From NCBI GenBank assembly GCA_036689225.1, contig CP144768.1, positions 127,311-159,310 of the forward strand: a DNA stretch of 32,000 bases, written 5' to 3'. The notes beneath the pieces are model-generated. The model was given only the letters and a program-made list of their open reading frames with translations, searched no databases and was not told where the DNA came from. This document shows positions 1-32,000 of this stretch, one piece after another; the first letter of the stretch is position 1, and every line of letters starts with the position of its first letter. Source of the stretch: Candidatus Saccharimonadota bacterium (GTDB taxonomy: Bacteria; Pseudomonadota; Gammaproteobacteria; Enterobacterales; Enterobacteriaceae). Both the position numbers and the translations under genes were made by a program.

Positions 1-136
1 CAAATTGAATAATATAAAATAAAATTTAACAAATTGAATAATATAAAATAAAATTTAACAAATTGAATAATATAAAATAAAATTTAACAAATTGAATAAT
101 ATAAAATAAAATTTAACAAATTGAATAATATAAAAT
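1..136. repeat. Perfect 29-bp tandem repeat, unit caaattgaataatataaaataaaatttaa, with 4 full copies plus a 20-nt partial copy. The array may continue upstream of the window.
   Basis: Units start at 1, 30, 59, 88 and 117. Copies 1-4 are identical base for base. The fifth copy diverges at position 137. Confidence 0.95.
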
Positions 137-140
137 TTTT

Positions 141-205
141 AAAAAAAAAATGTACTAAATGAATTATTTAATATATAAAATATATTTAAATAATTCAATA
201 GTACA
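141..205 (-). terminator. Intrinsic terminator downstream of cspE
   Basis: The arms tgtactaaatgaattatttaa (151-171) and ttaaataattcaatagtaca (186-205) pair as 7 bp plus 11 bp around a small internal bulge. On the minus strand the hairpin is followed directly by T10 (A10 at 141-150 on plus). It lies about 50 nt after the cspE stop. Confidence 0.6.
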
Positions 206-256
206 AATTTTAACCAATTAAATAATAATAAAACAAAATTATTACAATACCAGATA

Positions 257-469
257 TTATAAAGGAACAACATTAGTTGCTGATGGACCTTTAGCACCAT
301 CTGTTATTTCAAATTCAACAGACTGACCTTCTGTTAAAGTTTTAAAACCACTACTTTGAATAGCAGAAAAATGTACAAAAACATCTTTATCACTATTTTC
401 AGGAGTAATAAATCCAAAACCTTTAGATTCATTAAACCATTTTACACTACCTTTTACTCTTGTTGACAT
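257..469 (-). CDS. cspE: Cold-shock protein, CspE/CspC family (70 aa)
   Basis: The sequence [60 protein letters not shown] is near-colinear with E. coli CspE and carries the RNP1/RNP2 motifs. G+C is clearly higher than in the flanks. Confidence 0.95.
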
Positions 470-553
470 TAATATTACCTTTTAAATAAAATATAATCTA
501 ATAAATATTAACATAAATAAAAAATATTTCAAGTAAAATTATTAAATAAATAA

Positions 554-1027
554 TTAAATCTTATATAAATAATTATAATGTGCATTAGCTAATGCTAATG
601 CATCAGTAATATTAAAATTATATATTCTATTTATATTAAATTTTTTACATATAAATTTACTAATATATTTCTTATTAACATTACCATTAAAAGTTATAGA
701 TTTTCTAATTTTTTTAATATTATATTCAAAAAAATTTATATTATTTAATAAAGCAATAGATATAACTATTCCAGACAATTTACTAAGTTTAATTAAAACA
801 TCATAATTTTTAAAATAAAAAAATTTTTCTATAACTAAATAATTAGGTTTATAATTTATACAAATTTTTAATATATTAATATACATATCATATAATCTAT
901 CATTAAAATTTATAAATTTACTATTAATACAACCACTATTAAAATATTTAAGTTTATTATTAAATACATCTAAAATACCATATCCAGTACAATATGTACC
1001 TAAATCAATACCTATAATTCTTTTCAC
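554..1027 (-). CDS. ruvC: Holliday junction resolvase RuvC (157 aa)
   Basis: The N-terminus MKRIIGIDLGTYCTGYGIL matches the RuvC catalytic N-terminal motif (IxGIDPGxxxTGYG). The length fits, and it sits beside aspS as in enterobacteria. Confidence 0.8.
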   Translation of the reverse strand: MKRIIGIDLGTYCTGYGILDVFNNKLKYFNSGCINSKFINFNDRLYDMYINILKICINYKPNYLVIEKFFYFKNYDVLIKLSKLSGIVISIALLNNINFFEYNIKKIRKSITFNGNVNKKYISKFICKKFNINRIYNFNITDALALANAHYNYLYKI

Positions 1028-1044
1028 AAATAAAATCCAAAATT

Positions 1045-2700
1045 TTAATCAGGTGAACCAGTTAATAAACAAGTACCAGAAGTAGTTTTAGGAAAAGCAA
1101 TAACATCTTTTATACTTTTAACATTAGCTAATAACATAATTAATCTATCTAAACCTAAAGCTATACCTAAATGAGGAGGAGCACCATATTTTAATGAATT
1201 TAAAAAAAAATTATATCTTTCTTTAATACCTAATATATTAAATATTTCCTTTTGTAAATCATAATTATGTATTCTTTGAGAACCACTACCTATTTCATAA
1301 CCATTAATAACTAAATCATAAGAATTAGCTAATAATAAATTATAATTATTTATAGATTTTAATTTAGATAAATTAATATTTAATGGCATAGTAAACGGAT
1401 GATGATAAGCATTAATTTTATTATATTTATCATAATAAAACATAGGAAAATTAATTATTCAAATAGGATAAAATCCTTTTTTAAATAAATTAAAAAAATT
1501 ACAATAATAATTTCTTATTTCAACTAAAAAATTTAAATCTAAATAATTATCTAATAAAATTATAGAAATAAAAGTATTTACAGATACATTTAAATATAAA
1601 AGAATATTATTAATACAAAATTTATCAATATTTAATTTACCAAAAATTTTATATTTAAAATTTTTATTTTTTATATTATAAACATAAATACAAAAATATT
1701 TATTTATTTTTTTTATTTTAAAAAAATTAAATATTAAATCTATTTTTGATATATCAAAAACATTATTAATTATAATAGTTTTTATATTATCTATTTTATA
1801 ATTTTTAAATAAATTTTTTAATAAAAACAAAGAAAAATTAAAATTATATTCTACAATATTACGTAAATCAGGTTTATCAGTACCATAAATATTAATTGAA
1901 TCTATATAATTTATTTTTTTAAAAAAACTATTAATTTTATAATTTTTAAATTTTAATCATATATTAAAAATTAATTTATTTATTAAATTATATAAAACAT
2001 CAAAATCAACAAAAGACATTTCTATATCTAATTGAGTAAACTCAGGTTGTCTATCAGAACGTAAATTTTCATCTCTAAAACATTTAACAATTTGATAATA
2101 TTTATTAATACCAGAAATCATTAATAATTGTTTAAATATTTGAGGAGATTGAGGTAAAGAATAAAATTTATCATTATATATTCTACTAATAATTTTATAA
2201 CTATTTGCTCCTTCAGGAAAAGATTTAGATAAAAAAGGAGTTTCTATTTCAATAAAATTATTTTTAATAAAATAACTATTAATAAAAAATTTAATATTAG
2301 ATTTTAATTTTATTATTTTTAACATATCATTTCTTCTTAAATCTAAATAACGATATTTTAATCTAATATTTTCAGAATTATTATTATTATATATATCCAA
2401 AGGTAAAGATATAGAATAATTTAATATATTTATATTATAAGCTAAAACTTCAAAATCATTAGAATTAATTTTATTTTTTAAAATACCAAATACCTGTATA
2501 CAAGACTCATTATTTAATAACAAAATATCATTTCATAAATGAGTTATATTTTTTTTACATAATACTTGTATATTTCCACTTATATCTCTAAAATTTATAA
2601 ATATTATATTTTTAAATATCCTTATATTATTAACTCATCCAAATAAATTAACTTCTTTATTAATATCTTTATTTTCCAAAAAATTACAATAAATATTCAT
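1045..2700 (-). CDS. aspS: Aspartyl-tRNA synthetase (551 aa), spanning several in-frame TGA(Trp) codons
   Basis: Track ORFs 1045-1443, 1459-1830 and 1957-2523 share one frame, and I checked the gaps for TAA/TAG and found none. The N-terminus MNIYCNFL...LFGWVNNIRIF...FINFRDISGNIQV resembles E. coli MRTEYCGQL..LCGWVNRRRDLG..FIDMRDREGIVQV. Also present are YGTDKPDLRN, FRDENLRSDRQPEFTQLD (class II motif 2) and GLDRLIMLL (motif 3). Confidence 0.95.
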
Positions 2701-2810
2701 AATAAATACTCAACTATAAATTATAAAAAATAAAAAATAAATATAATTAATTATAATAAATATTTTATAAATAATAAATAATTAAAAATAAAATAATAAT
2801 ATAATAAAAT

Positions 2811-4523
2811 ATGAATATAAAAAAAATAATAATTAAAGAAATAGATAGTATTTTAAAAAAAAATAATATAATAAAAAAATATAATTATAATATAAAAAAT
2901 AATTATAAATTTAGTGATTATCAAATATATGGAATTATAAATATATCAAATAAAGAAAATATAAATATAAATAAAATAATTAATATATTTAAAAAAAAAA
3001 TAAAAAAATATAAAATATTTAAAAAAATAAATATTATAAAACCAGGAATAATAAATATATTTTTAAAAAAAAAAGAAATAGAAAAAATAATAAATAAAAA
3101 ATCAAAAATTAAAAATTTTGGAATAAAAAAAACAAAAAAAAAAAAAATAATTATAGATTATTCATCACCTAATATATCAAAAGAAATGCATATAGGTCAT
3201 TTAAGATCAACAATATTAGGTGATTGTATATCAAATATATCATCATTTTTAGGAAATAAAATTATAAAAATTAATCATATAGGTGATTGAGGAACTAATT
3301 TTGGAATGATAATAACTTTTATTAAAGAAAATAAAATAAAATTAAAAAATATTAATATAAAAAAAATAGAAAAAATATATAAAAAATCACAAAATATTTT
3401 TATTAAAAATAAAAAATTTGCAAAAAAATGTAGATTAAATACATTAAAATTACAAAAAAAAAATAAATATAATATTAATATATGAAAAAAAATTACCAAT
3501 ATAAGTATATTGGAAAATCAAAAAATATATAAAAAATTAAATGTAAAATTAAATAAAAAAAATATATTTGGAGAAAGTTATTATAAAAATAAAATAAAAT
3601 ATATAATAAAAGATTTAATAAAAAAAAAAATAGCAATAAAAGAAAAAAAAACAATTATTATAAAAAATAAAAAAAATAAATATAATATAATAATTCAAAA
3701 AAAAGATGGAGCATATTTATATAGTACTATAGATATAGCATGTATAAAATATAGATATGAAAAATATAAAATTAATAAAATAATATATTTAACAGATATT
3801 AGACAAAAAGAATATATGGAAAATATATTTTCAATAGTTAAAAAAGCAAAATATTTACCAAAAAAAATTAAATTAATACATTATTTTTTTGGAAATATAT
3901 TAAATAAAAATGGTAAACCATTTAAAACAAGAAAAGGAAATAATATAAAATTAAAAAAAATAATTAAAAAAACTATAAAATATACAAAAAATAAAATTAT
4001 TAAAAAATATAAAAATAAAAAAATTAATAAACAAAAAATATATAGAATATCAAAAAAAATAGCTATAGGAGCTATAAAATATATGGATTTATCAAAAAAA
4101 AGAACAAAAAATTATATATTTAATTTAAAAAAAATATTATTATTTAATAATAACACTGGACCATATATACAATATGCTTATGCAAGAATAATATCATTAT
4201 TAAAAAAAAATAATACTAATATAACTAAATGTATAAAAAACAAATTTTATATTAAAAATAATTTAGAATTTAAAATATCAAAAAAAATATTAAATTTTGA
4301 AGAAATAATTAAAAAATCATATAAATATGGAATTACACATGAAATATGTAAATATTTATATAATTTAACAATATATTTTTCTAAATTATATGAATCAGAA
4401 AATATAAAAAATATAAAAAATATAAAAAAAAAAAATAGTAGATTAAAATTAATATCAATTATAGGAAAAATAATTAAAATATGTTTAAATATTTTAGGAA
4501 TACCTATATTAAAAAAAATATAA
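2811..4523 (+). CDS. argS: Arginyl-tRNA synthetase (570 aa), with in-frame TGA at 3288 and 3483
   Basis: [21 protein letters not shown] (HIGH motif) is followed by HIGD-TGA-GTNFGM, matching the conserved HxGDWGxQFGM. The C-terminal part [11 protein letters not shown] is typical. Fragments 2811-3290 and 3510-4523 are in the same frame. Confidence 0.95.
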
Positions 4524-4527
4524 TTAA

Positions 4528-5370
4528 TTATTTAATTTTTTGTCCAATAGTAAAACGAAATTTATTATTATAATCTTTATAAGAATAAATATTATAATAA
4601 CCTTTAAAATTAAAAAAAAAATTAATTACATCAATTTGAGTAAAACAATGTTCAATAATTAATCATCCATAATTATATAAATAATCATAAGAATTTAATA
4701 TTATTAATATAATATCTTTAATACCATTATTATTAGAAAATAAACTAATATAAGATTCAAATTTAATATCATTATTAAATTTAAAAAAATATTTATTAAT
4801 ATATGGAGGATTACTAATAATAATATCAAATAGTATTTTTTTTTTTTTAAAATAAGAAAATCAATTACTTTTAATAAAAAAAACATTATTAACATTTAAT
4901 TTTAAAGAATTATATTTAGATAAATTAATACATAATTCATTAATATCAATTCCAAAAACATAAGTTTTTGGACAAAATTTAGCTATAGAAATAGCAATAA
5001 CTCCTGATCCTGTACCTAAATCAAGTATTTTTTTAAAATTATTAATTTTAATTAAATAAATAACATATTCAACCATTAATTCAGTATCTTGCCTAGGTAT
5101 AAAAACATCAAAATATACTTTATATTCTAAAGATAAAAAATAACATTTATTTATTATATAATTAATAGGATATCCTTTTAATCTTTTAATAAATAAAAAA
5201 TTTAAAAATGATAATTCTAAATAATTTAATTTATAAAATTTATTATTTAAAATAATTCATATTATATTTTTATTTAATACATATTTTAATAATAATAAAC
5301 AATCTTCATATATATAATTATTATATATATAATATAATTTTATATTATCTAATCATTTATAAATATACAT
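4528..5370 (-). CDS. prmC: Release-factor glutamine methyltransferase PrmC/HemK (280 aa)
   Basis: Motifs seen are FIPRQDTELMVEY, LDLGTGSGVIAISIA (SAM-binding) and FDIIISNPPYI (NPPY). In-frame TGA codons lie at 4633, 4861, 5257 and 5353. The start lies 2 nt after the prfA stop, as in the enterobacterial prfA-prmC operon. Confidence 0.9.
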
Positions 5371-5372
5371 AT

Positions 5373-6434
5373 TTAATTTTTATAATATTTTTTAATTAAA
5401 GGATTTATTAATAAATTTAAATTTCCATTTAATATATCATTTAAAGAATATAAAGTTAAATTTATACGATGATCAGTAACCCTATTTTGTATAAAATTAT
5501 AAGTACGATTTCTATCACATCTTAAACCAGTTCCTAATAATTTTTTTTTATTATTATATTCTTTTTTATGCCTTTTATTTAATTCTAAATTATGAATTCT
5601 AGCTTTTAAAACTTCTAAAGCTCTAGATTTATTTTTATGTTGAGATCTTTCTTGTTGACATTCAACAACAATACCACTAGGTAAATGAGTTATTCTAACA
5701 GCTGAATCAGTAGTATTTACATGTTGACCACCAGCACCAGATGATCTAAAAGTATCTATTTTAATATCTTCATTACTAATTACAGGTAAATCTTTATAAG
5801 GTATATCTGGTATAACAGCTACAATACAAGTAGAAGTATGAATACGACCTTGAGATTCAGTTTCAGGAATTCTTTGAACTCTATGACCACCTGATTCAAA
5901 TTTTAAATTACCATAAACATTTTTACCTATTATTTTAAATAATATTTCTTTATAGCCATTTGTAGAATTACCTTGAATATTTATTAATTTTATCTTTCAT
6001 TTCATTATTTCTATATATTTTAAATACATCTTAAATAAATCTAACGTAAATAATGAAGCTTCATTACCACCAGTACCTGAATGAATTTCTAAATAAACAT
6101 TTAATATATCTTTTTTATCTTTTTTAAATATTAAAAAATATTTATTTAATTTATTTAAATAATAATTAACTAAATTATTTAATTTATTTATTTCATCTTT
6201 AACTAAAATAGATAATTCTTTATTATTTATCAATAATTTTACATCTTTTAATTCATTTGAATATTTAACTCAATTATTAAAATAATTTTTAATTTTACAT
6301 AATTTTTTATATTCATATATTAAATATAAATTTTTTTTACTATTATAAATAAAATTATTATTATTTAATAATTTATCAATTTCTTTAATTCTCTTATTAA
6401 TATGTAAAATATCAAAATTTTTTTTTTCAATCAT
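5373..6434 (-). CDS. prfA: Peptide chain release factor 1 (353 aa)
   Basis: [11 protein letters not shown] (GGQ) and [13 protein letters not shown] (an RF1-type PxT tripeptide, not the RF2 SPF) are present. [12 protein letters not shown] is also seen. An in-frame TGA occurs at 5997. Confidence 0.95.
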
Positions 6435-6539
6435 AAAACACCAAAATAATAATTAATTTAATATAATTTATTATAAATAATAATATATAATTAAATAAAT
6501 TATATATTAAATAATAAAAATATAATAAAAATTTTAAAA

Positions 6540-7106
6540 ATGTGTATAAAAATAATTATAGGAATAGGAAATTACAATAAAAAATTATTAAATACTAGAC
6601 ATAATATAGGAATATGATTTATTAATAAAATCATAAATAATAAATTTTTAAAACAAATAAAATTTAATAAAATATATAAAATATATATAAATAATAAAAA
6701 AATATATTTATATATACCAAAATCATATATAAATAATGTCGGAATACATATATTAAAAATAAAAAATAAATTAAAAATCAAAAATAAAAATATATTAATT
6801 GTACATGACGAAATAAATCTTAAACCAGGTAAAATAAAAATAAAATTTAATTTAAAAAAAAAAAGTACACACAATGGTATTAAAAATATAATAAAATATA
6901 TAAACAATAAAAATTTTTACCAATTAAGAATAGGTATAGGAAAACCTAAAAATATAAAAAAATTAAAATATTTTATATTAAATATACCATTAAAAAAAGA
7001 AATAAAATTAATATATAAATCAATTATAAAATCAATAAAATATATAAAATTATTAATAAAAAAAAATAATTTTAAATATATACAAAATTTAATAAATTCA
7101 CAATAA
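6540..7106 (+). CDS. pth: Peptidyl-tRNA hydrolase (188 aa)
   Basis: I translated the whole gene codon by codon. MCIKIIIGIGNYNKKLLNTRHNIGI-TGA(W)-FIN, LIVHDEINLKPGKIKIKF...STHNGIKNI and RIGIGKP match the Pth signature regions. Confidence 0.9.
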
Positions 7107-7122
7107 TAATAAAATATAAATA

Positions 7123-8505
7123 ATGGAAAAAATAAGTAATATAAATAAAATAAATAAAAAATATTCAAAACAACCAAAAAATATAATTATTAAAAAAAAT
7201 ATAAAAATAAATGTTGCAGGAAGAATAATATCAAAAAGATTAATGGGAACAAATAATTTTTTAAATATACAAGATATACAAGGAAAAATACAAATATTAA
7301 TTAACAAAAAAATAATAAAAAAAAAATTAATATATAAAATAAAAAAAATAAAAATAGGAGATATTTTATTTATAAAAGGTATATTATTTAAAACAAATAC
7401 TAATGAATTAACAATAAAATCACATTATTTTAAAATATTAATAAAAAATAAAAAATCATTACCAGATAAATTTCATAAATTAAAAAATAAAGAAAAAAAA
7501 ATTAGACAAAGATATTTAGATTTAATAACAAATATAAAAACAAGAAAAACATTTTTATTAAGAATAAAAATTATTAATATAATTAGACAATATTTAAATA
7601 AAAAAAACTTTTTAGAAATAGAAACTCCTATGTTACATAATATACCAGGAGGAGCAAAAGCAAAACCTTTTATTACATATCATAATAAATTAAATAAAAA
7701 TATTTATTTAAGAATAGCACCTGAATTATATTTAAAAAAATTAATAATAGGAGGTTTTACAAAAATATTTGAATTAAATAGAAATTTTAGAAATGAAGGA
7801 TTATCTTATAAACATAATCCAGAATTTACTATGATTGAAATATATAAATCATATTCATCTTATAAATATATGATAAATTTAATACAAAAATTAATATATT
7901 ATATTATTAATAATATTTATAAAAATAAAAATATTTTAATATTTCAAAAAAAAAATATAAAATTCAATATACCTTATAAAATATTAACCTTAAAAAAATC
8001 AATTTATAAATATTCAAATTTATTTAAAAAATTAAAAGACTTAGATAATAAAAAAAAAATAAAAAAAATAGCTAAAAAAATTAATATAAATTTTAATAAA
8101 AATACACCACTAGGAAAAATAATAAATAAAATATTTAAAATAACAACAGAAAAAAAATTAATACAACCAACTTTTATAACAGAATATCCATTAGATATAT
8201 CTCCTCTAGCTAAAAAAAATAAAAATAAAAATGTAGCAGATAGATTTGAATTATTTATAGGAGGATATGAAATAGCAAATGGATTTACAGAATTAAATAA
8301 TTATAAAAAACAAAAAAAAATTTTTAAGGAACAAACAAAAATAAATAATAAAAAAAAATTTTTTTATAATAAAGAATATATTAATGCATTAAAATATGGA
8401 TTACCTCCAACAAGTGGAATAGGAATAGGTATAGATAGATTAGTAATGTTATTAACTAACAATAACTCTATTAAAAATGTTATTTTATTTCCAATGTTAA
8501 AATAA
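7123..8505 (+). CDS. lysS: Lysyl-tRNA synthetase, class II (460 aa)
   Basis: RQRYLDLI, FLEIETPMLH..PGGAKAKPF, FRNEGLSYKHNPEFTMIEIY (motif 2), ADRFELFIGGYEIANGFTELN and GIGIGIDRLVMLLT (motif 3) are all present. Confidence 0.95.
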   Translation: MEKISNINKINKKYSKQPKNIIIKKNIKINVAGRIISKRLMGTNNFLNIQDIQGKIQILINKKIIKKKLIYKIKKIKIGDILFIKGILFKTNTNELTIKSHYFKILIKNKKSLPDKFHKLKNKEKKIRQRYLDLITNIKTRKTFLLRIKIINIIRQYLNKKNFLEIETPMLHNIPGGAKAKPFITYHNKLNKNIYLRIAPELYLKKLIIGGFTKIFELNRNFRNEGLSYKHNPEFTMIEIYKSYSSYKYMINLIQKLIYYIINNIYKNKNILIFQKKNIKFNIPYKILTLKKSIYKYSNLFKKLKDLDNKKKIKKIAKKININFNKNTPLGKIINKIFKITTEKKLIQPTFITEYPLDISPLAKKNKNKNVADRFELFIGGYEIANGFTELNNYKKQKKIFKEQTKINNKKKFFYNKEYINALKYGLPPTSGIGIGIDRLVMLLTNNNSIKNVILFPMLK

Positions 8506-8546
8506 ATAATATAAAAAATTAAATAACATAAATAAATTATATTAAT

Positions 8547-9563
8547 ATGAAAATAAAATGTGGAATAATAGGTTTACCAAATATAGGAAAATCAACTTTA
8601 TTTAATATATTAACAAATAGCAATGTAAAAAATGAAAATTTTCCTTTTTGTACAATAAAATCTAATCATAAAAATATAAAATTATATAATAAAAAATTAT
8701 ATAAAATAGCAAAAATAAATAAAAGCAAAAAAATAACTTTTCCAAAAATAGAATATATAGATATAGCAGGATTAATAAAAGGAGCTCATAAAGGATTAGG
8801 TTTAGGAAATAAATTTTTAGAAGATATTAAAAAAACAAAAATATTATTACATATAATTAGAATATTTAATGATATAAATATAATAAATACTAATAAATAT
8901 ATAAATCCTATAAAAGATATTAAAATAATAAATAATGAAATTATTAAATCTGATATTAAACAATTAAAAAAAAACAAAAAAAAATGTAAAAATATAAATG
9001 AAATAAAAATAATTAATAATTATATAAATAATATAAATAAAAACCATAAAAATATTTTAAATAAAAAAGATAAATTTTTTTTAAAAAAATTAAATTTATT
9101 AACTTTCAAAAAACATATATATATATTAAATATAAATGAAAAAAATAATAAAAAAATAGTAAATAAAACTAAAAAATATTTATTAAAAAAAAAAAAAAAT
9201 AAAAATATTTTAATATTAAATATAAAAAAAATATTTAACAAAAAAAAACATAAACATATAAAAATAAATAATAAAATAATTAAATATATTATAAAATCAT
9301 TAAATTTAATAAATTTTTTTACAACAAATGAAAATGAAACAAAACAATTTTTATTAAAAAAAAAAAATAATATATTAAAAACATCAAAAAAAATACATAA
9401 TGATTTTTTTAAAAAATTTATAAAAGCAAAAATTACTAATTATAAAAATTTTATAAAATATAAAGGATGAAATAATTTAAAAAAAATAGGAAAAATTAAA
9501 ATAAAAGGAAAAAAATATAAAATTAAAAATAATGATATAATTTATTTTTTAATAAAAAAATAA
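8547..9563 (+). CDS. ychF: Ribosome-binding ATPase YchF (338 aa), with in-frame TGA at 9468
   Basis: MKIKCGIIGLPNIGKSTLFNILT...ENFPFCTIKSN matches the YchF P-loop N-terminus. The C-terminal tail continues through TGA to TAA at 9561. The gene is near pth, as in E. coli. Confidence 0.9.
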
Positions 9564-9708
9564 ATTAAAATTTTTAATATTATTAAAATAATATAAAACT
9601 AATATATTATTATATAAATATATATAATATATGTTAATTATAATAATATTTTTAAATATTAAAAAATACATTATAAAATAATGTATTAAAAAATAAAAAT
9701 AATAACTA

Positions 9709-9746
<38 letters not shown>

Positions 9747-10170
9747 GATATATAAATTTTAAAAATTACTAAATTAATAATAAGAAAACAAAAAAAATAT
9801 AATTTTTTAAAATTTATTACTAATAAAAATACAAAAAATATAATAAAAAATATAAAAAATTAATTAAAAAATTAAATATAAATAAAATATTATTTTTTAA
9901 TAAATATATTAAAAAATAATCCTTTTAATATTATAAAAAAATTAATAAATAATATAAAAAATATTAAATATAATATTATATAAAAAATAAATATTCCAAT
10001 ATTATTAAAAATATTAATATCTAGAAAAAAAATATTTTACAATTAATTAATATTGTTATATTAATTTAAAAAAATAGTATAAATTATATAAATAAAAAAG
10101 ATAATATAAAAATTAGTAAAAATAAAAAATATAAAAAATATTAAAAATAAAAAAAAAATATATTAAAATT

Positions 10171-10539
10171 ATGTTAATAAAAATCAATAATATATTAATT
10201 TATGAAAAAATTACTACAAGATGAAATAAAAAACTTAAAATATTTAAAATAATAATAATAAATAATATAATATTAAAAGATAAAACAAAAATAAAATTAT
10301 TAAAACAAGTTTTACCATTAAATATAACATCATATATAATAAATATAAATAAATTTATAAAAATATATAAAAATATAAAATATTTAAATAAAAAAATATC
10401 ATTATTATTTATAAATTCTATAAATAGAATTAAAATCGTAAAAAAAAATATAAATATAAAATCTATTAATATAAATAATATATTTTTTAAAAAAAATACA
10501 AATAACTGATTCTATATAAATAAAATAAAAAAAATATAA
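10171..10539 (+). CDS. Hypothetical protein, 122 codons, visible only under translation table 4 (in-frame TGA at 10222 and 10507)
   Basis: I read it codon by codon as ATG at 10171, no TAA or TAG until 10537, and TAA at 10132 upstream. The product is MLIKINNILIYEKITTRWNKKLKIFKIIIINNIILKDKTKIKLLKQVLPLNITSYIINI...NNWFYINKIKKI. A stop-free run this long is very unlikely by chance in sequence this A-rich. I could not assign a family. Confidence 0.4.
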
Positions 10540-10841
10540 ATTCATTTTATTAATTATATAAAATATATATATAATTAAAAATTCGTAAAATATCAAATAA
10601 TAAAAAAATAGATTTAATAAAAATATTAAATAAAAAAAAAGATTTTATATTTATTTAAAAAAAAACAAAATATATAAATAATATTAATAAAAATAATATT
10701 AATATTTTTAATAAATTATTTAATAAATATAAAATCAATATTAAATCAATTCCAACTATATTATTTATTAATTTATTACACATTAATAAAATTAATATTA
10801 AATAATATAAAAATAGATATTAAAATAAATAATATTCTTAA

Positions 10842-11294
10842 AATAATATTATTAATATAAATAAATATAGAAACTTCTATTTTTCCATATATAACTTTAA
10901 CTTTAATAATATCTACTATAAAATAATCAATAAAATTAAGTATAACTTCATTAATTCTATTATCAGTTATAATAAAAAAATATTAACAATAATTATAAAA
11001 AATATAACTATAGTTTTTTAATATTTTTCTAATAAAATAATAAAAAATTAAAATTTATCTTATATTTCTTATATTTATATTATTATTTTACTATTACAAA
11101 AAATAAAAATTATTTTACTATTATTATTAATAAATACAACAATAAATACAAAATTAATTAAATATATATTAAATTTAATAATATTAATAATTATAGAAAA
11201 ATTAAATATAATAGAAAAAATAATAATAGTAGTAAAATATACAATAATAATTAATATGATAATAACAAAATTTTTAATACCATTTTTAATTTAA
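10842..11294 (+). pseudogene. Possible eroded gene remnant, a 150-codon frame interrupted only by TAA at 11019 and 11049
   Basis: Within this one frame (codon starts at multiples of 3), 10842-11018 is open for 59 codons and 11052-11291 for 80 codons. The second stretch reads NLSYISYIYIIILLLQKIKIILLLLLINTTINTKLIKYILNLIILIIIEKLNIIEKIIIVVKYTIIINMIITKFLIPFLI and is hydrophobic. Identity is unknown. Confidence 0.25.
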
Positions 11295-12345
11295 GATTTA
11301 TTATATTAAAATTTATAAAATTTAATTTATTATCTTTAAATATATTAAGAATTATATTAACAACTTTATATATATAATTATTACCAAAATATTACAATAT
11401 AATAAATAATAACAAAAATAAAAAAATAACAAAATATAACGAATTAAATTAAAAATATAAAGTATAAATATGAATAATAAAAAATTAATCACAATAATAT
11501 AATAAAAATATTTATAAAAAGTATATCTTTACAAAAAATCATAAAATTTTGAAAAAATACAAATATTAAGTTTTTATTATTATATAATAACAATAATAAA
11601 TAAATTATATAATAACAATATAAAAAAAACTATTAAAAAAAATTTAGAATTTTTTAATACTAAATCATATATAATTATATAAATATTAAATATAATAATT
11701 ACTATATAAGAAAAAAAAGCTAATAGAATTAAAATAAATAAAAATATAATTAATAATATTAAAATAAAATTAATAAATTTATTAATAGAAATAAAAAATT
11801 CTATATTTTGAGGTACAATAAGATTAATATTATTATTATTAAAAATTTAATTTAAGTATATTAGAAAATATAATAAATTCTCTATTATTTTTTATATTTT
11901 TTAATATAAAAAAATTATTAATATTATATTATGATATATATCATAGATATAAAAAAAGATTTAAAAAATAATTAAAAATATAAATAATAATATTTTACAA
12001 AAAATTACTGAAAGTTCATATATATTAAAATTATTTATAATAAATGTTTTAATAAATAAATGAACTAAAATAAATATACCTTTAATAATCAATTATTACC
12101 AAATATAATATTATTAATAATAATATTAATATATATACGATTATTAAAAAAAAATAAATCCTTTAATATTAATAATAATTATTTTTATATTTATAATAAA
12201 TAAATATTTTAATATAATTTCAAATTAAAATAATATAAATAATAAATTAATTATATTTTTAATATATATATATATATTAAAAGTATAATTTTTTTTTTTT
12301 TTACAAATAAAAATCAATTTTCAATAATATTAATTATAAAATTTA

Positions 12346-14832
12346 ATGAAAAATATAATAAAAAATAGTAATAATAAAAAAAAAAAAATAAAAATAGAAA
12401 AAGAATTAAAAAAATCTTATTTAAACTATGCTATGTCTGTAATAATAGGAAGAGCTCTTCCAGATATTAGAGATGGATTAAAACCAGTACATAGACGTAT
12501 ATTATATGCTATGTATATATTAAAAAATTATTTTAATAAACCATATAAAAAATCAGCTAGAATAGTAGGAGATGTAATAGGTAAATATCATCCACATGGC
12601 GATAATGCTGTATATGATACCATAGTAAGAATGGCTCAAAATTTTTCTTTAAGATATCCATTAATAGATGGACAAGGTAATTTCGGTTCAATAGATGGAG
12701 ATTCAGCAGCAGCTATGAGATATACAGAAATAAGAATGTCTAAAATATCTAACGAATTATTACAAGATATAGAATATAATACAATTAATTTTATAAAAAA
12801 TTATGATGAAACTAAAAATATACCAGAAATATTACCTACAAAAATACCAAATATATTAATTAATGGAACAACAGGAATAGCAGTAGGTATGGCAACAAAT
12901 ATTCCACCTCATAATATAAAAGAAATAATTAATGCATTACTAAAATATTTAAAAAATAATAAAATAAAAACTAAAGAAATAATGAAATATATAAAAGGAC
13001 CAGATTTTCCTACAGGAGGAATAATAGAAAATACAAAAAAAATATATAAAGCATATAAAAAAGGAAAAGGAACAATAAAAATAAAATCAAAAATTAAAAT
13101 AGAAAACGATAAAAAAAATAAAAAAAAATATATTATTATAAAAGAATTACCTTATCAAATAAATAAAACAAAAATAATTAAAAAAATAATAGAATTAAAA
13201 AAATATAAAAAAATAGAAGGTATATCTAATATTAGAGATGAATCTAATAAAGATGGAATGAGAATTGTAATAGAAATAAAAAAAAATATAAAAAGAAAAA
13301 TAATAATAAATAAATTATATTATTTAACTAATTTAAAAATATCATATGGAATAAATATGATAGCTTTATATAAAAAAAAACCTAAAATTTTAAATTTAAA
13401 AAATATATTTAAAATATTTATTAAACATAGAAAAAAAATAATAAAAAAAAAAACTATATTTAAATTAAAAAAAAATAAAAAAAAAATACATATTTTAAAA
13501 GGTTTTTTAATTACATTATTTAATATAAATAAAATTTTATTTATTATAAAAAAATCTAATAATAAAGATGAAATTAAAAAAAAAATAATAAAAAAAAAAT
13601 GAAAAATAAAAGAAAATATAATTAATAAAAAAAAAAAAATATATTATTTAAATAATTTACAAATAAATTCAATATTAAATTTAAGTTTAATAAAATTAAC
13701 AAAAATAGAAAAAAATAAATTAATAAATAAATATTTAAATATAAAAAAAAAAATTAAAAAATTAAAAAAAATATTAAAAAATAAAAAAATATTAATAAAT
13801 ATAATAAAAAATGAATTAAAAAATATAAAAAAAAATTTTGGAGATAAAAGATTAACTAAAATAAAAAAAAATGAAAAAAAAATAAAAACTAAAGATTTAA
13901 TAAAAAAAGAAAAAATAATTATAATATTAACAAAATTTAATTATATTAGTTATAAAAAGATAAAAAATTTTGAAATACAAAATAAAGGTGGTAAAGGAAA
14001 AAAAATAAATAAAATAAAAAATAAAAATTATATAAAAAATATATTAATAACTAATACTCATAAAAAAATATTTTTATTTTCTAATAAAGGTAGATATTTT
14101 ATAATAAATTCATATGATATACCATATGAAATAAATTATAATCAAGGAAAACCAATAATAAATTTAATAAAAACTAAAAAAGAAGAAAAAATAACATTTT
14201 TATTAGAATATAAAAAAAAAAATATTTATAAATATTTAATATTAATAACAAAATACGGAATAATAAAAAAAATTAAAATAAATAAAATAAAAATAAAAAT
14301 AAATAAAGGATTAAATATAATAAATTTAAAAAAAAATGATAAAATAATAAGTGCAAATTATATAATAAAAAATCAACAAATTATGATATTTACAAAATTT
14401 GGAAAAGCAATAAGATTTTCAGAAAATGATGTAAGAGAAATGAAAAAAAATTCATTTGGAGTAAAAGCTATAAAATTAAAAAATAAAGATTATATTATCT
14501 CATCTTTAACTATAAATAATAAAGATAAAGAAATAATTATTATAACAAGAAATGGATATGGAAAAAGAACATTATTATCAAATTTTTTAAAAAAATCAAG
14601 AGCAACAAAAGGTATTATATCTATTAAAATAAATAAAAAAAATAACTACGCAACAAAAGTTATAAAAATTAATAAATATAACAAAATTATAATAATTACA
14701 AATAAAGGTAAATTTATGTGTATAAAAACAAATAAAATAAATATTTTAAATAGAAATACTCAAGGAATAATTTTAATGCGTATAAATAATATTAAAAAAG
14801 AAAAAATTATAGATTTACAAAAAATTAATTAA
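12346..14832 (+). CDS. gyrA: DNA gyrase subunit A (828 aa), with in-frame TGA at 13600
   Basis: [36 protein letters not shown]...[49 protein letters not shown] is the canonical GyrA N-terminus including the active-site region. I read 13603-14382 and found no stop in that frame. The C-terminal beta-pinwheel ORF 14383-14832 is in the same frame. Confidence 0.97.
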
Positions 14833-14837
14833 AATAC

Positions 14838-16247
14838 TTATAATATAAATACTGAAATAGTATTAATATTAGAAGAAATTAATGTACCTGAAACCATAAT
14901 TATGGTATCACCAATTTTTGCATAACCATTAGATATAGATATATTTTTACTAATATTATAAAAATCATCTATAGAATTAATATTATTAATTAATATTGGT
15001 ATAACTCCTTTAATTAAAATTAATTGTCTAATAATAATTTTATTTTTAGTTAATGCTAAAATTAAAGATTTAGGAAAATATTTTCTAATAGATTTAACTA
15101 ATTTACCATTTTTTGTAAAAACTGAAATTAAAGGAGAATTTAATTTTTTAGAAATATCTACAGAACTTTTACATATAGCTTCATTTACAGATATATTTAT
15201 ATCTTTTTTATATAAATAATTATATTCTATATCATATCTATCTGTACAACAACAAATATCATACATTATTTTTACAGATTCAATTGGATATTTACCTTTA
15301 GCACTCTCTCCAGATAACATCACAGCATCAGTTCCATCTAATATAGCATTTGCTACATCACCAGCTTCAGCTCTAGTAGGTCTAGGATTTAATATCATTG
15401 AATTTAACATTTGAGTAGCAGTAATAACTATTTTTTTATAAAAATTACATTTTCTAATCATCATTTTTTGAGCAAAAATTACATCTTTTATAGGTATTTC
15501 TACACCTAAATCTCCTCTAGCTACCATAATACCATCAGAAACATTTAATATTTGATCAAAATTTTTTAAACCTTCTTTATTTTCTATTTTAGAAATAATT
15601 TTAATATTATTTCCTCCATTTTTATCTAAAAATTTTCTAATATTTAAAATATCAGAACTTTTTCTAACAAATGATGCAGCAATAAAATCTATTTTATTAT
15701 TACAAGCAAAAATTAAATCTTTTTTATCTTTTTTAGATAATATAGGTAAATTAATATAAATATTTGGTAAATTAATTCCTTTATTTTCACCTAAAATACC
15801 ACTATTTTTAACTCTACAAATTAATTTATAATTATCTTTATCAATTACAAACATACTAATTAATCCATCATCAACTAATATATTATCTCCTATATTTAAA
15901 TCAGATACAAAATTTTTATAAGATACTCCAACAATAGTATTATCTCCTATAATATTTTTATCAGAAGTAAAAGAAAATATTTGATTACTATTTAAAAATA
16001 CTTCTTTAGAATTTTTTAATTTTAAAGTACGAATTTCAGGACCTTTAGTATCTAAAATAATAGATATTTTTTTTTTAGTTTTATTTAAAGCAATATTTAA
16101 ATTTTCAATATATTTTTTATGAATATAATGATTACCATGAGAAAAATTTAATCTTACAACATCCATACCACAATTTAATAAATTAACTAATATATTTATA
16201 TTATTTATACTAGGTCCCATAGTACAAACTATTTTTGTTTTTTTCAT
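14838..16247 (-). CDS. pykF: Pyruvate kinase I (469 aa)
   Basis: It is colinear with E. coli PykF over its full length. Matching stretches include [53 protein letters not shown] and [35 protein letters not shown]. Confidence 0.97.
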
Positions 16248-16284
16248 ATAATTAAATATTTATTAAAAATACTTTTTTAAAATA

Positions 16285-16356
16285 TGCGTTCTAGTGGAAT
16301 TGAACCACTAACTTCCATCACGTCAAAATGGCACTCTACCTTTGAGTTAAGAACGC
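16285..16356 (-). tRNA. tRNA-Val (anticodon GAC), 72 nt, CCA not encoded
   Basis: The reverse complement is GCGTTCTTAACTCAAAGGTAGAGTGCCATTTTGACGTGATGGAAGTTAGTGGTTCAATTCCACTAGAACGCA. It folds with a 7-bp acceptor stem (GCGTTCT/AGAACGC), an anticodon stem CCATT/GATGG, a loop TTGACGT and a T-loop TTCAATT. It resembles E. coli tRNA-Val(GAC). Confidence 0.9.
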
Positions 16357-16475
16357 AATACAATTATTATTATAATATAATTTTTTATAATATATATATA
16401 AAAATATATTTTTAATATATATATATAATATTATAATTAATATTTAAAAATTAACAATATAAAAATTTAAAATAT

Positions 16476-17723
16476 ATGAAAAAAAATATAATTAAAGAAT
16501 TAAAATGAAGAAAATTAATAATACAAAATTCAGACGAAAAAAATATTTTAAAATATTTAAAAAAAAAAAATATAAGTATATATTGTGGATTTGACCCTAC
16601 AAATGATAGTTTACATATAGGACATTTAATACCAATAATAACTTTAAAAAGATTTAAAAAATATGGATACAAAATAATAATATTAATAGGAGAATTTACA
16701 TCTTTAATAGGAGATCCTAGTTTTCAAAAAAAAAAAAGAAAAAAATATAAAATTAATAAAATATTAAAATTTAGTAAAAAAATAATAAAACAAATAAAAA
16801 AAATAATATCAAATAAAATAATAATTAAAAAAAATAGTAAATGATTTAATAAAATGAAAATTAATTTTTTTCTTAAATATTTATGTAATAATTTTACAAT
16901 TAATACAATGTTAAATAAAGAAGCAATACAAAAAAGAAATTTAATAAAAAAAAAAGGAATTAGTTATAAAGAATTAAGTTATCCTATATTACAAAGTTAT
17001 GATTTTTTATATTTATTTAATAAAAAAAATACAAAAATTCAAATAGGAGGTTCAGATCAATGAGGAAATATAATATCAGGAATAAATTTAATTAATAAAA
17101 TAAAAAAAAAAAAATCTTTTGGAATTACTTTACCATTAATAACAAAAAAAAATGGAATAAAATATAGTAAATCAGAAAAAAATATAATTTGATTAAATAA
17201 AAATAAAACAACACCATATGAATTTTATCAATTTTGATTAAATATAGAAGATAATAAAGTAAATAATTATTTAAAACAATTTACATTTTTAAATTATAAA
17301 AAAATTAAAAATATTAAAAAAAATAAAAATATAATAGATAAAAAAAAAATATTAGCTACAGAAATAACAAAAATAGTACATGGAAAAAAATATATTAAAA
17401 ATATTAATTTTATTTCAAATTTTTATTTTAAAAAAAAAAAAAATATAACAATAAAAATATTAAAAAAAATTTTTAAATTTAAAATACCAAAAATAATCTT
17501 AAAAAATAATATTAATAAATTAAATAATATATTATTATTATTAAAAATATGTAAATCAAAATCAGAAGCTAATAAATTAATATATCATTCTTCAATAAAA
17601 TTAAATAATATAATAATAAAAAATATAAATTATAAAATTAAAAAAGAAAATAAATATTTTAATAAATTTACTATATTAAAAAAAGGTAAAAAAAAATTCT
17701 ATTTAATAAAATGAATAAAATAA
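16476..17723 (+). CDS. tyrS: Tyrosyl-tRNA synthetase (415 aa), with multiple in-frame TGA codons
   Basis: IYCGFDPTNDSLHIGHLIPIITLKRF (HIGH region), LIGEFTSLIGDPSF and IQIGGSDQ-TGA(W)-GNI (conserved GGSDQWGN) are present. The C-terminal S4-like tail runs to TAA at 17721. The start ATG is at 16476. Confidence 0.93.
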
Positions 17724-17727
17724 TATA

Positions 17728-17754
17728 ATTTTCTATAATTATTTTATAGAAAAT
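17728..17754 (+). terminator. Hairpin immediately after the tyrS stop, a possible intrinsic terminator
   Basis: attttctataa / ttatagaaaat forms a perfect 11-bp stem with a 5-nt loop (ttatt), starting 5 nt after the tyrS stop. The downstream T tract is weak (atatttc). Confidence 0.35.
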
Positions 17755-17935
17755 ATTTCAATATAAAAATACTAAAAAAATAAATATATATATATATATT
17801 AAAAAAAATAATTTTATTAAATTAATTACAACAAAAAATATTTATATTATTTTAATTTAAATATAAAAATAAATTTTATTTATATTTATAAATTTAAATA
17901 ATTTTAATTTATATATAATTTTAATATAAAATTAT

Positions 17936-19231
<1,296 letters not shown>

Positions 19232-19435
19232 ATAATATACTCCATATAATAATTATATATATTTAATAATATTATTAAATATATTATTATAATAAATATT
19301 ATTTCAAAATATTATATCATATAATAATAAAATATTATAATTAACAAATAAACAAATATATATTACATAAAATAATTAAAATATATAAAATATAATATAT
19401 TATTTTATTATTTATAATATATAAATATTATAATA

Positions 19436-21421
19436 TTATTTATATATTTTTCTATTAAATTTATCATTTATACCAGATTTTCTATAAAAATAAGTATTTA
19501 TTTTATCTCTTCATTCACATGAATGAAGATATTGTTTTCTTAATCTTTTTTTGACATTATAAAATATATTTTTTTTTATATAAAATTTTAATTTATTTCA
19601 TAATTTAATTCATTTATAAACATTTTTTACACCTTCAAAATGAGTATTATATATATATTGAATTATAGAAATTTTATATTTTTTAATTATATATTTATAA
19701 GATAAATTATGAAAAAATAATAATAATTTCTTAGGACATCTATTTATATCACTAAATTTTTTAATATTTTCATCAAAATATTGTTTTATAAAATTAGAAC
19801 CATTAAAAGTTCTATTATATCCTAAACTATATCTATTAGAATAATGATATATACCTGAATCTAAATATTCATATCCATCTATATTTGGAACATAATTATT
19901 TTTTGGATCAACCATTCCATTTAAACCTAATGGAGAAGTATAATTTTCATAATTTTGTCAACTATTATACATTATTTTTCTAATTATATTTATAACTTTT
20001 TTATTTTTATTTATAGATAATATTATTCATTCTTTTAATAAATTATTTAAATTTTTATTTAAATTTCATAATATATTGCCATAACAAAATATATTAGATT
20101 GAGATAAATAATGTCCAGTTCAATTATAATTATTTCCTATATTAGATATAACAGAAACACCAAAATATTTACATTTTTTATGTAATTTTCCTGAAATTAA
20201 TTTTTTAATAGTACATTTTCTATTTTTATAATAATAAGTATTAAAATTAAATATATTTTTTCATTGCATAGGTAATCAACATAAATCTATTTGTTGTCCA
20301 GTAAATTCTTGATTAATTTGTAATTCTAATATTTGAGAAGTTTTATCCATAGAACCTAATAAAGGAGAAACAGGTTCTCTAATTTGAAAACCTATTGGAT
20401 CATTAATTTGTAATATAACATTATTTGGAAATAAACCATTTAATTTATTAAAATACTTATAATTATTTAATATTTTATCATTATTTTTATTTCTTCAATT
20501 TTGTTTTTTATATATATCACATTTTCATACTAAAATACCATTAAAATAATTTAAATTTTTAGCTATATATTTACAACCATCTATATGATTTCTATTATAA
20601 TATAAAGGTCCTTTATTATTTTTACAATCAGTCTTTACAAAAAAACCTCCAAAATTTGGCATATATGAATATATTTCTTCTATTTTTTTTTCTCATCAAT
20701 ATATAACATTATTATCTAATGGATCAAATGTATCTAATTTTCCTAATATTATAGGACTTTTATAATTAATAGATAAAAACATTTTTATATTATATTTATT
20801 TAATATATTATATATTTCATAAATTTGAATTAATCAATTTTTAGTAATTAAAAAAGTAGAAAATATATTAACATTAATATTATTTATACATATTGCATTT
20901 ATTCTAATACTACATAATAATCTACAATAATATCTTATTCTATAAAAATCAAAATTAATATTATTTTTTAAAAAAAAAATAGAATTACCAGAATATCCTT
21001 TTTCTATTGAACCATCTAAATTATCTAAATGTTGTACAATTCTTAATTTAACTAATGGTTTTTCATGTATAAATATATTATTTATATCAAAATTATTTAA
21101 TTGAATATTATTAAATAAATGATATAAAGAATATAAAAATCCTTTTATATTCTTAGAAAAAATAAAAATTTTATTTTTAATATTTTTTATTAAATATTCT
21201 TCATCATCAAAATTTTTATTATTAAGAAATATTAAACTTGATATTTTAATTTTATTTGTAAATACTACATAATTTTTATCTATAAAATATAATATCTCCT
21301 CTTTTAAAAAAAAATATTTTTTTTTTATATATATATATTTAAATATTTTTTTATATTTTTTTTTATTTAAAAAATTATCAATATTAACTAATCAACATTT
21401 CGAAAAATTTTCTTTTATCAT
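19436..21421 (-). CDS. aguA: Alpha-glucuronidase, glycoside hydrolase family 67 (661 aa), containing 15 in-frame TGA(Trp) codons
   Basis: Joined through TGA, the frame is open from the ATG at 21421-21419 to TAA at 19436. Recognisable GH67 blocks are [142 protein letters not shown]...[12 protein letters not shown] and [22 protein letters not shown]. No N-terminal signal peptide is seen. Confidence 0.85.
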
Positions 21422-21477
21422 TTTATTAAAATATTATTATTAATAATACATTTTTTAATTATATATTATAATAAAAT

Positions 21478-22287
21478 ATGGAAAAAAAAAAAATAAATAA
21501 AAATATTATTCCAAATATTAGAGGAATAAATATATATAATATATACCAAAATTTTTCTTTTATTAAAAAAATAAAGAAATATATAAAATATATAAATAAT
21601 ATTAAAATACTAATAAAATATAATAAAATAATAAATATAAAAAAATTTATAAATATAATAAAAATATGTAATAAAAAAAATATTAATTTAACTATAAATA
21701 TTAAATTATATAATTTTAAAAAAAAAAATAAAATTAAATATATAAAATATATAAAATATATTATTAATAATTTAAATATAAAAAAAATATTTATAAGTAT
21801 AAATTTACAATGTAAAAATATAAACGAATGATATCTCTTTTACAAAGATTTTATTTATATTTATAATTTAAAAAAAATAAATAATATAATTTTTATAAAT
21901 TATCCAAATAATTTTAAATATCCTAATTATTTAATTTTATATAAAATTAAAAAAATATTTAATATTTTCAAAAAAAATAATATTTTTTTATTAATATCTA
22001 TATATAATAAAATATATAGAAAAATAAAAAATTTAATACAATTTTTAAATTGTATAATAAATAAAAATATACCAATAGTTTTAAGTGAAATAAATTATAT
22101 TAATAATATAAAATTTTTATTAAATTTCTGTCAAAAAAAAAATATAAATTGATGAATAACACCTAAAAAATATAAAAATATTAATAAAAAAATAAATATA
22201 TCAAATATATCATCTATAATTTTTTGTAAAAATGGAATAAGACAAACATCAATAAAAAATCCTTACCCATATAATTATTATGGATAA
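21478..22287 (+). CDS. Divergent 269-aa protein, a putative clan GH-A (beta/alpha)8 glycoside hydrolase that is GH10 xylanase-like
   Basis: The frame is open under table 4, with TGA at 21829, 22150 and 22153. Its motif order resembles GH10. IRGINIYN sits near the N-terminus, CKNINEW parallels WDVxNE (acid/base), IFINYPNN parallels LFYNDYN, IPIVLSEINY parallels hhITELDh (nucleophile), and NINWWIT parallels the beta-8 TFWG. It is transcribed divergently from the GH67 gene. It is short for the family, and I could not place the conserved GxQxH His. Confidence 0.4.
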
Positions 22288-22295
22288 GGTTTTTT
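22254..22295. terminator. Symmetrical bidirectional intrinsic terminator between two convergent enzyme genes
   Basis: The structure is aaaaaat-CCTTACCCATA-taattat-TATGGATAAGG-tttttt. The stem is 11 bp with one mismatch and is unusually G+C-rich for this sequence. It is flanked by A6 upstream and T6 downstream, so it reads as hairpin plus U-tract on both strands. It overlaps the last codons of the plus-strand gene and lies 28 nt beyond the polygalacturonase stop. Confidence 0.65.
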
Positions 22296-22322
22296 ATAAT
22301 ATTACTCACTTTATTTAATCTT

Positions 22323-23570
22323 TTAGTTTAATTTTCTTGTAGGACAAATATTTCCATTAGCATTTTCATTTAAAATACCTTTAGCTGTAACATTAACCAT
22401 TTTTATTACAGAACCTTTTTTAATATTTACATTTGAAAATATAACTTCAATATTATTTCCTTTTATACCATTAAAAATAAAATTACCAGGTGTTAATACT
22501 TTTACTGAATCAAAATTTATATTTTTAAATTTAGGTATTTTATTTCCTTTAGCATTTTTATTATAAAACATATCTAAATATATAGGATTTTTAACATCTT
22601 TTATACATATATTTTTATATGTAATAAAACTTACTAAACCACCTCTAGAAATATCACTTTTAATACGTAAACCACTAGTTGTTCCATCCATAGATAAACC
22701 ATCTACTAAAATATCATTAACATTACCTAATGTTTCACTACCTATTGACATTCCATGACCTTTACCAAAATTATTATTTACAATAGATATATGAGATGTA
22801 GGACCATGAGAAGCTTTTATAGCTATATTATCATCTCCTGTACTAATATATGAATGTGCTATAGTAATATTACTTGATGATCCTGGATCTATACCATCAG
22901 TATTACGAGCATCAGCAGGAGTATTTATATTAACTCCTCAAACTGTAAGTCCATCCAAATTATTTGTAGAAACATGAAAATTAGGTGAATTTTTTATAGA
23001 TATTTTATAAAAAGTAAAATTTTTTGAATTCTTTATTACAATAAGTCTAGGTACATTTTGTGACTGATTTTTTTTTTGTGCTTCACTAGCTAAATTTCAC
23101 CATGTTTTTGTACTTCCTTTCATAACAGAATTACCTTGACCATCAATAATTCCTTCTCCATATATACCACTATTTATAGAATTATTAACTGTTATAAAAG
23201 GAATACATGATTTACCTATATTATCTAATTTACCACATTTGTTACCTCCATTATCATATAATAATGGATCAGGTATTGCAGATAATATAGTACCCTTATC
23301 TATTAATATTCCTCCATTAGAAGGTATATTTAATGGACCTGAATAAAAATGAAAATTTTTATTATCAGTAGATTTTAATTCTACTACCTTATTTTGTTTA
23401 GCACAATTATTTATTGCTTTTTGAATTACACTAGTATTATTTTTATTATTAGCTTTTAATACAATACAACTTGAAGGATTTACAGGTTCTTTAATATTAC
23501 GTGTATCTCCAGCTATAGCTGTATTTATAGCTAAAATACTTATTAAAATTAAATATATACTATTTTTCAT
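22323..23570 (-). CDS. pehA: Endo-polygalacturonase, glycoside hydrolase family 28 (415 aa), with an N-terminal Sec signal peptide
   Basis: Fragments 22323-22751 and 23097-23570 are in one frame. I translated the gap as ...TWWNLASEAQKK...PRLIVIKNSKNFTFYKISIKNSPNFHVST...ARNTDGIDPGSSSNITIAHSYISTGDDNIAIKA...NNNFGKGHGMSIGSE...GLRIKSD. All four GH28 signature motifs (NTD, DD, GHG, RIK) are intact, and the protein is colinear with Pectobacterium PehA. The signal peptide is MKNSIYLILISILAINTAIA/GD. An AGGA Shine-Dalgarno lies 5 nt upstream of the ATG. Confidence 0.92.
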
Positions 23571-23849
23571 ATATATCCTATATAAATTTATTTAATAAAG
23601 TAAGTAATAATCATAAATATTTTAATATTTAGATTATATTATTATAACATAAAAAAATATTATAAAATATTTTTAAAAAAAAAATAAATTTAATATAAAA
23701 AATTATATTAAATAACAAAATATATATTATAAAAATTTTAATAAATAAATTATATTAAAATAGAAAATAAAATTAATAATTATAAAATTTTTTAATATAA
23801 ATATATAAATTTATTTTTTTATATAAATATATGATATAATAAATAAATT

Positions 23850-23921
<72 letters not shown>

Positions 23922-23929
23922 TTTATAAA

Positions 23930-32000: not shown

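Follow-up and report, generated by a model that had tools for sequence, protein, structure and literature searches.

Between the genes for enolase and the initiator tRNA of a strongly reduced bacterial chromosome lie three consecutive genes related to enzymes that degrade plant cell walls. This locus raises the question of how such genes came to stand among housekeeping functions, and which of them can still catalyze the reactions typical of their families. The DNA analyzed here, referred to as the window, is a stretch of 32,000 nucleotides and belongs to Candidatus Stammera capleta from the tortoise beetle Terpsis quadrimaculata. The first-pass annotation, made from the letters alone, had named Stammera as a published precedent; this lead turned out to be stronger than claimed, as the window is Stammera itself and not a parallel case.

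Gene content and plasmid origin of the block

The three open reading frames are real only under genetic code 4, in which TGA encodes Trp: table 4 returns all of them in full length on the strands and at the coordinates originally proposed, table 11 breaks the same region into fragments, and TGA accounts for 20 of the 21 Trp codons across the three genes. The description as an island of plant-cell-wall enzymes amid minimal housekeeping genes also holds. Pfam identifies ruvC, aspS, argS, prmC, prfA, pth, lysS, ychF, pyk, tyrS, truA, trmD, dnaN and a short yidC elsewhere in the window, and gyrA, gyrB, rplS and rpsP were read from their sequences; every assignable gene outside the block is thus a housekeeping gene. 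The flanks named earlier, eno and a tRNA, were recovered by Pfam and ARAGORN, respectively. The features of the region are as follows:

17936..19231, minus strand: eno (enolase), left chromosomal flank (Pfam Enolase_C 1.2e-119, Enolase_N 4.5e-51)
19342..23792, no strand: plasmid-derived segment, integrated digestive plasmid without repA (blastn to Stammera plasmids)
19436..21421, minus strand: GH67-family protein, 661 aa, remodelled active site (Pfam GH67M and GH67C)
20390..20392, minus strand: codon GGT, encoding Gly344, which aligns with the candidate catalytic base (AguA D364, GlcA67A D365)
20621..20623, minus strand: codon AAA, encoding Lys267, which aligns with the catalytic acid (AguA E285, GlcA67A E292)
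21478..22287, plus strand: ORF B, 269 aa, degenerate homologue of GH5 subfamily 8 mannanases, TIM barrel (profiles, hhalign, fold)
22261..22289, minus strand: terminator-like hairpin with a T-run after it, 34 nt past the GH28 stop codon and overlapping the last ORF B codons
22323..23570, minus strand: GH28 endo-polygalacturonase, 415 aa, apparently catalytically complete by its motifs (Pfam, 1BHE alignment)
23508..23570, minus strand: Sec-type signal peptide of GH28, MKNSIYLILISILAINTAIAG (read from the sequence)
23849..23922, plus strand: tRNA-Met(CAT), right chromosomal flank (ARAGORN)

A blastn search aligned window positions 23792..19342 to positions 680..5223 of the Stammera plasmid CP043986.1 with 82.7% identity over 4576 columns. 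In total 47 Stammera plasmids match the block, 12 of them covering at least 80% of the query, and identity to Stammera plasmids is ∼83% across 99% of the block. The matching plasmids measure 5.5–8 kb and carry GH28, ORF B, GH67 and RepA. The comparison of synteny that the first-pass annotation had proposed thus yields a homologous plasmid cargo: the digestive plasmids CP043986.1 (Chelymorpha alternans), CP144816.1 (pStChg1) and CP144770.1 (pStSv1) carry these three genes in identical order and orientation, use code 4 and are 82–84% identical to the block over ∼4.4 kb. The host group is shared as well: the names pStChg1 and pStSv1 match Chelymorpha gressoria and Stolas variability, which belong to the Mesomphaliini together with Terpsis and C. 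alternans (Table S2). ORF B was also considered as the replication protein and rejected, RepA being a separate fourth plasmid gene (Pfam RepA_C 1.3e-27). Likewise, a G-rich tandem repeat beside repA in CP043986.1 was rejected as an origin or iteron common to the plasmids, since it occurs in this one alone.

In contrast to the free plasmids, the window copy is chromosomal, and repA with ∼1.2 kb of flanking sequence is gone; a search for a RepA homologue in the window returned only low-complexity noise. Fifteen further Stammera chromosomes share the flanking gene order, but the gap between eno and tRNA-fMet measures only 110–330 bp there and does not contain the block, so that the empty site is preserved; the 55-nt core of tRNA-fMet is identical in all 15. 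Because eno adjoins tRNA-fMet in these chromosomes, we read the block as an integrated plasmid: ∼4.45 kb carrying GH67, ORF B and GH28 was inserted between the two genes, and repA and ∼1.2 kb around it were lost. In a search of the junctions for a target-site duplication or microhomology each end showed a weak alignment along the entire empty-site spacer, which is what chance would produce in DNA so rich in AT. The homology and the insertion site are direct observations. The earlier view that the chromosome has retained these enzymes is not borne out, as they reside on a secondarily integrated plasmid.

One might suspect that the assembler joined a plasmid to the chromosome and that the plasmid is really free in the cell: the Stammera genomes are manually curated short-read metagenome assemblies (bioRxiv 10.1101/2023.12.12.571295), and the junctions sit in extremely AT-rich DNA of low complexity. 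However, repA and its neighbouring region, present in all 11 free plasmids examined, are missing from the block, and both junctions run unbroken into sequence that is conserved in the chromosome, among it the conserved stretch upstream of tRNA-fMet. Furthermore, T. quadrimaculata is named as the example of plasmid integration in the text of the same study, and its Stammera is listed with 268,407 bp and 0 plasmids (Table S2, bioRxiv 10.1101/2023.12.12.571295). We therefore regard an artefact as very improbable. The integration in T. quadrimaculata, the plasmid location of these genes and the presence of GH28 and GH67 in Stammera are already published.

GH28 and the altered active site of GH67

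GH28 is the only enzyme of the block that looks catalytically complete. Both its family and its signal peptide had been recognized before: Pfam PF00295 matches with 4.5e-58 and 197 bits against a gathering cut-off of 22.9, and a Sec-type peptide can be read at the N-terminus. The whole mature protein aligns with the polygalacturonase 1BHE, which we take to be Pectobacterium/Erwinia PehA, with 346 bits, the alignment starting at residue 22 of the query and residue 2 of the chain. All four catalytic motifs (NTD, GDD, GHG and RIK) are present as RNTDGIDP, TGDDNIAIK, GKGHGMSIGSE and GLRIKSD, and the same motifs occur in 1BHE; apart from its AT-biased composition we noted no functional difference from this bacterial enzyme. 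Its dN/dS of 0.15–0.28, determined like all values given here by NG86, which is crude at 13% GC, is the lowest among the plasmid genes. GH28 would be exported via its Sec signal peptide and would cleave homogalacturonan for the beetle. In the region we counted 3 terminator-like sites compared to 0.1 expected from shuffled sequences; a promoter scan gave 74 sites with 74.4 expected and is uninformative at such a composition.

Outside Stammera, another reduced symbiont of beetles, the Enterobacteriaceae endosymbiont of the reed beetle Macroplea mutica, likewise has a tiny plasmid with a GH28 pectinase. This different symbiont lineage has a free plasmid of 6.3 kb (NZ_CP046219.1), which the GH28 query matched in one place only, with 51% protein identity.

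The assignment of the left gene to GH67 is supported by Pfam matches to GH67M (PF07488; 7e-106, 354 bits) and GH67C (PF07477; 3.8e-65, 220 bits). GH67N (PF03648) gave no match although ∼110 N-terminal residues exist, and enterobacterial GH67s likewise have no precomputed match to it. Homology to AguA of Geobacillus stearothermophilus (1K9D; 584 bits, 45% identity in a MAFFT alignment) and to GlcA67A of Cellvibrio japonicus (1GQI) extends over the full length, with GH67M, GH67C and many structural motifs in common. The protein keeps 130 of 167 family-invariant columns (78%), among them E392 (here Glu372), K281 and the motifs REPVSP and QEYTGQQ. Across the 19 tortoise-type clusters its length stays within 645–670 aa. 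Orthologues are 60–77% identical. Values of dN/dS are 0.33–0.37 for the window copy against its plasmid orthologues and 0.19–0.37 overall, with one pair at 0.53; they are comparable to those of RepA and indicate that the gene is still constrained.

The residues missing from this framework are those presumed to act in catalysis. We take the acid, base and carboxylate-binding roles from the literature on AguA and GlcA67A; the assignment of catalytic roles is backed here by the invariance of all three catalytic positions in 97 of 97 other GH67s and by the engineered E285N exchange at the acid residue of AguA in PDB 1K9E and 1K9F. The acid position is Glu in all 97 non-Stammera proteins, but among 24 Stammera clusters it is Lys in 11 (as in the window), Asn in 1, deleted in 7 and Glu in only 5. 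Similarly, the position of AguA D364 is Asp in 97 of 97 outside Stammera and Gly in 15, Asp in 7 and a gap in 2 of the Stammera clusters. Of the catalytic base pair Asp364/Glu392 (AguA numbering) the window protein thus retains only the Glu, the Asp being replaced by Gly344. Among the three basic residues that bind the uronate carboxylate in GlcA67A, the equivalent of K288 is kept, R325 has become Lys (R318K in AguA numbering) and the equivalent of K359/K360 is Asn or deleted; W150, R159, R335, H527 and W540 (AguA numbering) are replaced as well. The catalytic residues are kept only in Stammera plasmids with names matching hispine hosts. Which residues are present and which are missing is, like the insertion site, observed directly.

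These exchanges suggest that the tortoise-type GH67 is probably not a canonical α-glucuronidase: it would no longer carry out its ancestral reaction, though it is under purifying selection. The published literature treats it as a functional, host-beneficial α-glucuronidase and hemicellulose-digesting factor that is up-regulated in the foregut organs of C. alternans and in feeding stages.

It is conceivable, but in our view rather doubtful, that the tortoise-type GH67 is an active uronidase or other glycosidase whose remodelled centre has acquired an altered specificity or mechanism. Its dN/dS, the preserved invariant columns and motifs including E392, and the increased transcription in feeding stages would agree with this, as would the derived states Gly364, Lys318 and Leu150, which are common to and conserved across the tortoise-beetle lineages, the Gly codon GGT being kept against AT mutational pressure. 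On the other hand, the acid position is inconsistently replaced (by Lys, Asn or a 7-residue deletion), and no alternative conserved carboxylate is visible near it in the alignment. The mutants E292A of GlcA67A and E285N of AguA are reportedly essentially inactive.

Ancestry of ORF B

The middle gene had been called GH10/GH-A-like. Membership in clan GH-A stands, whereas GH10 does not: GH10 (Pfam PF00331) was found neither by Pfam nor by profile search nor among the top 50 Foldseek matches. ORF B and five homologues gave no direct Pfam match at E up to 1 or 5, GH5 (PF00150) included, and the sequence profile yielded only noise against the PDB (E > 0.2). Homology becomes visible only by three routes. 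A family profile searched against 1.84 billion proteins matches only GH5 proteins; hhalign against GH5_8 gives 96.6% probability and E 4.9e-10 over 251 columns; and an AF2 model (pLDDT 77, pTM 0.77) displays the β/α-8 pattern and has β-mannanases (GH5_8) of T. fusca and Streptomyces as top Foldseek matches (E 6e-7). As tblastn of ORF B against PLSDB returned 6 short fragments owing to the low-complexity filter, plasmid ORFs were instead called with table 4.

These routes establish homology to GH5_8, and ORF B is thus a degenerate mannanase homologue of clan GH-A and not a xylanase. ORF B shares the TIM barrel, an N-terminal IIRGIN and a C-terminal NGI(K/R)QTSI with the mannanases of T. fusca (1BQC) and Bacillus sp. 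(1WKY) and with the GH5 of Chelobasis Stammera plasmids (CP144820.1, CP144823.1). It also occupies the same plasmid slot and orientation as the intact Chelobasis GH5, convergent with GH28. In contrast to these enzymes it is 30 residues shorter, and its signature residues are eroded: the strand-4 NE motif NIANEW has become ISIN-LQ, with Leu, Tyr, Ile, Phe or a gap in place of the acid/base Glu in all ORF B members. The NE on which the first-pass annotation had probably relied (NINEW) aligns to a non-catalytic position. The window copy keeps the nucleophile Glu of strand 7 (LSEIN, E204), but other members carry Lys, Asp or Asn. Strand-2 Arg and strand-3 His are replaced by Lys and strand-6 His by Ser, and the strand-8 Trp is lost; the strand-6 Tyr is retained in some members.

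The reading frame of ORF B is kept open by selection. At 7.8% GC it contains no in-frame stop, compared to 40–44 in the other two forward frames; neutral drift predicts 10–29 stops, and the probability of none is below 1 in 2000. The frame is intact in at least 8 lineages. Its dN/dS of 0.35–0.88 is the highest of the plasmid genes. The strong selection on these enzymes that had been postulated is clear only for GH28; GH67 is under less constraint, and the middle gene under the least.

In the scheme of the first-pass annotation a GH10-like xylanase and GH67 would cooperate on glucuronoxylan beside the GH28 pectinase. GH67 and GH28 are indeed the correct families by Pfam, ORF B is a TIM barrel of clan GH-A, and the literature assigns a role in hemicellulose digestion to GH67. 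Nevertheless the block holds no xylanase, no ORF B member has the acid/base Glu, the nucleophile Glu is not conserved across the family, and this GH67 is without its catalytic acid and one of its bases; we find no support for this synergy and consider it most unlikely.

Could both genes simply be neutral, non-functional leftovers awaiting deletion? Each has lost catalytic residues, each is absent from some Stammera plasmids, and the base composition and dN/dS of ORF B are extreme. Against this stand the uninterrupted frame of ORF B, the conserved length of GH67 and its dN/dS well below 1, and a GH5 gene on the Arescus plasmid that has truly been abandoned, a pseudogene with at least 3 frameshifts and many stops. 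Neutral decay is thus improbable. That GH67 and ORF B are still held by purifying selection argues that both do something; non-canonical catalysis by either may be involved. ORF B would descend from a GH5_8 endo-mannanase that is still intact in the Stammera of hispine beetles, and would now be a remnant without catalysis but with some remaining role, a TIM barrel that still folds and is weakly constrained by purifying selection. Overall, we consider it likely that the locus is an integrated Stammera digestive plasmid on which GH28 works, and GH67 and ORF B no longer perform their ancestral reactions.

Consequences for the digestive repertoire of Stammera

The island itself is textbook knowledge for the Stammera symbiosis and offers no novelty; neither the GH5 relic nor the remodelled GH67 site seems to have been reported before. 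The broader claim is in our judgement evenly balanced: that GH67 is no longer a glucuronidase in all tortoise-beetle Stammera, including the C. alternans model, that ORF B is the catalytically dead descendant of an ancestral GH5 mannanase, and that both are pseudoenzymes or enzymes with a new function, which selection has maintained in a genome of 0.25 Mb over tens of millions of years. Useless DNA is normally shed fast in such tiny bacterial genomes. The locus would offer a rare example, in a genome among the smallest known from bacteria, of ORFs that derive from enzymes and persist without the residues needed for catalysis.

In recent experimental studies Stammera strains have been divided into two digestive configurations, polygalacturonase (PG) plus α-glucuronidase and PG plus RG lyase. 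If the GH67 of tortoise beetles lacks its catalytic acid, this contrast needs biochemical confirmation. GH5 is currently regarded as a secondary gain in hispine symbionts (Table S3, bioRxiv 10.1101/2023.12.12.571295). Once ORF B is recognized as a GH5 relic, the reconstruction of ancestral states for the symbiont enzyme repertoire changes: if this reading is true, GH5 was ancestral to the plasmid and not gained secondarily.

Plasmid-derived genes at the eno–tRNA-fMet locus

The GC content of the window is 5–21% (1-kb windows), and under translation table 11 the region 19436–23570 yields only short fragments. Under table 4, in which TGA is read as Trp, three complete ORFs are found, across which TGA accounts for 20 of the 21 Trp codons:

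19436–21421, minus strand: GH67, 661 aa; Pfam middle domain 7e-106 and C-terminal domain 3.8e-65
21478–22287, plus strand: middle ORF (ORF B), 269 aa, without Pfam match
22323–23570, minus strand: GH28, 415 aa; Pfam 4.5e-58

Enolase flanks the island on one side and tRNA-Met(CAT) on the other. The first-pass annotation had described such an island in an otherwise housekeeping window, and this holds: all other genes assigned via Pfam (ruvC, aspS, argS, prmC, prfA, pth, lysS, ychF, pyk, tyrS, truA, trmD, dnaN and a short yidC) or recognised by reading the sequences (gyrA, gyrB, rplS and rpsP) are housekeeping genes. The gene losses it had listed are also seen within the window, as rpsP abuts trmD without rimM, dnaN abuts gyrB without recF and most of yidC is gone (~192 aa; gene order at 25021–30283). 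Upstream of dnaN, the window contains no ORF of dnaA size. Between ychF and gyrA (9564–12339) we observed ~2.8 kb with 6.2% GC and a longest table-4 ORF of at most 134 codons; this stretch may represent the remains of eroded genes or a spacer unusually long for a 0.27-Mb genome.

Candidatus Stammera capleta, named at first pass as a precedent, turned out to be the organism itself: the window belongs to the Stammera symbiont of the beetle Terpsis quadrimaculata. A blastn search of 19300–23700 against PLSDB matched 47 Stammera plasmids of 5.5–8 kb, the best with 82–84% identity over 96–99% of the query. The closest three carry four genes each, namely GH28, an ORF B homologue, GH67 and RepA (260–270 aa; Pfam RepA_C 1.3e-27). 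Positions 23792..19342 of the window correspond to 680..5223 of CP043986.1, the plasmid from the Chelymorpha alternans symbiont. The 1.2 kb of this plasmid without counterpart comprise repA and its surroundings, and blastn with CP043986.1 detected no RepA remnant in the window. Scanning for exact matches to the tRNA-fMet core led to 15 other Stammera chromosomes, in all of which eno and tRNA-fMet are 110–330 bp apart; the flanking order pyk-tyrS-eno-tRNA-cvpA-truA-rplS-trmD-gyrB is the same wherever the 8-kb loci reach far enough. Since the site is empty in these 15 chromosomes, the window has a 4.45-kb insertion there. The island is integrated Stammera plasmid cargo without repA. The junctions are AT-rich, so that their similarity is uninformative on the recombination mechanism.

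The island is thus real and correctly located, but already known. Plasmid integration in this strain has been published; Table S2 of the preprint ‘Paleocene origin of a streamlined digestive symbiosis in leaf beetles’ (bioRxiv 10.1101/2023.12.12.571295) gives a genome of 268,407 bp with 0 plasmids. This chromosome is ~22–28 kb larger than those of the closest plasmid-bearing relatives (239,864–246,187 bp), which far exceeds the 4.45-kb insert, so other DNA was kept or gained in the Terpsis quadrimaculata lineage. In CP043986.1 (5243–6209 and 498–680) we also noticed that repA is broken into two ORFs that overlap, with an internal duplication of ~45 residues. Downstream, a G-rich motif (TTAGGGGGGTTGGTTTG...) is repeated three times in tandem; it is absent from the window and from eight other plasmids checked. 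Either an assembly artefact or an origin structure peculiar to this strain could account for these features.

Stammera plasmids (L053–L056 and L004–L011) differ in what occupies the slot between GH28 and GH67; a CE8 pectinesterase, a xanthine/uracil-family permease and an MFS transporter are among their further cargo.

Content of the slot between GH28 and GH67
PL4: pStAo1, pStScsp1
Empty: pStPd1, pStXa1
Intact GH5: pStChp1, pStCha1
Shattered GH5 pseudogene: pStAsp1
ORF B: tortoise-beetle strains

The middle ORF as a GH5 relic

ORF B has ten homologues with 43–62% identity; nine are located on contigs of 5.5–6.9 kb, the size of Stammera plasmids, and the most distant (P0011) on a 2.3-kb contig. 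No Pfam family was found in ORF B and five homologues, even at E-values of 1–5. A profile of the ORF B family was run against 1.84 billion representative proteins. Outside the family it matched P0012 (E 3e-17), P0013, which is degenerate and family-like, and 12 further proteins, and GH5 (PF00150) was present in all nine matches scanned with Pfam (P0012 and P0014–P0021). Comparison of the family with a GH5_8 alignment via hhalign gave 96.6% probability (E 4.9e-10, 251 columns). The AlphaFold model of ORF B is an eight-fold beta/alpha barrel (pLDDT 77, pTM 0.77) whose best PDB matches are the GH5_8 beta-mannanases of Thermobifida fusca and Streptomyces, with no GH10 among the top 50 structural matches. 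The first-pass reading of this ORF as GH10-like therefore has to be given up: ORF B is a GH5 relic.

P0012 itself is a genuine sequence of the mannanase type (252 bits against 1WKY) and 97% identical to a gene on the plasmids CP144823.1 and CP144820.1. There the gene lies on the plus strand, flanked by GH67 and GH28 on the minus strand, in the same position and direction as ORF B. Both proteins share the motifs ‘IIRGIN’ at the N-terminus and ‘NGI(K/R)QTSI’ at the C-terminus. In every ORF B, the column of the acid/base Glu of ‘NIANEW’ holds Leu, Tyr, Ile or Phe or is a gap (MAFFT and hhalign), and the strand-2 Arg, strand-3 His, strand-6 His and strand-8 Trp are also missing. The window copy keeps the nucleophile Glu (LSEIN), for which other members have Lys, Asp or Asn. 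The ‘NINEW’ of ORF B, probably the source of a suspected clan GH-A ‘NE’ motif, aligns with the non-catalytic ‘NDDTW’. GH5 has been described as confined to hispine symbionts and reconstructed as a gain at one internal node (bioRxiv 10.1101/2023.12.12.571295); the syntenic relic in tortoise-beetle strains argues that GH5 on the Stammera plasmid is older than this reconstructed gain.

Eight ORF B copies with 7–9% GC contain no in-frame stops, in contrast to 28–52 in each other forward frame. At the third-codon-position divergence of orthologue pairs 10–29 in-frame stops would be expected, and the frame stayed open in 0 of 2000 simulations. A natural control is provided by the Arescus plasmid (CP144851.1): its GH5, which carries at least three frameshifts along with numerous stops, is a true pseudogene. 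Among the plasmid genes dN/dS (NG86; values approximate at the base composition of the window) is highest for ORF B (0.35–0.88), 0.19–0.37 for GH67 and lowest for GH28 (0.15–0.28). Although the frame is open, the high dN/dS and the absence of ORF B from some Stammera plasmids show that the constraint is weak: ORF B is kept under selection that is real but weak.

Among the window and the plasmids L001 (CP043986.1) to L003, pairs including the window copy gave similarly approximate dN/dS values of 0.26–0.28 for GH28 and 0.33–0.37 for GH67, compared to 0.15–0.17 and 0.19–0.28 for free-plasmid pairs. Single-copy dosage or relaxed selection may have accelerated protein evolution once the plasmid had integrated; alternatively, the difference may reflect the lineage.

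Catalytic residues of GH67 and GH28

The GH67 protein aligns end-to-end with AguA of Geobacillus stearothermophilus (584 bits), and its family assignment at first pass is confirmed by both Pfam domains. We take E285 of AguA (E292 of GlcA67A from Cellvibrio japonicus) to act as general acid, with D364/D365 and E392/E393 (AguA/GlcA67A) presumably activating the nucleophilic water; these roles reportedly go back to Nurizzo (2002), Nagy (2003) and Golan (2004). In the window, the E285 column holds Lys267 (AAA) and the D364 column Gly344 (GGT), whereas E392 is retained. E285N is the sole difference of PDB 1K9E and 1K9F from the wild-type AguA chain. In GlcA67A the E285 and D364 columns are occupied by Glu and Asp, and all 97 non-Stammera GH67s (96 of the 120 homologues plus AguA) carry E, D and E at 285/364/392. 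Of 24 Stammera clusters, 5 have Glu, 11 Lys and 1 Asn at position 285, which is deleted in 7; position 364 is Asp in 7, Gly in 15 and a gap in 2. Most tortoise-beetle lineages keep the G-rich Gly codon in the face of AT pressure. The window GH67 retains 130 of 167 family-invariant columns and the Glu-keeping Stammera enzymes 84–93%. Its losses include W150L, R159K, R318K, R335K, K359N or deleted, H527N and W540S, several of which presumably fall on residues that bind the carboxylate and methyl groups in GlcA67A. The five Glu-keeping clusters lie on plasmids with names that fit the hispine hosts Alurnus, Prosopodonta, Sceloenopla, Chelobasis and Arescus, as assigned from name abbreviations with Table S2 (bioRxiv 10.1101/2023.12.12.571295).

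Judged by these residues, the window GH67 is probably not a canonical alpha-glucuronidase, and the tortoise-type protein may be a pseudoenzyme without activity or an enzyme that has been remodelled. Stammera GH67 is handled in the literature as a functional ‘xylanase’; in the literature searched we found no activity assay of the tortoise-type protein.

GH28 aligns over the whole mature chain with the polygalacturonase of PDB 1BHE (346 bits) and keeps all four family motifs (RNTDGIDP, GDDNIAIK, GHGMSIGSE and GLRIKSD). It has a typical N-terminal Sec signal peptide, and residue 22 is the first to align with the crystallised chain; by contrast, no signal peptide was recognisable in GH67, ORF B or the intact hispine GH5 (P0012). 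A terminator-like hairpin (22261–22289, minus strand) with an 11 bp stem, 4 GC pairs and a subsequent T-run follows 34 nt past the GH28 stop and overlaps the final ORF B codons, which encode the odd C-terminal extension ‘PYPYNYYG’. GH28, identified as a secreted polygalacturonase from the outset, is a credible candidate for the working enzyme of the island.

Implications for Stammera

Of the earlier interpretation, GH67, GH28 and a Stammera-like biology stand. GH10 does not, and neither does the proposed cooperation of GH10 and GH67 on glucuronoxylan, given a GH5 relic and a GH67 without the invariant acid. What appears to be unreported is the selected GH5 relic and the acid-less GH67 across tortoise-beetle Stammera; both are directly testable and of moderate residual interest. 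Seated in the chromosome without repA, the plasmid cargo includes a GH28 with everything a secreted endo-polygalacturonase needs. GH28 would provide the beetle's pectin depolymerisation, as published for Stammera. To go by the residues of GH67 and ORF B, glucuronoxylan/mannan hydrolysis would have been lost in tortoise-beetle symbionts, and both genes would persist for some weaker benefit.

Follow-up and report, generated by a model that had tools for sequence, protein, structure and literature searches.

An eroded orthologue of the Stammera plasmid GH5 mannanase, probably non-catalytic, kept open under relaxed purifying selection

The genome of Candidatus Stammera capleta from Terpsis quadrimaculata, a beetle gut symbiont, contains an open reading frame (ORF) of 269 codons placed between the genes encoding a GH67 alpha-glucuronidase and a GH28 polygalacturonase. 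The question raised by this locus is what such a strongly biased ORF encodes, and whether its product is still an enzyme. The analysis covered the whole stretch of 32,000 nucleotides in which the ORF lies (hereafter the window), where the following features are found:

19232..23848, no strand assigned: former plasmid cargo (GH67 + GH5 relic + GH28), now chromosomal, between eno and tRNA-Met
19436..21421, minus strand: GH67 alpha-glucuronidase (aguA), divergent neighbour; Pfam PF07488 (7e-106) and PF07477 (3.8e-65)
21478..22287, plus strand: 269-aa ORF, orthologous by position to the GH5_8 endo-beta-mannanase of Stammera plasmids, but eroded; predicted (beta/alpha)8 barrel
22261..22289, no strand assigned: GC-rich hairpin with an 11-bp stem, an A-run on one side and a T-run on the other, reaching into the ORF over its last 9 codons
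22323..23570, minus strand: GH28 polygalacturonase, convergent neighbour; Pfam PF00295 (4.5e-58)
23849..23922: tRNA-Met, bordering the former plasmid cargo

The ORF ends in a TAA stop and is intact under translation table 4 only, with three in-frame TGA codons read as tryptophan; that it is intact under this table, with three such codons, had been stated in the first-pass annotation of this DNA. Table 4 fits the genome, tryptophan being encoded exclusively by TGA in 16 of 17 genes surveyed and the sole exception being the GH28 gene, with one TGG. The GC content of the ORF (7.8%) is the minimum among the genes surveyed in the window, and its protein consists to 63% of Lys, Ile and Asn and contains neither His nor Ala. 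It had been anticipated that with this bias ordinary searches may find nothing, and Pfam and NCBIfam scans of the protein indeed returned no match at E<=10. A profile search of PDB sequences gave chance-level matches only (ribosomal protein S3 and TrpA, E about 0.2), and the ORF protein is not mentioned in the Baktfold preprint, where a Stammera genome serves as an example. An exact-sequence look-up of the protein gave no record, and the PLSDB entries of the plasmids bear no annotation. A promoter scan was uninformative at 92% AT (20 sites against 21 expected). Judged from composition, 269 codons would stay open by chance with a probability of 1e-15; 2000 shuffles produced no open stretch beyond 112 codons, and the remaining five frames over the ORF hold 9-44 stops. 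The ORF is a real gene, and it is conserved in the symbionts of other beetles as described below.

The setting of the gene is that of a plasmid which has become chromosomal. According to the published Stammera paper the plasmids were integrated in the strain from T. quadrimaculata, which has none (0 plasmids). Searches of the window by tblastn with three RepA proteins gave chance matches only, so that repA is absent from the cargo region, and the same result was obtained with the MFS transporter and the 389-aa ORF of the plasmids. The ORF was thus kept in a 268-kb genome after chromosomal integration, whereas repA was lost. On its other side the GH28 gene, whose product has a signal-peptide-like segment at the N-terminus, adjoins the ORF in every plasmid examined. 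The hairpin had been described in the first-pass annotation as a terminator at the end of the ORF. This can be accepted for the hairpin itself, but the terminator scan places it on the minus strand, that is, as the terminator of GH28, and it overlaps the last codons of the ORF. At each of the 13 loci examined an equivalent A-run, hairpin and T-run separates the convergent pair, and the hairpin probably serves the ORF and GH28 alike as an intrinsic terminator acting in both directions.

An AlphaFold2 (AF2) model of the ORF protein (pLDDT 77, pTM 0.77) shows eight alternating strand/helix units followed by a C-terminal strand; the model is of medium confidence, with residues 231-246 below pLDDT 50. 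The predicted fold is therefore a compact (beta/alpha)8 barrel belonging to clan GH-A, and on this point the structure prediction bears out the earlier proposal, which had been made from the order of five short motifs (all of them found, at residues 15, 112, 138, 198 and 222). The same proposal favoured GH10 within the clan, and here the evidence points elsewhere. The best matches of the model in a Foldseek search of the PDB were the GH5 beta-mannanases 1BQC, 3MAN and 2MAN (E 6e-7 to 1e-5, TM 0.57-0.59), together with 4FK9, 4Y7E and GH5 cellulases. The best 50 matches contain GH5 mannanases and cellulases and other TIM barrels, and none of them is described as a GH10 enzyme or as a xylanase.

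The same family was reached with a profile built from 11 orthologues and searched against 1.84 billion representatives. This gave 18 matches which, beyond the orthologues, comprised the proteins P0012 (E 3e-17) and P0013 (4e-10) and 12 more distant ones (3e-6 to 7e-4). Ten of the matches were scanned against Pfam and nine contain the GH5 domain PF00150, the exception being P0013, itself a degenerate orthologue; the GH10 domain PF00331 was found in none of the ten, nor in the window protein or any orthologue at E<=10. Aligned with hhalign, the ORF family matched GH5_8 with a probability of 97.6% (E 2.9e-12, 249 columns), and BLASTP of the ORF protein against P0012 with compositional adjustment gave an E of 0.001. 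Within the alignment the five intact GH5 proteins all match PF00150, whereas none of the 12 degenerate members scores even at E<=10. Since the degenerate forms have no Pfam GH5 score, the case for their homology is built on profile, structure and synteny.

The synteny is explicit. Thirteen loci present GH67 on the minus strand, the ORF on the plus strand and GH28 on the minus strand, in the same slot and orientation, and these include the intact GH5 genes of CP144820.1 (pStChp1) and CP144823.1. In these plasmids, from the Stammera of hispine beetles of the genus Chelobasis, the position between GH67 and GH28 is occupied by the GH5_8 mannanase P0012, which matches the solved mannanases 1WKY, 3JUG, 2WHJ and 1BQC at 6e-74 to 1.5e-54 and has 45-48% identity to Bacillales proteins annotated as mannan endo-1,4-beta-mannosidase. 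The window protein and P0012 are 29% identical over 294 residues, both lack a signal peptide, and they have in common the beta-1 motif 'IIRGIN', the C-terminal 'NGI[RK]QTSI' and the convergent hairpin terminator. P0012 has 299 aa, 19% GC in its gene and a PF00150 match at 2e-30, against 269 aa, 7.8% GC and no Pfam match for the window protein; the compressed loops remarked upon from the sequence agree with this difference in length. P0013 (CP144826.1) is an intermediate form, with the N-terminal pattern 'M.IINN.F...NNKFIIRGI' common to it and P0012. Moreover the identity to the window ORF declines across the loci in roughly the order of GH28 identity. The ORF and the recognised GH5 gene are thus positional orthologues of common descent, and the ORF family is GH5, of the subfamily-8 type (endo-beta-1,4-mannanase), as profile, structural matches and syntenic orthologue all indicate.

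GH10 membership was rejected, no signal having been obtained by Pfam, by profile or among the best 50 structural matches. A GH10 enzyme could plausibly work alongside GH67 in breaking down xylan, and GH10 xylanases (PF00331) share the clan GH-A barrel and carry their catalytic Glu residues on beta-4 and beta-7. The motifs in the window protein nevertheless fit GH5_8. It has the same predicted barrel as the GH5_8-type mannanases (Thermobifida fusca Man5A, 1BQC/2MAN/3MAN; Bacillus 1WKY, 2WHJ and 3JUG; Streptomyces 4FK9 and 3WSU), and the order of motifs on beta-1, beta-4, beta-7, beta-8 and the C-terminal strand is alike, although the identity is only 10-13% and the window protein is without a signal peptide, the N-terminal hairpin and carbohydrate-binding modules.

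Eight residues are conserved in the active site of GH5 enzymes (Arg, His, Asn, Glu, His, Tyr, Glu and Trp), and the sequence of P0012 shows all of them. Their positions in the window protein were taken from three alignment methods (MAFFT, hhalign and BLASTP), which were mutually consistent. The motifs concerned are the following:

21517..21531, plus strand: 'IRGIN', codons 14-18, beta-1 motif common with GH5_8 mannanases ('MRGIN')
21802..21807, plus strand: N109-L110, at the C-terminal end of predicted beta-4 (AF2 strand 104-110); GH5 'N-E' acid/base site, Asn kept, Glu replaced by Leu
21826..21831, plus strand: E117-W118 (GAA TGA), aligning with the non-catalytic 'T-W' that opens helix alpha-4 of true GH5_8
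22087..22089, plus strand: E204 in 'VLSEINY', counterpart of the nucleophile Glu of GH5 enzymes ('GEFG', end of beta-7), after AF2 strand 200-203
22231..22257, plus strand: 'NGIRQTSIK', codons 252-260, C-terminal strand

At the eight positions the window protein has K43, K76, N109, L110, S174, Y176, E204 and T228, so that three of the eight are kept and the Arg, both conserved His, the beta-8 Trp and the acid/base Glu are lost. The acid/base position holds L, Y, I, F or N in the 12 degenerate orthologues and Glu in none. The first-pass annotation had read the Glu of 'NEW' (E117) as the acid/base, but this residue falls on the 'T-W' of helix alpha-4 and the true site is L110; W118 is invariant, while E117 varies (E/K/S/D) and is Glu in 5 of the 12 orthologues. 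Its reading of two other motifs proved sound, since 'RGIN' aligns with the GH-A beta-1 motif and the Glu of 'SEIN' (E204) with the catalytic nucleophile at beta-7. Nevertheless no more than 7 of the 12 degenerate orthologues have Glu there; four have K or I and one has Asp. Other parts of the protein are more constant. R15 and G16 of the beta-1 motif are invariant in all 12, and 'NGIRQTSIK' is unchanged in 11 orthologues apart from one Q-to-H change. The counterparts of the latter at the GH5_8 C-terminus are 'NGIKQTSI' in the intact Stammera GH5 and 'NGIKATSKK' in a free-living GH5, a likeness by which this strand is recognised as inherited from that C-terminus. Conservation is 0.72 in the strands, 0.66 in the loops of the opposite face and 0.56 in the catalytic-face loops, and in the alignments with GH5_8 these last, which form the substrate cleft, are shortened. 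With most residues of the -1 subsite missing in comparison with GH5_8-type mannanases, the protein is probably non-catalytic.

The gene itself is not in free decay. In all 12 degenerate orthologues, which come from 11 distinct host strains in four beetle tribes, the frame has stayed open over 244-277 codons, every indel being in frame, and no stop was found in them although each gene has 40-48 nonsense-prone sites and dS reaches about 0.5 with respect to the nearest relative and 0.2-0.6 between pairs. The dN/dS ratio (omega) of the ORF is 0.42-0.46 (bootstrap 95% CI 0.24-0.79, with <=0.4% of bootstraps reaching 1), in estimates made by NG86 and distorted by the extreme AT bias. This is 2-4 times the omega of the neighbouring genes (GH28 0.11-0.19, GH67 0.15-0.21, RepA 0.17-0.24), and the ORF is under relaxed purifying selection, weaker than that on the neighbouring enzymes. 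The ORF encodes the fastest-diverging protein of the plasmid genes, with 59-61% identity to its closest orthologues against 86-88% for GH28, and the GC content across the ORF family (5.9-9.2%) is the lowest of the plasmid genes.

These last values, together with the higher omega and the lost catalytic residues, are what might be expected of a functionless pseudogene in slow decay, whose open frame would only reflect the lag before disruption. This explanation is unlikely, as twelve frames out of twelve would have had to escape disruption at the divergence observed, omega lies significantly under 1 (at most 0.4% of bootstraps reach this value), IRG and NGIRQTSIK have been preserved as invariant motifs, and the gene was kept after integration in a genome from which repA was deleted. 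The fallback offered in the first-pass annotation, an inactive and decaying partner of aguA, is accordingly closer to the truth than its main proposal, but the decay is not a free fall, since purifying selection persists. The opposite explanation, that of an active miniaturised clan GH-A hydrolase, can take the form of a GH10-like xylanase acting as partner of aguA or of a GH5 mannanase using E204 and a relocated acid/base such as E117. The retained barrel of the AF2 model, the selection on the gene and the presence of the nucleophile equivalent in the Terpsis strain all speak for it, as does E117, which lies close to the start of helix alpha-4 on the catalytic side and is Glu in the four closest relatives as well; a relocated acid/base would concern the Mesomphaliini clade, in which P0001-P0004 have E117. 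It is however very unlikely: the GH10 form has no signal by Pfam, by profile or among the best 50 structural matches, the canonical acid/base is Leu in a protein that has also lost the -1 subsite Arg, the beta-8 Trp and every His, and the cleft loops are shortened. Moreover the variation of both proposed catalytic Glu residues, with E117 replaced by K, S or D in 7 of the 12 orthologues, is such that the reading as an active hydrolase fails by the test which the first-pass annotation itself had set. The host evidence goes in the same direction. Glucomannan is broken down less effectively by gut extract of Chelymorpha alternans than by gut extract of the hispine Chelobasis (bioRxiv 10.1101/2023.12.12.571295), and the C. 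alternans symbiont has the degenerate form P0004 on its plasmid CP043986.1.

An ORF that lies beside GH28 on every GH28 plasmid examined, without family annotation and with homologues on RepA plasmids of 5-7 kb, could also be thought to serve plasmid maintenance, as a second Rep, a partition protein or a copy-number factor. Hardly any weight can be given to this explanation, because homology and fold are those of GH5, a RepA_C protein is already present on the plasmids, the ORF protein has no nucleotide-binding or DNA-binding motifs, and the ORF persists, now chromosomal, in the Terpsis strain, which has neither plasmids nor RepA. A second replication protein was rejected on the fold, the homology and this retention after integration.

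The explanation that we favour, and in which we have considerable confidence, is that the ORF is the eroded GH5_8 orthologue of an ancestral plasmid mannanase, which would have lost its activity and retained some non-catalytic role. The ancestral Stammera digestive plasmid would have carried an endo-beta-1,4-mannanase (GH5, subfamily-8 type) between GH67 and GH28. By vertical inheritance this gene would have become the heavily eroded copy of the tortoise-beetle symbionts, while the Chelobasis symbionts still have an ordinary GH5 in which no catalytic residue is missing; in the T. quadrimaculata strain the plasmid cargo, eroded gene included, has moved into the chromosome. The erosion has spared the barrel core, the beta-1 'RGIN' and the C-terminal 'NGIRQTSIK' and has shortened the catalytic-face loops, with the acid/base Glu giving way to a hydrophobic or aromatic residue (L110 here) and the nucleophile Glu surviving in some lineages only. 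As the catalytic residues are lost, we infer that the protein no longer works as a retaining mannanase; as the frame and the fold-determining residues are under selection, it is most likely produced and still has a non-catalytic role of some kind.

Precedents for such a role exist among glycosidase-derived pseudoenzymes. The GH18 chi-lectins (YKL-40), the xylanase inhibitor XIP-I, narbonin and concanavalin B keep the TIM-barrel scaffold with the catalytic acid substituted, have been selected for a non-hydrolytic role and have demonstrated ligand-binding or inhibitor functions. By analogy the residual role of the ORF protein may be structural or carbohydrate-binding. The comparison has its limits, as the substrate cleft of the window protein itself looks eroded. 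A more specific possibility, which we put forward tentatively and consider rather doubtful, is that of a pseudoenzyme held by selection across several tortoise-beetle tribes for a new non-catalytic role in the symbiosis. Such a role could take the form of polysaccharide binding, of support of GH28 function or release, or of host interaction. Several tribes would correspond to tens of millions of years, as suggested by the published dating (bioRxiv 10.1101/2023.12.12.571295).

The locus also bears on the history of the Stammera mannanase. In the published view the Stammera of tortoise beetles lack GH5, which was gained late, or "acquired secondarily", with a root posterior for GH5 of 0.00015 (bioRxiv 10.1101/2023.12.12.571295). 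A cryptic orthologue in the tortoise-beetle symbionts implies the opposite polarity, with GH5 ancestral on the GH67/GH28 plasmid and eroded in the tortoise-beetle lineages, which fits their shift away from mannan-rich monocots, and the view of GH5 absence and late gain needs revision. If the pseudoenzyme reading is true, GH5 would be ancestral to the Stammera plasmid rather than a late hispine gain. More generally, where the AT bias of a genome is extreme, relics of enzymes escape an annotation made from sequence alone. The intact gene of the Chelobasis symbiont, the intermediate form of plasmid pStChi1 and the strongly eroded forms make up a natural series, which can be used for studying the decay of a TIM-barrel enzyme with its fold under selection, in a setting where nearly every kept gene should matter. 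The digestive plasmid is minimal, the symbiont genome measures 0.25 Mb, and the relic is always found beside the essential polygalacturonase gene.

The 269-codon ORF is the positional orthologue of the GH5 endomannanase of Candidatus Stammera capleta and not a GH10 enzyme, as follows from its fold, structural neighbours, profile matches, synteny and co-inheritance. It is part of a chromosomal block with the following features:

17936-19231, minus strand, eno, bordering the cargo block
19232-23848, GH67-ORF-GH28 cargo block, chromosomal, between eno and tRNA-Met
19436-21421, minus strand, GH67 alpha-glucuronidase, flanking the ORF
21478-22287, plus strand, the ORF, intact under genetic code 4 (269 codons, three in-frame TGA, TAA stop)
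22261-22289, assigned by the scan to the minus strand, hairpin overlapping the final nine codons of the ORF
22323-23570, minus strand, GH28 polygalacturonase, flanking the ORF
23849-23922, plus strand, tRNA-Met, bordering the cargo block

The first-pass annotation had described an ORF intact under table 4, with three in-frame TGA, between two recognisable enzymes; translation and the verification of GH67 and GH28 bear this out, and all five motifs that it quoted occur in the protein. Chance does not account for the open frame: from composition its probability is 1e-15, 2000 shuffles gave open stretches of at most 112 codons and the remaining five frames hold 9-44 stops each. GC content is about 13% in the window and 7.8% in the gene, TGA is the sole Trp codon in 16 of 17 surveyed genes, and Lys, Ile and Asn make up 63% of the protein, which has neither His nor Ala. 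An A12 homopolymer (21481-21492) forms codons 2-5 and more A9-A10 runs lie inside the gene; although such tracts are slippage-prone, the frame has stayed intact. At 24%, the GC of GH28 lies far above that of any other surveyed gene; GH28 is also the only one with a TGG Trp codon and has a clear N-terminal signal-peptide-like segment, while no obvious signal peptide was seen in GH67 or in either GH5 form.

As had been anticipated, similarity searches returned nothing for the ORF, neither in family libraries nor in a PDB sequence-profile search. The AlphaFold2 model, built on an 11-orthologue alignment (pLDDT 77, pTM 0.77), has the expected eight beta/alpha units of a TIM barrel, as alternating strands and helices, and a C-terminal strand. 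Foldseek against the PDB ranked first the GH5 beta-mannanases of T. fusca 1BQC, 3MAN and 2MAN (E 6e-7 to 1e-5, TM 0.57-0.59), followed by Streptomyces 4FK9 and 4Y7E and then by GH5 cellulases; the descriptions of the top 50 matches name no GH10 enzyme and no xylanase. An HMM of the ORF family gave 18 matches among 1.84 billion representative proteins, comprising, besides orthologues, the intact Stammera mannanase P0012 (E 3e-17), the degenerate intermediate form P0013 (4e-10) and 12 further proteins. When ten of these matches were scanned, Pfam PF00150 (GH5) was found in nine, P0013 being the exception, and profile-profile comparison with a GH5_8 set gave a probability of 97.6% (E 2.9e-12, 249 columns).

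P0012, an AT-biased GH5 of 299 aa, is encoded by plasmid CP144820.1 (pStChp1, a name that refers to Chelobasis perplexa) and by plasmid CP144823.1, and it matches solved mannanases at 6e-74 to 1.5e-54 and Bacillales mannan endo-1,4-beta-mannosidases at 45-48% identity. Its slot and orientation are identical to those of the ORF: GH67(-), GH5(+), GH28(-). P0013 (244 aa, without Pfam match) adjoins GH28 convergently on pStChi1 (CP144826.1), at the position of the ORF, and shares with P0012 an unusual signal-peptide-less N-terminus, 'M.IINN.F..NNKFIIRGI'. Moreover, the ranking of strains by falling identity to the window ORF roughly follows their ranking by GH28 identity, as vertical co-inheritance would be expected to give. 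The GH10-like reading of the first-pass annotation is ruled out by the fold, profile and synteny evidence for GH5.

MAFFT, hhalign and composition-adjusted BLASTP were concordant in placing the active site. N109-L110 is the counterpart of the catalytic 'N-E' pair that closes beta-4; in the model beta-4 spans residues 104-110 and helix alpha-4 starts at 115. The acid/base previously proposed in 'NEW' (E117) falls at the non-catalytic start of alpha-4, where W118 of 'NINEW' pairs with the '..DTW' Trp opening this helix in true GH5_8 enzymes, with a common W-x3-Y-K register. The nucleophile had been rightly located in 'SEIN', since E204 of 'VLSEINY' aligns with GH5 'GEFG'. Among the 12 degenerate orthologues Glu is kept at E204 in only seven and at E117 in five (K, S or D in the others), and the acid/base position is L, Y, I, F or N in all of them. 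Eight active-site residues are usually conserved in GH5. P0012 holds all eight; the ORF holds three (N109, Y176, E204), the replacements being Arg to K43, His to K76, His to S174, Trp to T228 and the acid/base Glu to L110. Relative to P0012 it also has deletions within the N-terminal hairpin and within three catalytic-face beta-to-alpha loops (after beta-2, beta-4 and beta-7), and the stretch after beta-8 is Lys/Asn-rich and unstructured in the model. Conservation among the degenerate orthologues is 0.72 in strands, 0.66 in stability-face loops and lowest, 0.56, in catalytic-face loops; the most conserved elements, beta-1 'IRG' and the C-terminal 'NGIRQTSIK' strand, are both inherited from GH5_8. 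This pattern is the signature of a maintained fold with a drifting active site.

The ORF is still under selection, weakly. Nei-Gojobori omega over the three closest plasmid pairs is 0.42-0.46 for the ORF (bootstrap 95% CI 0.24-0.79, with 1 reached in no more than 0.4% of replicates), compared with 0.11-0.19 for GH28, 0.15-0.21 for GH67 and 0.17-0.24 for RepA, values that are skewed by AT pressure and informative as a comparison among genes that share replicons. With 40-48 nonsense-prone sites per orthologue and a dS of about 0.5 between the window ORF and its nearest relatives, about 20 stops are expected on that path if neutral; the 12 degenerate orthologues, from four beetle tribes, contain none, and every length change is in frame. 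The ORF/GH28 dN ratio is about 3.7 in pairs with the integrated window copy and about 4.1-4.2 between plasmids, thus integration did not visibly alter the selective regime.

The ORF is therefore most likely a mannanase relic: with its acid/base residue replaced and its -1 subsite lost, it has presumably ceased to hydrolyse mannan. A degenerate form is also carried by the Chelymorpha alternans symbiont plasmid CP043986.1, and the weaker glucomannan breakdown by C. alternans gut extracts (bioRxiv 10.1101/2023.12.12.571295) is consistent with such a loss. An active hydrolase with a relocated acid/base is very unlikely, E204 being retained but Glu at E117 being variable. A pure pseudogene would fit the relaxed omega and the eroded active site; set beside the stop-free frames it is improbable, if slightly less so. 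Least credible of all is a plasmid-maintenance factor, which would suit a gene shared among plasmids, although the ORF outlived integration while repA was lost. From this survival, together with a protected frame and fold, we infer a residual non-catalytic role for the mannanase relic; by analogy with glycosidase-derived pseudoenzymes, our default guess is that it may be structural or carbohydrate-binding.

Ten ORF homologues (43-60% identity) lie on contigs of 2.3-6.9 kb, eight of them of 5.5-6.9 kb, and those traced to GenBank records are Stammera plasmids; the digestive plasmid carries RepA, GH67, the ORF and GH28. The Terpsis quadrimaculata strain has zero plasmids (Table S2, bioRxiv 10.1101/2023.12.12.571295), its plasmid having integrated into the chromosome according to the same authors. 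No repA was found anywhere in the window, and a cargo block without it agrees with that published loss. The hairpin reported at the 3' end of the ORF is real, and an equivalent with A- and T-runs lies between ORF and GH28 in 13 of 13 related loci (the window and Stammera loci L001, L002, L003, L005, L008, L009, L011-L014, L018 and L020). It is thus best read as a shared bidirectional intrinsic terminator of both genes; the palindrome, rich in GC and lying between an A-run and a T-run, varies in sequence among strains and keeps its position.

GH5 in Stammera has been considered a secondary acquisition, with a root posterior of 0.00015 (bioRxiv 10.1101/2023.12.12.571295). Our results indicate that the Chelobasis and tortoise-beetle plasmids inherited the gene from a common ancestor and that in the latter it is eroded, not absent, which corrects evolutionary inference for a model symbiosis. 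The ORF, described nowhere else in the literature searched, adds a new variant, probably inactive, to a family already known; it is not a novel type of system and demonstrates no new mechanism. The Stammera GH5 forms do offer a natural series of graded stages in the decay of a TIM barrel. The nearest matches of the intact form are GH5_8 mannanases of Paenibacillus and Bacillus (45-48% identity), and a GH5 from the genome annotation of the coffee berry borer, Hypothenemus hampei, is equally close (46%, P0012/P0030 comparison), which hints that a single clade of bacterial mannanases entered beetle digestion along two routes.

On some digestive plasmids an extra membrane protein, absent from the window, adjoins GH67: a 389-aa hydrophobic ORF without Pfam match in Ischnocodia (L003 813-1982 / L004 1126-2295), an MFS transporter in Cistudinella (L002 2918-4126) and a xanthine/uracil-family permease on pStChi1 (L011 3696-4967). 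These are possibly sugar-acid importers. Finally, about 2.7 kb of the window (9600-12300) has only 5-7% GC and, read with table 4, no open frame above 134 codons; it looks like a gene desert, or a gene eroded completely, within an otherwise densely packed genome.

Follow-up and report, generated by a model that had tools for sequence, protein, structure and literature searches.

A plasmid-derived GH28 polygalacturonase gene in the chromosome of Candidatus Stammera capleta and the predicted Sec-dependent export of its product

A polygalacturonase (PG) is the reason for the symbiosis between tortoise beetles and their foregut symbiont, Candidatus Stammera capleta: the beetles have lost their own pectinases and depend on the symbiont enzyme for breakdown of the homogalacturonan of pectin. 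PG is universal in Stammera, and in a subset of strains the plasmids have been lost and integrated (bioRxiv 10.1101/2023.12.12.571295). The closest relatives of the gene analyzed here are carried by 46 small plasmids of this symbiont. The plasmid-borne PG, e.g., that of CP043986.1 from Chelymorpha alternans, is an orthologue displaying 86 to 88% amino acid identity, and it has in common with our gene the neighbors (an eroded open reading frame, ORF, and a GH67 gene), the upstream and downstream elements, the signal peptide, and the use of genetic code 4. Unlike the plasmid copies, the present copy is chromosomal, lies between eno and tRNA-Met, is not accompanied by RepA, and lacks a single Ser that follows the predicted signal peptide cleavage site in the closest relatives.

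Among proteins of solved structure, the best relative is PehA from Pectobacterium carotovorum (PDB 1BHE; E = 2.2e-102). The mature proteins are ~48 to 50% identical over their full length and are alike in the Asp/Asp/Asp/His catalytic residues, in four Cys residues, and in their fold. PehA is a virulence enzyme of a plant pathogen, whereas the PG of Stammera is the digestive enzyme of a mutualist. PehA exits the cell via the Out type II secretion system; in contrast, no secretin is encoded in the genome analyzed here. The PGs from symbionts of Donaciinae reed beetles ('Ca. Macropleicola') form the sister clade (support, 98/95), with 51 to 57% identity, and are likewise located on small plasmids of reduced symbionts. 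One of these enzymes, Mmut-pPG, hydrolyzes polygalacturonate into oligomers (PMC7289800). The Donaciinae enzymes differ from that of Stammera in belonging to another symbiont lineage and another host subfamily, and the standard code was applied in annotating them.

The window, i.e., the whole stretch of 32,000 nucleotides that was analyzed, corresponds to positions 127,311 to 159,310 of a genome consisting of one contig (268,407 bp; 14.8% G+C). The source of this genome is Ca. Stammera capleta. The features of the locus are the following, in window coordinates.

17936-19231: eno, one flank of the inserted segment
19342..23792, no strand assigned: segment with homology to RepA plasmid cargo of Stammera, between eno and tRNA-Met (82.7% identity to CP043986.1)
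19436-21421, minus strand: GH67 alpha-glucuronidase gene (Pfam GH67 middle and C-terminal domains), part of the plasmid-like segment
21478-22287, plus strand: eroded 269-codon ORF, part of the plasmid-like segment
22261..22289, minus strand: terminator-like hairpin of 11 pairs (4 G-C) with a T run after it, in common with the convergent gene
22305..22315, plus strand: 3' copy of the inverted repeat (CTCACTTTATT on the plus strand), between the stop codon and the terminator
22323..23570, minus strand: GH28 polygalacturonase (PG) gene of 415 codons and a TAA stop, with a frame that code 4 alone keeps open
22938..22940, minus strand: in-frame TGA for the invariant Trp211 (table 4 translation, 1BHE alignment, orthologues)
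23097..23099, minus strand: in-frame TGA for Trp158, the second residue of an invariant WW pair (same evidence)
23511..23570, minus strand: predicted Sec (type I) signal peptide MKNSIYLILISILAINTAIA, codons 1 to 20, with predicted cleavage before G21 (hydrophobicity, PehA alignment, orthologues)
23576..23579, minus strand: Shine-Dalgarno core AGGA, 5 nt before the ATG
23594..23604, minus strand: 5' copy of the inverted repeat, CTTACTTTATT, in the presumed 5' untranslated region, 34 nt before the ATG
23641..23649, minus strand: candidate extended -10 promoter TGtTATAAT, from the conserved upstream alignment
23849-23922: tRNA-Met, the other flank of the inserted segment

We hold with high confidence that PG is a host-serving GH28 endo-polygalacturonase of Stammera that is expressed, exported by the Sec pathway, and moved from plasmid to chromosome as proposed here. 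The gene would be transcribed from the conserved extended -10 promoter and translated from the AGGA site, which is present in the sequence and presumably functional, with UGA decoded as Trp at two invariant positions according to the code deduced from the genome and published for the symbiont. The pre-protein would be directed post-translationally by SecA to SecYE(G) and cleaved by LepB after Ala20, a predicted route for which the machinery is encoded. According to the model and the alignment, mature PG would fold as a right-handed beta-helix superposing on PehA, with the catalytic D/D/D/H residues in place, and, with no type II system to carry it out, it would most likely escape through a poorly anchored outer membrane, via leakage, vesicles, or lysis. 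The PG gene, the GH67 gene, and the eroded ORF would have moved together from a small RepA plasmid into the chromosome, at eno/tRNA-Met, with loss of the replication gene. Published work already covers the PG gene, how strongly it is expressed, and how well it is conserved: the observation made in the earlier note is correct but known. Since the literature already describes the role, expression, and constraint of PG, code 4, and moves from plasmid to chromosome, there is no new biology at the level stated there.

Positions 19342 to 23792 of the window match positions 680 to 5223 of the Chelymorpha alternans plasmid CP043986.1 (82.7% identity over ~4.5 kb), with the same order of PG, eroded ORF, and GH67. 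The remaining ORF of that plasmid encodes RepA (PF04796; E = 4.6e-29). Neither RepA nor the plasmid backbone was found anywhere in the genome and the segment is in the main contig, indicating that PG is not carried by a small RepA replicon here. The site is empty in 11 related Stammera chromosomes, in which eno is directly followed by tRNA-Met and cvpA-truA. All 45 genomes of the genus contain PG, which resides on a small contig or RepA plasmid in 42 to 43 of them, including a contig of 4.4 to 8 kb in all 12 relatives sampled. A location on the main contig was found only here and in one unrelated strain (G021; ~268.2 kb of contig, different position), in what looks like a separate event. In a maximum-likelihood tree, the present PG is sister to the plasmid copies of the Chelymorpha group (100/100), deep inside the Stammera clade. 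Because PG is nested in a plasmid-borne clade, the chromosomal state is derived. The search for a target-site duplication or a shared repeat at the insertion borders returned only A+T-rich noise. As a result of its chromosomal location, PG is presumably present in a single copy, versus a variable copy number for the plasmid, and the move may affect dosage control. The GH67 gene of the segment contains 15 in-frame TGAs.

The translation product obtained with table 4 matches the Pfam GH28 profile (PF00295) over residues 124 to 394 (197.3 bits; cutoff, 22.9; E = 4.5e-58), and the PF06045 (rhamnogalacturonan lyase) profile gave no match. The active-site motifs of the family are all present: NTDGID (residues 223 to 228), GDDN (245 to 248), GKGHGMSIGS (269 to 278, with GHG at 271 to 273), and RIKS (302 to 305, with RIK at 302 to 304). 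The earlier note had described NTDGID, GDDNIAIK, GHGMSIGSE, and RIKSD as intact and the protein as colinear with soft-rot PehA. All four motifs were recovered in the table 4 translation, and residues 22 to 397 of PG align with residues 2 to 375 of the 1BHE chain, i.e., over the full length, with gaps of just 1 or 2 residues. In this alignment, D225, D246, D247, and H272 of PG match catalytic residues D202, D223, D224, and H251 of 1BHE. The AF2 model of PG, built with 50 homologues, has a pLDDT of 93.5 and a pTM of 0.90 and is poor only at residues 1 to 20. In Foldseek comparisons, the model superposes on 1BHE with a TMt of 0.97 and a root mean square deviation (rmsd) of 1.3 A, versus TMt values of 0.45 to 0.69 and rmsd values of 4.7 to 8.2 A for exo-enzymes. 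The modeled structure is the right-handed parallel beta-helix of GH28. By analogy, based on colinearity with PehA, on the sister-clade enzyme, and on gut extracts, PG would hydrolyze alpha-1,4-polygalacturonate in the endo mode. Motifs, fold, and Sec signal peptide agree with the initial description of an intact, secreted endo-polygalacturonase of the PehA type.

The coding frame and the mode of hydrolysis each admit another reading. Translation with table 11 splits the PG stretch into two pieces of 157 and 142 amino acids, so that PG would be a broken relic in which two premature TGA codons limit synthesis to the 157-residue N-terminal fragment. In keeping with this reading, the only tRNA-Trp of the genome (G000:C1:255782-255856) carries the anticodon CCA, not UCA. 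However, table 4 affords a single 415-residue frame in which the two TGAs encode W158 and W211, residues that are also Trp in PehA and invariant across 50 homologues. TGA accounts for 563 of the 584 in-frame Trp codons counted in the genome, versus 21 TGG codons. In-frame TGAs are present in the genes encoding SecY, SecA, LepB, SecE, YidC, and the release factor, and SecY, SecA, LepB, and others likewise require the decoding of TGA as Trp. The genome encodes a single class I release factor, which harbors the PxT motif of RF1 (PET) and GGQ and from which the SPF motif is absent; RF1 is thus the only release factor encoded. The tRNA-Trp displays a U11-A24 pair in its D stem, and code 4 has been published for Stammera (bioRxiv 10.1101/2023.12.12.571295). 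Against this evidence, the broken relic is hardly conceivable. The other reading, that PG is an exo-galacturonidase or an oligogalacturonide hydrolase rather than an endo-polygalacturonase, could account for the galacturonic acid monomers obtained from gut extracts of Stammera-carrying beetles. It is nonetheless improbable, since the endo-enzyme PehA is by far the best structural match of the model, without loop insertions, since the exo-enzymes fit the model much less well, and since Mmut-pPG of the sister clade releases dimers, trimers, and larger oligomers (PMC7289800). An intact endo-polygalacturonase translated with code 4 is therefore the reading that we retain.

The N terminus of PG, MK-NSIYLILISILAIN-TAIA/GD, comprises a basic n-region (K2) and a hydrophobic core with a 9-residue Kyte-Doolittle peak of 3.4, and Ala occupies positions -3 and -1 of the predicted cleavage site (A-I-A/G-D, then GDTR). 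The signal peptide was judged by inspection, which revealed neither a lipobox Cys nor a twin-arginine motif in it. G21 aligns with residue 1 of the crystallized mature PehA. This n-h-c pattern, the hydrophobicity peak, and the position of G21 are those expected for the Sec signal peptide with cleavage between AIA and GD that had been proposed. The signal peptide is conserved in 19 of 19 Stammera PG orthologues, 18 of which have an A/S-x-A/S motif before (x)GDTR. Of the two other ORFs of the island, neither GH67 nor the eroded 269-codon ORF has a hydrophobic N terminus. The release of GH67 must take a route other than that offered by the signal peptide of PG.

Export had been considered questionable in the earlier note, as yidC appeared severely truncated, and a lack of Sec translocon and signal peptidase genes elsewhere in the genome was to be looked for. 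A profile search of the genome recovered, above the cutoffs, SecY (282 bits), SecA (348 bits), LepB (signal peptidase I; 145 bits), and SecE (34 bits). A probable SecG scored 28 bits, just below the cutoff of 29.2, is full length, and adjoins a tRNA-Leu gene, as secG does in E. coli. Thus, the export of PG across the inner membrane is fully provided for. Regarding yidC (31185-31763, plus strand; 192 amino acids), the core of the insertase is complete (60KD_IMP profile positions 2 to 159 of 163), and YidC serves the insertion of membrane proteins, not secretion; for the inner membrane, the concern raised about export is not borne out. Located behind an rnpA-like ORF (30640-31035, plus strand), the gene does not encode an N-terminal periplasmic domain and looks minimal rather than broken. 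For SRP54/Ffh-FtsY, just weak P-loop matches below the cutoff were obtained, and the SRP M domain was not found at E <= 1 in this genome (marker completeness, 89.8%).

Passage across the outer membrane would take another route than in Pectobacterium. The profile of the type II secretin (PF00263) gave no match at E <= 1 in the 268-kb genome, so the route used by PehA is unavailable here and PG is not a substrate of type II secretion. BamA is encoded (133 bits). SecB, DsbA, the OmpA-type domain (Pal, OmpA), TolB, and Lpp were not found at E <= 1 in this genome (marker completeness, 89.8%). The cell envelope seems to be devoid of any known outer membrane tether. In E. coli, loss of Lpp, Pal, or Tol results in leakage of periplasmic proteins and shedding of vesicles. 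Since Lpp, Pal/OmpA, and TolB are all missing, PG most likely exits through a weakly tethered outer membrane. A literature search on the secretion of enzymes by Stammera yielded nothing specific.

Both the location of the gene and the release of its product can be explained differently. The chromosomal placement is that of one assembly and might be an artifact, the plasmid having been mis-joined into the single contig. This would fit the location of PG on a small contig in almost all genomes of the genus (42 to 43 of 45), and the junctions are in very A+T-rich spacers in which base-by-base alignment is impossible. We give little credit to an assembly error, since the assembly contains no RepA or plasmid backbone, the homology to the plasmid stops cleanly on either side, at flanks that are adjacent to each other in 11 relatives, and PG is also on the main contig of the unrelated strain G021. 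In addition, loss of plasmids after chromosomal integration has been published for a subset of strains, e.g., that of Terpsis quadrimaculata (bioRxiv 10.1101/2023.12.12.571295). Concerning release, PG might be liberated only by cell lysis, the signal peptide being vestigial or merely parking the enzyme in the periplasm. No dedicated outer membrane secretion system was found, and the GH67 enzyme of the same island has no signal peptide, so lysis alone could serve both enzymes. Release by lysis only deserves consideration but is rather unlikely: the n-h-c signal and the small residues at -3 and -1 have been kept in 19 of 19 lineages despite heavy A+T pressure, SecA, SecYE, and LepB have been retained in a genome of ~240 genes, and the four cysteines aligned with PehA cysteines never vary, in agreement with extracytoplasmic folding. 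We therefore favor a chromosomally integrated gene whose product is exported by the Sec pathway.

The 3' end of the 16S rRNA (...GGATCACCTCCTTA) retains CCUCC, indicating that the anti-Shine-Dalgarno sequence is intact. AGGA occurs at a suitable spacing upstream from 27 of 237 genes (11%), versus 2.8% at random positions. PG had been presented as one of the few genes with a clear AGGA site: the motif is present, and genes having it are a minority, but the site is not exceptional, as it ranks 34th of 237 by duplex energy, behind those of groES, groEL, dnaK, and fusA. Stronger evidence than rarity is provided by the G-rich core found at the same place in 19 of 19 Stammera orthologues. The candidate promoter TGtTATAAT, ~70 nt upstream from PG, is conserved in the aligned upstream regions of G000, G009, G007, and Cistudinella and differs at one position in Chelymorpha. 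The genome as a whole shows no enrichment of TGNTATAAT (65 occurrences seen, ~100 expected); since the promoter motif is no rarity here, it is conservation alone that argues for a promoter. At the position of the PG terminator, the orthologues have hairpins of different sequence. In sister strains, PG is the fourth most abundant transcript in the symbiotic organs (bioRxiv 10.1101/2023.12.12.571295), which supports the high expression that had been suggested.

The G+C content of PG is 24.0%, versus 14.8% for the genome, and ranks 16th among 240 ORFs, three of the higher-ranked ORFs being spurious frames within rRNA. The excess is wholly in codon positions 1 and 2 (GC1+2 of 34.4% versus a mean of 20.6%), and GC3 (3.4%) equals the genome mean. 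Thus, the raised G+C content reflects an amino acid composition held by selection, as for groEL, tuf, dnaK, and the ribosomal protein genes. The lower A+T bias reported in the earlier note is real, but its use as a signal of expression is not sustained; codon bias and foreign origin are likewise ruled out as explanations by the ordinary GC3.

The catalytic residues, four Cys, and three Trp are invariant in the 19 Stammera PG orthologues. The dN of PG relative to the nearest relatives (0.062 to 0.073) is lower than that of every neighboring gene compared by the same crude method (0.096 to 0.25), i.e., eno and its neighbor (0.096 to 0.113), truA (0.11 to 0.14), GH67 (0.12 to 0.13), cvpA (0.22), and the eroded ORF (0.22 to 0.25). 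The Nei-Gojobori dN/dS ratios (0.23 to 0.30) are inflated by the near fixation of synonymous sites at A/T and serve for comparison between genes only. The published omega value of PG is 0.035, as determined by codeml for sister strains (bioRxiv 10.1101/2023.12.12.571295). Invariant residues, the lowest local dN, and this omega value all support the claim of strong purifying selection.

The 11-mer CT(T/C)ACTTTATT is present in exactly two copies in the 268-kb genome, both flanking PG. Every plasmid of a nine-member Stammera clade (support, 100/98) carries this pair and no further copy, and the pair is absent from the other ten Stammera lineages compared. Across the clade, the 5' copy is 31 to 38 nt from the ATG, and the 3' copy drifts from 10 to 53 nt past the stop codon. 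Divergence is limited to two A-to-G replacements in the 3' copy, after which G-U pairs would still form; two-sided compensatory changes were not found in the repeat within the nine-member clade. The duplex formed by the 5' and 3' flanks of PG (-21.7 kcal/mol; z = -3.2 versus shuffles) ranks third among 235 genes, a suggestive rank that does not decide the matter in a genome with 85% A+T. It is a doubtful proposal that the repeat is a functional element dedicated to the key export product of the symbiont, acting as an mRNA-stabilizing stem between the 5' and 3' ends or as a pair of factor-binding sites.

TGG is far commoner in PG (35 TGG versus 26 TGA codons in 19 orthologues) than in the genome analyzed here (~3% TGG). 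W157, next to the TGA codon of W158, is encoded by TGG (window positions 23100-23102), and the codons of the WW pair are TGG plus TGA or TGG plus TGG, never TGA plus TGA, in the 16 orthologues with listed codon positions. Selection in favor of the cognate codon, PG being highly expressed, may explain the retention of TGG, and the standard code may still be in use in some Stammera lineages.

A PG of 62% identity (P0029) was found on a 478-kb contig assembled from a public sequencing run. This protein and a second one of the same kind branch between the clade formed by the Stammera and reed-beetle symbionts and the free-living Enterobacterales; P0029 may originate from another reduced pectinolytic symbiont.
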